60,648 nucleotides of DNA from the NCBI GenBank assembly GCA_045530715.1, contig JAZSCR010000173.1, positions 1 to 60,648 of the forward strand, in the 5' to 3' direction. Positions 1 through 60,648 of the stretch are shown here, one piece after another. A program made the position numbers and the translations under genes. The DNA comes from Eubacteriales bacterium. Its GTDB lineage: Bacteria > Bacillota > Clostridia > Oscillospirales > UBA644. The notes beneath the pieces were generated by a model. It saw only the letters and a list, made by a program, of their open reading frames with translations, was not told the origin of the DNA and did not search any database. Each line of letters opens with the position of its first letter. The stretch's first letter is position 1.

Positions 1-27
1 AGGTGAAATCCTTGCTTCGCAAGGGTT

Positions 28-59
28 AAAAGAGGTTTGGCATCAGCCAAACCTCTTTT
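28..59. terminator. Symmetric stem-loop, probably the terminator of a gene lying upstream of the window
   Basis: A 13-nt perfect inverted repeat, aaaagaggtttgg (28-40) and ccaaacctctttt (47-59), with a 6-nt loop. The arms carry A/T runs. Confidence 0.5.
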
Positions 60-95
60 AAAAGCAAAAAAAATCTGCCAATATTATCAGCCCTA

Positions 96-124
96 TTGAT
101 TTTTTATTTAAAGTATGTTATAAT
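96..124 (+). promoter_or_regulatory. Sigma-70/SigA-type promoter for the mre operon
   Basis: TTGATT (96-101), a 17-nt spacer ending in TGt, then TATAAT (119-124). It sits about 100 nt upstream of the mreB ATG. Confidence 0.5.
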
Positions 125-221
125 TAACTGATATAGTATGGGGTAATGTACCCTATATCCATTTTGACCCACACAACACATAATAAAAACACCATTTCAC
201 ATTACATTTTGAGGAAGAATT

Positions 222-1217
222 ATGAACGATTACGGCGTTGACCTTGGAACTGTAAATACCCTTATTTATAAGAAAAATAAGGGAGTACTTATAAACGAGC
301 CCTCCATTCTGGCGGTGGATACTCTTAACAGTAAGACCATTGCCGTAGGCAGAGAAGCCAAGTCCATGCTTGGCAGAGTGCCCAATACCATATCCGTGGA
401 CTATACCATACAGGACGGCGTTATATCCAGCTACGAAAAGGCATCTACCATGCTCCGCACCTATATGAAGCGGATATCTCAGACCACCTTTGGTGGAACT
501 AGAATGATGATGTCCATACCCTGCCGCGCTACGGCGGTGGAGAGAAGGGCTGTTGAGGACGTGGCCTACGCTACCCACGCAAAGAAGGTATTCCTCATAG
601 AGGAACCTCTTGCTGCGGCTATCGGCGCAGGACTGCCCATATTCGAGCCCAAAGGCCATATGGTGGTTGACCTTGGCGGCGGTACTACTGAGATTGCCGT
701 AATATCCATGGGCGGCGTTGTTGCATACAACTCCCTGAGCCATGCGGGTAATTCCTTTGACAGAGAAATAATAAACCTTATAAAGCGCGATCATAACGTT
801 CTTATAGGCGAACCTACGGCAGAACAGCTTAAAATAAAGCTTGCAAATATTGAGGAATACAGCACGATGGACTTCATGACCGTCAGCGGACGCGACCTCA
901 CAAGGGGACTCCCCGTAAATATTGCCGTGTCTTCCGATGACGTGAAAGATGCCATAATACCCTCCGTACACAGTATAATAGACGGTATAAAATATACCCT
1001 TGAGCATATCGACCCTGAGCTGTCGGCAGACATTATAGCCAACGGTATAGTGCTTACCGGCGGTACTGCTCTTATTAAGGGTTGGCCCGAAATAATATAC
1101 AACACAATCGGCGTTAACGTTGAGGTCGCTCCCCTTCCCATGGAGTGCGTTGCTATGGGTGCAGGCTCTGCTCTTGATATGCTTGACGAGCTCAAAAAGT
1201 ATAACTCCCTCGTATAA
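222..1217 (+). CDS. mreB: Rod shape-determining actin-like protein MreB
   Basis: The 331-aa ORF has N-terminal GVDLGTVNT and later DLGGGTTE actin-fold phosphate motifs. mreC and mreD follow it. Confidence 0.9.
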   Translation: MNDYGVDLGTVNTLIYKKNKGVLINEPSILAVDTLNSKTIAVGREAKSMLGRVPNTISVDYTIQDGVISSYEKASTMLRTYMKRISQTTFGGTRMMMSIPCRATAVERRAVEDVAYATHAKKVFLIEEPLAAAIGAGLPIFEPKGHMVVDLGGGTTEIAVISMGGVVAYNSLSHAGNSFDREIINLIKRDHNVLIGEPTAEQLKIKLANIEEYSTMDFMTVSGRDLTRGLPVNIAVSSDDVKDAIIPSVHSIIDGIKYTLEHIDPELSADIIANGIVLTGGTALIKGWPEIIYNTIGVNVEVAPLPMECVAMGAGSALDMLDELKKYNSLV

Positions 1218-1254
1218 ATCTTGTTAATAAGTTTCGGAAAGGACGGAAATCGGT

Positions 1255-2100
1255 ATGAGAAGATTCTTTGGCAGCAGATTTTTTGTAATCATGCTCATTA
1301 TCGTGCTGTTTCTTTGCGGATTTATGATAAATATGATAGCTGACGGCGGTTCCACCCCTCCCAAGACTCTGGTAGGGCTGGTGATAACCCCCGTACAGAC
1401 CTTCTTTAAGAATATTTCGGATGGGGTAGAGGACTTCTTTAATACCTTTTCAGAGTACGACAGCCTCAAAGAGGAAAATGAAAGACTCAAATCGCAGGTG
1501 AAAGAGCTTGAGGACGAGCTTAACGAATCCTCAGTTTACGCCATAGAAAATCAGAAACTGAAGGACCTCTTGGGACTTAAGGAAATACATCCCGATTACG
1601 AGTACGTTTATGCCGATATAGTGTCAATCAGCACGGGCGGATTTGTTTCTAAGTTCCAGATAAATAAGGGCTCCACTTCGGGAATAAAGAAGAAAGACAT
1701 AGTAATCACCTCCGAAGGACTGGTTGGGTACGTATCCTCCGTAAGCCCCTATTGTGCGGACGTGACCACCATCCTTAATACCAACGTTTCCGTAGGCGCC
1801 AAAATCACCCGCACGGGAGATATGGCAATGACCGAAGGCTCTCTCGAACAGATGGCTAAAGGCAATCTGACTCTTGTATATATCCCTAAAAACTCCAACA
1901 TAACCAGAGGCGACGCGGTGTATACCTCCGGTCTCAACGGAACCTATCCCGCAGACATCAGGATAGGCAAGATAATTGATATAGAGATAGAAGATAACGG
2001 ACTCTCCCAATACGCTGTAGTGGAAGCGGCGGTGGATTTTTCCGAGCTTAAGAGCGTGTACGTTATAACGAACCGTTCCGATGAGGTCGAAAATGACTAA
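1255..2100 (+). CDS. mreC: Rod shape-determining protein MreC
   Basis: The 281-aa ORF has an N-terminal TM helix, a coiled-coil segment (LKEENERLKSQVKELEDEL) and a beta-rich C-terminus. Its position between mreB and mreD supports the call. Confidence 0.85.
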   Translation: MRRFFGSRFFVIMLIIVLFLCGFMINMIADGGSTPPKTLVGLVITPVQTFFKNISDGVEDFFNTFSEYDSLKEENERLKSQVKELEDELNESSVYAIENQKLKDLLGLKEIHPDYEYVYADIVSISTGGFVSKFQINKGSTSGIKKKDIVITSEGLVGYVSSVSPYCADVTTILNTNVSVGAKITRTGDMAMTEGSLEQMAKGNLTLVYIPKNSNITRGDAVYTSGLNGTYPADIRIGKIIDIEIEDNGLSQYAVVEAAVDFSELKSVYVITNRSDEVEND

Positions 2101-2617
2101 AAAATACTTTGTTTATCCTGTTTTTCTTGTAGTTTTTTATATACTGCAGTACGTTGCGGTACCTCTTTCCTATAGCGGCGTTGCCCCTGATCTCATACTG
2201 ATTCTTGTGGTGGTTGCCGGAATAAGGGAGAGTGAAAAGTTTGCCGCAGTGTTGGGACTTATAGGAGGCTTGCTTGCCGATTATACCTCAGGCGTTGCTT
2301 TTGGGCTTCGCGGAATTATCTTTATGCTTATGGGATATTTTCTCGCAATACTGGCCTCGGAGGCACTTTCTCCCAACATTCTCTCCGCTACAGTATCGGG
2401 AATAGCGGCGTATATTTTGACCCGACTGCTTTATTGGGGAGAATATCTTGTTGTAATGGGCGGGTTTTCCGTTAAGGAGATGTTCCTGTCGGTAACCCTG
2501 CCGGAGATTATACTCACACTTCCCTTTATACCTCTTGTTTATGCCCTTGTGGCTTTGCTGACTGGAAAAAGAAGTTCTGATGACTCCCGCGCAAGACGAT
2601 CTCGCAGAGCTATATAG
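2093..2617 (+). CDS. mreD: Rod shape-determining protein MreD, a polytopic membrane protein
   Basis: Small, very hydrophobic ORF directly after mreC. I prefer the ATG at 2093 (GAGG 5 nt upstream, overlapping the mreC stop) over the ORF-track start at 2081. Confidence 0.7.
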   Translation: MTKKYFVYPVFLVVFYILQYVAVPLSYSGVAPDLILILVVVAGIRESEKFAAVLGLIGGLLADYTSGVAFGLRGIIFMLMGYFLAILASEALSPNILSATVSGIAAYILTRLLYWGEYLVVMGGFSVKEMFLSVTLPEIILTLPFIPLVYALVALLTGKRSSDDSRARRSRRAI

Positions 2618-2652
2618 GCGGGAGTTACCCTAACGGTTACATGGAGATTAAA

Positions 2653-4683
2653 ATGATAGAAAAAAAGATGCGAGTGGCGATCATAAGCATTATCTTTGCC
2701 GCCATATTCGGGATATTTGTTTTAAGACTAATAAATCTCCAGCTTGTAAACGGAGAGGAGTATCTTAAACAATCTCAATCAAGTGTTGTCAGAAAGGTAT
2801 CCGTTACCGCTCCGAGAGGGGAGATACTTGACAGAAATTTTCTTCCTATAGTTACCAACAAGTCCGCTTTTGCGGTAAATATAAATACCACCCTTTCTGA
2901 AGATCTTAACAAGGAGATTCTCACTCTCATAAACATCTTCGAAGCCTGCAAGCAGGAATATATTGATACTTTCCCCATATCGGAGGCCAAGCCTTACGTC
3001 TTTGACAGCGATATGTTCGGAAGCGAAAATGCGAAAAAGAGCTTTGACACCTATCTGAAAAGGGCAAAGGTATCCACCGCAGACACTGCCGACGAAGTAA
3101 TGGCCGCACTGGTAAAATACTATAAGCTTGGTAATTACTCCGAAGAAGAGGCAAGAAAGATAATCGCCGTAAGGTATGAAATATACCTGAGAGCGGAGAG
3201 CTTTCAGTTTACCTTTGCGGAGGATATAAACCTCAGAACGGCCACGGTTGTAAGAGAAAACAGCCAGGAACTGCCCGGTGTATACCTTGAAGAGATTCCC
3301 GTAAGATATTATACAGAAGAGTATTTCGCCTCCCACATAATCGGTTACGTGGGTAAGATATTCGCCGAGGAGTACCCCACCTATAAGGAACTTGGGTATG
3401 GTATGAACGATATCGTAGGTAAGGAAGGTATCGAAAGGGTTTACGAGAGTTATCTCAAGGGTATTGACGGTTACAGATATACCGTTACCGATCTTTCCGG
3501 AGCTACGGTTGATGTGGTCGAAAATATTGACCCCAAAATAGGCAACGACGTGGTTCTTACCATTGATACCAATATGCAAAAGATCCTTGAAAAGGGGCTG
3601 GCTCACCTTGTGGAAGTTCTGAAGGCTCAAAACGGAGAAGCTGCGGCAAATTCCGCCTCCGGAGTCTTTATGGAAATCTCAACGGGCGAGATTTTGGCTA
3701 TGGCGTCCTATCCTACCTATAATCTTGGAACCTACAACGCCGACTATTCGGAGAACGCTAAAAACCAAGACAAACCCTTCCTTAACAGATCAATAGCAGG
3801 TTTGTTCCCCCTCGGTTCTACTTATAAAATGGTAGCCGCTGTAGCCGGACTCGAAGAGGGGCTTATAAATGCAAAATCCTCCATTACATGTGAGGGAATA
3901 TACGAGTATTACACCGACTATACCCCCGTGTGTTTTAATTCCACTGCTCACGGTAAGGTTACCGTACAGACGGCGCTCAAGCACTCTTGTAACGTGTTTT
4001 TCTACGATACGGGCAGACAGCTTGGTATAGATACCCTTAATTATTACGCAAAGATGCTTGGTTTTGGCCAAAAACTCGGTATTGAGCTTCCCGGCGAAAG
4101 AGCAGGTATTATTGCGGGTAGAGAGTATAGAGAATCAAAAGGACAGACTTGGGCTCCTCAGGAGACCCTTACCGCAGTAATCGGCCAGTCGGATAATTCC
4201 GGTACACCTCTGCAGCTCTGCAACTACGTCGCCACCATAGCAAACGGCGGCAAACTTATGGAAACCCATCTTGTAAAGAGTATAAGAAATAATCAGACCG
4301 GTGAGAGCGTTTATGAGGCCGTTCCTACAGTAATAAGCGACCTTGAGCTTTCCGATTACACCGTCAAGACCATTATCGACGGAATGGTTATGGTTACAGA
4401 GCAAAAGGGTACTGCTTATTCGGGATTTAAGGGTTTTGAAGAGGTTGTTCAGGTTGCTGTAAAGACGGGTACCGCCGAAATGCCCATCGGGCAGCCTACC
4501 GCACTTCTTGTAGGCGTGGCTCCTGCAGATGACCCTGTTATAGCATTTTCAATAGTGGTTGAAAACGGCGGTCTTAACGCCACCACAAGCATAGCGCAGT
4601 GTGTAAAAGACGTGCTGCTCTATTATTTTGAAGATATGGGTGGCAGTGATATTATAAAAAACGAAGGTTTTCTGGTGCCTTAA
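2653..4683 (+). CDS. mrdA: Penicillin-binding protein 2, an elongasome class B transpeptidase
   Basis: N-terminal TM anchor plus the transpeptidase motifs STYK (GSTYKMV), SCN (HSCNVF) and KTG (KTGTAE). The ORF track starts at 2641, but the ATG at 2653 has GGAG 6 nt upstream. Confidence 0.85.
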   Translation: MIEKKMRVAIISIIFAAIFGIFVLRLINLQLVNGEEYLKQSQSSVVRKVSVTAPRGEILDRNFLPIVTNKSAFAVNINTTLSEDLNKEILTLINIFEACKQEYIDTFPISEAKPYVFDSDMFGSENAKKSFDTYLKRAKVSTADTADEVMAALVKYYKLGNYSEEEARKIIAVRYEIYLRAESFQFTFAEDINLRTATVVRENSQELPGVYLEEIPVRYYTEEYFASHIIGYVGKIFAEEYPTYKELGYGMNDIVGKEGIERVYESYLKGIDGYRYTVTDLSGATVDVVENIDPKIGNDVVLTIDTNMQKILEKGLAHLVEVLKAQNGEAAANSASGVFMEISTGEILAMASYPTYNLGTYNADYSENAKNQDKPFLNRSIAGLFPLGSTYKMVAAVAGLEEGLINAKSSITCEGIYEYYTDYTPVCFNSTAHGKVTVQTALKHSCNVFFYDTGRQLGIDTLNYYAKMLGFGQKLGIELPGERAGIIAGREYRESKGQTWAPQETLTAVIGQSDNSGTPLQLCNYVATIANGGKLMETHLVKSIRNNQTGESVYEAVPTVISDLELSDYTVKTIIDGMVMVTEQKGTAYSGFKGFEEVVQVAVKTGTAEMPIGQPTALLVGVAPADDPVIAFSIVVENGGLNATTSIAQCVKDVLLYYFEDMGGSDIIKNEGFLVP

Positions 4684-4758
4684 AATCAAAAACACGGGAA
4701 TAAGCGAAAATCTTTAATTTGTTTTTTTGCCACCGCATGCGGTGAATGGAGAAATTTT

Positions 4759-5505
4759 ATGGGAAAAGTTATATTAATGGCTTCCGGTAAAGGCGGTGTG
4801 GGAAAAACCACCCTTTGCGCCAATATAGCGGCTTGTCTTGCGGGGTTCGGCAAGAAGGTATTACTTCTTGATGCTGATATTCGCTTGAGAAATCTGGATA
4901 TTTGTCTGGGACTTTGCAACGCGGGACTTTTTGATATACAAGACCTTTGTCTTGGAAGATGCGATCACGAAACGGCAGTAGTTGTTCACGAACTTTATCC
5001 CCATCTCCATTTTGTTCCCGGCCCGGGCAGACTCACCGTTTCTCCCGACGATCTTATGGATTTTATTGGTAAATACGCTACCGAGCAGGCCAAGGATTAC
5101 GATTTTGTATTTATTGATTGTCCTTCGGGTATTGAAGACAGTCTGATAAAGATATTCCATCCCGGAGTGTTTATGCTTCTCGTTGCAAATCCCGATGCTG
5201 CTTCCGTAAGAGATGCGGAAAGAACAGCAGAGATAGCTTACGCCAAAAAAGTGGAATCAAGACTGATCGTAAACAGGATCCGGCCCGCCCTTATGAAGAA
5301 GGGACAGGCCCCCGACGTGGATGATATAATAGACAACTCCTGTGTTCGCCTCATAGGTATAGTGCCCGAGGATATACGCATAACAGTTAACGCTCCAAAC
5401 GGCGTTCTTCTTCGTCAGCTCCGCAAGGCAAGAAGCCTGAGGGCCGTGGAAAATATAGCAATGCGTCTTTGCGGCGAACAAGTACCCCTTTACATATTTA
5501 AATAG
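4759..5505 (+). CDS. MinD/ParA-family ATPase, MinD-like but without the C-terminal membrane-targeting helix
   Basis: It has the deviant Walker A SGKGGVGKTT, DADIRLRNLD and IDCPSGIE, and is collinear with MinD as far as GEQVPLYIFK, where it stops. GGAG RBS 8 nt upstream. Confidence 0.8.
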   Translation: MGKVILMASGKGGVGKTTLCANIAACLAGFGKKVLLLDADIRLRNLDICLGLCNAGLFDIQDLCLGRCDHETAVVVHELYPHLHFVPGPGRLTVSPDDLMDFIGKYATEQAKDYDFVFIDCPSGIEDSLIKIFHPGVFMLLVANPDAASVRDAERTAEIAYAKKVESRLIVNRIRPALMKKGQAPDVDDIIDNSCVRLIGIVPEDIRITVNAPNGVLLRQLRKARSLRAVENIAMRLCGEQVPLYIFK

Positions 5506-5525
5506 GACAGAAAGGAAAGAAAGGT

Positions 5526-5945
5526 ATGAATATAGCAATTATTGCTCACGACCAAAAAAAAGAGCTTTTGGTACAGTTTTGTATGGTTAACTGTGCCACC
5601 CTGTCAAAGCATTCCCTCCTGTCCACAGCTACTACAGGTAAGTTTGTTTCGGGACTTACGGGATTAAAATTTGAACTGTTTTTAAGCGGAAACAGCGGCG
5701 GTATGGAGCAGATAGGCTCAAAGATCGCTTATAACGAGGTGGACTTGCTTCTGTTCTTCCGCGACCCCACCATTATAAACGATCCCGAGGGCATAGGACT
5801 TTTAAGACTGTGCGATATGCACAACGTTCCCGTTGCCACCAATATAACCACAGCGGAGATAATGATGAAGGCTTTGGAAACCAAAGCTATAAAGAGCCGC
5901 GCAAACTCTGCTCCCTATGAAAATCCCGAGCTTGAAAGACTGTAA
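5526..5945 (+). CDS. Methylglyoxal synthase-like (MGS-like) protein, possibly non-catalytic
   Basis: The 139-aa ORF is collinear with MgsA (IAIIAHDQKK, TATTG, VPVATN). The GGDQQ Asp and the PHDPD His appear to be replaced (GGMEQ, INDPE). Confidence 0.75.
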   Translation: MNIAIIAHDQKKELLVQFCMVNCATLSKHSLLSTATTGKFVSGLTGLKFELFLSGNSGGMEQIGSKIAYNEVDLLLFFRDPTIINDPEGIGLLRLCDMHNVPVATNITTAEIMMKALETKAIKSRANSAPYENPELERL

Positions 5946-5984
5946 AACACAACTTATATATTAACTAACGAAAGGTTGAATATT

Positions 5985-7232
5985 ATGCCTGAGATAAAGG
6001 CGCCGAGAGGTACAGTTGACGTCCTCTCTGACCAGAGCTACAAATGGCAGTACGTTGAAAAGGTTGCAGCCGCCACTGCCATGAAATTCGGTTGCAGGGA
6101 AGTAAGATTTCCCACTTTTGAAGACACCAATCTCTTCCAGAGAGGCGTTGGTGATACTACCGACATCGTTCAGAAGGAAATGTATACCTTTGAGGATAAG
6201 GGCGGACGTTCCGTAACCCTTCGCCCCGAGGGTACTGCCAGTGTGGTAAGACAGTGCTCCGAACACGGACTTTTTGGCGGTCTTATGCCCCTTAAGCTGT
6301 TTTATTTCATTTCCGCATTCAGATATGAAAAGCCTCAGGCAGGCAGATTCCGTGAGTTCCACCAGTTTGGTGTTGAGGTTTTCGGACCTTCCGACCCCAA
6401 TGCGGACGTTGAGATTATTACTCTTGCAGATTCTTTCCTTAAAGAGCTTGGAATTAAGGCTAATCTCTACGTTAACTCCATAGGCTGTCCCACCTGCAGA
6501 AAGAGATATCAGGAAGCGCTGAAGGAATATTTTGAGTCCAAAAAGGATGACCTTTGTGAAACCTGCAAGGGACGTCTTGAAAGAAATCCCATGAGAATTC
6601 TGGACTGCAAGAGTCCCGTTTGTCAGGGAATAGGCGAAAATGCTCCTCTTATTACCGACTTCCTTTGCGAAGAGTGTGAGGCTCATTATAACGTGCTTCA
6701 GAAAGAGCTTACCGCCGGCGGAATATCCTTTACAAAGGATCCCCGTATAGTAAGAGGTCTTGACTATTATACAAAGACCGTATTTGAGTTTAAGGATCCC
6801 GTTAACGGTCTTGCGATCCTCGCAGGCGGCCGTTACGACGGCCTTGTTAAGGAAATAGACGGTAAGGCAAACGTTTGCGGACTTGGATTTGCTTCGGGTA
6901 TGGAAAGACTTGTTTCCACTATGGAAAGAGAAGGTCTCTCCTTTGGTGAAGAACCCCGCCCCAAGGCCTTTATCGCATCTATCGGCGAAAAGGGTGCCGC
7001 AGAAGCAAGACGCATTGTTTACTCTCTCCGTAAAAACGGCGTATTTGCCGAGTTTGATATAATGGGACGTTCCCTAAAAGCCCAGATGAAGTACGCCGAT
7101 AAAATAGGCGCAGTTTATACGGCCGTTCTCGGTGATAACGAGGTTGATAACGGTAAGACCGTTCTTAAAAACATGACCACAGGTGAGCAGTCCGAGATCA
7201 CTCTCACAGATCTTGCTCAAGGCAATTTTTAA
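5985..7232 (+). CDS. hisS: Histidine--tRNA ligase
   Basis: Class II aaRS motifs are present (RPEGTASVVR, FRYEKPQAGRFREFHQ, GGGRYDGL-like AGGRYDGL). I prefer the ATG at 5985 (AAAGG 9 nt upstream) over the TTG at 5976. Confidence 0.92.
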   Translation: MPEIKAPRGTVDVLSDQSYKWQYVEKVAAATAMKFGCREVRFPTFEDTNLFQRGVGDTTDIVQKEMYTFEDKGGRSVTLRPEGTASVVRQCSEHGLFGGLMPLKLFYFISAFRYEKPQAGRFREFHQFGVEVFGPSDPNADVEIITLADSFLKELGIKANLYVNSIGCPTCRKRYQEALKEYFESKKDDLCETCKGRLERNPMRILDCKSPVCQGIGENAPLITDFLCEECEAHYNVLQKELTAGGISFTKDPRIVRGLDYYTKTVFEFKDPVNGLAILAGGRYDGLVKEIDGKANVCGLGFASGMERLVSTMEREGLSFGEEPRPKAFIASIGEKGAAEARRIVYSLRKNGVFAEFDIMGRSLKAQMKYADKIGAVYTAVLGDNEVDNGKTVLKNMTTGEQSEITLTDLAQGNF

Positions 7233-7303
7233 TACCAAGTTATCGGCAAAAAAACAATATTTTGATACTAATATAAATTAAAATGAAAGAAAAGGTTATT
7301 GAT

Positions 7304-9097
7304 ATGGCAGAATTTTTGACCGCAGAAGACAAAAGATCTTGTTATTGCGCAGAAATAAGCGAATCCGATATAGGCAAAGAAATTTGCGTTATGGGTTGGG
7401 TTCAAAGACAGAGAGACCTTGGCGCCCTCATATTTATAGATCTTCGCGACCGTACAGGTATAGTACAGCTGGCATTTGACGGCGATACCGACAAAGAGGT
7501 TTTTGAAAAGGCCTTTTCCTGCAGAGCAGAGTACGTTCTTGCAGTTCACGGTACCGTACGCCCCAGAGGCGAGGCTGCAATTAACCCCAATATCCCCACC
7601 GGCAAGGTCGAGATATACGTTAAGAGTATGAAGATCCTTTCCGCTGCCCAGACCCCTCCCTTTGAAGTAAACGATGCAAAAAGAGTTAAGGATGAAACCG
7701 CTCTTAAATACCGTTACGTGGACCTTCGCCGTCCCGAGCTTCAGAGAAATATAAAGATGCGTCACGATATTGCACGTGTTGCACGTCAGTATTATTACGA
7801 GAACGGATTTTACGAGATTGAAACTCCCATGATGATAAAGGCTACCCCCGAAGGTGCCCGCGACTATCTCGTTCCCTCCAGAATACACAAGGGCAGCTTC
7901 TACGCCCTTCCCCAGTCTCCCCAGATATACAAGCAGCTTTTGATGCTTTCGGGCTTTGACCGTTATATCCAGCTTGCCCGTTGCTTCCGCGACGAGGACC
8001 TTCGTGCTGACCGTCAGCCTGAATTTACCCAGATAGACCTTGAGATGTCCTTCGCTACTCAGGAGGATATTATGGCTATGAACGAGGGCTTTATCAAGAG
8101 AGTTTTCAAGGAAGTCCTTGACGTTGATATTCCTACCCCCATGCAGAGACTTACTTTCGCCGAGGCTATGGAAAGATACGGCTCCGACAAGCCTGATACC
8201 CGTTTCGGTATGGAAATAACCGACCTTTCCGAAACTGTTAAAAATAGCCAGTTCGTAGTATTCAAGTCCGCTATTGAAAACGGCGGAAGCGTAAGAGCAA
8301 TTCTTGCAAAGAATGCGGCTTCTATCCTCACAAGAAAAGAAATAGATAAGCTTACCGAACATGCCAAGGGTATTGGCGCAAAGGGCCTTGCCTACGTTCG
8401 TTGGGCTGACGAAGCTCCCAACTGCTCCTTTGCTAAATTCATGACTCCCGAAGAGCTTGAGGCTATCTATGCAGTAACCGGCTTTGAAAAGGGAGACGTT
8501 CTTCTTATCTGCGCTGATAAGGATAAGGTTGTTCTCCCCACCCTTGGTGCTCTCCGTACCATACTTGGAAAGAAGCTTGAGCTTGTTGACCCCAATAAAT
8601 TCAACTTCCTCTGGATTACCGAGTTCCCCTTCTTCGAATGGAACGAAGATACCCAGCATTGGGATGCTATGCATCATCCCTTTACCATGCCCCTTGAAGA
8701 GTGTCTGCCCTATCTTGAAAGTGACCCCGGTCAGGTAAGAGCAAAGTGCTACGATATGGTACTTAACGGTACCGAGCTTCTTTCAGGCTCTATCCGTATT
8801 ACCGATTGGCAGCTTCAGGAAAAGATGTTCAAGGCTCTCGGCCTGACTCCCGAAGAGATTCAGACCAAGTTCGGATTCCTTGTTGATGCGTATAAGTACG
8901 GTGCTCCTCCTCACGGCGGTTCCGGTATGGGACTTGACCGTTTGGCTATGGTAATGACGGGGGCAGACAGCCTTCGCGACGTTGTGGCCTTCCCCAAGGT
9001 ACAGAATGCATCCGAGCTTATGTCCAGCTGTCCTGCAAAGGTTGACGAAAAGCAGCTCAGCGAGCTCCATATTAAGTTAGATATAAAAGAAGACTAA
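7304..9097 (+). CDS. aspS: Aspartate--tRNA ligase
   Basis: LPQSPQIYKQLLM, FRDEDLRADRQPEFTQID and a C-terminal GGSGMGLDRL motif. The ORF opens at 7283, but the ATG at 7304 has the better RBS. Confidence 0.92.
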   Translation: MAEFLTAEDKRSCYCAEISESDIGKEICVMGWVQRQRDLGALIFIDLRDRTGIVQLAFDGDTDKEVFEKAFSCRAEYVLAVHGTVRPRGEAAINPNIPTGKVEIYVKSMKILSAAQTPPFEVNDAKRVKDETALKYRYVDLRRPELQRNIKMRHDIARVARQYYYENGFYEIETPMMIKATPEGARDYLVPSRIHKGSFYALPQSPQIYKQLLMLSGFDRYIQLARCFRDEDLRADRQPEFTQIDLEMSFATQEDIMAMNEGFIKRVFKEVLDVDIPTPMQRLTFAEAMERYGSDKPDTRFGMEITDLSETVKNSQFVVFKSAIENGGSVRAILAKNAASILTRKEIDKLTEHAKGIGAKGLAYVRWADEAPNCSFAKFMTPEELEAIYAVTGFEKGDVLLICADKDKVVLPTLGALRTILGKKLELVDPNKFNFLWITEFPFFEWNEDTQHWDAMHHPFTMPLEECLPYLESDPGQVRAKCYDMVLNGTELLSGSIRITDWQLQEKMFKALGLTPEEIQTKFGFLVDAYKYGAPPHGGSGMGLDRLAMVMTGADSLRDVVAFPKVQNASELMSSCPAKVDEKQLSELHIKLDIKED

Positions 9098-9123
9098 TAT
9101 ATACTCCATGAGGTAAAATTACT

Positions 9124-10152
9124 ATGATTGAAGCAAAGTCTTTGACAAAACGCTTCGGAAAGAAAACGGCGGTTGACGATATATCCTTTACCATAAACCG
9201 TGGTGAAATAGTTGGACTTCTGGGCCCTAACGGCGCGGGAAAATCCACCACTATGAGCATGATTACCGGATATTTGTCATCTACGGCGGGCACAGTTACT
9301 GTTGGAGGGTACGATATCCTTGAACAGCCCGAAAAGGCAAAGGCTCTTATCGGCTATCTCCCTGAAATTCCCCCGCTGTATACGGATATGACCGTAAAGG
9401 AATATCTTAATTTCGTTTACGATTTGAAGAAGTGCAAACTGAATAGAAAAAGACATCTTGCCGAGATCTGCGACGTAGTAAAAATTACCGACGTTTACGG
9501 CAGACTCATAAAGAACCTCTCCAAGGGCTACCGACAGAGAGTGGGACTTGCCCAGGCACTTATAGGTGACCCCCAGGTACTGATTCTTGACGAGCCTACC
9601 GTAGGCCTTGACCCCAAGGAAATAGTTGAAATACGCAATCTTATAAAGCGTCTCGGTACCCAGCGCACAGTAATCCTGTCTTCCCACATTCTGTCGGAGG
9701 TTCAGGCTGTGTGCGAGCGAGTTATCATAATGAACAGTGGCGTAATAGTAATGGATGCTCTTACAGAGGACCTTGCTATGGCGGTAGGCAAATATAACCG
9801 CTACGGTATAAGACTTGCAGCCCCCGAAAATGAAGTGGTTCCCGTACTCAGCCGTCTCCCCGGAGTTAAAAAGGTTGAATACGTTGGCTCCTTTGAAAAG
9901 GGCACTGTTGATATTATTCTCGAATCGGATAAAAAGGTGGATATTCGAAAGATACTCTTCGAAGAATGTGCAAAGAGAAATTGGTACATTCTTATGATAA
10001 CGCCTCTCGGACTTTCTCTCGAGGATATATTCATTCAGCTTACTTCAAAGCAGGATGAAATTCAGCGCCTGCAGGGTGAGGCTGATGCTTCCGCCACTGA
10101 CTCTCAGCCTTCCGTTGAGGTTATTGAAACTGAAGAAGGAGGGAATGAGTAA
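9124..10152 (+). CDS. ABC transporter ATP-binding protein (ABC-2/GldA-like) with an acidic C-terminal extension
   Basis: Walker A GPNGAGKST, signature LSKGYRQR and Walker B LILDEPT, plus a C-terminal extension of about 100 aa. Confidence 0.9.
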   Translation: MIEAKSLTKRFGKKTAVDDISFTINRGEIVGLLGPNGAGKSTTMSMITGYLSSTAGTVTVGGYDILEQPEKAKALIGYLPEIPPLYTDMTVKEYLNFVYDLKKCKLNRKRHLAEICDVVKITDVYGRLIKNLSKGYRQRVGLAQALIGDPQVLILDEPTVGLDPKEIVEIRNLIKRLGTQRTVILSSHILSEVQAVCERVIIMNSGVIVMDALTEDLAMAVGKYNRYGIRLAAPENEVVPVLSRLPGVKKVEYVGSFEKGTVDIILESDKKVDIRKILFEECAKRNWYILMITPLGLSLEDIFIQLTSKQDEIQRLQGEADASATDSQPSVEVIETEEGGNE

Positions 10153-10856
10153 TGTGGGCAGTTGCTAAAAGAGAGTATATCTCCTTTTTCAAAAATCCTA
10201 TAGGATATTTTCTTCTTGCAATTTACGGAGTGCTTTCAGCCATAGTGTTTTCTCTTTTCGTTTTATGGAAAAACACAAGCTACCTGGGTGAATATTTTGG
10301 TTTTTATCTTATTTTTGTGGATATTGCCGTTATTTCCGTTATGGCAATGAGATTTTTCTCCGAGGATAAAAAGCTTAAAACCGAGCAACTTTTGCTTACG
10401 GTTCCCACCTCGGTTCCCAAACTGGTAATGGGCAGATTCATAGGTGCTATGTCGGTTTTCTGGACAGCAAGCCTTATTAATCTCATATATATCGTAGTCG
10501 TTGATATTTTCGGTAATCTCGATTACGGCGCTTTGTTTACCAACTTTGTGGGCTCAATTCTTCTTACGGGAACTATGATGGCCATTGCAATATTTATTTC
10601 GGCCGTTACCGAAAGCCCCATAGCTTCTGCAGCAGGTACCCTTGCCACATTGTTCGGTCTTATGGTTATAGACTTTTTTGCTATGTTTATGCCAAGCTGG
10701 CTGGGCAAAATACTGATGAAGCTTACAATTTACTCTTATTACGACGATTTTACAAACGGTATACTGAACCTGGTTCCCATAGTGTACTATATCAGTATTA
10801 CGGCAGTAATGCTGTTCCTGACCGTGCGTATGATAGAAAAACGCCGTTGGAGCTGA
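10152..10856 (+). CDS. ABC-2 type permease (GldF-like)
   Basis: A 234-aa polytopic hydrophobic protein. Its start overlaps the ATPase stop (TAATG). Confidence 0.75.
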   Translation: MWAVAKREYISFFKNPIGYFLLAIYGVLSAIVFSLFVLWKNTSYLGEYFGFYLIFVDIAVISVMAMRFFSEDKKLKTEQLLLTVPTSVPKLVMGRFIGAMSVFWTASLINLIYIVVVDIFGNLDYGALFTNFVGSILLTGTMMAIAIFISAVTESPIASAAGTLATLFGLMVIDFFAMFMPSWLGKILMKLTIYSYYDDFTNGILNLVPIVYYISITAVMLFLTVRMIEKRRWS

Positions 10857-10869
10857 GGAGGTGACGGAT

Positions 10870-12435
10870 ATGCAAGAACCCGCAAAACTCACAGCTGCAA
10901 AGACTGTAGAGAATAAGCAACCAAAGAAAAATAAAATATCCGTCCGCAAGCTTAAGTACGGAACTCTTGCCACAGTTATGACGGCGGTATTCGTTGCCGT
11001 TGCCATTCTTGTAAACGTGGTAGTCGGCCTTGCGGCGGAAAAGATAGATCTTACCGTGGATTATACCGAAGAGCAGGTATATACCCTCTGTGAAGAGACT
11101 CTTGCGTTTTTGCAGGAGATGCCTTCCACCGCAGAAATAATAATATTGGGTGATGAAACCGATTTTAGGTCACAGGTTTCAAATGGAAATTCCATTTCTC
11201 CCTATCAGTTTATAGTTCAGACCTCTGACAATTACGCTCGCGCATCGGAAAAGATAACCGTGCATTACGTTGACCCCACGTATAATCCCGCCTTCTTTTC
11301 AAGTAGAGGAATCACCATAGATACCTCGTCGGGCTCATCCGTGTTTATGGTTATTTACTGTCCCGAAACGCAGCGCAACCGTCAGATATACGACAATATA
11401 TTCGACGACCTTCAGTACGTAGGTCTTGAAAGGCGAATGACAGGTGGCCTTTTGTATACCACAAAGGCGGATATACAGACAATAGCCGTGGTTACAGGAC
11501 ACGGGGAACAGCTTCCCGCCCAGTTCCAGACTCTGATGAAGGATAACGGCTTTGACGTAAAGACGATAAACCTTGCCGACCACGAATATATACCCGATAT
11601 AGTAGATATCCTTCTTATCATTAATCCCACCAGAACCTACAACACCGCCGATATTGAAAAGATAGATACCTTCTTGAGCAATGGCGAGCTTCTCGGTAAG
11701 CATCTTATGGTGTTTAGCGATCTTGATGCAGGGACAAACCCCTTGCTGTACGAGTATTTAAGGGAATGGGGCATTGAATTTGGCACCGAGGCCATATTTG
11801 ATACACAGCACAGCTATCATATATCCAATGCCTACGAGCCCTTCTTGAGGCTTACCTATGAAAAGGACGCATTGTTCTCCACTTTGCTTGAAGGTGAATA
11901 TTACCTTGACGTTCATTTGGGTAAGGCAAGAGCCGTAAACGCCTTGTTTGAAGCGGAAGACGGAATTGAAACCTATACTCTTGTAAAAACCTTTGATTCG
12001 GCTTTCAGCAGATTTATCGCAAACACCAATATCTCTGCAAGTGAATACGGCAATATTAAAAAGAAGGATACCGATACAGACGGCCCCTTCACCGTAATGC
12101 TCCTTTCCGCAAAGGCGAGATTTGAGGGTACGGACAGAATATCCTCCAACGTAATCGCATGCGGTTCCACATCCTTTATGGACGACTACTATCTTTCCAA
12201 CGTGGACGGCTCAAAACAGACCACATCCGAAAGTATGGTTGAGCTGGTTAAGTATCTGGTGTCCGCTACAGAGGATATTGATACCTCAATTCTTCCCAAG
12301 AGTTTGATTGCGGATTTTCTTAACTTTACTACCACTTACGAGGTAGTTCTGGTATTCCTCGGATTGACCTTCGGAGTTCCCGCTATTTTTGCCGTAATAG
12401 GTATAATCGTATACAGAAGGCGGAAATTCTTATGA
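10870..12435 (+). CDS. GldG-like ABC-transport auxiliary protein, a large extracytoplasmic domain between N- and C-terminal TM helices
   Basis: About 520 aa, with TM helices at both ends (TLATVMTAVFVAVAILV and VVLVFLGLTFGVPAIFAVIGIIV). Architecture and context match the GldG/ABC_transp_aux family. I prefer the ATG at 10870 (GAGGAG 9 nt upstream) over the GTG at 10861. Confidence 0.65.
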   Translation: MQEPAKLTAAKTVENKQPKKNKISVRKLKYGTLATVMTAVFVAVAILVNVVVGLAAEKIDLTVDYTEEQVYTLCEETLAFLQEMPSTAEIIILGDETDFRSQVSNGNSISPYQFIVQTSDNYARASEKITVHYVDPTYNPAFFSSRGITIDTSSGSSVFMVIYCPETQRNRQIYDNIFDDLQYVGLERRMTGGLLYTTKADIQTIAVVTGHGEQLPAQFQTLMKDNGFDVKTINLADHEYIPDIVDILLIINPTRTYNTADIEKIDTFLSNGELLGKHLMVFSDLDAGTNPLLYEYLREWGIEFGTEAIFDTQHSYHISNAYEPFLRLTYEKDALFSTLLEGEYYLDVHLGKARAVNALFEAEDGIETYTLVKTFDSAFSRFIANTNISASEYGNIKKKDTDTDGPFTVMLLSAKARFEGTDRISSNVIACGSTSFMDDYYLSNVDGSKQTTSESMVELVKYLVSATEDIDTSILPKSLIADFLNFTTTYEVVLVFLGLTFGVPAIFAVIGIIVYRRRKFL

Positions 12436-13919
12436 CGAAATCAAAAATTATCGGAATGGTGGTAGGCCTTCTTGTGGTGATCGGCCTTGTGGGAGCAATG
12501 TGGTATATAAGCTCCCTTGAGGACCTTCCCCAAGAACCCGACCCCGATACTCAAATAGATAACACTCACAATGATGAGAAAAACGTTATCTTCTCCTGTG
12601 ATGTTGCTGATTTGGATTCTTTAAGTATAAAGAATGAGCACGCCGAATATTCCGTTAAACGTAAGGGTGACGGAACGGTTTATATAGTAGGGAAGGAGAA
12701 CGCTCCTTTGTTTCCCTATTCTTCTGCGGCGCTGTTTGAAAGTGTTAAGAAGATAACCTGCACCCTAAATATTGAAAACGGGACGGAGAATCTTGCCGCA
12801 TACGGCCTTGATGATCCTTCGGCTACCGTTACTGTCAACCTTAAGGACGGCAGAACGACCCTTTTCCATATAGGTAACGCCGAACCTACTGCAACCGGCT
12901 ATTATATTTGTATGGACGGAAGTAAGGACGTGTATCTGGTCAACACCTTATACGCGGAAAGATTTCTTAACGCTCCTGCAAATCTTTACGATAAAGGTAT
13001 AGCGGAATATTTCGCAGATGGGGAATTTGAATCCCTAAGCATTGATTATCACGAAGGTGACGACATCTTCATTCGAACTACAAATGCAGAAGAAAATACC
13101 CTCATTCAGTTTATAACCGGATATGCAATCGAAGCCCCCTTCTATTTTTCTGCGGATTCCGATACAATGCAGACTGTAATCGACTCTCTGCGTTCATTGG
13201 AGGCCGTAAGAGTGGTTTCAGATACCGTAAATGAGGATACACTTTCCTCCTACGGATTTGATTCTGCTGTGAAGGTTGCTCTTAAAGCTAACGTGAATAC
13301 CACGTCCCCCACGCTTGAATCGGGACTTGAAAATCCTTTCTATAAGGCTACAATGGACGGCAGTCCTTACCCCATAACCTTGACTTATCTTGTGGGTGGC
13401 AGTTCGGAGCAAGAGATATACGTTATGTATAACGATGCCCAGGTTATTTACGCTGTATATAAATCTTCTTTTGAATTTGTTCAGTTCCCCCTTTATCAGT
13501 ACTGTCAGAAGCTGGTAAGTATAGAATATATTACCAACCTTGAAAGCCTGAAGGTGGAATTTGACGGTAAAGAATACCTTTTCACCGTTATCGACCCCGA
13601 TGCGGGAGAGGATATGATTGTTACCTATGGTGAAGAGTATCTTGACCAGGATCTTTTCCGAAGCTTCTATAAGAGTATAATCAGCGTTACCCATAACGGT
13701 ATCGAGCCTCGGCCAAACACCGAGCCCGCCATGAGGATAACCTACGGGCTGATTAAGGGAGAGGACATTATCCTTGAGTTCCTGCCCTGCGAGGACAGCG
13801 ACAGAAAGGTGTTCATATCCGTTAACGGAGAAGGACAGTTCGTCTGCTACAGAACTAAGGTCGACAAGATAAAGAACGACCTTCAAAAGCTGTTAAACGG
13901 CGAAGAAATTATTGGCTAA
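12432..13919 (+). CDS. DUF4340-like membrane-anchored protein of unknown function
   Basis: A 495-aa ORF with a single N-terminal TM helix. Its start overlaps the upstream stop (ATGA). The family call comes from its usual pairing with GldG-like genes, not from a search. Confidence 0.55.
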   Translation: MTKSKIIGMVVGLLVVIGLVGAMWYISSLEDLPQEPDPDTQIDNTHNDEKNVIFSCDVADLDSLSIKNEHAEYSVKRKGDGTVYIVGKENAPLFPYSSAALFESVKKITCTLNIENGTENLAAYGLDDPSATVTVNLKDGRTTLFHIGNAEPTATGYYICMDGSKDVYLVNTLYAERFLNAPANLYDKGIAEYFADGEFESLSIDYHEGDDIFIRTTNAEENTLIQFITGYAIEAPFYFSADSDTMQTVIDSLRSLEAVRVVSDTVNEDTLSSYGFDSAVKVALKANVNTTSPTLESGLENPFYKATMDGSPYPITLTYLVGGSSEQEIYVMYNDAQVIYAVYKSSFEFVQFPLYQYCQKLVSIEYITNLESLKVEFDGKEYLFTVIDPDAGEDMIVTYGEEYLDQDLFRSFYKSIISVTHNGIEPRPNTEPAMRITYGLIKGEDIILEFLPCEDSDRKVFISVNGEGQFVCYRTKVDKIKNDLQKLLNGEEIIG

Positions 13920-14053
13920 CTTTTTTTAGTGTCTACCGAAAGGTAGTTTAGATATGACGACAGCGCATCCCCGCTACGCTGCCGTTGGGTATTAATAGGG
14001 GAGAAAGGACGATCCTTAACAGTTTTTATTCAGTATAAGGATCAGGATGAGAA

Positions 14054-15964
14054 ATGAGTATAAAAGTTACACTTAAAGACGGCAATATTATTGAAGCAGA
14101 GGCCGGCAGCTCTGCATTTGCCATTGCAAGACAGGTATCTCCCGAACTGGCAAAGAACAGCCTTGTTTGCGAAATAAACGGAAAGATGAGCGATCTTTCC
14201 TCTCCCGTAACCGAGGACTGCACTATTAACTATTTTTCTTTTGACGATCCCGAGGGTAAGAAGGCCTTCTGGCACACCTCTGCCCACGTTCTCGCCCAGG
14301 CAGTAAAGCATCTCTATCCTTCTGCACAGCTTACCATAGGTCCTGCTATTGAGAACGGTTTTTATTATGACATAGATACAGACGTAACCTTCACTCCCGA
14401 AGTTCTTGAAAAGATCGAAGCAGAGATGAAGAAGATAATCAAGACCGGCCTTAAGCTTGAAAGATTCGTTCTTCCCAAGGCCGAGGCTCTTGAGCTTATG
14501 AAAGACAACCCCTATAAGGTAGAGCTTATCAGCGAGCTTCCCGAAGGCGAAGAAATCTCCTTCTACAGGCAGGGCGACTTTACCGACCTTTGCGCAGGTC
14601 CCCACCTCTTTGATATTTCCAAGATAAAGGCCGTAAAGGTTACCCAGTGTACCGGCGCTTACTGGAGAGCAGATGCTAAAAATAAGGTTCTCCAGAGAGT
14701 ATACGGTATTTCCTTCCCCAAGGCCGCAGACCTTGAAGCGTATCTTATTGCTCTTGAAGAAGCTAAGAAGAGAGACCATCGCCGTATAGGTAAGGATCTC
14801 GGTCTGTTCATGTTTACCGATGAAGGCCCCGGCTTCCCCTTCTTCCTGCCCAAGGGTATGACTCTCCGCAACACCCTTATCGACTACTGGCGCGAAGTAC
14901 ATAAGCGTTATGGATACGTTGAAATCTCCACTCCTATGATGCTTAACCGTCAGCTTTGGGAAAGATCCGGACATTGGGATCACTACAAAGACAATATGTA
15001 TACTACCGTTATCGACGAAACCGATTTCGCCGTTAAGCCCATGAACTGTCCCGGCGGTATGCTCGTATATAAGAACGAACCCAAGTCCTACCGTGACCTT
15101 CCTCTCCGTGCAGGCGAGCTTGGTCTTGTTCACAGACACGAACTTTCCGGTGCTCTCCACGGCCTTTTCCGTGTTCGTTGCTTCACTCAGGACGATGCCC
15201 ATATCTTTATGACCTGGGATCAGATGAAGGAGGAGGTCAAGAACGTAGTTAAGCTCTTTGACGAGGTATATTCCGTATTTGGCCTCAGCTATCAGATAGA
15301 AGTTTCCACCATGCCCGAGGACCATATGGGTGATGAAAAGGATTGGGATTTTGCTACCGAAACCCTTAAGGAAGCTGTTTCGGAAATGGGTAAGGACTAC
15401 ATTATCAACGAAGGCGACGGCGCTTTCTACGGCCCCAAGCTCGACTTCCATATTGCAGACTCCATCGGACGTACCTGGCAGTGCGGTACCATTCAGCTTG
15501 ATATGCAGCTTCCCGAAAGATTTGAGCTTGAATATACCGGTGAAGACGGCCAGAAGCACCGTCCCGTAATGATTCACAGAGTTGTTCTCGGCTCTATCGA
15601 AAGATTTATCGGTGTTATTACCGAGCACTTTGCAGGCGCTTACCCCGTATGGCTTACCCCCGTACAGGTTAAGGTTCTTCCCATAAGCGAAAAGGTTATG
15701 GCCTATGCAAAGACTGTAAACGAAAAGCTCAACGCCGCAGGTATCCGTTGCGAACTCGACCAGAGAAGCGAAAAGATAGGATACAAGATTCGTGAAGCAC
15801 AGCTTCAGAAGATTCCTTACATGGTTATCGTAGGTGAAAAGGAAGCCGAGGAAGGCACCATTTCCGTAAGAAACCGCAAGGAAGGCGACAAGGGCTCTCT
15901 TGCTCTCGACGCGTTTATCGAAGAAATCAAGAACGTTATCGCAACCAAGAGCCTTGAGTTCTAA
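14054..15964 (+). CDS. thrS: Threonine--tRNA ligase
   Basis: A 636-aa ORF with a TGS-like N-terminus, an editing domain (HTSAHVLAQA), a class II core (FRVRCFTQDDAHIF) and an anticodon-binding C-terminus. Confidence 0.93.
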   Translation: MSIKVTLKDGNIIEAEAGSSAFAIARQVSPELAKNSLVCEINGKMSDLSSPVTEDCTINYFSFDDPEGKKAFWHTSAHVLAQAVKHLYPSAQLTIGPAIENGFYYDIDTDVTFTPEVLEKIEAEMKKIIKTGLKLERFVLPKAEALELMKDNPYKVELISELPEGEEISFYRQGDFTDLCAGPHLFDISKIKAVKVTQCTGAYWRADAKNKVLQRVYGISFPKAADLEAYLIALEEAKKRDHRRIGKDLGLFMFTDEGPGFPFFLPKGMTLRNTLIDYWREVHKRYGYVEISTPMMLNRQLWERSGHWDHYKDNMYTTVIDETDFAVKPMNCPGGMLVYKNEPKSYRDLPLRAGELGLVHRHELSGALHGLFRVRCFTQDDAHIFMTWDQMKEEVKNVVKLFDEVYSVFGLSYQIEVSTMPEDHMGDEKDWDFATETLKEAVSEMGKDYIINEGDGAFYGPKLDFHIADSIGRTWQCGTIQLDMQLPERFELEYTGEDGQKHRPVMIHRVVLGSIERFIGVITEHFAGAYPVWLTPVQVKVLPISEKVMAYAKTVNEKLNAAGIRCELDQRSEKIGYKIREAQLQKIPYMVIVGEKEAEEGTISVRNRKEGDKGSLALDAFIEEIKNVIATKSLEF

Positions 15965-15976
15965 AAAGTAATCAAG

Positions 15977-16012
15977 AAAACGGAGAACCGATGCAAAACG
16001 GCTCTCCGTTTT
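15977..16012 (+). terminator. Rho-independent terminator after thrS
   Basis: Stem aaaacggagaaccg / cggctctccgtttt followed by a T-rich tail (ttttattt). Confidence 0.8.
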
Positions 16013-16088
16013 ATTTAATTTAACATCTCGCGAAAAGATTTGTCACAATTTTGTTTGAATGAAAAGGGCGTTTATTCCCATATACCCC

Positions 16089-16117
16089 TTGACATAAGAA
16101 GAAAAATATAGTATAAT
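16089..16117 (+). promoter_or_regulatory. Consensus SigA promoter for rpsU
   Basis: TTGACA (16089-16094), a 17-nt spacer, then TATAAT (16112-16117). It lies about 100 nt upstream of rpsU. Confidence 0.7.
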
Positions 16118-16216
16118 ATTACTGTTGTCGGAGAATATGGCAATTACCTTATGTATATATAAATATCGCGTGTATATACATACCGACAGACGATGGAGGG
16201 AGGGAATCCTTAGATC

Positions 16217-16393
16217 ATGGCAGAAATCAAAATCAAAGAAAACGAGTCGTTGGACAATGCACTCCGTCGTTTCAAGAGACAATGCGCCAGAGCCGGAGTT
16301 ATATCCGAGCTTAAGAAGAGACAGCATTATGAGAAGCCTTCTGTAAAGAGAAAGAAGAAATCTGAAGCTGCAAGAAAGCGCAAATACAAATAA
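16217..16393 (+). CDS. rpsU: 30S ribosomal protein S21 (58 aa, below the ORF-track length cutoff)
   Basis: My translation is [58 protein letters not shown]. The GGAGGGAGGG RBS is upstream. Confidence 0.9.
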
Positions 16394-16402
16394 GAAACAA
16401 AA

Positions 16403-16432
16403 AGGCTGTCGCAAATGACTTTGCGACAGCCT
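16403..16432 (+). terminator. Stem-loop after rpsU, a probable terminator without a strong U-tract
   Basis: A 12-bp perfect stem, aggctgtcgcaa / ttgcgacagcct, with a 6-nt loop. Confidence 0.55.
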
Positions 16433-16458
16433 GAACATTTATTGGAAAGGGACTTTCA

Positions 16459-16947
16459 ATGGGAAAGCCAATTATACCGACCTTTAAAGTTGAAAAATAT
16501 ACCGAAGTGACCCCCGAGTTTTTGGCTCAAAACGGAATAAAGGGAATACTTACCGACCTTGACTCTACCTTGACGGAACATGATTTTCCCGAGCCTGACG
16601 AGGAGCTTCTTCGCTGGGTAGGGGATATGAAAAACGCAGGTATTCCTATCTGTATAGTGTCAAACAATAAAATAAGACGTACGGCTCCCTTTGCCCGTAA
16701 AATCGGGGTAGGGTATCTGTGCAACTCCTGGAAGCCTCACAGACCTGCTTTGAGAATTGCTTTGGGGGTAATAGGTTGCAACAATGATAACACCGTATTT
16801 ATAGGCGACCAGCTTTATACCGATATAAAAGGTGCAGTAAAAATGGGAATGAAAAGCGTGCTTGTAAAGCCCATAGGCACAAAGACCACTCCCTATATCA
16901 GATTTAAGCGAATGCTTGAAAGAAAGCAGGGGATAGGTAATGAATAA
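16459..16947 (+). CDS. yqeG: YqeG-family HAD-IIIA phosphatase
   Basis: A 162-aa ORF with the DLDSTL HAD motif I, VSNN and GDQLYTD. Confidence 0.75.
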   Translation: MGKPIIPTFKVEKYTEVTPEFLAQNGIKGILTDLDSTLTEHDFPEPDEELLRWVGDMKNAGIPICIVSNNKIRRTAPFARKIGVGYLCNSWKPHRPALRIALGVIGCNNDNTVFIGDQLYTDIKGAVKMGMKSVLVKPIGTKTTPYIRFKRMLERKQGIGNE

Positions 16948-17809
16948 ACCTCTTTTCGGACCTGCGGGAAGCACCGACAGAATGAAGGACTTCGGTGTGA
17001 AGAAAAGCACCGATATACCTCAATATCTTAAAAATATGGGGCTTACAGCCTTTGAATATCAATGCGGTCACGGAGTTGCTATTTCATTGGAGGCGGCTTC
17101 GGTTTTTGGAGAAGCCTGTAAGAAATACGGGATAACCCCTTCCGTACACGCTCCCTATTTTATTTCCCTTTCTTCGGTTAGCGAGGAAACCAGAATAAAA
17201 AGCGTTGAGCATATACGCAAGACTGCCGCGGTTGCAAAGGCGATGGGCGGTAACAGAATAGTCGTTCACAGTGGAAGCTGCGGAAAAATGACCAGAGCAG
17301 ACGCTCTCCTTCTTGCAAAGGATACCTTGGGACTTGCAGTCAAAGCTTTGGAAGAGGACGGAACGGAAATTGTTTCAATCTGTCCCGAAACCATGGGTAA
17401 AATAAATCAGCTGGGCGACCTTGACGAGGTTATGGAGCTTTGCAAGGTAAGTGAAAGCTTCATTCCCTGTATAGACTTTGGGCACCTTAACGCCCGTACC
17501 CACGGCGGTATCGGATCAAAGGAAGACTACGCCCGAATACTTGATAAAATAGAAAATGCTCTTGGATATGACAGGCTTAAAAATATGCACTGCCATTTTT
17601 CCAAGATAGAATATAGCGAGGGCGGGGAAAAGAGGCATCTGACCTTTGAAGATACCCTTTTTGGCCCCGATTTTACCCCTCTTGCAGAGGAGATTGTCCG
17701 CAGAGGGCTTACTCCCACCCTTATATGTGAATCTGCGGGTACCCAGGACGTGGATGCCCTTAAAATGAGCGAGATTTACTCTGAATACGAAAGGAACGGA
17801 CAAAGATGA
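16940..17809 (+). CDS. Xylose-isomerase-like TIM-barrel protein, related to AP endonuclease family 2 / endonuclease IV
   Basis: A 289-aa ORF with HAPYFISL, IVVHSG and DFGHLNA metal-ligand-like motifs. Confidence 0.55.
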   Translation: MNKPLFGPAGSTDRMKDFGVKKSTDIPQYLKNMGLTAFEYQCGHGVAISLEAASVFGEACKKYGITPSVHAPYFISLSSVSEETRIKSVEHIRKTAAVAKAMGGNRIVVHSGSCGKMTRADALLLAKDTLGLAVKALEEDGTEIVSICPETMGKINQLGDLDEVMELCKVSESFIPCIDFGHLNARTHGGIGSKEDYARILDKIENALGYDRLKNMHCHFSKIEYSEGGEKRHLTFEDTLFGPDFTPLAEEIVRRGLTPTLICESAGTQDVDALKMSEIYSEYERNGQR

Positions 17810-18873
17810 TAGAAAAATTGAAGAATACTCTTGATAAAAACACGGCGGTCCTTATAGTAGACCCTGCAAACCGCAGATATTATACAGGAATGAATACCTC
17901 TAACGGTTACATTATCGCCACCGCCGAAAAGGCTTGCTTCTTTACCGACTTCCGCTATATAACCGCGGCCAAAAATAAGGTTTATAAGAACGTTTCCGTT
18001 GGCCTTATTGAAAAGAAAATGGCAGAAACGATCAAAGAGTATTTGGCGGGACTTGATATTAAGACTGTGATTTTTGAAGAGAACTACCTTTCCTTTGCTA
18101 TAGCAGACGGCCTTAAAAAGGCTCTTCCCGAGTATGAATTTGTAGGTGGACAGAAGAAGATATCTTCCTTCCGTGAAATAAAAACGGTTGACGAGATAAA
18201 CGCTATTAAGGCCGCCCAGAAGATAACCGACGAATCCTTCCTCTTTATCTGTGACTATATTCACGCAAACAAAAATAAGGGCATTACCGAAAAGGATATT
18301 GCTCTTGAGCTTGAGTTTGATATGAGAAGAAAGGGCTCGGGAGCTATGCCCTTCTCCATAATCGTGGCTTCGGGTCCCAACTCCGCCCTTCCCCACGCTG
18401 TACCTTCCGATAGAATTATCGGTGATGGTGACTTTGTTACCATGGACTACGGCTCTTCTTTCGGCGGATACTGTAGCGACATGACTCGTACAATAGCCGT
18501 AGGTCACGTTACTGACGAGATGAAAAAGATATACGATACCGTTCTTGAAGCCCAGATGACCGCTATCAAAGGCATTAAGGCAGGTATTATCGGAAAGGAT
18601 GCCGACGGCCTCGCTCGCGACGTAATTACTGCCGCAGGCTACGGTGAGTACTTCGGCCACTCTCTTGGACACAGCGTTGGCCTTGAGGTACACGAAAGCC
18701 CCAACTTCTCCCAGGGTTACCTTGACCCCATTCCCGCAAACACCGTCCTCAGCGTTGAGCCCGGCATCTATATTGAGGGCTTCTGCGGAGTAAGAATAGA
18801 AGACCTCGTGGTTGTAAAAGAAGACGGCGTAGAGGACATTACCGACTCCGATAAGTCGCTTATTATTCTTTAA
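17806..18873 (+). CDS. pepP: M24 family Xaa-Pro aminopeptidase/dipeptidase
   Basis: It carries FGHSLGHSVGLEVHE and VEPGIY motifs and a creatinase-like N-domain. The start overlaps the upstream stop. Confidence 0.85.
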   Translation: MIEKLKNTLDKNTAVLIVDPANRRYYTGMNTSNGYIIATAEKACFFTDFRYITAAKNKVYKNVSVGLIEKKMAETIKEYLAGLDIKTVIFEENYLSFAIADGLKKALPEYEFVGGQKKISSFREIKTVDEINAIKAAQKITDESFLFICDYIHANKNKGITEKDIALELEFDMRRKGSGAMPFSIIVASGPNSALPHAVPSDRIIGDGDFVTMDYGSSFGGYCSDMTRTIAVGHVTDEMKKIYDTVLEAQMTAIKGIKAGIIGKDADGLARDVITAAGYGEYFGHSLGHSVGLEVHESPNFSQGYLDPIPANTVLSVEPGIYIEGFCGVRIEDLVVVKEDGVEDITDSDKSLIIL

Positions 18874-18879
18874 TATACA

Positions 18880-18911
18880 AAAAGAATCCATCCTTTCGGA
18901 TGGATTCTTTT
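18880..18911. terminator. Bidirectional terminator between convergent pepP and the hemZ-like gene
   Basis: A 14-bp stem, aaaagaatccatcc / ggatggattctttt, with loop tttc. Confidence 0.8.
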
Positions 18912-18915
18912 GCTT

Positions 18916-20301
18916 TTATTCTTCTTTTAAATACTCAAGCGGCAATTTTTTATTGCCATCTCTTTTTACGCCTTCTTCGTCAAGGCGTTTTGTTACGGCC
19001 CCTGCGCCTATGCCGTATATCTGCTGGATATCGTCCATCATCCATACGTTATACAGACATTCTTGGCCTTTAAGGGAATATCCGATATTTTCGCCGTTGC
19101 CCATTGTGTTTTTCTGGCGGTAGAGGTAGTAGGGACGGTAATCCCTTGCCGCCGCCCTTTCCCTCATATATGAGAGCATGGAATTTATTTTTCTTGCATC
19201 GGAGCTTTCGGATATTTCTTCGGCCTTTCCGTAGGCTCCGAAATCCGCCGCCCTTTTAAGATATAGAGTATGGAGGGTAATGTTTTCGGGCTTGAGAGCT
19301 TCTATTCCGTCTACCGAGGCAAAAAAGCTTTCTTCCGTATCAAGGGGAAGGCCCGCGATAAGGTCAACGTTTTTATCAAAGGAGTATTTCGATGCCCATT
19401 CGTAGGCGTCGAAAAACTGCTTTACGGTATGTTTTCTGCCCACAGCATCAAGAACCTTCTGGGAAAGAGTCTGAGGATTTATGCTTACTCTTGTAACCCC
19501 GCTGTCGGCAAGAATGGCCAATTTCTCGGGGGTAATGGTATCGAGGCGACCGGCCTCAAAGGTGAATTCCTCCACAGGAAATCTTTTTAAGAACTGCTCT
19601 TGGATAGCATCCAGGAGCTTTTTCATTTCCTTTGGTTCAAGTACTGAGGGCGTACCTCCCCCTATGTATATGGACTTTATTACCTTTTCGTCCTTTAAAG
19701 CCGCTTCTGAGGCTGTTTTCGCCTCATTTATCAGCTTTTCCACATAGTCGGGTATAAGATGTGCCTCCCTGCCCGTAATGGCTGAAACGAAAGAACAGTA
19801 TGAACAGCGTGATGGGCAGAAGGGGATGGAAACGTAAAGACTTGCTGCATCGGGAGTGTTCTTTTCTACCGCCGACTGTCTGCCTTCAAGTACCTCTTGA
19901 CAGAGGGAGAGCTTTTCGTCTGATATGGAAAACAGGCTCTTCATTACTCTGTTTGCATCTTCGCTGAACTCAGCTCTTACCTTTTGGTAAAAGAGGGCGG
20001 GGCGTATGCCTGTAAGGCTTCCCCAGGGGGAAGTTATTCCCGTGGCTTTGCAGAGGGCAAGGTAGGCTGCCTTTTTTACGGCTGCTCTTTCTTTATCAAG
20101 AGGAAAATCAGATAAAGCAACCTCTTCTGTTACTTCTTTATCTTTGCAGATAAAGGTGGCCTTTGCCGTTTTTTCTCCCAAAATAACGGTAAGCTCTTTA
20201 TCGGAGGTATCTCCTTCTTTAAAGCTTTCTCTGGGGAAAAATATAAGACAGAGGCTTTGAATATCGTATCTGTAAGAGTGGTTTACGTTATAAACTTTCA
20301 A
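18916..20301 (-). CDS. HemZ/HemN-like radical SAM protein, family of the oxygen-independent coproporphyrinogen dehydrogenases
   Basis: Radical SAM cluster motif CPSRCSYCSF and a length of 461 aa. Confidence 0.7.
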   Translation of the reverse strand: MKVYNVNHSYRYDIQSLCLIFFPRESFKEGDTSDKELTVILGEKTAKATFICKDKEVTEEVALSDFPLDKERAAVKKAAYLALCKATGITSPWGSLTGIRPALFYQKVRAEFSEDANRVMKSLFSISDEKLSLCQEVLEGRQSAVEKNTPDAASLYVSIPFCPSRCSYCSFVSAITGREAHLIPDYVEKLINEAKTASEAALKDEKVIKSIYIGGGTPSVLEPKEMKKLLDAIQEQFLKRFPVEEFTFEAGRLDTITPEKLAILADSGVTRVSINPQTLSQKVLDAVGRKHTVKQFFDAYEWASKYSFDKNVDLIAGLPLDTEESFFASVDGIEALKPENITLHTLYLKRAADFGAYGKAEEISESSDARKINSMLSYMRERAAARDYRPYYLYRQKNTMGNGENIGYSLKGQECLYNVWMMDDIQQIYGIGAGAVTKRLDEEGVKRDGNKKLPLEYLKEE

Positions 20302-20312
20302 TGCTTTATTCC

Positions 20313-21389
20313 TTATTCTGCGTTCTCAAGGGCTTCCTTAAGGGTAGGAAGTATGCCTTGGTACATTCTGTAAAAACCCAGGTCGTTGGGATGAATGTTA
20401 TCAACGGTGCATTCAAGTCTGTCATCTTCACCGAATAACTTTTCTCCATCCACAAAATAAACCTGTTTATCTCCCGCCGCCAAAGCGTTGTTGTAGGTGT
20501 TTAAAATGACGTCTCTAAACAGTTGGAAGGTCTTGGGGTATCGGTCGGTATTGGGGCGAGAAATCATCACGATGGGAAGGTCAGGGTTTGCTTTTCTGAT
20601 TATATTGAAAAACTTTTCGTGGGTTGCCTGAAGGTAATCTACTTTGTTTGAGTTGTGGTCATAGTCCATAACAAAGGCAGACATGGGGATTTCGGATATC
20701 ATCTCCGCAACGAAATCCTCGCCCTTTGCAGAGCCCGAAAATCCCAGATTTATCTGGTCAAATCCAAGTTTTCTTGCTAACAAGGCCGTATAGTTCGTTC
20801 CGGGACGAGAGGCGCATCCGCCCTGAGTAATTGAGCTACCGTAAAAGACTACGGGCTTTTCATACTTCATAGGAGAGGGCATTTCTATAACCGCATCAGG
20901 GTCAAGACCTATTTCAACTCTTTTTACGGCAGAGTAGAGGGGGAAGTTGAGAGTTATTTCTCTCATTACCTTCTCGTTTGAAAGGTGCTTTGTGTTTCCG
21001 TAATGTATGCCGTCTTCGCTTTTTGCGTTTATACAGCCCGCAAATGTCATGTTTCCGGGTTCTCCGTAGTAAAAGTCAAATCCTTTTACCGAGTTTTCCG
21101 TTATTCGGGTGCTTCCGTCTACGGTGTCGAGCTCAAGCTCCCATTTTACACCCAGCAGATGTGAGTTTGTTTTAAACCTTACAGCTCCGCCCGAGGCACA
21201 TTTTCTTAAGGTGTTGAGCTTAAGGCTGTATTTATCTTCAAATTTATCGGGGAGGCGATGATAATTTCCGTTTTCTTCAAGCCAGGGGAATCCGGTTATT
21301 TTTACGGGAGCGTTTCTGATTTCAATATAGAGTAGGTTTTCCTCTCCGCCGTCTTGTATGAAATTTTTATCTAAATCTTCTAATTTCAT
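20313..21389 (-). CDS. SGNH/GDSL hydrolase with an N-terminal beta-sandwich domain, CE2-like acetyl esterase architecture
   Basis: GSSITQG (block I) and DNIHPND (block V) in the C-terminal half, after an N-terminal domain of about 170 aa. Confidence 0.65.
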   Translation of the reverse strand: MKLEDLDKNFIQDGGEENLLYIEIRNAPVKITGFPWLEENGNYHRLPDKFEDKYSLKLNTLRKCASGGAVRFKTNSHLLGVKWELELDTVDGSTRITENSVKGFDFYYGEPGNMTFAGCINAKSEDGIHYGNTKHLSNEKVMREITLNFPLYSAVKRVEIGLDPDAVIEMPSPMKYEKPVVFYGSSITQGGCASRPGTNYTALLARKLGFDQINLGFSGSAKGEDFVAEMISEIPMSAFVMDYDHNSNKVDYLQATHEKFFNIIRKANPDLPIVMISRPNTDRYPKTFQLFRDVILNTYNNALAAGDKQVYFVDGEKLFGEDDRLECTVDNIHPNDLGFYRMYQGILPTLKEALENAE

Positions 21390-21401
21390 AGTTTGTTATC
21401 C

Positions 21402-22028
21402 TCATATAGCATAGTATGAAAAGTTTTCTATTTCTGTTTCCAAGATGGTGGGGTCTCCGTGGCCCGGATATATTGTAATACTGCCGTCAAATTGCTTAAG
21501 CTTATTAAGAGATTCTTTCATTTGTGAAGCAGATCCTCTGGGGAAGTCCGTTCTTCCTATGGAGTTCTGAAAAACCGTATCTCCCGAAAACATAATCTTA
21601 TCCGCTAAAAGGCACATGGAACCGGGGGTGTGTCCCGGAGTATGGATAACCGTTATCTTTTGACCTTCGAAGTCAATAATATCGCCGTCATTGACCAAAA
21701 CGTCTGCTTTTGGCAGTGTTATGGGCAACCCCGTACCAATGGGGTCGCAGAGGGATAGGTTTGAAAGATACTCTGCCTCGTCGGTGTGTATGTATACGGT
21801 CGCTCCGTATTTTTCCGCAAGGCTCTTTGTACCGTAAATATGGTCAAAGTGGCCGTGGGTAAGAATGATTTTTGATACGGGTAACCCTTGGAGATCTTTT
21901 TCAGTGAGTTCAAAACCAATTCCCGGGTCCACTATCAAAACCGAGTTTTCTCCGAAAACCAGATAGGTGTTCTCGTCCAGAGGATTTATTGCTCTTTTAA
22001 TTATCATAGCTTTATTTTTTATAGTCAT
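21402..22028 (-). CDS. MBL-fold metallo-hydrolase (glyoxalase II-like)
   Basis: THGHFDH motif, HTPGHTPG, 208 aa. Confidence 0.8.
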   Translation of the reverse strand: MTIKNKAMIIKRAINPLDENTYLVFGENSVLIVDPGIGFELTEKDLQGLPVSKIILTHGHFDHIYGTKSLAEKYGATVYIHTDEAEYLSNLSLCDPIGTGLPITLPKADVLVNDGDIIDFEGQKITVIHTPGHTPGSMCLLADKIMFSGDTVFQNSIGRTDFPRGSASQMKESLNKLKQFDGSITIYPGHGDPTILETEIENFSYYAI

Positions 22029-22461
22029 CGGTATCGAGTATAAGGGTTACGGGGCCGTCGTTGAGGAGTTCAATCTTCATGTCGCCCCCGAACACTCCCG
22101 TTTGTACAGGCTTTTTGGTCTGCAATGATGATGTAAACAGTTCATAAAGGGGCTTTGCAATATCGGGCTTGGCCGCCTCAATAAATGCTGGTCTTTTCCC
22201 GTGGGAAGTGTCGGCGTAGAGAGTGAACTGGGAAACGGACATAATTTCTCCGTCCACGTCGTCTACGGAGAGGTTCATCTTATCGTTTTCATCTCTGAAA
22301 ATTCTTATTCCCGAGCATTTTGAGGCGAGAAGCGTGGCTTCTTTTTCGGTGTCGCCCTCCCGTACGCCTACGAGAATAAGTAGTCCCTTTCCTATCTTGG
22401 AATATACCTCGCCGTCTATTGACAGGGTGCAGTATTTTACTCTTTGTATGCAGGCTCTCAT
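22012..22461 (-). CDS. dtd: D-aminoacyl-tRNA deacylase
   Basis: A 149-aa ORF with MRACIQRV...LLILVGV and SQFTLYAD motifs. It sits downstream of relA, as is usual. Confidence 0.9.
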   Translation of the reverse strand: MRACIQRVKYCTLSIDGEVYSKIGKGLLILVGVREGDTEKEATLLASKCSGIRIFRDENDKMNLSVDDVDGEIMSVSQFTLYADTSHGKRPAFIEAAKPDIAKPLYELFTSSLQTKKPVQTGVFGGDMKIELLNDGPVTLILDTDDYKK

Positions 22462-22477
22462 TTATGACACTTCCTTA

Positions 22478-24616
22478 TCAGGTGGTTCTGTATACGTCTA
22501 TAACGTTGGTGATCTTCTTCATACGCTTGGCAACGCTGTCAAGATGTTCAATATCGTGTACGTCTACCTTTACGTATATTCTTACCGTTCCGTCGCCCTG
22601 GCTGGAGGTGTTTATGGAGTGCATAAGAACTCTCATGCCCGCAAGGACGGTGGTGATATCAACGGCAAGGTCGTATCTGTTTACCGCAACGATGCAAAGG
22701 GTAGCGGCGAAGTATTCGCTTATCTTTCCTGCCCAGCTTACGCGTATTCTGCGTTCCTCGGGGGTGTTGATAACGTTCTTACAGTCGGATTTGTGTACCG
22801 AAACGCCATTGCCACGGGTGATAAAACCGGTAATATCGTCACCGGGAAGGGGTACACAGCAGTGGGCAAGACGTACAAGACAGTTGTCAATATCCTCAAC
22901 GATTATGCCGTTAATGGCTTTTCGTGAGGTCTTTACTTCGGGCGCTTGCTTGGGAATAGCGGCCTGCTTGACTTTGTTGTATTCCTCTTCTATTTTGGGG
23001 AGTATTTTTGATATGGTTATACCGCCGTAGCCAATAGCTGCGTAGAAGTCGTTAAGGTCGTTGCAGTTATATCTCTTAAAGAAGGATGCCAAAAGATCTT
23101 CCCTTGTGCAGTGAGTAAAGGTGATGTTCAGGCGGCGGAACTCTTTTTCAATAAGGTCGCGGCCGTTAGTGATGTTTTCGTCTCTCTTTTCCTTTTTGAA
23201 CCACTGACGAATCTTGGTTTTTGCTTCACTGGTGCGTACCAGCTTAAGCCAGTCACGGGAAGGCCCGAGGGCGTTGGGGGAGGTAAGGATTTCTACCACG
23301 TCGCCGTTCTGGAGCTTTGTTACAAGCTCGGCAATCTTACCGTTTACCTTTGCTCCCACCATTCGGTTACCTACCTGGCTGTGGATAGCGTAGGCAAAGT
23401 CAATAATATTTGCCTCTGAGGGAAGGGTAACTATATCTCCCTTAGGGGTTGAAACAAATACCTGGTCAGCAAAAAGGTCTATTTTGAAGGCCTTTAAGAA
23501 CTCATCGTCGTCCTTGATGTCCTTCTGCACTTCAAGAAGGGTTCTTACCCAGCGGAGCTTTTCGTCATCATTCTTTCCACCCAGAACGCCCGCCTTATAC
23601 TTCCAGTGGGCGGCTATACCCATTTCAGCTATCTTGTGCATCTCTTTTGTTCTTATCTGTACTTCAAAAAGAGTGCCCTTATATGAAACGGTGGTGTGGA
23701 GGGACTGATACATATTGGGCTTGGGGTTTGATATATAGTCCTTGAGTCTGCCGGGGATAGCGTGGAAAATATCGTGTATATAGCCAAGAACGGTGTAACA
23801 TTCACTTACCGAGCTTACGATAATTCTGTAGGCGTAAAGGTCAAATATCTCGCTGAATTCCTTGTCCTGAGTAAACATCTTGCGATAGATACTGTAAAGG
23901 TGCTTGATTCGGCTGTCAACGCTGGCAGTTATATTTTCTTCTTGAAGCTTGTTTATAATAATGCTCTTGGTTTCTTCGAAGAAGGTGTTGTTCTTAAAAA
24001 TCTCAAGGTCTTCGGTTATTTCTTTATATCCTATGGGGTCAAGATATTTAAGGGAGATATCCTCAAGCTCGCTCTTCAGGTTCTGGATACCCAGTCTGTG
24101 AGCAAGAGGAGCGTATACCTCAATGGTTTCAAGGGCTTTTATGCGCTGCTTGTCGGGGGACTGACTGTCAAGGGTTCTCATGTTGTGCAGTCTGTCCGCC
24201 AGTTTTATAAGTATAACACGGATGTCCTTTGCCATTGCAAGGAGCATCTTTCTCAAGCTTTCAATCTGTTGCTCTTCCTTTGAGGAGTACATAATTTTAT
24301 TAAGCTTTGTAACCCCGTCTACAAGGAGAGCTATGTCTTCTCCGAAGCGCTTCTTTACGGTGTCAAGGTCTATATCGGTATCTTCCACCGTATCGTGAAG
24401 AAGGGCGGCGATTACGGAGCCCGTGTCTGCATGGTAGGATATGAGTATCTTTGCCACCTCGATGGGGTGATAAATATAATCCTCTCCGGATTTTCTCTTT
24501 TGTCCTTCATGTGCCTGGGCGGCAAAGGCCAACGCTTCCAGAATCTTCTCCACGTCATAGTGGTCTTTTCTTCTTTCCAGCGCTTCAAGCAGGTTTTCTG
24601 CGTAATTCTTTTCCAT
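22478..24616 (-). CDS. relA: Bifunctional (p)ppGpp synthetase/hydrolase (RelA/SpoT homolog)
   Basis: HD hydrolase domain (LHDTVEDT), synthetase domain, then TGS and ACT regions. 712 aa. Confidence 0.93.
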   Translation of the reverse strand: MEKNYAENLLEALERRKDHYDVEKILEALAFAAQAHEGQKRKSGEDYIYHPIEVAKILISYHADTGSVIAALLHDTVEDTDIDLDTVKKRFGEDIALLVDGVTKLNKIMYSSKEEQQIESLRKMLLAMAKDIRVILIKLADRLHNMRTLDSQSPDKQRIKALETIEVYAPLAHRLGIQNLKSELEDISLKYLDPIGYKEITEDLEIFKNNTFFEETKSIIINKLQEENITASVDSRIKHLYSIYRKMFTQDKEFSEIFDLYAYRIIVSSVSECYTVLGYIHDIFHAIPGRLKDYISNPKPNMYQSLHTTVSYKGTLFEVQIRTKEMHKIAEMGIAAHWKYKAGVLGGKNDDEKLRWVRTLLEVQKDIKDDDEFLKAFKIDLFADQVFVSTPKGDIVTLPSEANIIDFAYAIHSQVGNRMVGAKVNGKIAELVTKLQNGDVVEILTSPNALGPSRDWLKLVRTSEAKTKIRQWFKKEKRDENITNGRDLIEKEFRRLNITFTHCTREDLLASFFKRYNCNDLNDFYAAIGYGGITISKILPKIEEEYNKVKQAAIPKQAPEVKTSRKAINGIIVEDIDNCLVRLAHCCVPLPGDDITGFITRGNGVSVHKSDCKNVINTPEERRIRVSWAGKISEYFAATLCIVAVNRYDLAVDITTVLAGMRVLMHSINTSSQGDGTVRIYVKVDVHDIEHLDSVAKRMKKITNVIDVYRTT

Positions 24617-24641
24617 AAGATTTTCCTTTTGTATTGTAATA

Positions 24642-26738
24642 TCAGCTTTGCTTTTCCGCAGCTCTGAATGTTGCGGAATCGGAAAGGGAGGTTTTTCTTT
24701 GGGGATTTGCGGTTACGGAAAGTATCTCATCCTCCGATACCGCCTTCGCTCTTATAAAAGCATGGTCTATTATCTGAAGCTCGGTCATGGCGTCAAGACA
24801 GAGTCGAAGTTTTAAATAACTGAAAGCATTTCCCATCTTTCTGGTAAGGGCTCGGCATATTCCAAGGGGGCTGATTTTTACACTATCGGTCCCTTTTGCG
24901 GAAAGGGTGTTTTTTATGTACTTGAATACTACTCCAACGTCGTCGCGGGTTATTCTTTCGCTGTCGGGGATAGTGTCCTGCTGAGCCTTGAAGGTCAGAT
25001 ACTGCACCTTGCTCTTTTCTGCTTGCTTGTGTTCTTCACTTCCAAAGGCCAGGTCGGACAGCTCCATTGCCCTTATTACGGAGGAGAGCGAACGGTTTCC
25101 TCTGTAAATGTTTTCGTCCACGGTGCAGATGATATTTACTCTGTCACCTACCGAGCAACTCATTTCCTCTGCGGAAGAAGAGAAATTGAGAGCTGAAAAG
25201 CTTCTTCCTTCCTCATCAGAAAATGTGATTCTTGCAAATCTTCCCTGAGAAATGGGGAATATGTCGGTAATTTTTATGTTCTGTAATCCGAATGCGGGAG
25301 TGGGATTTGCAGCGCCGAAGGGTTCAAGCCTTTTTATGGAGTCATAGGTTTCAAGGGTCATGTCTTCAACCGAAAGCAGACATTCCGCTTCTTCGGTGGC
25401 AAAAAGGGCTTCTTCGGAAATGTTTTTTTCGGCATATTCGGTGGCGGCCTTTCTGAATGCCTCGAAATCCTCTTCCTTTACCGTAAGGCCTGCAGCCATA
25501 GCGTGTCCGCCAAATTTGCTCAGTCCCGTGGCGGATGCTGAAAGGAGGTCGTATATGTTGATGCCCTGCCTGCTTCTTCCCGAGCCCTTGGCTGTGGTTC
25601 CGTCGGTGCAGAAAAGTATACAGGGACGGCTGTAGGTTTCGGAGAGCCTTGAAGCAACTATTCCGATAACCCCGTTGTGCCAATGGGGGGATTTTTCTAT
25701 AATTATCTTGTTTATTTTCTTTGCGGCAAGTCTGTTTTCAACGTCCTTGAGTATCTCCGTTTCCATTTTCTGCCTTTGGGCGTTTTCTTCACAGAGGATT
25801 GATGCCATTTCTTCGGCTTCCGTGGGGTCGGTGGCCGTCAGGAGCTTTACCGCAACATAGGGGTCGCCTATTCTTCCCGCGGCATTAAGGCGGGGAGCTA
25901 TTCTGTAGGCTACCGTAGATGCATCAAGGGGCTTTTCGTCACTTCCCGAGGCCTTCATAAGAGCCTTTATCCCTACGGGGATATTCTTCTCCATAGACTT
26001 AAGACCGAGGGATACGATAACCCTGTTTTCACCCTTAAGGGGCATAATGTCTGCTATGGTTCCGATAGCCGTAAATCCCACGTATTTAAGGGCGTTTTCG
26101 GTGCCCGAAAGGGCTTCGATTAGCTTAAATGTAACGCCTACACCTGCAAGGTTTTCAAAGGGGTATTTTGAATCCGCCCTTTTGGGGTTGACCACGGGAC
26201 AGGAGGGGATTTCATCCTTGCCATTTTCGTCCCTTTTGCACTCGTGATGGTCGGTGACCACACATTTAAGTCCCAGAGATGTGGCGTAAGCGATTTCTTC
26301 TGCCGCGGAAATGCCGGTATCGACGGTTATAATAAGCGAGGTGCCGTTTGCCGCTATTTTATCAATGGCCGAATTGTTAATACCGTAGCCCTCTTCAATT
26401 CTGTTGGGGATGTAGTAATCAACCCTTGCACCCACCGATTTAAGGTATCCGTAGAGTATGGTTATGGAGGTGATTCCGTCCACGTCGTAGTCGCCGTATA
26501 CGGTTATCTTTTCGTCATTCTCTATGGCGGTGCGGATGATTTCTGTGGCCTCTCTTATATCAGGCATAAGATATGGGGAATGGAGGCCGCTTTTGTCCGA
26601 ATTCATAAAGGCAAATGCCTCTTCGGGGGTGGTGCATCCTCTGTTGCAAAGAAGGCGTGCTGTTATATTATCAAAGCCTGCAGAAACAAGGGCTTCCACT
26701 ACGGCTGTATTCTGTTGTCTGATTATCTGTTTTATCAT
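24642..26738 (-). CDS. recJ: Single-stranded-DNA-specific exonuclease RecJ
   Basis: DHH motifs (GDYDVDGITS, TVDTG, VTDHH) and a DHHA1 domain. 698 aa. Confidence 0.9.
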   Translation of the reverse strand: MIKQIIRQQNTAVVEALVSAGFDNITARLLCNRGCTTPEEAFAFMNSDKSGLHSPYLMPDIREATEIIRTAIENDEKITVYGDYDVDGITSITILYGYLKSVGARVDYYIPNRIEEGYGINNSAIDKIAANGTSLIITVDTGISAAEEIAYATSLGLKCVVTDHHECKRDENGKDEIPSCPVVNPKRADSKYPFENLAGVGVTFKLIEALSGTENALKYVGFTAIGTIADIMPLKGENRVIVSLGLKSMEKNIPVGIKALMKASGSDEKPLDASTVAYRIAPRLNAAGRIGDPYVAVKLLTATDPTEAEEMASILCEENAQRQKMETEILKDVENRLAAKKINKIIIEKSPHWHNGVIGIVASRLSETYSRPCILFCTDGTTAKGSGRSRQGINIYDLLSASATGLSKFGGHAMAAGLTVKEEDFEAFRKAATEYAEKNISEEALFATEEAECLLSVEDMTLETYDSIKRLEPFGAANPTPAFGLQNIKITDIFPISQGRFARITFSDEEGRSFSALNFSSSAEEMSCSVGDRVNIICTVDENIYRGNRSLSSVIRAMELSDLAFGSEEHKQAEKSKVQYLTFKAQQDTIPDSERITRDDVGVVFKYIKNTLSAKGTDSVKISPLGICRALTRKMGNAFSYLKLRLCLDAMTELQIIDHAFIRAKAVSEDEILSVTANPQRKTSLSDSATFRAAEKQS

Positions 26739-26923
26739 GGTGTTTTTATCTTTTCCGTTATGTAAGGGTACAAATCCCTATTATAATTATATTATAAATT
26801 ATATTATATCACATTCCGGCGCTTTTTTAAAGGTGTATATCTTGACAAAAAGGTGAAATGTGCAAAAGATGACGAGTAAAAAACCTGGGTGCCGGGTATT
26901 TAAAAATTCTTTTTCTAAATCTA

Positions 26924-26953
26924 TTGACAGTGTTATTTTCTCTATGATATAAT
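26924..26953 (+). promoter_or_regulatory. SigA promoter with an extended -10 for the large lipoprotein gene
   Basis: TTGACA (26924-26929), an 18-nt spacer, then TGaTATAAT (26945-26953). Confidence 0.6.
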
Positions 26954-27063
26954 ATTTATGACAAGAGTATGAACTCTGCTGATTCTTTGCATCATTTTGG
27001 CATTTTAATGTGTCTTAATATATAGAGAGATAAATATATATGTTCGAAAGGAGCGCACAAACC

Positions 27064-30000
27064 ATGAAACACATTACAAAAATCTTTATTTTTATCTTGG
27101 CGGTACTGCTTTTTGGGGGAATATTGGTTTCATGCACATATGATGAAGAATGGCTATATAATTCATACGTCCATTGGCAGGTCGGAGAAGACGGAGAGAC
27201 CTTAAACCAGGGGAATCATTCCGGTGGCGAAGCTACATATGAAAGAGGTCCTGTCTGTGATGTCTGCTGCATAGAATATGGAGAGCATTTGCACGAAGGA
27301 CAGGGCGCCTGGGAGATATCCTCTGCAGCACATTGGAAAAATTGTTCTTGCGGCAAAAAAACGGATATGGAGCTGCATATTTTTATTGACGGTAGCACTG
27401 ATGATAAGATCATCTGTGAAATATGTGGATTTGAATCTTCAAAACACGTTCATTATACGGAAAATGATTGGAATACAAATGCGAGTGAACACTGGAAAAC
27501 TTGCTCTTGCGGAGAGGTATTTTCTAAAGGAAAGCATTCAGGTGGGGAAGGACAGGATGGCACTGCTGTTTGCACTGTTTGCAATAGAAAGTATACTCCC
27601 GTCGGTGGCTCGAGCTCTCACGTTCATACATCCGTCAGTGGCTGGTATAGTAATTATGAACAGCATTGGCTATGGTGCACGTGCGGTGAACAATATGGAT
27701 TTGAAGCCCACTACGGAGGAATTGCTACTGTTGACGATTATGCCGTATGCGTAGCTTGCGGTCAAGAATACGGGGAGCTTTTATCCCTTGATCTTCCCGG
27801 TCTTATCCAAGGATATCATTATGGAGGGAATGCTTTCGCGTATATAATTTCTTGCGATTCTGATAAAATAGATGGGTCTGTTAGTGGCATAATTAACCGC
27901 AAGATTGATGATATGGTCGATGACTATTATCTCCCGCTTTATTGGGTGTATTATCTTAGGGAGCTCGGTTATTCGCATACAGAGACTGTTGTTGAGAATC
28001 AGAAGCAGAGAATACATTTTATATTGGACGGAGATGTTTTTTACGCTCAGGCGTATTACGACGTTCAGTATACCGCTTATGATAAAGACGGTAACGTTAT
28101 TGAGTTTTCTGAGGAACACGGAAAAAATCCCGTGGGGGATATGCTGAAAGAAAAATTTTCCGATATATATGATGTTAGAACCGGAAGAGTGGTGACGGAG
28201 AACTCGTTGATAATGGACGGCTCAACCTCCACGATCCCTCTGGAGGTTGCCTTCAGAATGGGTTATTACGGAGAAACGGGAGGAGTTGCTTCACAAAAAG
28301 TTATCCACAATACTACTTACGGTTCTTTCTACAATCTTCGTGATGGAATATGTGACCTTATATTCACAACACCCCTATCCGCACAGCAAAGAGACGAGGC
28401 AAAAAATAGAGGTCTTGACCTTGCGGAAGTGCCCATTTGTATGGAAGCTTTTGTATTTGTAGTTAATGCAAATAATCCTGTTGAAGAGCTTACTGTACAG
28501 CAGCTCAGGGATATTTATTCTGGAAAGATAACCAATTGGAAAGAGGTTGGCGGCCCCGACGCTTCTATTGAGGCGTTTCAAAGAAATGTAACGTCGGGAA
28601 GTCAGAATTATATGAAGTTCTTTATGGGGGATACTCCACTTATGGATCCCATTACTTATATTACTCCCAGCAGTATGGAAGGGTTGGTAGAGGTTTTAGC
28701 CTCATACGACAATGCTGTAAATTCCATAGGCTATAGCGTATATTCCTACGCGGCGAATATGTACGTTGACGCGGGTAAGATAAAGTTTATAAAGGTTAAC
28801 GGGATAGCTCCTACCGAGGAGACTATGGGCGACCTTTCATACCCCTTGCTTAACTATAACTACGCCGTATATGATAAGTATAACGGTAATCCCGAAATAG
28901 AAAAAATGGTCAATTGGATACTTTCTGACGAAGGTCAGAAGGCTGTTGCAGAAGGAGGCTACGTGCCCCTTCAGGGCGGCAATCTTCCAAACCGAGTTGA
29001 TACGCAGCTCGATCTTTACGATGCCGTAGGCACCGGAAGATATTCTTCTGATGTTTCTGTGCACGGACTTTCAGCGATAACATTCTATTCTCATTCCATT
29101 CACGCTGAACCTCCCGAGAAATATCTTACTGAAAGCAGCTATTTAAAAGACCAATACGGAGAAGAATATCCTATAGTATACGGTATAAAATATACTGTTG
29201 ACGGATTTGTTGATGAAACGGTTGAAGCAAAGATAAATGACTTCATCGCTACCGCTTGCGCAGAGGTTGAAGAAAAATTTGAAGAGGTCTGCGAGCAGTT
29301 TCTGGTAGCTCATGTAAATAACGATCGCTATGTTAGGTTGGCAGATGAATGGACTATGGAAGGATTTAGCACACCAATAGTTCGGCCCTCAAAAGTAGAG
29401 ATCAGGGGACAAAATGGATATCTATCCGTAATCGTTCATTCTGGATTCAGTACCACGGTGAATGATGATGACATTTATTATCGCTATTATACAAAGACTG
29501 CTACCTTTGATCTTCGTACAGGAAATAGAATAGAAAGGCTCTCGGATCTCTTCCCCGAAGGTGTTGAATTTGTGGATAAGCTTAATGATTCTATCCTGTA
29601 CAGCATCGATGAGATATCCGGTGATATTTTCGGATCTGCATACAATATAGACGGAGAATTCTTAGCTCTTACTGAGGCAGACGTTGAAAACTTTACCTGC
29701 AACAGTGTTATTTTTCCCTTTGGAAGTTCCGCTGCAAGTTGGGGGCTTGAAGTCGAATTCTCCGTAGAATCGTTGGTTTCTGAATACTGTGATATGCATC
29801 AGTTTTTTACCGAGGAGTTTAAAGGACGGTTTTGGGGCTCAACAACTGTTACCCAGTCTCTCGGAACGGAAAAAAGTGTTTCTATCGGAGGTAGCAGCCT
29901 TGCGGGAGTATACTATCCGTCAGACGCAGACTCTGCTTTGATAAAAGCTGCAAAATATCTTGCCGAATACGTAGAGCAGTTCGTGAGCGAAGATATCGCC

Positions 30001-30468
30001 CTTAAAATGTACCACGATGCGGGACATACAAACGTGGTAAGGGTGGAATACGCTTTCCCAAAATTCCTTCCCAAAAAGGTTGGGGATTTATTCTACTGTT
30101 TCTCTCAGAGAGAAGATGTGTGGGAAAACATATATTATGCTTACGATGCTGACGGGAACAGAGTGTTCGATGAAAAACTGATGGTAGGATATTCAGAGCT
30201 TCAAGATATCGACAAGACATTCTATTTTCATCAGAGTACAGGCGAGCCTGTAATAGTAAAGCTTAAAGATGGCTGGGAAGAGGATGCCATCGTATATAGT
30301 CAGACTGACGGGCAGGAATGGACGTATCAGGAGCTTGCAGACATAATAACGGTCATTCCCGAAGACCTGAACTTTTTCACGGGAAGGTATTTCACACGCG
30401 TGAAAATCAATGATAAATGGCATTCTGTCTACGTTAATATTCCTTTAAGTTATATCGTTCTTGAATAA
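27064..30468 (+). CDS. Large (~1134 aa) multidomain lipoprotein of unknown function: Cys/His repeats, a PstS-like (PBP_like_2) domain and RsiV/PdaC-like modules
   Basis: GAAAGGAG RBS 8 nt before the ATG at 27064. The signal peptide MKHITKIFIFILAVLLFGGILVSC ends in an LVSC lipobox. The central region matches the PstS family (DGSTSTIPL, NPVEELTVQQLRDIYSGKITNWKEVGG, QRNVTSGS). The gene is bounded by its own promoter and a 24-bp hairpin. Confidence 0.8.
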   Translation: MKHITKIFIFILAVLLFGGILVSCTYDEEWLYNSYVHWQVGEDGETLNQGNHSGGEATYERGPVCDVCCIEYGEHLHEGQGAWEISSAAHWKNCSCGKKTDMELHIFIDGSTDDKIICEICGFESSKHVHYTENDWNTNASEHWKTCSCGEVFSKGKHSGGEGQDGTAVCTVCNRKYTPVGGSSSHVHTSVSGWYSNYEQHWLWCTCGEQYGFEAHYGGIATVDDYAVCVACGQEYGELLSLDLPGLIQGYHYGGNAFAYIISCDSDKIDGSVSGIINRKIDDMVDDYYLPLYWVYYLRELGYSHTETVVENQKQRIHFILDGDVFYAQAYYDVQYTAYDKDGNVIEFSEEHGKNPVGDMLKEKFSDIYDVRTGRVVTENSLIMDGSTSTIPLEVAFRMGYYGETGGVASQKVIHNTTYGSFYNLRDGICDLIFTTPLSAQQRDEAKNRGLDLAEVPICMEAFVFVVNANNPVEELTVQQLRDIYSGKITNWKEVGGPDASIEAFQRNVTSGSQNYMKFFMGDTPLMDPITYITPSSMEGLVEVLASYDNAVNSIGYSVYSYAANMYVDAGKIKFIKVNGIAPTEETMGDLSYPLLNYNYAVYDKYNGNPEIEKMVNWILSDEGQKAVAEGGYVPLQGGNLPNRVDTQLDLYDAVGTGRYSSDVSVHGLSAITFYSHSIHAEPPEKYLTESSYLKDQYGEEYPIVYGIKYTVDGFVDETVEAKINDFIATACAEVEEKFEEVCEQFLVAHVNNDRYVRLADEWTMEGFSTPIVRPSKVEIRGQNGYLSVIVHSGFSTTVNDDDIYYRYYTKTATFDLRTGNRIERLSDLFPEGVEFVDKLNDSILYSIDEISGDIFGSAYNIDGEFLALTEADVENFTCNSVIFPFGSSAASWGLEVEFSVESLVSEYCDMHQFFTEEFKGRFWGSTTVTQSLGTEKSVSIGGSSLAGVYYPSDADSALIKAAKYLAEYVEQFVSEDIALKMYHDAGHTNVVRVEYAFPKFLPKKVGDLFYCFSQREDVWENIYYAYDADGNRVFDEKLMVGYSELQDIDKTFYFHQSTGEPVIVKLKDGWEEDAIVYSQTDGQEWTYQELADIITVIPEDLNFFTGRYFTRVKINDKWHSVYVNIPLSYIVLE
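27172..27783 (+). repeat. Four tandem intragenic repeats of about 53-58 codons encoding the HW-x2-CxCG ... H ... CxxC ... HxH module
   Basis: HW occurs at ORF residues 45, 98, 151 and 209. The motifs HWKNCSCGK, HWKTCSCGE and HWLWCTCGE are each followed by CxxC. At the DNA level, 27331-27353 and 27490-27512 are identical at 20 of 23 positions. Confidence 0.8.
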
Positions 30469-30472
30469 TAGT

Positions 30473-30524
30473 CAGAATAAGAGAGGAACGGAGCCCGTCA
30501 GGGCTCCGTTCCTCTCTTATTCTG
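30473..30524. terminator. Bidirectional terminator, a 24-bp perfect inverted repeat between the convergent lipoprotein and pgm genes
   Basis: cagaataagagaggaacggagccc, loop gtca, then gggctccgttcctctcttattctg. Confidence 0.8.
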
Positions 30525-32201
30525 TTAATTTCTCACGTAGCTTCCAAACTCCTCAACGAAGTCGTTGAGCTTTCTTTGAGCCTGGACGTCATTTTCGCCC
30601 TTGGTCATTACGTATACCTTTATTTTGGGCTCCGTGCCCGAGGGTCTTATGACGAGGACTGTGCCGTCTTCAAGCTTATAATAAAGCATATTTGACTTGG
30701 GAAGTCCCCAAAGACCTTGGCTGAAGTCAAGCACTTCGTTTACCTTGTATCCGCATACTTTTTCGGGATATTCTTGGCGGAGAGAAGCTATTTTTTCGGC
30801 CATCAGCTTGAGGGGAGAGGCTCCTTTTATAAGGATATCCACCGTTTTTTCTCTGAAGTAACCGTGCTTTTCAAAAAGCTGCATCAGTACGTCGTAGAGG
30901 GTGAGCCCCTTTTCTTTGTAGAAGGCGGCGGCCTCTGCTACTATAAGGGCGGCCACAACGGCGTCCTTATCCCTCGCGTGTTCGCCTATAAGGGAGCCGT
31001 AGCTCTCCTCGTAGCCGAATATATATTTATATTCGCCGCTTGCGTTAAACTGCTCTATTTTTTCGCCTATAAACTTAAAGCCCGTAAGGACGTTAAATAC
31101 GGCAATGCCTTCTTTTTTGCATATCTCTGCGCCAAGCTCGGAGGTTACCACCGTCTTTACCATGGCTCCGTTTTTGGGGAGAGTGCCTTTTGCCTTGTTA
31201 GAGCTTATGATATATTCAAGAAGTATTGCGCCCGTCTGATTTCCTGTGAGGACCTCAAATTCGCCCTCCTTGTTTCTTACCAGTACGCCTATTCTGTCGG
31301 CATCAGGGTCGGTACCGATTATAAGCTCCGCGTCCTTTTCCTTTGCCAAGTGCATAGCGCCGGCAAACCCCTCAATATGCTCGGGGTTAGGGGATATGAC
31401 TGTGGGGAAGTTACCGTTAGGGTCCATTTGAGAGGGAACGGGAATAACGTTTGTAAAACCTGCTCTCTTGAGGACTTCGGGAACCAATCTCAATCCCGTG
31501 CCGTGGAAGGGGGTATATACTATGGGCAGGTCAGACTGTCTTTTGCAGACCTCGGGAGTGATTTGTGCTTTCAGTATGGCGGAAAGATATTTTTCGTCAA
31601 ACTCTTCTCCCAGAACGGTAACGTGGCTTTCGTATTCTTCCTTTGTGGGGAGTTTGGCAAAGAAAACGTCGTTTTGGTTCATTACAGAGGCAATCTTATC
31701 CGCCTGCTGTAGTGATATCTGTGCTCCGTCGCTCCAATACACCTTATAGCCGTTATACTGCCTGGGGTTATGAGATGCGGTGATATTTATACCTGCGGTA
31801 CAGCCAAGCTCTCTTACTGCAAAGGACAGCTCGGGGGTGGGACGGAGGGTCTCAAAAAGATAGGTCTTTATTCCGTTTGCCGCAAATACCTCCGCCGTTC
31901 TTTTTGCAAATTCGGGTGACATTATGCGGCTGTCGTAAGCGATAACGGCGCCTTTTTTTGCGCCGTCGGGTTCTCTGAGTATGAGCTCTGCCACAGCCTG
32001 AGATGCATGGGCAACGGTGTAAAGATTCATTCTGTTTGTACCGGGGCCTAATATTCCTCTGAGGCCTGCGGTTCCGAAATTAAGATAAGAGGAGAACCGT
32101 TCTTCTATATCGTAATCTGAAAAAAGACTGAGCTCATTCTTTGTTTCGTTATCAATAACGGGAGAATTAAGCCAACTTGTATATGTCCGCTGAGCATTCA
32201 T
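30525..32201 (-). CDS. pgm: Phospho-sugar mutase (phosphoglucomutase/phosphomannomutase family)
   Basis: Active-site motif TASHNP (GINITASHNPRQYNGYKV) and metal loop DPDADR. I prefer the ATG at 32201 (MNAQRTY...) because the ORF-track TTG start at 32243 overlaps the upstream gene. Confidence 0.88.
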   Translation of the reverse strand: MNAQRTYTSWLNSPVIDNETKNELSLFSDYDIEERFSSYLNFGTAGLRGILGPGTNRMNLYTVAHASQAVAELILREPDGAKKGAVIAYDSRIMSPEFAKRTAEVFAANGIKTYLFETLRPTPELSFAVRELGCTAGINITASHNPRQYNGYKVYWSDGAQISLQQADKIASVMNQNDVFFAKLPTKEEYESHVTVLGEEFDEKYLSAILKAQITPEVCKRQSDLPIVYTPFHGTGLRLVPEVLKRAGFTNVIPVPSQMDPNGNFPTVISPNPEHIEGFAGAMHLAKEKDAELIIGTDPDADRIGVLVRNKEGEFEVLTGNQTGAILLEYIISSNKAKGTLPKNGAMVKTVVTSELGAEICKKEGIAVFNVLTGFKFIGEKIEQFNASGEYKYIFGYEESYGSLIGEHARDKDAVVAALIVAEAAAFYKEKGLTLYDVLMQLFEKHGYFREKTVDILIKGASPLKLMAEKIASLRQEYPEKVCGYKVNEVLDFSQGLWGLPKSNMLYYKLEDGTVLVIRPSGTEPKIKVYVMTKGENDVQAQRKLNDFVEEFGSYVRN

Positions 32202-32232
32202 CGTATGCAGATACCTTTCGCTTTTATTGGCT

Positions 32233-32487
32233 CTACTGCGCAAGGGCTTCCTCCAGCGCGGTAGCGAGCTGATCGGGGCAGGATGTGGGTCTGGGACCGC
32301 AGCAGGTACCCTTGAGTCTGGCTATGACGTCTTCTGCCTTCATTCCGACTACCAGCTGGGCAATACCTTTGGTGTTGCCGTTACAACCGCCTACAAACTC
32401 TGCCTTTTCAATTATATTATTGTCATTTAGGACAAGTTTTATAGCTCTGGAACATGTCCCTTTAGTTTTATATTCAATAGTCTTCAT
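32233..32487 (-). CDS. TSCPD-domain small protein (TIGR03905-like)
   Basis: An 84-aa ORF with GGCNGNTKG and TSCPDQL motifs. Confidence 0.7.
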   Translation of the reverse strand: MKTIEYKTKGTCSRAIKLVLNDNNIIEKAEFVGGCNGNTKGIAQLVVGMKAEDVIARLKGTCCGPRPTSCPDQLATALEEALAQ

Positions 32488-32519
32488 TTTTATTCCTTTC
32501 TTTAAACAATTCGGGTGAA

Positions 32520-32954
32520 TTATTTATGATAAGTTATATTATTTTGTATTGTGAACGCTCTGTATATCTGTTCGAGAAGAATTACCCTCATGAGTTGATG
32601 GGGGAATGTAAACTCGGAAAATGATAGCTTGAAGTTTGCCTTTTGCTTTACTTCTGCGGAAAGTCCCTCTGAACTGCCTATGATAAAGGTTATCTCGGAG
32701 GTCTGCATGGTAAGCTTATCTATTTTTTCTGCAAGAGCTTCGCTTGTCATCTGAGTTCCTTCAACGCAAAGAGCGATATTGTAGCCCTTCATTTTTGAGA
32801 GTATCTTTTCTTTTTCCTTTTCGGGAGTCTGCTCTGGAAGTTCAATTACCGTAAGGCGGCAGAATCGGGAAAGTCGCTTTTCGTATTCTGCGGCGGCTTC
32901 TCTGAGCCATTTTTCTTTAAGGTTGCCTACGCAAAGAATATTTACATTTATCAT
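32520..32954 (-). CDS. rlmH: 23S rRNA (pseudouridine1915-N3)-methyltransferase RlmH
   Basis: SPOUT-family pattern: MINVNILCVGNLKE, GSSEGLS and a C-terminal ITYHK-like tail. Confidence 0.85.
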   Translation of the reverse strand: MINVNILCVGNLKEKWLREAAAEYEKRLSRFCRLTVIELPEQTPEKEKEKILSKMKGYNIALCVEGTQMTSEALAEKIDKLTMQTSEITFIIGSSEGLSAEVKQKANFKLSFSEFTFPHQLMRVILLEQIYRAFTIQNNITYHK

Positions 32955-32967
32955 ATATTCTTCTCCT

Positions 32968-33777
32968 TTAAAGGACTATAATGCCCGAGGGGTTATTGCG
33001 AGGGGCAACGCTTATGTATACGTCCCCCTGACCTTTAGCCAAGCCTATGACGGCGCCGGTCTTTGCCAGAGTGGATGATACCGTTTCCAGAGCAAGAGTG
33101 GGAAGATTGTTTTCTGCGCTCAGGTGGGCGAGAATAACGTTTTTGATTCCTTTATCGCATACCGATGTGAGGAATTCTCCCGCTTGAAGATTTGAAAGAT
33201 GTCCATGGGAACCGCCGACTCTACTCTTCAGAAGTGGGGGATATCTACCGTTCCAAAGCATATCGAGGTCGTGGTTCGATTCCAGAATAAGGGTGTTGCA
33301 GTCGGATGCCGCGGTAAGGATATCCTCATTGTATTCCCCAAGGTCGGTGATTATTCCCACGTTCCCCTTTTGGGTTTTTATTATGTAGCCAACACTTTCT
33401 GCAGCATCGTGAGAGGTGGAAATTGAGGTTATCTCAAAATCTCCCTTTACTGCCCTTGCACCCGTGGGCATACACCTGAAAAGTGAGGAATCTATATCTG
33501 GGATGGCGTTTTCTATGGCATTAAGGGTTCTCGCATTTGCAATAACGGGGATATTGTAATGCTTGAGCACTGTTTTCAGACCGCTGATATGGTCGCTGTG
33601 TTCGTGAGTTATGAAAACGGCCTCAATTTTATCCAAAGAGGATTCGATGCTGTTCAGCGCGGCTTCAGTTTTTTTTACGCCACCGCCCACGTCTATCAGA
33701 ATACCTCTTCCGTTTACTTCAACGTATGTGCTGTTCGCACTACTGCCGCTGAATAGTGTGGAAACTTTTACATCCAT
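32968..33777 (-). CDS. MBL-fold metallo-hydrolase (YycJ/WalJ-like)
   Basis: THEHSDH motif. I prefer the start at the internal ATG (MDVKVSTLFSGSSANS), which matches the usual N-terminus of the family. The ORF-track start at 33819 is a TTG with no RBS. Confidence 0.8.
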   Translation of the reverse strand: MDVKVSTLFSGSSANSTYVEVNGRGILIDVGGGVKKTEAALNSIESSLDKIEAVFITHEHSDHISGLKTVLKHYNIPVIANARTLNAIENAIPDIDSSLFRCMPTGARAVKGDFEITSISTSHDAAESVGYIIKTQKGNVGIITDLGEYNEDILTAASDCNTLILESNHDLDMLWNGRYPPLLKSRVGGSHGHLSNLQAGEFLTSVCDKGIKNVILAHLSAENNLPTLALETVSSTLAKTGAVIGLAKGQGDVYISVAPRNNPSGIIVL

Positions 33778-33865
33778 TACCGATTTCTTTCTGTAACTAT
33801 ATCTAAAATGAAAGTTCAAATGCGACCTATCATCGACGGATGCGGTTACATTTGAACTTTAAAGG

Positions 33866-35173
33866 TCATCCTATCTGTCTGGATTCTTCAACTTGCTTAA
33901 GGGGCTCGTCCTCTTCGGACACCTTTTGTATTGCGGCGCCGAGGGAGCGAAGCTTTTGAACAAGATCCTCGTATCCTCTTTCGACGTGCTTTATATTGCC
34001 GACCTCGGTTATTCCTTCTGCGCAAAGTCCTGCAATTACCAATGCCACGCCTGCGCGGAGGTCACAAGCGTTTACCGTCGTGCCCTGTATCTTTTCCACG
34101 CCTTCGACTACGCACATTCTGCCGTCAACTTCTGCCTTTGCGCCCATTCGGCGGAGTTCGTCGATATATCTGAATCTATTATCCCAAACACCCTCGGTAA
34201 CTATTGAGGTACCTTCTGCAAGACAGAGCATGGTGGTTATCTGGGGCTGCATATCGGTGGGGAATCCGGGGTAGGGAAGGGTCTTTATGTTATTCTTTTT
34301 GAGTCTGATCTTCTTATCTCTTGAAACGATCACGTAATCGTCACCTTCGGTAACGGTGGCTCCGCATTCTTCAAGCTTTGCTGCAATGGTTTCAAGATGC
34401 TTGGGGATAACGTTGGATATTCTTACCGCACCGCCTACAGCTGCAGCAGCAACCATATAGGTACCTGCTTCGATCTGGTCGGGGATTATGGTATAGGTCT
34501 TGCCCGTAAGCTTCTTTACGCCGCGAATCTTAATAATATCGGTACCTGCGCCCTTTATGTCGGCGCCCATAACGTTAAGGAAGTTTGCCGTGTCAACTAT
34601 ATGGGGCTCTTTGTTTGCGTTATCAATAATGGTGGTGCCCTCTGCAAGAACTGCCGCAAGCATAATATTTATGGTTGCGCCAACGCTTCGTACATCCATG
34701 TATATGTTCGTGCCTTCAAGCTTTTCGGCCTTTGCGTTGATGATTCCGTGCTCTATTTTTATTTTTGCACCGAGAGCCTCAAAGCCCTTGATATGCTGGT
34801 CAATGGGGCGGACACCGAAGTCACAACCGCCGGGAAGGCCAACCTTTGCCTGCTTGAATCGGCCAAGAAGAGCGCCTATAAGATAATAGGATGCTCTCAT
34901 TCTTCTGATAGAGTCGAAATCTGCAACGAAGCTGTTTATGGGGGAACAGTCTATTCTTGCAGTGGTTTTGTTGAGGAATTCCACGGACGCTCCCATGCTT
35001 TTGAGAATATCAAGCATAAGCATAACGTCGCTTACTCTCGGAACATTTTCAATCACGCAGGGGCCGCTGACTAAAATCGTAGCGGGGATTATCGCTACTG
35101 CAGCATTTTTGCCGCCGCTGATAGATACCTCTCCGTGAAGAGGTTTTCCACCGGATATAACGTACTTTTCCAT
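33866..35173 (-). CDS. murA: UDP-N-acetylglucosamine 1-carboxyvinyltransferase
   Basis: A 435-aa ORF with [22 protein letters not shown] and PGFPTDMQ motifs. Confidence 0.93.
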
Positions 35174-35294
35174 AGTATACCGGATTCCTTTCGTTTTATT
35201 TTGTGTGTGTTGTGGTTTGTGTGTTTTTCTTCGGCCTTATTATGCTGAAAAAATCAGATTTTAAGCCTTGTATTTTATTGCTATTTTTTTACGA

Positions 35295-37034
35295 TTAGGG
35301 CATCTTGTTTTTAATATAGGGCAAGGGGTCCATATATTCCTTTGTTTTGGGGTTATATACCGCAAAGTGGAGATGGTTACCTGTACTGTTACCCGTGCTT
35401 CCTACGTAGGCTATGGTCTGTCCCTGGTATACCTTAACGCCAACCTTTATGCCCTTTGCAATGCTGCTTGAGTGACCGTAGATGGTCCAGATTCCGTTGC
35501 CGTGGTCTATTTTTACGTAGTTTCCGAGACCTGCTTCGGAATATCCCTTTTCAACTACAGTTCCCGCATCAGCGGCGTATATGGGCGTGCCGTAGGCTGC
35601 TGCAAGGTCAAGACCTCTGTGGAAGTCAGACTTCCCTCGGAGGGTACGCCAGCCGAAGTTCGAACTTATTCTTCCAAAGCCGCTGGCCTTTAAGGGGAAG
35701 ATGAAGGTTCCCGAAGGAGCAATCTTCTTTGTTCCAACAAGGATCTGTTGTGAAACAGCATCCTTTGTTTTGGTCTTGCTCAGCTCGGTTCTTGATATTT
35801 CTATGCCGTTTACCGATCTTACCTCTGCGGTAACGGAGTAGCTTCCGTTACTACCCTTGTTTTTAACCTGGGTCTGGTTTTCGTAAAGGTCGTCAGTTTG
35901 TACGTATTTTGTGGTGTAAGGAATTACTTCGGTATAGGTAACCGTTCTTATGGTTTGTACCGTAAGCTGGAGTGACGGCTTGCCTACCTTAATAACGTCG
36001 CCCCTTGATACCGTGAGGTCAGGATCGCCGTTTATAAGCTTAAGAACGGGAACGCTGAGATTAAATTCCTCTGCAATAGAGGATATTGTGTCCCCTTTTT
36101 TAACGGTATACATCTGGTCTGTTGTGGGCTTTGTGAAAAGCTCAAGCAGGTCGTCGTAGTCCATTATGTAGTTCTTTGAATAGGTGTCTCTTAAAACTTC
36201 AATGTCGTTTACTATTTTGTAGGTCTCGCCCTCTTCTCCCGAAAGATAGTAGGATACCAGCTCGGATTCAAGCTTTGAAAATACTGTTTCCGATCTTGCG
36301 GAGGCTATCATTTGTCCGTCAAGAAAAAATCCGTAATATTGACCTATATAGTCGTCAACCACTTTCTGAATTGCCGAATAGACATCTTCGGGGTCGGAAA
36401 ATTCGTCGTTGGAGATTATCTCAAGGCCTATGGTAGAGGGGGTATCCATGGTGTATTCTTCACCGGTACGATGGACTACCGATTCCGCTAACTTTGTGGA
36501 TATCTCTTCGTAGGCACTGCTGCTTTCCAGGTATCCGATAGTTTCTGCGCCCATTTTTATGCTGATCGCAACCGAGTGGGTTGAAAGCCACCATACTGAA
36601 TATATCACTATGGCAACTCCGCATAAGGGGGTGACTATCGGCATTATTAAACGTAAAATTCCGTATATGGTAAGCCAGGCCACGCGCATAAAATTAAGTA
36701 CGTACTGCCAGACTTTGTACCCAAAATTTGCTCCTCTCGTTTTTGCCGCGGAAAGCTTAAGGTTCTTTCCGTTATAGGCAAAATCAGCGAATTTTGACAT
36801 CAGCTGCTTTATGGGGGAGGCAAGTCTTATCAGGCCTGTCCTTTTTAAGAATCTTCGGAAGGCTTTCTTTACTTTTGAGCGTCTTTTTCTTGCTTTGGGG
36901 CCGTCCTTGATGACCGTAGTCTTACGTACGACCGTATGCAGTTCTTCGGTGTTTTCAGAAAAGGAATGAGAGGGGGTATGTTTGTCAACCCGTACTCGCT
37001 CGGTGACCGTATCTATGTATACGTTACGAGGCAA
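35295..37034 (-). CDS. Membrane-anchored LysM-G5-M23 peptidoglycan endopeptidase
   Basis: Basic N-terminus and a TM helix, a LysM domain (YTVKKGDTISSIAEEFN), a G5-like segment, and M23 motifs HRGLDLAA and GNHLHFAV. The start is a TTG with an AGGAAG RBS. Confidence 0.85.
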   Translation of the reverse strand: MPRNVYIDTVTERVRVDKHTPSHSFSENTEELHTVVRKTTVIKDGPKARKRRSKVKKAFRRFLKRTGLIRLASPIKQLMSKFADFAYNGKNLKLSAAKTRGANFGYKVWQYVLNFMRVAWLTIYGILRLIMPIVTPLCGVAIVIYSVWWLSTHSVAISIKMGAETIGYLESSSAYEEISTKLAESVVHRTGEEYTMDTPSTIGLEIISNDEFSDPEDVYSAIQKVVDDYIGQYYGFFLDGQMIASARSETVFSKLESELVSYYLSGEEGETYKIVNDIEVLRDTYSKNYIMDYDDLLELFTKPTTDQMYTVKKGDTISSIAEEFNLSVPVLKLINGDPDLTVSRGDVIKVGKPSLQLTVQTIRTVTYTEVIPYTTKYVQTDDLYENQTQVKNKGSNGSYSVTAEVRSVNGIEISRTELSKTKTKDAVSQQILVGTKKIAPSGTFIFPLKASGFGRISSNFGWRTLRGKSDFHRGLDLAAAYGTPIYAADAGTVVEKGYSEAGLGNYVKIDHGNGIWTIYGHSSSIAKGIKVGVKVYQGQTIAYVGSTGNSTGNHLHFAVYNPKTKEYMDPLPYIKNKMP

Positions 37035-37119
37035 AAATATCTTCCTTTCCTTTGTTTTTTTGTGTGTTCCTTAGGTGCTTGGATAATAAAGGCGGCAAAG
37101 CACCATTATTCTATTCTAT

Positions 37120-37148
37120 ATTATACAATATTTTTTTCTATAATGCAA
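37120..37148 (-). promoter_or_regulatory. SigA-type promoter for the M23 peptidase gene
   Basis: On the minus strand: TTGCAT (37148-37143), a 17-nt spacer, then TATAAT (37125-37120). Confidence 0.55.
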
Positions 37149-37240
37149 GAGGAAAAAAGTATTTAATCTTTACAGTATGAAAATTTAACATAAAGTTCAG
37201 AGATTTTAACCCACATTATCCCTGTTTTTCCTTTATTTTC

Positions 37241-37277
37241 AATAAAAGAACCCGCAGATTACTCGGCGGGTTCTTTT
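37241..37277 (-). terminator. Rho-independent terminator after rsmI
   Basis: Stem gaacccgc / gcgggttc with a 10-nt loop, followed on the minus strand by cttttatt. Confidence 0.75.
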
Positions 37278-37279
37278 CT

Positions 37280-38116
37280 CTATTCGTCTTTAAATCTTTC
37301 GTATACGTCGTTTTTGCGGAGTCCAAATTTTTTTGCGGTTTCTTTTGCGGCTTCGCTCTTTGTTTTTCCCTGGGATATAAGGCTGTGGAAGATGCCGTCA
37401 ATGTCTTCATCCGTAACTTCGGGCTCACCTGATTCCTGCTTTCCCGCTACGATAAGAACAAATTCTCCTCTGGGAAGATTCTCTTCATAGTAGTCAATAG
37501 CCTTCCCCAGAGTTGTAAGAAGAACTTCTTCATATATTTTGGAGATTTCTCTGACTAAAGAAATCGGTCTGTCAATACCAAAGGTATCCGCTAAGGCTTT
37601 AAGGGTGGTTTTTAAATGATGGGGAGCCTCGTAAAATATCATTGTGCGGGGCTCGTCTTTCAGAGTAGACAGATGTTTGTCTCTACTGTTTTTAGCGGTG
37701 CTCAAAAAACCTTCAAAGGTGAATCTCTTTGTGGATATGCCGGACATGGCCAAAGCTGTAACTGCGGCGCAAGGGCCGGGAATTGCGCTTACTGTAAGGC
37801 CGTTCTGGTGACACTGCATAACAAGCTCTTCGCCGGGGTCGGATATGGCGGGCATTCCGGCATCGGTTATAAGGGCGCAGGTCTCGCCCTTGAGAAGACG
37901 GTCAATTATTATCTGGCCTCTTTCTGTTCGGTTATGTTCAAAATAGCTTATCATTGGCTTTTTTATATCAAAAAGCTTTAGCATTACGCCCGAATTACGA
38001 GTATCCTCTGCTGCGATAAAGTCAACCGAGCGGAGTATTTCCAGACATCGGGGCGACATATCGGAGAGGTTGCCTATGGGGGTGGGGACGCAGTAAAGAG
38101 ATATCTTGTTATCCAT
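37280..38116 (-). CDS. rsmI: 16S rRNA (cytidine1402-2'-O)-methyltransferase RsmI
   Basis: Tetrapyrrole-methylase fold pattern: LYCVPTPIGNLSD, AEDTR, SDAGMPAISDPG. Confidence 0.9.
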   Translation of the reverse strand: MDNKISLYCVPTPIGNLSDMSPRCLEILRSVDFIAAEDTRNSGVMLKLFDIKKPMISYFEHNRTERGQIIIDRLLKGETCALITDAGMPAISDPGEELVMQCHQNGLTVSAIPGPCAAVTALAMSGISTKRFTFEGFLSTAKNSRDKHLSTLKDEPRTMIFYEAPHHLKTTLKALADTFGIDRPISLVREISKIYEEVLLTTLGKAIDYYEENLPRGEFVLIVAGKQESGEPEVTDEDIDGIFHSLISQGKTKSEAAKETAKKFGLRKNDVYERFKDE

Positions 38117-38123
38117 GGCCTTA

Positions 38124-38870
38124 CTATCCTTTCAGATTTTTGTCAAAGCCGTATATTCGGCATAGCTCGGGCGTATATTTGCCGTTTTCGTCGGTTATAT
38201 AGAGAGGTTTGTGCATAATAAGCTCTTTGCCGCCGCCCTTTCGTCCCTCTATAAGTATGAGCTCCGGTTTTTTATCGGGACGGGAGATGACCGGCATAAG
38301 CTCTTTGGGCTCAATGGAGTTGTTTCTGAAGGCCTCAAAAATATCGGCCAATCTTTCGGGTTTGTGCACCATGCAAAGCCTTCCCCCGTGCTTTAGCAGG
38401 GTCTTTGCCGCCTTTACGGTATCTTCAAGAGTGCAGGAAAATTCCGATCTCGCACCTTTTTTACTTTCTTTGGGGGTAAGTCCTCTGTCTTCCTCAAAAT
38501 AAGGGGGATTGACCGAAACCAAGTCAAATGCGCCGTGGGGAAGTCGGGGGAGAGGGGGATTTTTCGGGTTTATTTCTTTTATGTCATGATTTACTGCAAA
38601 TACGGTGGTAAGGCCGTTTAGCAGGACAGACTTCTCAAACAGTTCGGTTTGATTTTTAAGTATTTCGACCCCAACTATTTCTTTATGGGGAGCCAAGGAA
38701 AGAAGAAGGGGAATTATTCCGTTACCCGAACAAAGGTCAGCGGCGGTGGTAAACCTTTTTCTTCTGCAAAACCAAGCCAAAAGAACGGCGTCCGTTCCAA
38801 ACTTAAAGCCGCCTTGATCCTGATACATTTTCAGTTCTCCCACGTGGAGATCTTCTATTGTTACAGACAC
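38124..38870 (-). CDS. SAM-dependent N6-adenine methyltransferase, tRNA1(Val) m6A37 YfiC/TrmN6-like
   Basis: NPPY motif (VNPPYFE) and a SAM-binding DLCSGNG motif. The start is a GTG with an AAGGAGGTGG RBS. Confidence 0.75.
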   Translation of the reverse strand: MSVTIEDLHVGELKMYQDQGGFKFGTDAVLLAWFCRRKRFTTAADLCSGNGIIPLLLSLAPHKEIVGVEILKNQTELFEKSVLLNGLTTVFAVNHDIKEINPKNPPLPRLPHGAFDLVSVNPPYFEEDRGLTPKESKKGARSEFSCTLEDTVKAAKTLLKHGGRLCMVHKPERLADIFEAFRNNSIEPKELMPVISRPDKKPELILIEGRKGGGKELIMHKPLYITDENGKYTPELCRIYGFDKNLKG

Positions 38871-38893
38871 GGATTTCCACCTCCTTTTCAGAG

Positions 38894-38924
38894 AAAAAGC
38901 CGCATACCCTGTATGCGGCTTTTT
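38894..38924 (-). terminator. Rho-independent terminator after the ferredoxin gene
   Basis: Stem agccgcatac / gtatgcggct with loop cct, flanked by A and T runs. Confidence 0.75.
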
Positions 38925-38954
38925 GTAACTTTAATTTCCGTTTGAAAAGACAGA

Positions 38955-39131
38955 TTAGTCTTTCTTTTCAGCGGCAGCGCCAACAGGACAAGCAGCAGCA
39001 CAAGCGCCACAGTCGATGCAGAGTTCGGGATTGATTACGAACTTGCCGTCGCCTTCGGTAATAGCTTCAACAGCACATTCGCCCTGGCAAGCGCCACAAG
39101 CGATGCATTCATCACTAATAATGTGAGCCAT
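38955..39131 (-). CDS. fdx: Clostridial-type 2x[4Fe-4S] ferredoxin (58 aa, below the ORF-track cutoff)
   Basis: My translation is MAHIISDECIACGACQGECAVEAITEGDGKFVINPELCIDCGACAAACPVGAAAEKKD. It contains two CxxCxxCxxxC(P) motifs. A GGAGGA RBS lies upstream. Confidence 0.85.
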   Translation of the reverse strand: MAHIISDECIACGACQGECAVEAITEGDGKFVINPELCIDCGACAAACPVGAAAEKKD

Positions 39132-39201
39132 AGTAAAATCCTCCTGTAAAATTATGTTAGGATTTCAGCCCTTGGCCAGAGCCTTGGGATGATACGATAA
39201 C

Positions 39202-39230
39202 ATTATAACACTCTATTATAGATATTGCAA
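39202..39230 (-). promoter_or_regulatory. SigA-type promoter for the ferredoxin gene
   Basis: On the minus strand: TTGCAA (39230-39225), a 17-nt spacer, then TATAAT (39207-39202). Confidence 0.55.
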
Positions 39231-39274
39231 GTCTTTTTGCAAAATTTTCAAATGATATTTGTGGAAAAATGATT

Positions 39275-40147
39275 TTATTCAACATCTTCCGCAGCTTTTT
39301 CTTCCATTTCATCCGTTTCTTTTCCGGAAGAGGAATTGTTGCGGCTTAATATTTTTACGTCTTCCATTTTGTAGGTCTTGGGTACGGTATCAGTACCTTC
39401 AAGTCTTACTCTGACAAATTCACCAACCACGTTTGATTCGGTTACTACGCCCTTACCGTCGGGAGTCATAACTGTATTGCCCGAACGGGGCATGGTTTTG
39501 TAAGCGTCTTCGTAAACTTCCTGTTCAAAATTAAGACAGCAGATGAGCTTTCCGCAAGCACCGGATATTTTCTGAGGGTTTGTTGAAAGGGACTGATCCT
39601 TTGCCATTTTTACCGAAACCGGAGCGAATTCACTGAGAAACTGGGCGCAGCATATCTTCCTACCGCAGATTCCCAAACCGCCCACGGCCTTGGTTTCGTC
39701 CCTTACGCCTATCTGCCGCAGCTCAATTCTGGTTCTGAATACGGCGGCCAAGTCTTTTACCAGCTCGCGGAAGTCGATTCTTCCTTCAGCCACGAAGCAG
39801 AATATGATCTTGTTGTTATCAAAGGTATATTCTACGTCTATGAGGGTCATTGCGAGATTATGTTTTTTAATTCTTTCCTCGCATATTTCAAAAGCCGCTT
39901 TCTCTTTTTCGGCATTCTGTTCTTCCTGTTTTATATCTGCGGGAGTAGCCACCCTGATAACGCTGGAGAGGGGCATAAACTTATCGTCCTCCTCCACCAT
40001 GCGGTTGGGAACCACTACGGTACCTATTTCAAGACCTCTTACCGTTTCCACGATAACTCTTTCGCTATAGGGCAGATTGAGTCCCTTGGGGTCAAAATAA
40101 TATATCTTTCCTGCTTTTTTAAAGCGTACGCCTACTACTTCTATCAA
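39275..40147 (-). CDS. ricT: PSP1-domain protein, YaaT/RicT-like stage 0 sporulation / RNase Y-maturation factor
   Basis: N-terminus VVGVRFKKAGKIYYFDP, a Cys-rich C-terminal region (CGRKICC...CGKLICCL), and a position downstream of holB. Confidence 0.85.
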   Translation of the reverse strand: MIEVVGVRFKKAGKIYYFDPKGLNLPYSERVIVETVRGLEIGTVVVPNRMVEEDDKFMPLSSVIRVATPADIKQEEQNAEKEKAAFEICEERIKKHNLAMTLIDVEYTFDNNKIIFCFVAEGRIDFRELVKDLAAVFRTRIELRQIGVRDETKAVGGLGICGRKICCAQFLSEFAPVSVKMAKDQSLSTNPQKISGACGKLICCLNFEQEVYEDAYKTMPRSGNTVMTPDGKGVVTESNVVGEFVRVRLEGTDTVPKTYKMEDVKILSRNNSSSGKETDEMEEKAAEDVE

Positions 40148-40186
40148 TTTTATATGCCTAACCTTTCCGTATTATTAACAGATAGC

Positions 40187-41038
40187 TTATATACCGTTTA
40201 TTTTGGCCGTCAGATAAGAAAGCCAAAGATTTATATTTACGTTTGCCGATGCTGTTCTGGAAATTACGTTGTCGGTCACTTCCTTAACCTCTACGGCTCT
40301 TTTTAGTTTTTGCTCGTTTCCGTTTATTGCGGCATCTTTTATTTCTCGGTTCATTATATCCGAAAGCTTTCTCAAAAAACGTCCGAAAGCTTCTCTTTTT
40401 TCTTCCTTTGATGCGCTTTCTGCTGCAGCCGCAGAAGTGAGCATTGTCTTAACGTCGTTTTGTAAAGCCGCTTTTGCGAAATCCTCTACCGCTTTATCTT
40501 CCGAATCTTCGGGAAGCGCTGTATAGTCTGTTCTCAGCGCCAAGCAACGGGATCTCAGCGTTTGCAGGAGAGATTCCGGGGACTGGGCCACAAATATAAA
40601 GGCATTTCCTGCTGGAGGCTCTTCTATGGCTTTTAGAAGAACGTTCTGTACTTGGGGCTTAAATTTATCAGCGTTATCAAAGAGAAAAACTCTGCATACG
40701 CCCTCCGTTGGAGAAAAGTACATTCCGTCAAGGAGAGTTCTTATTTCCTGGGTTGAAACGGTTCCGTCTACCCTTATTAGGTCGGAGTTGTTGCCCGTAA
40801 GAGTCTTTTTGCAGGAGCGACATACTCTGCAGGGTACCGGGGTTCCGTCGTTTGCAAGACTTTTGTCGCACAGAAAAGCTTCGGCTAATCTGTTGGCGAC
40901 GGTGTGTCTGCCCGAACCTTCCTCTCCGTATATGAGATAGGAGTGGAATCTGGTGTTTTTCAGTATTTCTTTTATGCCGTCGTTTCCCTGTAGGTCGCTT
41001 AAATCAACGGGCGGGAAATTTCTTTTTATATCCGACAC
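40187..41038 (-). CDS. holB: DNA polymerase III subunit delta'
   Basis: AAA+ clamp-loader pattern: HSYLIYGEEGSGRH, a Cys-rich zinc module CRVCRSC, and SRC (TLRSRC). GTG start. Confidence 0.8.
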   Translation of the reverse strand: MSDIKRNFPPVDLSDLQGNDGIKEILKNTRFHSYLIYGEEGSGRHTVANRLAEAFLCDKSLANDGTPVPCRVCRSCKKTLTGNNSDLIRVDGTVSTQEIRTLLDGMYFSPTEGVCRVFLFDNADKFKPQVQNVLLKAIEEPPAGNAFIFVAQSPESLLQTLRSRCLALRTDYTALPEDSEDKAVEDFAKAALQNDVKTMLTSAAAAESASKEEKREAFGRFLRKLSDIMNREIKDAAINGNEQKLKRAVEVKEVTDNVISRTASANVNINLWLSYLTAKINGI

Positions 41039-41080
41039 AGTTATCTTATTCCTCCATATCTCCGTTATGGGTGGTGTGAA

Positions 41081-42403
41081 TTATGCGATTACCTCTATAC
41101 ATTTTTTGTGTGTTGACAGTATTTTTGCCGCTTCTGCCGATATTTCCTCACCGCTTACGACGATAGCCATTCCGGGCGGGCAGGTTGCAAAGGTTTCTGC
41201 TGATACCCTTCCTGCCGACATTTCTGTAGATATATATTCCGTTGGGGAAAGGAGGGCTTCTTTGAGAGAGAGAACTCTTTTTGGAGGATTAGGCAGCTTT
41301 ACCTGTTTGTGGGGAATAGGAGCCTTTTTTTCAACGGATGCAAGGGCTGAATACAGTGCCTCCATATCCTCATCTGTGTTAAATGGAGAGAAAAGGGTTA
41401 CCAGGGCGCAATCTCTTGTCATCTCGGCAAAGATGCCTCTTTTTTCAATTAGTGCCGCTACTTCATTTCCATAGTATCCCATGGGGAAGGTGTCTATGCA
41501 AAGTCGGAGACTATCTCCCTTTTGATTGCGGAGTATCCCATAACCTAATGATTCTATTTTATCTGCTAATTCGACTACTTTAGTTGCCGTTTTGAGATAT
41601 TCTTCAGTATTTTCGGCAAGATGAGCTATGCCGAAGTCTACTGATGCCAATATGGGAAAGGACGGACTCGTTGAGCCGAACATGGCCATATGCTGCTTAA
41701 TTTTTTCTTTGGGTATATCTTTATTTGAACAAAGAACAGCTCCCCCCGTCATAACGGGAAGGGTCTTGTGGAGAGAGTTGATTGTAAAGTGGCTGTGTTT
41801 TTCTGCGTTTCTGTGTCCGTCATTTGGATACATGACAGACAGGTGGCTTCCGTGGGAATTATCGGTTATCAGGTCTGCTCCGTATTTGTCGCAAACCTCC
41901 CTGATTCCCTTTAAGTCGGCGCACACTCCGTAGTAGTTGGGAGAAGTTATAAAGACTGCAGAATAACCGCCTTTTTTAAGTTCCTCTTCGATTTGCGCGG
42001 GGGTGGCGGGCATGGAAAAGTCCATCTCTTGGTGGGGTGTTCCCCATACGAACCTGAGGTCAATATCCAAAAGGGAAGATGCGTTTATAGCGCTTATATG
42101 GCAGCTTCTTTCGGTAAGAACCTTTTTTCCTGCATAGAAGGAGAGGGCCGTTTGTATGCAGAGGGTGGCTCCGCCTGCTGAAAAGCAAGCATTTTTTACT
42201 CCGAAAGTTTCTGCAGCTTCTTTTTCTGCAGTAAGAATGGGGCCGACCGGGTGATAAAGCTCGTCCGTAACGGATATTTCGGTGGTGTCCGCAACGGCAG
42301 GGGATATGGTATCCTCACATCTGAATCTGTGTCCGGGAGTGTGGAAGCTTATATGCCCGCTTTGATTTTTAACGGCGTTGTAAAGGGTTTTTGTATTTTT
42401 CAT
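41081..42403 (-). CDS. Orn/Lys/Arg decarboxylase-family PLP enzyme (YaaO-like)
   Basis: A 440-aa ORF with the SLHKTLP PLP-lysine motif. Its position upstream of holB matches Bacillus yaaO. Confidence 0.8.
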   Translation of the reverse strand: MKNTKTLYNAVKNQSGHISFHTPGHRFRCEDTISPAVADTTEISVTDELYHPVGPILTAEKEAAETFGVKNACFSAGGATLCIQTALSFYAGKKVLTERSCHISAINASSLLDIDLRFVWGTPHQEMDFSMPATPAQIEEELKKGGYSAVFITSPNYYGVCADLKGIREVCDKYGADLITDNSHGSHLSVMYPNDGHRNAEKHSHFTINSLHKTLPVMTGGAVLCSNKDIPKEKIKQHMAMFGSTSPSFPILASVDFGIAHLAENTEEYLKTATKVVELADKIESLGYGILRNQKGDSLRLCIDTFPMGYYGNEVAALIEKRGIFAEMTRDCALVTLFSPFNTDEDMEALYSALASVEKKAPIPHKQVKLPNPPKRVLSLKEALLSPTEYISTEMSAGRVSAETFATCPPGMAIVVSGEEISAEAAKILSTHKKCIEVIA

Positions 42404-42407
42404 TATC

Positions 42408-42563
42408 TTACAACAGCCCCTTTATCATATCTATCAGTCGCATAATGGGATATGCGGAAAGAAAACCTAAAATGGGCGCAAGAATACAAGCGGCTACCGT
42501 CAGAGCCGTAACTACGGGGTTTCTTTCATCTCCGATAAGCACTTTTTTTCTGCGTCGTCCCAT
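42408..42563 (-). CDS. Hypothetical 51-aa single-pass membrane protein
   Basis: My translation is MGRRRKKVLIGDERNPVVTALTVAACILAPILGFLSAYPIMRLIDMIKGLL. The ATG abuts the rnfB TAA, GAGGA lies 7 nt upstream, and the stop is 4 nt before the decarboxylase ATG. Confidence 0.4.
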   Translation of the reverse strand: MGRRRKKVLIGDERNPVVTALTVAACILAPILGFLSAYPIMRLIDMIKGLL

Positions 42564-43418
42564 TTATTTTTCCTCGGCGGGCATGGGATCCTTAAGGGTA
42601 TCCCCGTCCTTTATTTGCTTTTTGCCCGACCATATTATTCTTCGGGGGCATTTTTCGGCGCAGGCGCCGCAATCTATACATTTATCGTAATCAATAACGG
42701 CAACCCCGTCGTCTACCGATATGGCGCCCGTGGGGCAGACCTTTACGCAAAGGGAGCATCCTATGCATCCCACCTTACAAAGGCTGCGAACTACGGTTCC
42801 CTTATCCTTTGAAGCACAGCCTACCCAAACGTCGGTATCAAAGGGTATGAGCTTGATAATTTTCTGGGGACAACTTTCAACGCAGACACCGCAGGCTCTG
42901 CATTTTTCATATTCCACTACAGCTACGCCGTTTTCTATTTTTATAGCGTTAAAGGCGCATTTTTTTACGCAGGTGCCAAGACCGATACAGCCGTACTGAC
43001 ACTCTTTGGGGCCGTTGCCCAGCTTTGCCACGGAAAGGCAGTCGGACAGACCTTGGTAAGCGTATTTTCTGTTTGCGAGAGTCCTTGTTCCGCTGCAAAG
43101 AACCTGAGCTCTCATTCTTATGGGTTTTTCGGGTGTTACACCCATAATATCTGCTATTTTCTCCGCAACGGAATCCCCTCCTACGGGGCATTTGCCGGTA
43201 GAGGCCTCTCCCGCAAGAATTTTATGAGCATATTCGTTACAGTCTGCGTATCCGCAACCTCCACAGTTTGCTCCGGGGAGAACGGCTGTTATTTCCTCTT
43301 CTCTTGAGTCTTTATCTACGGTAAAAGTCTTGCTTGCAAGGGCAAGAAGAAGGCCGAGGATAAGGCCTATTACCGCAACTATGAGAACGGGAAGAAGGAT
43401 ATTTACAAATATTTCCAT
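42564..43418 (-). CDS. rnfB: Rnf complex subunit B (polyferredoxin)
   Basis: N-terminal TM helix, a CGGCGYADC cluster and several CxxCxxCxxxCP motifs. Confidence 0.9.
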   Translation of the reverse strand: MEIFVNILLPVLIVAVIGLILGLLLALASKTFTVDKDSREEEITAVLPGANCGGCGYADCNEYAHKILAGEASTGKCPVGGDSVAEKIADIMGVTPEKPIRMRAQVLCSGTRTLANRKYAYQGLSDCLSVAKLGNGPKECQYGCIGLGTCVKKCAFNAIKIENGVAVVEYEKCRACGVCVESCPQKIIKLIPFDTDVWVGCASKDKGTVVRSLCKVGCIGCSLCVKVCPTGAISVDDGVAVIDYDKCIDCGACAEKCPRRIIWSGKKQIKDGDTLKDPMPAEEK

Positions 43419-43433
43419 ATATGATTCTCCGCC

Positions 43434-44018
43434 TTAAAAGGGTAGGTTAAGGCCCTGAAATCCCATAAAGGATATGCACATAAGGCCTGCTGCAATAAGT
43501 ACGATGGGGATACCTCTGAAGGGCTTGGGAATATCTGCGTATGCTATACGCTCTCTGACAAATGAGAGCATAACTATGGCAATAAGGAAGCCAACGCCCG
43601 AGGCAAAGCCGTAAACGATAGATTCAAGGAAATTGTATCCCTTTGTTACGTTCATGATTGCGGCTCCGAGAACGGCGCAGTTTGTGGTAATAAGGGGCAG
43701 ATAGATTCCCAAAGACTGATAAAGGGCAGGAGCCGTTTTTTGGAGGAACATTTCCACCAACTGTACGAGAGCCGCTATTACCAGTATGAAGATAATGGTC
43801 TGAAGATACTCTATGTTGAGGGGCTCAAGAAGGAGCTTCTGGATAAGCCATGTAAGGGCAGAGGATACGGTCATCGTAAATATGACCGCAATACCCATTC
43901 CCAGCGCTGTATCGGTCTTTTTGGATACGCCCACAAAGGGACATATTCCGAGAAACTTTACGAAAATGTAGTTCTCGATAAGAATTGCGTTAAGAGCAAT
44001 AAGTATTATGTTAAGCAT
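43434..44018 (-). CDS. rnfA: Rnf complex subunit A
   Basis: A 194-aa polytopic protein with NYIFVKFLGICPF and TTNCAVLG motifs. Confidence 0.9.
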   Translation of the reverse strand: MLNIILIALNAILIENYIFVKFLGICPFVGVSKKTDTALGMGIAVIFTMTVSSALTWLIQKLLLEPLNIEYLQTIIFILVIAALVQLVEMFLQKTAPALYQSLGIYLPLITTNCAVLGAAIMNVTKGYNFLESIVYGFASGVGFLIAIVMLSFVRERIAYADIPKPFRGIPIVLIAAGLMCISFMGFQGLNLPF

Positions 44019-44693
44019 TTATTTACCCTCCTTTTTTGAGAGCCCCAGCTTATCGGTAATAAACTGGAAGAGGGCAATAGTTCCGCCGAGAACGAGAAAT
44101 CCTCCCGCGGGAAGAACTATGAGCAGGGCGGGGGAGAATGTTTCGGGCATTATTTGCAGACCCAAAAGGGTACCGTTGCCTATGACTTCTCTTATGGCAC
44201 TGACTATAACCAGTGCTCCAGTATATCCTATGCCGTTTGCAAGGCCGTCAATGACAGCGGGCAGAATAGGATTCTTTGAAGCAAAGCTTTCTGCTCTGGC
44301 AAGAATTATACAGTTCACCACTATCAGAGGAACGAACACTCCGAGAGATTCAGAAAGCGAGGGGAAGAATGCCTTTGTTACCATATCGACAACGGTTACG
44401 AAGCCCGCGATTATTACGATATATGAGGCGATTCTTATTTTATCGGGGATAAACCCTCTGATAAGGGATATTACCAGGTTTGAAAACAGTAAAACGAATG
44501 TTACGGCAATCCCCATGCCCAGACCGTTCATTACCGAGGTGGTAATGGCCAACGCAGAGCACATACCTAGCGTTTGGGCAAGAATGGGGTTTTCGTATAT
44601 TATACCGTTAAGCAGTATACCCTTAAAATCCGTCTTGGGGGATTTTTTCTTGGGCATTTGCTCTTCTTGATCAATTACGGTCTTTTCGTCCAT
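44019..44693 (-). CDS. rnfE: Rnf complex subunit E
   Basis: A polytopic paralog of RnfA with NPILAQTLGMC and IVVNCIILARAE motifs. Confidence 0.9.
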   Translation of the reverse strand: MDEKTVIDQEEQMPKKKSPKTDFKGILLNGIIYENPILAQTLGMCSALAITTSVMNGLGMGIAVTFVLLFSNLVISLIRGFIPDKIRIASYIVIIAGFVTVVDMVTKAFFPSLSESLGVFVPLIVVNCIILARAESFASKNPILPAVIDGLANGIGYTGALVIVSAIREVIGNGTLLGLQIMPETFSPALLIVLPAGGFLVLGGTIALFQFITDKLGLSKKEGK

Positions 44694-44752
44694 GAAAAGT
44701 CTCTCTTTTCTCCGCAGTTTGGGGCGTATCTGCGGTAAGCCTTAAGTTTGTT

Positions 44753-45313
44753 TTAGCCGTTTGCGGAAATGATTTTGTCGGCAACGTTAGCGGCAATCTC
44801 AACTGCTGAAATAATGGCGTTTGAGGTATAAGTGGCTCCGCTTACCGAGTCTACCGATGAAAGTTTGGAAGTGTATATGTCATTGAATATGGGGAGCATC
44901 CCCTCTTCTGTAAGTATGGGGGCGCCGATACTGGGCGTTTCGGTGTGGGAGATGACCTTTACTCCTTCAACTTTTGAGCCGGTGGTTATTCCCACAATAA
45001 AGGATACGTCACCGCTAAAGCCTACCGTTGTTACTTCAAAGCAGTATGCTACGATATATCCGTCCTGCCTTACGGCATAAACGGAGGCAATGTTTTCGCT
45101 TTCCTTTTCTGTCAGGTCGTAGGAGAGGACGGAAATTTCTCCGCCGGGGAATAGCTCGGAAATAGCTCTGTCAATTTTTGCAGAGGTGTTCTTTGCTATA
45201 ACGTCTTTTGTAACGAAGTTTACGCAGGTAACCAGGAGAACGACTACAGCCGCTATTATCATCAGTCGCAGACCCATGAAGAGGTAGGAATTCTGAGCTT
45301 TGTTTTTACTCAT
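44753..45313 (-). CDS. rnfG: Rnf complex subunit G (FMN-binding)
   Basis: N-terminal TM helix and the FMN attachment motif SGATYTS. Confidence 0.85.
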   Translation of the reverse strand: MSKNKAQNSYLFMGLRLMIIAAVVVLLVTCVNFVTKDVIAKNTSAKIDRAISELFPGGEISVLSYDLTEKESENIASVYAVRQDGYIVAYCFEVTTVGFSGDVSFIVGITTGSKVEGVKVISHTETPSIGAPILTEEGMLPIFNDIYTSKLSSVDSVSGATYTSNAIISAVEIAANVADKIISANG

Positions 45314-46323
45314 TTCTTAATACCTCCCGTTCCGTATCTTTTGGGCTTTGTTATTTTATCGATACTGGTTGCGAAGATATTCATAAGGAGAATAGCATAG
45401 CTTACACCCTCTGCGTATCCGCTGTAATAACGGAGAATTACGGTAAGGAGACCACAGCCTACGCCGTAGATGATCTTACCCTTTCCCGTCATGGGTGAGG
45501 TTGTGTAATCGGTAGCCATAAATACAGCGCCGAGTATAAGTCCTCCGCTGAGTAAATGGGCAAGCATAAATTTCCAGTCAAAGTATCCATCGCTGAGGGG
45601 GAATACGAAGGTCAAGAGGGCAACCGTGCCCAAATAAGTAACGGGAATATGCCAGGTTATTACTTTTCTTACAAGGAGATAGGCGCCTCCGAGAAGAAGG
45701 AGTACGGCAGATATTTCACCTATACAGCCCGCCTGATTTCCGATAAAGAGGTCAGTAAGGCTTTCCGCGGGCATAAGCCCTTCTTTGAGAGAACTTAAGG
45801 GGGTTGCTGTGGCTATGGCATCAATCCCGCTAAGATCCTCACCGTTTTTAAATATGGGGTCGTAAAGTATGGGTAACGTGTATGAGGCAAGAGGCTTTAC
45901 AAAGGTTGTCATAAGGATGGGCCAGGAAAACAGAAAGGCTCTTGCCGCGAGGGTAGGATTGAGGAAGTTTTTACCTATTCCGCCAAAAAGCATTTTTACA
46001 ACTACTATGGCAAAGAATGCTCCTACTACTGCTATCCAATAGGGGACGGTGACGGGCAGGCAGCAGGCAAGCAAAACTCCCGTAACTGCAGCAGACATAT
46101 CTCCTACGGTATTTCTCTTTTTTCTTATGAAGTTAAACAAACTCTCAAATGCCAGACAAGAAGCTACGGAGATTCCGCAGAGGGTAAGTACTCTGGGACC
46201 GAAGAATACGGTGGAAAGTATCACCGAGGGCAGGAGAGCTATTATCACGTCTATCATTATGGTTCTCGTGCTTTCGGGAGAACGGTAATGGGGGGAAGAC
46301 GTTACCAATAAACGTTTAGCCAA
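45310..46323 (-). CDS. rnfD: Rnf complex subunit D
   Basis: Polytopic membrane protein with the motif MATDYTTSP. Confidence 0.9.
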   Translation of the reverse strand: MAKRLLVTSSPHYRSPESTRTIMIDVIIALLPSVILSTVFFGPRVLTLCGISVASCLAFESLFNFIRKKRNTVGDMSAAVTGVLLACCLPVTVPYWIAVVGAFFAIVVVKMLFGGIGKNFLNPTLAARAFLFSWPILMTTFVKPLASYTLPILYDPIFKNGEDLSGIDAIATATPLSSLKEGLMPAESLTDLFIGNQAGCIGEISAVLLLLGGAYLLVRKVITWHIPVTYLGTVALLTFVFPLSDGYFDWKFMLAHLLSGGLILGAVFMATDYTTSPMTGKGKIIYGVGCGLLTVILRYYSGYAEGVSYAILLMNIFATSIDKITKPKRYGTGGIKK

Positions 46324-46344
46324 GGTTTTAATCTCCTTTCGGTA

Positions 46345-47658
46345 CTACTCTTCTCTGGGTACGTTTGCTTTTGCCATTCTCATTGCCTGTACCAAGTATA
46401 ATTTTCCGGGGCAGGTATAGGAACAGCATCCGCACTCTATACAGTCGGTTACGTTGAGTTTTCTGCACTCTTCAAATTCGTTCGCCATAGCGTGCTGATA
46501 TATCAGCGAGGGCATAAGTCTCATGGGACATGCGCTTATGCACTTGCCGCATCTTATACAGGTGGGATCGGCGGCAAAGTCCTCGTTATCGTTGCCGCTG
46601 AAGGCAAGGAGGGCGGAGGTGCGTTTAATTACGGGTGCATCTAACGTGTGTTGGGCGTTTCCCATCATGGGGCCGCCGTGAATTATCTTATAAGGATTGC
46701 TTCTGAACCCTCCGCAGTATTCAAAGAGGTCTGTGTAGGGTGTTCCTATTCTCGCAAGAATGTTTTTTGGAGTTACTACTGCGGGACCCGAAACGGTAAC
46801 AACTCTTTTTACCAGAGGCATTCCTTTGTAAATGGCTCTGAAAAGGGAAGCGCAGGTGTCAACGTTGAATACGGCACAGCCAATATCAATGGGGAGCTTT
46901 CCTGCGGGAATTTCTCTTCCCGTAAGAGCCTTGATAATCTGTCTTTCTCCGCCCTGGGGGTATTTTGCGGGGAGGACGGCTACAGATATGCCGGTGTCTT
47001 CGCAGGTGGATTCCATGGTTGCGATGGCATCGGGTTTATTAGATTCTATAACGATTACTGCCTCTTTTTTGTGTAGACAGTTCATTATCAGACGGATACC
47101 GCCCACTATGGCTCTGGGGTATTCAAGCATACCTCTGTGGTCAGCCGTTACGTATGGTTCACATTCCGCACCGTTGATAACCAGAGTATCAATCCTTTTT
47201 TCAAGGGCGGACTTGAGCTTTGCGTGGAGAGGGAAGCCCGCACCACCCATACCTACGACTCCGGAGTTTTTTGCATGTTCTATTATCTGTTCGGGGGCGA
47301 GGTCGTCTATATCGCCCTTAAATGCTTCAAGGGAAGGATCGGGCGTATCTTGAAAGTCGTTTTCTATAACCACAGACCTTACCTTGACCCCCGAAGGATG
47401 CCATTGAGGTTCTATGGCCTTTACTATACCCGAAACGGAGGAATGCACTGGGCAAGACAGTGCTCCCGAGGGATAGCCGATAACTTGACCCATATATACC
47501 TTTTCGCCAACCGATACTGCAGGGGTACAGGGTGTTCCCACGTGCTGTAAAAGGGGTATAACGACTACCGAAGGCGCAGGTAGTTCTTCAATAGACCTTG
47601 CCGACGTCTTCTCTTTATTGTATTCAGGATGGATACCGCCTCTTAATCGGAATGCCAT
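46345..47658 (-). CDS. rnfC: Rnf complex subunit C (NADH-binding, 2x[4Fe-4S])
   Basis: GMGGAGFP, CIRCGKCISACP and CIECGCCSYTCP motifs. Confidence 0.9.
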   Translation of the reverse strand: MAFRLRGGIHPEYNKEKTSARSIEELPAPSVVVIPLLQHVGTPCTPAVSVGEKVYMGQVIGYPSGALSCPVHSSVSGIVKAIEPQWHPSGVKVRSVVIENDFQDTPDPSLEAFKGDIDDLAPEQIIEHAKNSGVVGMGGAGFPLHAKLKSALEKRIDTLVINGAECEPYVTADHRGMLEYPRAIVGGIRLIMNCLHKKEAVIVIESNKPDAIATMESTCEDTGISVAVLPAKYPQGGERQIIKALTGREIPAGKLPIDIGCAVFNVDTCASLFRAIYKGMPLVKRVVTVSGPAVVTPKNILARIGTPYTDLFEYCGGFRSNPYKIIHGGPMMGNAQHTLDAPVIKRTSALLAFSGNDNEDFAADPTCIRCGKCISACPMRLMPSLIYQHAMANEFEECRKLNVTDCIECGCCSYTCPGKLYLVQAMRMAKANVPREE

Positions 47659-47738
47659 ATTCGTTCTCCATTTCGTTGGTGCAGACAGCTCTGCGTTGAG
47701 ATTGTTATAATAATATTCATAAGTATAAACTACTTACT

Positions 47739-47767
47739 ATAATAACATAAAATATTTTTTTTGTCAA
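47739..47767 (-). promoter_or_regulatory. Candidate SigA promoter for the rnf operon
   Basis: On the minus strand: TTGACA (47767-47762), a 17-nt spacer ending in TGt, then TATTAT (47744-47739). Confidence 0.5.
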
Positions 47768-47812
47768 TAGGAATACGCTTCCTGAGGGTAGTAACATATA
47801 ATTTCGTGCACG

Positions 47813-47840
47813 AAAAAACCCTCAGGCGATCGCCTGAGGG
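47813..47840 (-). terminator. Rho-independent terminator after rpmB
   Basis: On the minus strand: ccctcaggcg, loop at, cgcctgaggg, then tttttt. Confidence 0.85.
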
Positions 47841-47882
47841 TATTATCTGTTCGGAATTATCCGCTAAATTATTTCAGAATAA

Positions 47883-48071
47883 TTAAACAGTCTTCTGAAC
47901 CTTCTGAGTACGCATGCAGTGTGTGCAGACATATATGTGCTTGGGAACACCGTTTACAACTGTCTTGACTCTGCGAACGTTGGGCTTCCATGTACGGTTG
48001 GAACGTCTGTGAGAGTGGGACACTCTAATACCGAAGCTGACGCCTTTTCCGCAAATATCGCATTTTGCCAT
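47883..48071 (-). CDS. rpmB: 50S ribosomal protein L28
   Basis: A 62-aa ORF, MAKCDICGKGVSFGIRVSHSHRRSNRTWKPNV..., with a GGAGGTG RBS. Confidence 0.92.
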   Translation of the reverse strand: MAKCDICGKGVSFGIRVSHSHRRSNRTWKPNVRRVKTVVNGVPKHIYVCTHCMRTQKVQKTV

Positions 48072-48130
48072 AGTACCTACACCTCCGTTTGCGAAGAAGA
48101 CTTCGCTTATGATTTCACAATGTACGAATT

Positions 48131-48159
48131 ATTATAACATATGTGCGTGGATTTTGCAA
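48131..48159 (-). promoter_or_regulatory. SigA-type promoter for rpmB
   Basis: On the minus strand: TTGCAA (48159-48154), a 17-nt spacer ending in TGt, then TATAAT (48136-48131). Confidence 0.55.
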
Positions 48160-48251
48160 TACAATAAATCCAAATTTATTGTGACATTTTGCCTGTTTTG
48201 GGCTCAAAAAGGGGATAGTCGCCATAAAAACCCGTGGTTTAGACAGCGAAA

Positions 48252-48989
48252 TTACATATAGAATATGCTATCCTTGTACTCGTCCATAACCTTTTTGTTG
48301 TGAGCATCGCCGCCCTCAAGGTTTGCGCTCATAAATACGGGAGGAGTGATGCCTCTCTTTATGAATCCGGCCACTGCCTCGGAAACCACGGCGTTAAGAA
48401 TTGCCGCGCCTGCCGCTGTGGACGTGGGGCCTGTCTTTTCGGGGAAGTCGCCTACTTTTACGGCTGCGTCACCCTTTTCTCCGCAGTTGTCGAGAACTAT
48501 ATCGGAAACCTCAAAAAGTCTCTTGCCGCTGGAGTGACGGGAGGTAACTGCAGAGGAATATTCCATATTGGTAAGGCAAACTACGGTAGCTCCGTTTTCT
48601 CTTGCCTGGATAGCCATATCTACGCTTACGGCGTTCCTGCCGGAAACGGAATGGATTATAAGGAGGTCACCTTCACCGATTTCCTTTCTGTTTACGATGG
48701 TCTTTCCGTAGCCCTCTATTCTTTCTATATCGGAGGTAAGGGTTATGGGACGGGCATCAAGGGTAAGTCCGGGAGCAAATATGGGATTGATTACCACAAG
48801 GCCGCCCGAACGGTAAAAGAGCTCCTGCGCCAGAAGTCCTGCGTGACCGCAACCTACGGCGTATATTTTTTTCTTTGCAATGGATGCTTCAACTATAAGC
48901 TCTGCGGTCTTGTTTATGGCATCCATCTGGGTTTCGGATATTTTATCGAGAATCTTTTTGAGATTTTCGAGATACTGGTTTGAATACAT
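48252..48989 (-). CDS. SIS (sugar isomerase) domain protein, UPF0309-like
   Basis: A 245-aa ORF with the typical SIS pattern (IYAVGCGHAG, LLIIHSVSGRN). Confidence 0.7.
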   Translation of the reverse strand: MYSNQYLENLKKILDKISETQMDAINKTAELIVEASIAKKKIYAVGCGHAGLLAQELFYRSGGLVVINPIFAPGLTLDARPITLTSDIERIEGYGKTIVNRKEIGEGDLLIIHSVSGRNAVSVDMAIQARENGATVVCLTNMEYSSAVTSRHSSGKRLFEVSDIVLDNCGEKGDAAVKVGDFPEKTGPTSTAAGAAILNAVVSEAVAGFIKRGITPPVFMSANLEGGDAHNKKVMDEYKDSIFYM

Positions 48990-48991
48990 TT

Positions 48992-50035
48992 TTAGCCCTC
49001 CATTTTAGCGAGGCGAATGGCCTCTTCTATAATCTCTGTCTTGTATCTCATGTCGTCGGTGACGAATTGGTAGTCCTGCAGTTTTTTGCGCAAATCTTCA
49101 GCTTTTTCTTCCGTTATTTCACCACAGGTGCGGAGGACTGTATGTATTATTCCTCCCGTTACAGGCTCAAATTCGGGATATACGAATTCCATATCGGGGA
49201 ACTCTGTAAGGACGAGACCTGCAAAGTGGTCTATCATAAGGTTTGATACCTTCCAACCACCGCCTGCCACGGTGAATTTCATTCCCTTGGGAATATCGTG
49301 CTTTTTCAGTAGGGTTATGGCCTGTTCCGCCATCAGTTCTGCGGCCTGTATTATTATGTCGCGAGCAACCTCGTCGCCTTCCCACATAGCTCTTGAGAGA
49401 CTTTTTGTGGCAGATGCTATATCTTTTCTCTGATTGGGGCTTCTGTACAGCTTTACTACTTTTCTGATGTTCTTTCCGTAGCCGTATTGCTGAGGGATAA
49501 GTGTTTCCAGAAGACTCTTTTTGCCCCTTCCGTCGTAGGAACGGAGGGCGCCTCTGATAGCTTCGCATCCCATCCAATAGCCGCTGCCTTCGTCGCCGAA
49601 AGCCGCACCCCATCCGCCTATCATATCGTAGCTGTCGGAATCCTTGTTAAGAAAACAGTCGGAGCCTGTGCCCGAGAGAGCCAAAAGTCCGTCTCCCGTA
49701 AGGGAGCTTGCAAGCTGTCCTACGGCACCCTCCGAAAGGTGAACTATATTTTTAGTATTGGTCTTCTGGTTAAGGATTTCAATAAAATCGTCGGTGGGAC
49801 CCGCAATGGTAATGTATACGTGGTCAAAGCTGTATTTTCCGTTTTCGTCGGGCTTTTCTTCGAGTCCCGAAAGAAGCCCGTCAAGGCATTCTTTTATGGT
49901 GTTTACCACATCTTCTTTAGTGGCAAAATTAGGGTTTACAGTCGAGCCTTTTCCTACGGAAACTATACTGCCGTCCTCTGTGAAGGCAAGGGCGAGAAGC
50001 TTTGAGCCGCCGCCGTCAACTGCCATATTGAGCAT
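48992..50035 (-). CDS. BadF/BadG/BcrA/BcrD-type ATPase, N-acetylglucosamine-kinase-like sugar kinase
   Basis: ASKHA-fold motifs: VDGGGSK at the N-terminus and GWGAAFGDEGSGYW. AAGGGAG RBS. Confidence 0.7.
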   Translation of the reverse strand: MLNMAVDGGGSKLLALAFTEDGSIVSVGKGSTVNPNFATKEDVVNTIKECLDGLLSGLEEKPDENGKYSFDHVYITIAGPTDDFIEILNQKTNTKNIVHLSEGAVGQLASSLTGDGLLALSGTGSDCFLNKDSDSYDMIGGWGAAFGDEGSGYWMGCEAIRGALRSYDGRGKKSLLETLIPQQYGYGKNIRKVVKLYRSPNQRKDIASATKSLSRAMWEGDEVARDIIIQAAELMAEQAITLLKKHDIPKGMKFTVAGGGWKVSNLMIDHFAGLVLTEFPDMEFVYPEFEPVTGGIIHTVLRTCGEITEEKAEDLRKKLQDYQFVTDDMRYKTEIIEEAIRLAKMEG

Positions 50036-50256
50036 ACTGAATCTCCCTTCCGCCGCCTTTTTTGCGGCATAAAGTAAAACGTCTTTTATTAATATTACAC
50101 CAAAATCAAAAAAAAGTAAAGGGGCAATATGAACAATAATGTGATTTTAGAGGTAATTTTTTTATGGGAAACAGTCAAAAGCCCATGTTTGAAGGGTCAA
50201 AAAGGGCTTTGGGAACCGAAAATTGGGAAGATTTGTTTAAACATTCGATTTAAAGG

Positions 50257-50285
50257 TTGCAATTAATGAATATATGTGTTATAAT
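50257..50285 (+). promoter_or_regulatory. SigA promoter with an extended -10 for smc
   Basis: TTGCAA (50257-50262), a 17-nt spacer, then TGtTATAAT (50277-50285). Confidence 0.55.
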
Positions 50286-50341
50286 AATATAATTAATAGG
50301 GCTTTTGGTCAGCCCTAAACCAACCGAAAGGAAAAGACCGT

Positions 50342-53300
50342 ATGCTTCAGTTAAAATCCCTTGAATTACAAGGCTTTAAGTCTTTCCCCGACAAAACGGT
50401 AATTGAGTTTGCCAGCGGTATTACTGCCATAGTAGGGCCCAATGGTAGCGGTAAGAGTAATATAGCCGATGCTCTCAGATGGGTAATGGGCGAAACGTCC
50501 TCAAAGACTCTCCGCGGAAACAAGATGGAAGACGTTATCTTCGACGGTACAAAGGCTCGTAAGGCTCTTGGCTTTGCCCAGGTAACTATGTGCTTTGATA
50601 ACAGCGGCAGAGAGCTTGATATAGACTTCTCCGAGGTTTCCATTGCCAGAAGATATTATCGTTCGGGAAACAGCGAATATTATATCAACGGAGCTCAGGT
50701 AAGACTGAAGGACATTCAGATTCTTCTCAGGGATACGGGTCTTGGTAAGGACGGCTATTCCATAATCGGTCAGGGCGCCGTTACCGACATAATCAGCGCC
50801 AAGAGTAGTGAAAGAAGGAGCGTTTTTGAAGAAGCCGCGGGTATATCCGGCTTTAAGTACAGACGTGACGAGAGCGCGAAAAAGCTCTCTATGACAAACG
50901 ATAATATTCTCAGACTTAACGATATACTTACCGAAATATCCGCCCGACTTCCTATTCTTGAAAAGCAGTCGGAAAAGGCCCGTAAATATATCGCTTACAG
51001 AGAAGAGAAGAAGGTTCTCGATATAGGTATATGGCTTTACGAAGACGTAAGGCTTACGGGAGAAAACGCCCGTCTTGAAGGGGTCATAGACACCCTTAAC
51101 ACCGACCTTTCGGGATGCTCTATGCGTATGGCATATCTTGCCGACGTTACAGAGGCGGCAGAAAGTCGCGTAACAGAACTTACAGTGGAAATAGAATCTG
51201 TCAGAGGGGATATAAAGCGTACCGAGGACAGCGTCCGTGAACACACCGGACGTATAATGGTTCTTGATAACGATATAGCCCACGCAGAGGCTGATATAAA
51301 GCGACTTTCGGACGAATCCGACGCCGCTGTGAAATATACCGAAGAGCTTAACGAAAAGAAAAACGGTGTTCTTCTTCAGATATCCGAAAATAACGAAAAG
51401 CTTACCGCCATTGACGGAGACTTATTCTCCGTTCAGAACGAGCTTGAGGAAAAGAGCTCCGAGGACACCGGTTTCTACAAGAGCATGGCTGATCTTAAAA
51501 ACCGCATGACGGAAGTGGCCTCCGAAAAGAGCGAGGTTGCTGTAAAGGCCGCTGCTCTGGCGCAGAGAAAAGCCGATGCCCAGGACAGACTTATCTCTTT
51601 GTCTACCGAGGCTGAGGATGCGGAAGAAAGACTCAATACTCTTGCCGTTGCCCGTAAGGGAATGGAAGAAGAGATGTCGGCCGTTAAGGAAAGAATAGCC
51701 GAAAACGGAAATATGGTAAAGGGTCAGAGTCTTAAGTGTGAGCTTCACAAGAATAAGCTTGCAACCCTTACCGAAAACTGCTCAAGTCTGAAGTTTGAGC
51801 TTGCAAAGGCTGAAAACAGATATGCTATGCTCCGTGATATGGAACAGAATCACGAGGGCTTTACCGGAAGCGTTCATATGGTTATCAAGGAGGCCGCAAG
51901 AGGCATTCTTCGCGGTATCGTAGGTACCGTTTCCGAGATACTTACCGTTCCCGCAGAATACGCTACCGCAGTAGAGGTTGCTCTCGGTGCGGCTATTCAG
52001 AATATAGTTACTGAAAATGAAGCTGATGCGAAGAACGCCATATTCTTCCTCAAGTCAAGAAACGGCGGCCGCGCAACCTTCCTGCCCCTTACTTCCATAA
52101 AGGGACGTAAACTGGACGTTCGCGGAGTGGATATGGAGCCCGGATATCTGGGTATAGCCTCCGACCTTATTTCATTTGACGAAAGATATAGAGATATTGC
52201 GGAAAATCTTCTCGGCCGTACCGTTATAGCCGAAACCCTTGACGATGCTTCCGATATAGCCAAGAGATATAAGTTTGCCTTCAGAATAGTAACCAAGGAC
52301 GGCCAGATAGTTAATGCTGGCGGTTCCATGACGGGTGGTTCTGCGGCAAAGAACGCAGGTGTGTTCAGCAGAAGAAGTGAGCTTGAATCCCTTAAGGAAA
52401 AGCTTGGCGAACTTCGTGAAAAGTACGACCTTTGTTCGAAGGAGCTTTCCGCCGCAGAAAAGGAGAGCGAAAGACTCAATACCCTTCTTTCGGGACTTCA
52501 GAGCGAGTCTAACGATCTTGAAAAGCAGCTTATAGAAAAGCAGAGCTCCCTTTCATACAATAGCGAGTACACTGAAAACATAAAACGCCAGATATCCTCA
52601 ATCAAGGAAGAAACTGCTAAAAACAAGGCGGAACTCCTCTCCTTTGACGGGGAAAACGAAAAGTTGGAACTTTTCAATAAGGGTCTTATTGAAAAGGAAA
52701 ACGGCCTTAATGCCGAGCTTGCTGCCCTTGAAGATGCCCACGCAGGCCTTAAAGCTGAGCGTGACGCCTTGGTTACCAGGATAAACGACTTTAAACTCAA
52801 GAGACTGGAGATAACCAACGTTGGCGAGTCGTTGAAAAACGAAACCCTTCGTATAGATGAAGAAATAGAAAGATACAAATCCAATTCTCTTAACGCCGCG
52901 GAAAGCATAGAGAACCTCAAGGCTTCCATAAAAGGCTGTGAGGATGAGAAGGCAGAACTCGTTCTTGCTCTTGAAAAGGCTTCTACCGCTACGGCGGGCT
53001 ATGATGCGGATATTACCAAAAAGACGGAGGAAAGACTCCGTCAGGAAAAGAAGATATCCGACTGCAGAGCCGAGGAGAAAGAGATATACGCACGCAAGGA
53101 GGACTTGGTACGCGAGCTTGAAAAGGTTACCGCCGCCAAGAATTCCGCTGCCGACAAGCTTGCTTCTATGCAGGCAAAGCTTTGGGACGAGTACGAGGTT
53201 ACTCCCACCGAGGCAAGGGACGGATATCAGCCTCCCGAAGATATCAGGGATGCCACCGGCCGTGCCGAAGAGCTTCGTGGAAAGCTCCGTGCTTTGGGTG

Positions 53301-53908
53301 AGGTAAACGTTTCCGCCATTGAAGAGTACGTGGAAATAAAGGAAAGACACGATACTCTGTCGGGTCAGATTAAGGACCTTGCCGAGGCGAAGGAAAGCCT
53401 TGAAAAGCTCATAGCCTCCCTTGAAGAGGATATGAGAAAGATATTCGACGATAAGTTCAAGATAATCAGCGTTGAGTTTGAAAAGGTATTTAAACAGATG
53501 TTTAACGGCGGTGAGGCAAAGCTCACCCTGGTTAACGACGATGACGTTCTTGAAAGCGGCATTGAAATATATGTAGCTCCTCCGGGTAAAATAATAAAGA
53601 ATATGTCCTCTCTTTCGGGCGGTGAGCAGGCTTTGACTGCAATATCTCTTTATTTTGCCCTGATGAAAATAAATCCCTCACCCTTCTGTCTGTTTGACGA
53701 AATAGAGTCTGCTCTTGACGACGTTAACGTAGTAAGATTTGCCGAATATTTGTATAATCTTACTCCCGAAACCCAGATAATCGCCATAACTCACCGTAGA
53801 GGTACTATGGAGATCGCCGACAGACTTTACGGCGTAACCATGCGTGAGAAGGGTATATCCAAGATTATCACCATAAACGTTAATGAAATAGAAAAGGATA
53901 TGGCCTGA
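50342..53908 (+). CDS. smc: Chromosome segregation protein SMC
   Basis: A 1188-aa ORF with Walker A GPNGSGKSN, long coiled coils, a hinge, the signature LSGGEQ and Walker B LFDEIESALD. Confidence 0.95.
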   Translation: MLQLKSLELQGFKSFPDKTVIEFASGITAIVGPNGSGKSNIADALRWVMGETSSKTLRGNKMEDVIFDGTKARKALGFAQVTMCFDNSGRELDIDFSEVSIARRYYRSGNSEYYINGAQVRLKDIQILLRDTGLGKDGYSIIGQGAVTDIISAKSSERRSVFEEAAGISGFKYRRDESAKKLSMTNDNILRLNDILTEISARLPILEKQSEKARKYIAYREEKKVLDIGIWLYEDVRLTGENARLEGVIDTLNTDLSGCSMRMAYLADVTEAAESRVTELTVEIESVRGDIKRTEDSVREHTGRIMVLDNDIAHAEADIKRLSDESDAAVKYTEELNEKKNGVLLQISENNEKLTAIDGDLFSVQNELEEKSSEDTGFYKSMADLKNRMTEVASEKSEVAVKAAALAQRKADAQDRLISLSTEAEDAEERLNTLAVARKGMEEEMSAVKERIAENGNMVKGQSLKCELHKNKLATLTENCSSLKFELAKAENRYAMLRDMEQNHEGFTGSVHMVIKEAARGILRGIVGTVSEILTVPAEYATAVEVALGAAIQNIVTENEADAKNAIFFLKSRNGGRATFLPLTSIKGRKLDVRGVDMEPGYLGIASDLISFDERYRDIAENLLGRTVIAETLDDASDIAKRYKFAFRIVTKDGQIVNAGGSMTGGSAAKNAGVFSRRSELESLKEKLGELREKYDLCSKELSAAEKESERLNTLLSGLQSESNDLEKQLIEKQSSLSYNSEYTENIKRQISSIKEETAKNKAELLSFDGENEKLELFNKGLIEKENGLNAELAALEDAHAGLKAERDALVTRINDFKLKRLEITNVGESLKNETLRIDEEIERYKSNSLNAAESIENLKASIKGCEDEKAELVLALEKASTATAGYDADITKKTEERLRQEKKISDCRAEEKEIYARKEDLVRELEKVTAAKNSAADKLASMQAKLWDEYEVTPTEARDGYQPPEDIRDATGRAEELRGKLRALGEVNVSAIEEYVEIKERHDTLSGQIKDLAEAKESLEKLIASLEEDMRKIFDDKFKIISVEFEKVFKQMFNGGEAKLTLVNDDDVLESGIEIYVAPPGKIIKNMSSLSGGEQALTAISLYFALMKINPSPFCLFDEIESALDDVNVVRFAEYLYNLTPETQIIAITHRRGTMEIADRLYGVTMREKGISKIITINVNEIEKDMA

Positions 53909-53939
53909 TAATACTACTTTCCGACGAAAGGTTATTTTA

Positions 53940-54848
53940 ATGGGATTACTTGATAAGATAAAACAGGGTCTTTCAAAGACCAAAAACAATATAAGCGACG
54001 GTTTTAACTCCATATTCGCCAATTTCAGAAAGGTTGACGAGGATCTTCTTGACGAGCTTCTTGACCTGCTTTTAGCGGCTGACGTTGGAATTGAAACCTC
54101 CGAAACTGTTATAGATACCCTCCGTAATGCCGCAAAGCTTAAAAAAATAGAGGATGCGGATTCTCTTAAGCAGGAGCTTTGCCTTATACTTACCCAGCTT
54201 ATGGACGGAGATAACACCCTTAACCTTAACTCCAAGCCTTCCATAATCCTTGTCGTCGGCGTTAACGGTGTGGGGAAGACCACTACCATTGGTAAGCTTG
54301 CCGCCTCTCTTAAATCTCAAGGAAAAAGCGTTATTATAGGTGCCGCCGATACCTTCAGAGCTGCCGCCATAGAGCAGATAGAGATATGGGCTCAGAGAAG
54401 TGATATAGAGATTGTAAAGCATCACGAGGGTTCAGACCCCGCATCTGTGGTGTTTGATACCATAAAAGCGGCAAAGGCCAGGGGTACTGACGTTATAATC
54501 TGCGATACCGCGGGCAGACTTCATAATAAAAAGAACCTTATGGATGAGCTTGCAAAGATATCAAGAATAATCGACAGAGAACTTCCCGAAGCCGATAAAG
54601 AGATTTTGTTGGTTCTTGATGCTACTACGGGTCAGAATGCCGTAAATCAGGCAAAGGACTTTAAGGCCTCTACCGGAATAACGGGCGTGGTTCTCACAAA
54701 GCTTGACGGTACCGCAAAGGGTGGCGTTACACTTTCTGTTAAAGAGGTTACGGGAGTTCCCGTAAAGCTTATCGGAGTAGGTGAGCAGATGGACGACCTT
54801 CAGCCCTTTGATCCCGAAGTTTTTGCAAAGGAGCTGCTCGATCTGTGA
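53940..54848 (+). CDS. ftsY: Signal recognition particle receptor FtsY
   Basis: NG domain motifs GVNGVGKTTT, DTAGR and TKLDG. Confidence 0.93.
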   Translation: MGLLDKIKQGLSKTKNNISDGFNSIFANFRKVDEDLLDELLDLLLAADVGIETSETVIDTLRNAAKLKKIEDADSLKQELCLILTQLMDGDNTLNLNSKPSIILVVGVNGVGKTTTIGKLAASLKSQGKSVIIGAADTFRAAAIEQIEIWAQRSDIEIVKHHEGSDPASVVFDTIKAAKARGTDVIICDTAGRLHNKKNLMDELAKISRIIDRELPEADKEILLVLDATTGQNAVNQAKDFKASTGITGVVLTKLDGTAKGGVTLSVKEVTGVPVKLIGVGEQMDDLQPFDPEVFAKELLDL

Positions 54849-55447
54849 AAGAAAAGTTTTTGTTAGCTTCAAATAACAAGAAAAAGCTTGCCGAGCTTAT
54901 TGCAATAGCAGGTGAAAAATACGACGTTGTTTCTCTTGCTCAGGCAGGTGTAGAGTCCGACCCTGAGGAAAACGGAAAGACGTTTGAGGAAAACTCGTAT
55001 ATAAAAGCCTATTCCGCAATGAAGGCCTCGGGAATGCCCGCAATAGCCGACGACAGCGGCCTTCAGGTGTACGCTCTTAACGGAGAGCCCGGAGTTTATT
55101 CAGCAAGATATGCCGAAATCAACGGCAGATGCACCGAGAGCAACGATGCTGAAAACAACGCACTCCTTCTTGAAAAAATGAAGTGCGTTAAAGACAGAAG
55201 ATGCGCTTTCGTTTCATATATTACCCTTGTCTATCCCGACGGTAGAAAAATAACCGCCGAGGGCAGATGCGAGGGCGAAATACTTACCGAGCCCAGAGGC
55301 ACGAACGGTTTTGGATACGACCCGTTGTTTTATATCCCCGAGCTTGGTAAGACGACGGCGGAGCTTTCTTCCGAGGAAAAGAACGCCATAAGCCATCGTG
55401 GAAAATCATTGAAAATTCTATTTGATAAATTAGGAGAAACCAAATAA
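54845..55447 (+). CDS. rdgB: Non-canonical purine NTP pyrophosphatase (RdgB/HAM1)
   Basis: ASNNKKK, DDSGL and GFGYDP motifs. The GTG start overlaps the ftsY stop (GTGA). Confidence 0.88.
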   Translation: MKEKFLLASNNKKKLAELIAIAGEKYDVVSLAQAGVESDPEENGKTFEENSYIKAYSAMKASGMPAIADDSGLQVYALNGEPGVYSARYAEINGRCTESNDAENNALLLEKMKCVKDRRCAFVSYITLVYPDGRKITAEGRCEGEILTEPRGTNGFGYDPLFYIPELGKTTAELSSEEKNAISHRGKSLKILFDKLGETK

Positions 55448-55738
55448 ATGATAACAACCAAACAGAGAGCCTATTTAAGAGGTCTTGCAAATTCCGCAGA
55501 AACCATTCTCCAGATAGGCAAGAACGGAATTGATGAAAATACTGTAAAGCAGGTAAACGACGCCCTTGATGCAAGAGAAATAGTAAAGGGCAGGTGCCTT
55601 GAAAACTCGGGTATTACTCCCAGAGAAGCAGTGCAGCATCTTGCAGAGGTATGCAACGCAGAGATAGTTCAGGTTATTGGCTGGAGATTCGTTCTCTACC
55701 GTCCTGCAAAGAAACCCGTTATAGTTCTTCCCAAATAA
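55448..55738 (+). CDS. yhbY: YhbY-family (CRM domain) ribosome-assembly RNA-binding protein
   Basis: A 96-aa ORF with LRGLAN...ILQIGKNGI and GWRFVLYR motifs. Confidence 0.85.
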   Translation: MITTKQRAYLRGLANSAETILQIGKNGIDENTVKQVNDALDAREIVKGRCLENSGITPREAVQHLAEVCNAEIVQVIGWRFVLYRPAKKPVIVLPK

Positions 55739-55750
55739 TAAGAGGTCTGT

Positions 55751-56992
55751 ATGAAAATAGGACTTTTTGGGGGAACCTTTAATCCCTTTCATATGGGACA
55801 CCTTAAAGCTCTCAAGGCTTTTTCCGCCTTTCTCGGCGACGGAAAGGTGATAGTTATGCCCACCGGCACGCCTCCCCATAAGAAATTCGAAAGGGAGATA
55901 AGTGACGACCACAGGCTGGAAATGGTCAACGTTGCCGTTGGCGGCATGAGAAACGTTTACGTTTCGGATTACGAGATAAAAAACGGAGAGAAAAGCTTTA
56001 CTGCCGAAACTCTCAAATGGCTTAAAAACAGCCTTTCACCCGATGCAGAGATATACCTTTATACAGGGTCTGATATGTTTATGACCGTTGATAAATGGCG
56101 CGACCCCGAAACCATATTTTCAATAGCAAATATAGTTTGTCTTTCAAGAACGGGACATGATAAAGATGAGCTTCTTGAACAAAAGGACAGGCTTGAGAGA
56201 GAGTACGGGGCAAGATGTCGGGTGATACCCTTTGAGCCTATCGAAATCTCCTCTTCTGACGTGAGGAAAATGATAAGGGAAAAGGATGAAGACGTAAGGC
56301 TCTATCTTCCCGAAAGCGTTTACGCATTTTTGACCGAGAATGAGCTTTATTCAAAGCCTCTGCCTCAACCGGAAAGGCCCTCTTCCGATTACGGAGAATA
56401 TATGCAGCTTCTTTCCGTAAGACTCAATCCTCACCGCTATCAACATAGCCTTGGGGTTATGGAAACTATGGAGAAGCTTGCCGTTAAATACGGAGCTGAC
56501 GTTGAGAAAGCAAAGCTGGCAGGCCTTTTACACGACATTACCAAAAACGATTCTCCCGAGGAGCAGAAGGCCCTTATAAATAAATATAAGATTCCCGCTG
56601 ACGAGGCTCAGCTCAGATACGGAAAGCTGCATCATTCTTTGACGGCTCCTTACGTTTTAAAGTATGAGTTGGGAATCGAAGATGAGGAGATTTTGTCTGC
56701 AGTAAGGTATCACACCACGGGCAGAGCCAATATGACTCTCCTTGAAAAGCTCCTTTACGTTGCGGATTATGTTGATCCCACGCGAGATTACGAGGACGTT
56801 GAGTTTTACAGAAAATTGGCGTTTTCGGATATAGATAGAGCGGCATTCCTCTGTTTGGTTTATACAATGGAGGACTTGTCAAGTCAGAAAAGTTTTATTC
56901 ACAAGGATACTTACGACGCCTATCAGTACTACGTAAGATATTATGAAGACAATCCCGATAAAGTGTTTGATGAAAACAGTATTCGGATATAG
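55751..56992 (+). CDS. nadD: Fusion of nicotinate-nucleotide adenylyltransferase (NadD) and the HD-domain Ap4A hydrolase YqeK
   Basis: The N-terminal half has GGTFNPFHMGH and ISSSDVR. The C-terminal half has HRYQHSLGV...LLHDITK (HD domain). It is a single uninterrupted 413-codon frame. Confidence 0.85.
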   Translation: MKIGLFGGTFNPFHMGHLKALKAFSAFLGDGKVIVMPTGTPPHKKFEREISDDHRLEMVNVAVGGMRNVYVSDYEIKNGEKSFTAETLKWLKNSLSPDAEIYLYTGSDMFMTVDKWRDPETIFSIANIVCLSRTGHDKDELLEQKDRLEREYGARCRVIPFEPIEISSSDVRKMIREKDEDVRLYLPESVYAFLTENELYSKPLPQPERPSSDYGEYMQLLSVRLNPHRYQHSLGVMETMEKLAVKYGADVEKAKLAGLLHDITKNDSPEEQKALINKYKIPADEAQLRYGKLHHSLTAPYVLKYELGIEDEEILSAVRYHTTGRANMTLLEKLLYVADYVDPTRDYEDVEFYRKLAFSDIDRAAFLCLVYTMEDLSSQKSFIHKDTYDAYQYYVRYYEDNPDKVFDENSIRI

Positions 56993-57006
56993 AAAGGAAA
57001 AGCAAT

Positions 57007-57372
57007 ATGGATAGCTACGAAATGATGAAAACAGCAGTCAAGGCTCTTGACGGCAAAAAGGGTATTGATATCAAGGTTCTCGATATCGGTAACGTTTCAT
57101 CTCTTGCCGACTATTTGGTTATCTGCAACGGTACCTCAACCTCACAGATCAAGGCTCTTGCCGACGAATGTGAGTATCAGCTTGAACAGAAGGGCTTTAC
57201 CGTTGACCACAGAGAAGGCCTGAATAACGGCGGTTGGGTGCTTTTGGACTATATAGACATTATAGTTCACGTTTACAACAACGAATCAAGAAAATTTTAC
57301 GATCTCGAAAGATTCTGGAAGGACGGAGTAGAGATTGATATAAACCAGATTTTGGAAGGTGAAGAAAAATGA
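57007..57372 (+). CDS. rsfS: Ribosome silencing factor RsfS
   Basis: A 121-aa ORF with ADYLVICNGTS and WVLLDYIDIIVHV motifs. Confidence 0.88.
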   Translation: MDSYEMMKTAVKALDGKKGIDIKVLDIGNVSSLADYLVICNGTSTSQIKALADECEYQLEQKGFTVDHREGLNNGGWVLLDYIDIIVHVYNNESRKFYDLERFWKDGVEIDINQILEGEEK

Positions 57373-59774
57373 ACCATGATTTCAAAGTCATAGAACAGAA
57401 ATGGCAGAAAAAATGGGAAGAAGCAGGGGTGTTCAACGCATCCGATAAGGACCGTTCAAAGCCTAAGTTTTACGCCCTTGTTGAATTCCCTTATCCCAGC
57501 GGTGCCGGTATGCACGTTGGTCATATAAAGGCCTATTCCGGCCTTGAGGTGGTTTCCAGAAAGAGAAGAATGGAAGGCTACAACGTACTCTTCCCCATAG
57601 GCTTCGACGCCTTCGGTCTTCCCACTGAAAACTACGCAGTTAAGACCAATACTCATCCCCGTATAGTAACGGATAACAATATCGAAAAGTTTACCTCTCA
57701 GCTTAAGAGAGTAGGCTTTTCCTTTGACTGGACGAGAGTTGTTGATACTACCGAGGAAAACTACTATAAGTGGACCCAGTGGATATTCAGAAAGATGTTT
57801 GACAAGGGACTTGTTTTCCGTGCAACTACTTTGGTAAACTACTGCCCTCACTGTAAGGTTGTTCTTTCCAACGAAGACTCCCAGGGTGGTAAGTGCGATA
57901 TCTGCCACAGCGATATCGTTCAGAAGTCCAAGGACGTATGGTATCTCCGTATTACCGAGTATGCCGATAAGCTTCTCCAGGGCCTCGAAAAGGTTGACTA
58001 CCTTCCCAACGTTAAGCTGCAGCAGGAAAACTGGATAGGCCGTTCAGAGGGCGCGTTTGTCAACTTTGCTCTTACCGGCTGTGACGAAAGCCTCCGTATC
58101 TATACGACCAGATGCGATACCATGTTCGGCGTTACCTTTATGGTTATCGCTCCTGAGCATCCCGTTATTGAAAAATACAGAGATAGAATCAATAATATTG
58201 ACGAGCTTGATGCTTATAAAGAGGAATGCGCAAAGAAGACCGAGTTTGAAAGAACTCAGCTTGTTAAAGATAAGACGGGTGTAAGAATAGACGGTATCGC
58301 CGCTATAAATCCCGCTAACGGCAAGGAAATCCCCGTATATATCTCCGACTACGTTATGATGGGCTACGGTACCGGTGCTATAATGGCAGTTCCCGCCCAC
58401 GACGAGTGTGACTATGAATTTGCAAAGAAATTCGGCATAGATATTATAGAGGTAATCAAGGGGGGAGATGTTTCTGAAGCCGCATATACAGGCGACGGAG
58501 AAATGGTTAACTCCGACTTCCTCAACGGCATAGCCACAAAGAAGGAAGCTATCGAAAAGATGCTCTCTTTCCTTTCCGAAAAGGGTATAGGTGAAAAGGG
58601 CGTTCAGTACAAGATGAAGGACTGGGCATTCAACCGTCAGAGATATTGGGGCGAACCTATTCCTATCGTTCACTGTCCCCATTGCGGAATGGTTGGCGTA
58701 CCCTATGAAGAGCTTCCCCTTAAGCTTCCCAAGGTTGAAAACTTTGAGCCCGGTGAAGGCGGTGAAAGCCCCCTGGCAAAGATCGACTCCTTTGTTAACT
58801 GCACCTGCCCCAAGTGTGGCGCTCCCGCAAAGAGAGAAACCGATACCATGCCCCAGTGGGCAGGCTCCTCCTGGTACTTCCTCAGATATATCGACCCTCT
58901 TAACGACGAGGTTTTTGCAGACCAGAATAAGTTGAAGTATTGGCTTCCCGTAGACTGGTATAACGGCGGTATGGAGCACGTTACCCGTCATATGATATAC
59001 TCCAGATTCTGGCACAGATTCCTTTACGATATCGGCGAGGTTCCTGTAGACGAACCTTACGCAAAGAGAACCGCTCAGGGTCTTATTCTCGGGCCCGACG
59101 GCGAAAAGATGAGTAAGAGTAAGGGTAACGAAAGTGAGCCCAACGACGTTGTTGATGAATACGGCGCCGACGTATTGAGAGTATACATACTCTTTATGGG
59201 TGACTACGGCTCGGCTGCTCCCTGGAGTGAAAACGGCGTTAAGGGCTGTAAGAGATTCCTTAACAGAGTCGCAGGACTTTACGAAATGGCTCATGGTAGC
59301 GGTTCTACTCCTAAGATTGCGGCTGCTCTTCATAAGACCATAAAGAAGGTTACTGAGGATATTGAGGAGATGAAGTTCAATACCGCTATTGCGGCAATGA
59401 TGTCACTCCTTAACGATATCTATGATTGCGGAACTCTTACCGTAGACGAGCTTAAGCTCTTCCTTGGTATACTTTGTCCCTTTGCTCCCCATATCGCAGA
59501 GGAAATGTGGGAAAAGCTTGGGGGTAAAGGATTCCTTGCCCTTGCAAAATGGCCTGAATACGACGAAAAACTTACCGTTGAGTCGGTTATCGAGGTTCCC
59601 GTGCAGATAAACGGTAAGCTTAAGACAGTTCTTTCAGTTCCTGCAGATTCTTCCAAGGAAGATATCATCGCGGCTGCAAAGGCTGATGAAAAGGTTGCTT
59701 CCAACCTTAACGGCAAAACCGTTGTAAAAGAAATATACGTTCCCGGCAAACTTGTGAACCTTGTGGTTAAGTAA
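57369..59774 (+). CDS. leuS: Leucine--tRNA ligase
   Basis: HIGH-type motif (MHVGH), KMSKS (EKMSKSKGN) and a CP1 editing domain. 801 aa. The start overlaps the rsfS stop (ATGA). Confidence 0.95.
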   Translation: MNHDFKVIEQKWQKKWEEAGVFNASDKDRSKPKFYALVEFPYPSGAGMHVGHIKAYSGLEVVSRKRRMEGYNVLFPIGFDAFGLPTENYAVKTNTHPRIVTDNNIEKFTSQLKRVGFSFDWTRVVDTTEENYYKWTQWIFRKMFDKGLVFRATTLVNYCPHCKVVLSNEDSQGGKCDICHSDIVQKSKDVWYLRITEYADKLLQGLEKVDYLPNVKLQQENWIGRSEGAFVNFALTGCDESLRIYTTRCDTMFGVTFMVIAPEHPVIEKYRDRINNIDELDAYKEECAKKTEFERTQLVKDKTGVRIDGIAAINPANGKEIPVYISDYVMMGYGTGAIMAVPAHDECDYEFAKKFGIDIIEVIKGGDVSEAAYTGDGEMVNSDFLNGIATKKEAIEKMLSFLSEKGIGEKGVQYKMKDWAFNRQRYWGEPIPIVHCPHCGMVGVPYEELPLKLPKVENFEPGEGGESPLAKIDSFVNCTCPKCGAPAKRETDTMPQWAGSSWYFLRYIDPLNDEVFADQNKLKYWLPVDWYNGGMEHVTRHMIYSRFWHRFLYDIGEVPVDEPYAKRTAQGLILGPDGEKMSKSKGNESEPNDVVDEYGADVLRVYILFMGDYGSAAPWSENGVKGCKRFLNRVAGLYEMAHGSGSTPKIAAALHKTIKKVTEDIEEMKFNTAIAAMMSLLNDIYDCGTLTVDELKLFLGILCPFAPHIAEEMWEKLGGKGFLALAKWPEYDEKLTVESVIEVPVQINGKLKTVLSVPADSSKEDIIAAAKADEKVASNLNGKTVVKEIYVPGKLVNLVVK

Positions 59775-59812
59775 TCACATTTATATAATTATTTAAACGG
59801 AGGTCTATTAAA

Positions 59813-60648
59813 ATGGACAAACTCAGAATTGGTATTATTGGTACCGGCGGTATCGCACACGCTCACGCCAGAGCATATCAGACTTTTGACGACGTAGAAA
59901 TCGTTGCAGGTGCTGACATCGTTCCCGGTAAGGCAAGAGCATTCCTTGATGAATTCGGTTGGACCGAAGCTGACGCATACGAAACTTGCGAAGAACTCTG
60001 CGCAAGAGACGACATTGACGCAGTTTCTATCTGTACTTACAATACTCAGCACGCTCCCTGTGCTATCGCTGCTCTTCTCAGCGGCAAGCACGTTCTCCTT
60101 GAAAAGCCCATGACCGTTACCCTTGAAGATGCGCTTGCTATTCGCAAGGCTGAAAAGGAATCCGGTAAGATAATCACCATCGGCTTCCAGCCCAGATATG
60201 GTAGCAACATGAAGAAGGTTAAGGACATAATTGCTTCCGGTACCCTCGGTGACGTTTACTACATCCAGTCCGGTGGCGGCAGAAGAAGAGGTATTCCCGG
60301 TAACAAGACCTTTATCTCCAAGGATACAGCAGGTGTTGGCGCTCTTGCCGATATCGGTTGCTACGGTCTTGACTTCGCTCTTAACTCTGTTGGCTATCCC
60401 AAGCCCCTTACCGTTTCCGCTGTAACTTACGATAACTTCGGTAAGAATCCCCAGTACTACAAGAACGCTGAGTTCTTTGAAGTTGACGACTTTGCAGGTG
60501 CTTTCATCAGACTTGAAGGCGGCATCACCCTCGACTACAGAATGGGTTGGGCAATGCATATGGACACTACCGGCGACTTCCTCTTCCTTGGTAAAGAAGG
60601 CGGTCTTAAGATCAAGCAGCCTTCCCTCGGCACCTGGGGCGGCGCATG
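59813..60648 (+). CDS. Gfo/Idh/MocA-family NAD(P)-dependent oxidoreductase, 3'-truncated by the window end
   Basis: My translation starts MDKLRIGIIGTGGIAHAHARAYQ...HVLLEKPM (Rossmann GxGxxG plus the EKP motif). GGAGG RBS. The frame is open to the window edge and is not in the ORF track. The listed minus-strand ORF 59789-60559 is its shadow. Confidence 0.85.
   Translation, partial: MDKLRIGIIGTGGIAHAHARAYQTFDDVEIVAGADIVPGKARAFLDEFGWTEADAYETCEELCARDDIDAVSICTYNTQHAPCAIAALLSGKHVLLEKPMTVTLEDALAIRKAEKESGKIITIGFQPRYGSNMKKVKDIIASGTLGDVYYIQSGGGRRRGIPGNKTFISKDTAGVGALADIGCYGLDFALNSVGYPKPLTVSAVTYDNFGKNPQYYKNAEFFEVDDFAGAFIRLEGGITLDYRMGWAMHMDTTGDFLFLGKEGGLKIKQPSLGTWGGA

Follow-up and report, generated by a model that had tools for sequence, protein, structure and literature searches.

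A predicted surface lipoprotein with a PstS-like phosphate-binding domain encoded by a hypervariable locus between recJ and pgm

Phosphate-binding proteins are usually regarded as components of Pst transporters. Among the PstS lipoproteins (TIGR02136/PBP_like_2; structures 4Q8R and 4GD5), PBP-1 of C. perfringens contacts phosphate through S11, T12, S13, S41, S59, R125, S129, G130, and T131, and the phosphate is fully buried by these nine ligands (PMC5381212). Inorganic phosphate is also the ligand of almost all solved PBP_like_2 proteins (PMC10443332). Extracytoplasmic beta/alpha modules are found in another group, made up of RsiV, PdaC, MPT64, and 3CYG (DUF4163 = PdaC, PF13739; DUF3298, PF11738), in which 3CYG is the structure most similar to that of RsiV, while not all proteins with this fold bind lysozyme, MPT64 being a non-binding example (PMC5014341). 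Large Clostridia-type surface proteins contain a Cys/His repeat of ~50 aa with the consensus HW.xCxCG...H.GG.AT(C)...C..CG..YG, and also carry BspA-type LRR_5, dockerin, FecR, and transglutaminase domains. Finally, an unnamed Oscillospiraceae family of "substrate-binding domain-containing proteins," which are ~700-830 aa long, consists of a lipobox, a PstS-like domain, and a C-terminal module.

The gene analyzed here is located in a 60,648-nt stretch of DNA from an uncultured Eubacteriales/Oscillospiraceae bacterium, which as a whole is called the window below, and its product shares features with each of these systems (Table 1). The start codon is preceded by the ribosome binding site AAGGAG, 8 nt upstream, while an alternative ATG at 27040 is not conserved in the L001 relative. 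The promoter matches the consensus at 12/12 positions, and it is near-identical in the relatives L001-L003, where the -35 element, the TG, and the -10 element are all kept and the spacer has only a few changes. By its sequence this promoter looks constitutive in type. The leader between promoter and ORF, which is ~104 nt long, had no match in an Rfam search and showed no significant structure in folding (z = +0.36). The terminator hairpin is perfectly paired except for its loop, and it is common to the lipoprotein gene and the convergent pgm. The remaining Pfam-supported genes nearby are all on the minus strand. These data agree with an earlier note on this DNA, which had described a monocistronic gene flanked by recJ and pgm, with its own extended -10 promoter, a hairpin terminator, and a lipobox in the product; each of these elements was verified. 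There was no paralogue of the gene within the 60-kb window.

Table 1. Positions of the features of the locus in the window
Feature	Position	Strand	Description
recJ	24642-26738	-	Flanks the lipoprotein gene
Promoter	26924..26953	+	Sigma-70-type, TTGACA-18 nt-TATAAT, TG extended -10
Lipoprotein ORF	27064-30468	+	1134 aa; ORF call and translation
Lipoprotein signal peptide	27064..27135 (end at 27135)	+	aa 1-24; MKHITK, hydrophobic core, lipobox LVS-C24
Four tandem Cys/His repeats	27136..27798	+	aa 25-245; ~52 aa each; motif
Module A	27799..28197	+	aa 246-378; terminates in YDVRTGRVV; bb-aa-bbbb arrangement
PstS-like (PBP_like_2) domain	28198..28983	+	aa 379-640; Pfam and fold match, TIGR02136 below cutoff
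Linker and module B	28984..29868	+	aa 641-935; contains NGYLSV and TATFDLRTGNRIERLSDLF
Module C	29869..30465	+	aa 936-1134; bb-aa-bbbb, then FHQSTGEPV and a variable tail
Stem-loop terminator	30475..30522 (approx.)	+	Long G+C-rich stem, 4-nt loop
pgm	30525-32243	-	Flanks the lipoprotein gene
Hypervariable allelic cassette	27100..30600		Identity scan versus L001-L003, BLASTN breakpoints, dS contrast, mosaicism

The PstS/PBP_like_2-type domain, which the earlier note had recognized by eye, proved genuine. The Pfam model PBP_like_2 (PF12849) matched aa 423-623 with an E-value of 5.5e-26 (92.4 bits versus the 27-bit cutoff), while the scores of two NCBIfam models stayed below their thresholds (TIGR02136, aa 377-636, 128.6 bits versus a cutoff of 206.6 bits; TIGR00975, 27.5 versus a cutoff of 205). 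In sequence searches of the PDB the domain matched 4q8r/4gd5 (E = 3e-23), both of them structures of PstS proteins with bound phosphate, and the best Foldseek match was also 4gd5 (E = 5.5e-17, TM 0.73), followed by 4q8r (TM 0.76), with an identity of 28% in this fold comparison. The top 36 Foldseek matches of the domain were all phosphate-binding proteins. In one pairwise HMMER alignment 9/9 ligands of PBP-1 aligned to identical or Ser/Thr-swapped residues, which are the predicted ligands S387, T388, S389, T418, S439, R507, S511, G512, and S513, and conservation at each of these positions reaches at least 90% across 58 family members. The GSGxG loop, noted previously as divergent from that of PstS, does read TTYGS; however, this does not make the site a degraded one, because the nine PBP-1 ligands map to identical or hydroxyl-conservative residues. 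The domain is under strong purifying selection (dN/dS 0.05-0.07) and keeps the complete set of predicted phosphate ligands. The protein thus has in common with PBP-1 the fold, the nine ligand positions, and the N-terminal lipid anchor, but it differs from PstS lipoproteins in that the binding domain makes up only ~23% of its length, with extensions of 350 aa at the N-terminal and 495 aa at the C-terminal side, and in that the gene is outside a pstSCAB operon and has a constitutive-type promoter.

The NCBIfam scores below the PstS cutoff, the altered GSGxG loop, and the high overall amino acid divergence could also be expected of a decaying, nonfunctional PstS paralogue that diverged under relaxed constraint. 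This explanation is, however, highly implausible, and it is largely refuted by the data: ORFs of 1107-1193 aa are intact in 5/5 genomes, dN/dS is low both for the PstS-like domain and for the whole gene (0.12-0.17 for the latter, in which selection on the variable modules is not quantifiable because dS is saturated), the lipobox cysteine and the ligand residues are conserved family-wide, and the AlphaFold models are confident outside the repeats.

The N-terminal half of the protein begins with a sequence expected to direct it to the cell surface. As read from the translation, L-V-S-C24 conforms to the lipobox pattern [LVI][ASTVI][GAS]C, C24 is kept in at least 90% of the 58 family members, and aa 2-21 are helical in the AlphaFold model. 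The product is therefore probably a lipid-anchored cell-surface protein. The four Cys/His repeats that had been noted after the signal peptide are present, with the consensus HxH..W..HW..CxCG..H.GG.AT..C..CG.EYG.HxH and with the HW anchors at aa 37, 90, 143, and 201. The CxC/CxxC motif is present in units 2-4, while unit 1 is without CxC, and the copy number in orthologues is 3-5. A profile search with this repeat returned 4425 representative clusters at E <= 1e-3; 149 representative proteins contain 1325 related units, across which the Cys-knuckle motif is conserved to 82-91%. Neither Pfam nor NCBIfam has a model for the repeat, and the Pfam zinc-ribbon matches were all subthreshold. By their motif the repeats look like zinc ribbons; the AlphaFold confidence over them was low (pLDDT 30-55). 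Their consensus is the same as that of the large Clostridia-type proteins. The lipoprotein differs from these in having no more than four units, which follow the lipid anchor directly and are joined to a solute-binding domain. At the position of the common fifth cysteine (ATC), its units have Tyr, Asp, or Val.

Between the repeats and the PstS-like domain the earlier note had placed a segment of about 140 aa ending in YDVRTGRVV. The segment exists, is 133 aa long, and is a duplicate of the type of module found at the C terminus, module C. In hhalign, aa 277-377 of module A aligned with aa 962-1063 with a probability of 90% (E = 1e-6), and the AlphaFold model of module A had pLDDT values of 78-94. 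A search of 1.84 billion representatives found module A in this orthologue cluster only.

To place the gene among its relatives, both the wider family and the genomic context were considered. The PstS-like domain is common to at least 243 database clusters, most of which also have the C-terminal module, and the wider-family relatives share the region from aa 377 to ~920 (35-44% identity, E = 1e-86 to 1e-111). The lipoprotein belongs to the large, unnamed Oscillospiraceae family mentioned above, with which it shares the lipobox cysteine, the ligand residues, and the lack of linkage to pstCAB, while that family is without the Cys/His repeats and module A. The protein had previously been called an orphan with an unusual domain combination. 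The first part of this description is wrong for the core; the second holds for the full architecture of ~1100 aa, which was seen only in P0001-P0005, while the combination of the PstS-like domain with the C-terminal module defines a large family, and the Cys/His repeat is widespread too. The absence of adjacent transporter genes was borne out, and pstCAB is absent from the whole 60-kb window. There was also no linkage to pstCAB in ten related loci, which comprised four orthologue contexts (three in the same position and one elsewhere) and six wider-family contexts, one of which adjoins an unrelated transporter. Among the relatives, some proteins have two PstS-like domains, and paralogues also occur in tandem, with several of them per genome.

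The comparison with related genomes showed that the locus is much more variable than its surroundings. The proteins encoded in the flanks are 93-100% identical in three related genomes, except for one MBL-fold protein (87%), while the lipoprotein is 54-67% identical. The dS values were 0.13-0.44 for the flanks, 1.6-2.7 for the lipoprotein gene, and 0.95-1.66 for the PstS-like domain alone. The edges of the divergence, as seen in BLASTN breakpoints and in a sliding window against L001-L003, are sharp at about 27100 and 30600, beyond which nucleotide identity returns abruptly to about 90-95%. The mature coding region and the terminator are divergent, as are the final ~75 nt of pgm, while the promoter, the leader, and the first ~19 codons are conserved to the same degree as the flanks. 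The nearest relative also switches along the protein, from P0004 to P0002 and then to P0003. Saturated synonymous sites, sharp boundaries, and mosaic alleles together indicate that the locus is a hypervariable, mosaic allelic cassette in a fixed position rather than a fresh insertion.

The codon composition of the gene had been taken as a hint of horizontal acquisition, with A/T-ending codons in its 5′ third. A comparison with 42 other genes of the window showed that the bias is real though mild: GC3 of the whole gene is 0.396, which is below that of every one of these genes (0.480 +/- 0.035). The bias is not restricted to the 5′ third, however, as GC3 is 0.378 for aa 1-378, 0.435 for the PstS-like domain, and lowest, 0.341, for aa 640-860. 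That an orphan gene was recently acquired and inserted into a housekeeping region could be consistent with this composition, with a GC3 that in the four other loci is likewise lower than that of the neighbors, with a synonymous divergence far above that of the flanks, and with the P0005 orthologue, which comes from a more distant genome and has other neighbors there. On the other hand, the position between recJ and pgm is occupied in 3/3 same-genus relatives, the promoter, leader, and first codons are conserved like the flanks, and mobile-element genes, tRNA genes, and flanking repeats are absent near the gene. Allele replacement within a resident locus fits these data, while a new insertion does not, and recent acquisition is improbable.

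The C-terminal half was modeled by AlphaFold with a pLDDT of 86.8 and a pTM of 0.84, and in a Foldseek search its sole significant PDB match was 3CYG (E = 1.1e-4, probability 1.00; TM 0.40, rmsd 11 Å), while RsiV was absent from the top 50 matches. We infer that the 3CYG match falls in module B, the aligned query residues not being reported by Foldseek. The stretch conserved across the wider family extends over about aa 710-920, while the tail of module C (aa 1075-1134) exists in two allelic types. Neither PF11738 (DUF3298) nor PF13739 (DUF4163/PdaC) matched the protein or its tiles in Pfam, even at E <= 10. Among the 58 relatives, one matched PF13739 weakly (E = 0.004) and none matched PF11738, and there was no sequence-profile match to solved members of the RsiV group. 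Hence, the DUF4163/DUF3298-like module proposed in the earlier note would stand at most at the level of the predicted fold, and not at that of Pfam profiles. The lipoprotein shares with the RsiV group beta/alpha modules and a strand-turn motif of the "FDLxTGxxLxLxDLF" type, which is typical of DUF3298. It differs from this group in having three such modules, A, B, and C, instead of one, and in being without an anti-sigma or cytoplasmic domain, a transmembrane helix, and an adjacent ECF sigma gene.

These modules raise the question of whether the protein serves in envelope or host interactions rather than as a transport partner. Its pocket could then bind a polymer or surface ligand that is phosphorylated, for example teichoic-acid-type phosphate or phospho-glycans from the host or the diet, and/or the three RsiV-like modules could bind lysozyme or other wall hydrolases and so trap or sense them at the surface. 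The match of the C-terminal half to 3CYG, the closest structural neighbor of the lysozyme receptor RsiV, the presence of three copies of the module type, and a hypervariability typical of exposed interaction surfaces would all fit this explanation. The same is true of the transporter linkage in 0/10 contexts, the constitutive appearance of the promoter, and the relatives with tandem paralogues or two PstS-like domains. However, the burial of phosphate in PBP-1 by the same nine ligands leaves scant space for a polymer, and MPT64, which has the same fold, does not bind lysozyme (PMC5014341). The failure of the modules in Pfam profiles, the absence of RsiV from the Foldseek matches, and the absence of an anti-sigma domain and of a nearby ECF sigma gene also weigh against it, and we regard this explanation as rather unlikely.

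The function that we favor, with about even confidence, is that of a surface-displayed, lipid-anchored accessory phosphate receptor that is not linked to a transporter. On the outer side of the membrane, the PstS-like core would close on inorganic phosphate or a terminal phosphoryl group. The Cys/His repeats might, as a guess from their motif, form a metal-stabilized stalk of variable length, and the three beta/alpha modules would be exposed interaction surfaces. The receptor would be expressed constitutively and would not belong to a dedicated operon; its partner in trans would be a Pst permease or a sensor whose gene lies elsewhere. Transporter partners do not usually have such long N- and C-terminal appendages, nor the several paralogues that genomes of relatives contain, and the score under the NCBIfam PstS-family cutoff is a point against a phosphate receptor. 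A starvation-induced scavenger is disfavored because the perfect -35/extended -10 promoter is unlike a Pho-regulated promoter. Homologous recombination, acting inside the gene as well as in its conserved flanks, could swap the modules, with phages or the host exerting diversifying or balancing pressure. In a broader and more speculative proposal, which we consider doubtful, the recJ-pgm position would be a polymorphic, recombining receptor locus with cross-species alleles, in which a conserved phosphate core is carried on interchangeable zinc-ribbon- and RsiV-like modules and diversity is driven by phage or host-immune pressure.

The data describe a large unnamed family from an abundant gut and rumen clade, in which the phosphate pocket appears intact and the gene is not located beside a Pst transporter in the loci examined. 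The intact pocket, together with the RsiV-like modules and the occasional tandem paralogues, points to unstudied phosphate recognition at the Gram-positive surface. Thousands of protein clusters contain the Cys/His repeat, for which models are absent from both Pfam and NCBIfam. The old mosaic alleles between near-identical housekeeping flanks are a clean natural case of surface-protein diversification in uncultured commensals, and the recJ-pgm locus may serve as a strain marker. If the recombining receptor locus is real, the orphan PstS-like lipoprotein would serve uncultured gut or rumen Clostridia as a receptor with antigenic variation, or would be a target of their phages, and the wider Oscillospiraceae family would be a previously unrecognized class of non-transport phosphate receptors.

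Pfam searches supported the earlier reading that the target gene lies between recJ and pgm, both on the minus strand; its own promoter and hairpin terminator were confirmed in the sequence (see table). A longer open reading frame starts at 27040, but AAGGAG precedes the ATG at 27064, and the upstream ATG is not kept in L001, the locus of one of three same-genus relatives. The N terminus of the product, which consists of MKHITK, a hydrophobic core and LVS-C24, is a textbook lipoprotein signal, in agreement with the LVSC lipobox described before, and its cysteine is kept in at least 90% of the 58 relatives in the family alignment. The other genes of the window are housekeeping genes (SMC, FtsY, LeuRS, AspRS, ThrRS, PBP2, Rnf). 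The remark that no pstCAB genes are adjacent could be extended to the whole 60-kb window, and this window also contains no paralogue of the target gene that could be an intragenomic donor. The ABC_transp_aux and DUF4340 genes may represent an accessory ABC-type system that has no connection to the target gene. The longest pgm open reading frame runs to 572 aa from a TTG start at 32243, whereas pgm as called in relatives has 558 aa, 14 codons fewer.

Features of the window around the target gene
Feature	Position	Strand	Remarks
Two smaller ORFs	9124-10856		
ABC_transp_aux (PF09822) and DUF4340 (PF14238) genes	10861-13919		Side by side, after the two smaller ORFs
relA/spoT, dtd, MBL-fold gene		-	Upstream of target gene; Pfam
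recJ	24642-26738	-	Upstream neighbour; Pfam
Promoter	26924-26953	+	TTGACA-18-TATAAT with upstream TG; 12/12 consensus positions
Target gene	27064-30468	+	1134 aa by translation
Cys/His repeats	27136-27798		Four units of ~52 aa
Hairpin	~30475-30522		Between target stop codon and convergent pgm; long G+C-rich stem, 4-nt loop
pgm	30525-32243	-	Downstream neighbour, convergent; Pfam
TSCPD, SPOUT, MBL-fold, EPSP-synthase-family and M23 peptidase genes		-	Downstream of target gene; Pfam

At 26779-26955, the promoters of recJ and the target gene are divergent and have an identical extended -10 sequence, TGATATAAT, which gives rise to an 11-nt perfect inverted repeat (26801-26811 and 26945-26955), and the region between the two genes is conserved throughout in the three same-position relatives (L001-L003). 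An invertible promoter or phase-variation repeats were considered and rejected, because the repeats seen are AT-rich and at chance level, and the 11-nt inverted repeat consists of the two divergent extended -10 boxes. A riboswitch in the leader was ruled out, because the leader RNA had no match in Rfam and its folding gave no structure above shuffled controls (z = +0.36).

PBP_like_2 was the only Pfam domain detected in the target protein (aa 423-623, E = 5.5e-26), which bears out the PstS-type domain proposed in the earlier note, and the NCBIfam PstS-family model TIGR02136 aligned to aa 377-636 with 128.6 bits, under its cutoff of 206.6 bits. Phosphate-bound PstS proteins were the nearest solved proteins in the sequence comparison (4q8r/4gd5, E = 3e-23) as well as in the fold comparison (E = 5e-17, TM 0.73-0.76), and inorganic phosphate is the ligand of nearly all solved PBP_like_2 proteins (PMC10443332). 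The nine phosphate ligands of C. perfringens PBP-1 are S11, T12, S13, S41, S59, R125, S129, G130 and T131 (PMC5381212). Their equivalents in the HMMER alignment are S387, T388, S389, T418, S439, R507, S511, G512 and S513, and all nine predicted ligand residues are at least 90% conserved in the family alignment. The loop that usually reads GSGxG is indeed divergent (TTYGS), but this does not amount to loss of the site: since T418 still provides a hydroxyl, the predicted phosphate site looks complete. The PstS-like core would then bind phosphate.

The DUF4163/DUF3298 module suggested earlier did not hold at the profile level, where the Pfam profiles had no match to tiles of the target protein at E <= 10, and where PF13739 gave one weak match (E = 0.004) and PF11738 none among the 58 relatives. 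For module B (within aa 641-935), a single-sequence search of the PDB returned nothing meaningful, and its family profile found no solved relative by sequence. At the fold level the suggestion fared better, as the AlphaFold model of aa 640-1134 (52 sequences) was confident (pLDDT 86.8, pTM 0.84), and its sole significant match in the PDB was 3CYG (E = 1e-4, probability 1.00, TM 0.40), the best structural match of RsiV according to the RsiV structure paper (PMC5014341). A Foldseek comparison with viral structures gave nothing significant. Because the 3CYG match came without profile support, the modeled C-terminal region is termed RsiV-like in fold only, and family membership is not demonstrated. 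In a profile-profile comparison, aa 277-377, within the 133-aa segment preceding the PstS-like domain (module A), proved homologous to a second stretch, aa 962-1063 (90% probability, E = 1e-6). As the full-length model (pLDDT 78) has the same ββ-αα-ββββ order at aa 252-370, 701-823 and 937-1056, the 280 aa that could not be placed before are largely one more copy of this module type. These modules would be exposed. In the main rival explanation, the protein has an envelope or host-interaction role outside transport, including lysozyme or hydrolase binding by RsiV-like modules; we consider such a role less likely than that of a phosphate receptor.

The four Cys/His repeats noticed earlier were recovered as HxH..W..HW..CxCG..H.GG.AT..C..CG.EYG.HxH, with the CxC gone from unit 1. 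Among 1.84 billion representative proteins, the N-terminal profile matched at least 4425 clusters at E <= 1e-3, of which 1592 remained at E <= 1e-10. Among the matches listed only the repeat part was aligned, with two exceptions extending slightly beyond it; there are often many matches per protein, in proteins of up to 5246 aa. In 149 repeat proteins (P0122-P0270) with 1325 units, the Cys and His positions are 82-94% conserved; a protein can have up to 24 units, and the partner domains of the repeat are extracellular (BspA-type LRR_5, dockerin, FecR, transglutaminase). Neither Pfam nor NCBIfam has a model for the repeat (HW.xCxCG...H.GG.AT(C)...C..CG..YG), which is a candidate new domain family. 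The AlphaFold model is unreliable over the repeats (pLDDT 30-55), so that the putative zinc-ribbon assignment is made by motif alone. The repeats, with a copy number of 3 to 5, could form a stalk.

The target protein has four full-length orthologues (P0002-P0005, 67-48% identity). Among at least 243 matches, most others listed are 690-890 aa long and share the region from aa 377 to ~920, while a few listed are longer (970-1535 aa) and have two PstS-like domains. The region common to relatives comprises the PstS-like domain and module B, at times reaching module C (aa 936-1134), and the number of relatives with this combination shows that the core architecture is common, yet uncharacterised. 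The term orphan thus does not apply to the core, but the full architecture is rare, because among the matches listed module A is confined to a single 50%-identity cluster, and the complete architecture likewise. When just the last 495 aa served as the query for homologues, the sole new protein was P0121, a 333-aa fragment. Relatives, where named, are called 'substrate-binding domain-containing protein' and come from Oscillospiraceae or Ruminococcaceae MAGs. In six family contexts no pstCAB was found, and the housekeeping neighbours vary, with some tandem paralogues. Such tandem PstS-like lipoprotein paralogues are present in the relatives' loci L005 (1-9121), where three unannotated genes (431-463 aa) without a Pfam match lie between them, and L013 (5680-10244). 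Two PstS-like domains occur in one polypeptide in P0006, P0008 and P0009, and P0006 (1535 aa) contains two complete units of PstS-like domain plus C-terminal module.

The target gene occupies the recJ-pgm position in three relatives, two of which are separate GTDB species representatives ('Eubacteriales bacterium'). The flank proteins are 93-100% identical to those of the window (87% for one MBL-fold protein), while the target proteins are only 54-67% identical. Nei-Gojobori estimates for the recJ, pgm and EPSP-family flanks gave dS of 0.13-0.44 and dN/dS of 0.008-0.11, as compared to a saturated dS of 1.6-2.7 and dN/dS of 0.12-0.17 for the whole target gene, and 0.95-1.66 and 0.05-0.07 for its PstS domain. 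Pseudogenisation, in which the gene would be decaying, is poorly supported next to these values. Sliding-window nucleotide identity falls from ~0.9 to 0.2-0.6 near 27100, ~12 codons into the signal peptide, and recovers to ~0.9 near 30600, a short way inside the pgm 3′ end; promoter and leader match the flanks in conservation. Over the shared terminator and the final ~75 nt of pgm (30500-30600), identity is 0.63-0.67 versus ~0.93 deeper in pgm, and this divergence of the pgm 3′ end together with the cassette places a recombination boundary inside pgm. The nearest relative of the window protein changes along its length, from P0004 (aa 1-80) to P0002 (over the greater part of aa 161-680 and once more inside aa 881-1000, up to 97% identity) and P0003 (last ~55 aa), while P0002 and P0004 have a second type of tail, with 74% identity between the two. 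In module A, the window protein is closer to P0005, from a different genomic context (59%), than to same-position P0003 (35%), and L003, the most distant genome by pgm, has the closest target allele. Such conflicts suggest that the alleles are old and that recombination has exchanged them at a locus already resident; they do not agree with a fresh insertion or with nothing more than a faster rate.

Hence, the horizontal acquisition hinted at in the earlier note was not borne out, and a recent horizontal insertion is poorly supported, as mosaic alleles at a recJ-pgm position shared with three relatives fit exchange instead. The A/T-ending codon bias was present (GC3 0.396 versus 0.480 +/- 0.035, the lowest of 43 window genes), but it was not confined to the 5′ third; the offset is modest, and a low-GC3 offset from neighbours was also seen at 4/4 other loci. 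DGR-type hypermutation was rejected, as no reverse transcriptase or template repeat is nearby, and the indels and divergence span the whole gene. Neither the conserved promoter 25-mer nor the orthologue alignment had a match in metagenomes, so the allele diversity is described from five sequences; in the genome collection the 25-mer occurred in only two MAGs, both already among the relatives.

The anchor motif, the predicted ligand set intact under strong purifying selection, the consensus promoter, the lack of pst linkage and the allelic mosaicism form the basis of our proposal, to which we give about an even chance, that the target protein is held in the membrane by a lipid anchor, displayed at the surface, and serves as a phosphate receptor without linkage to a transporter operon. 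Its partner, in trans, would be a Pst permease or a sensor, and from the promoter the gene would be expected to be expressed constitutively. The building blocks of the protein are all of a known kind or widespread, but its family has neither a name nor a study, the full architecture is rare, and the hypervariable cassette was not anticipated.
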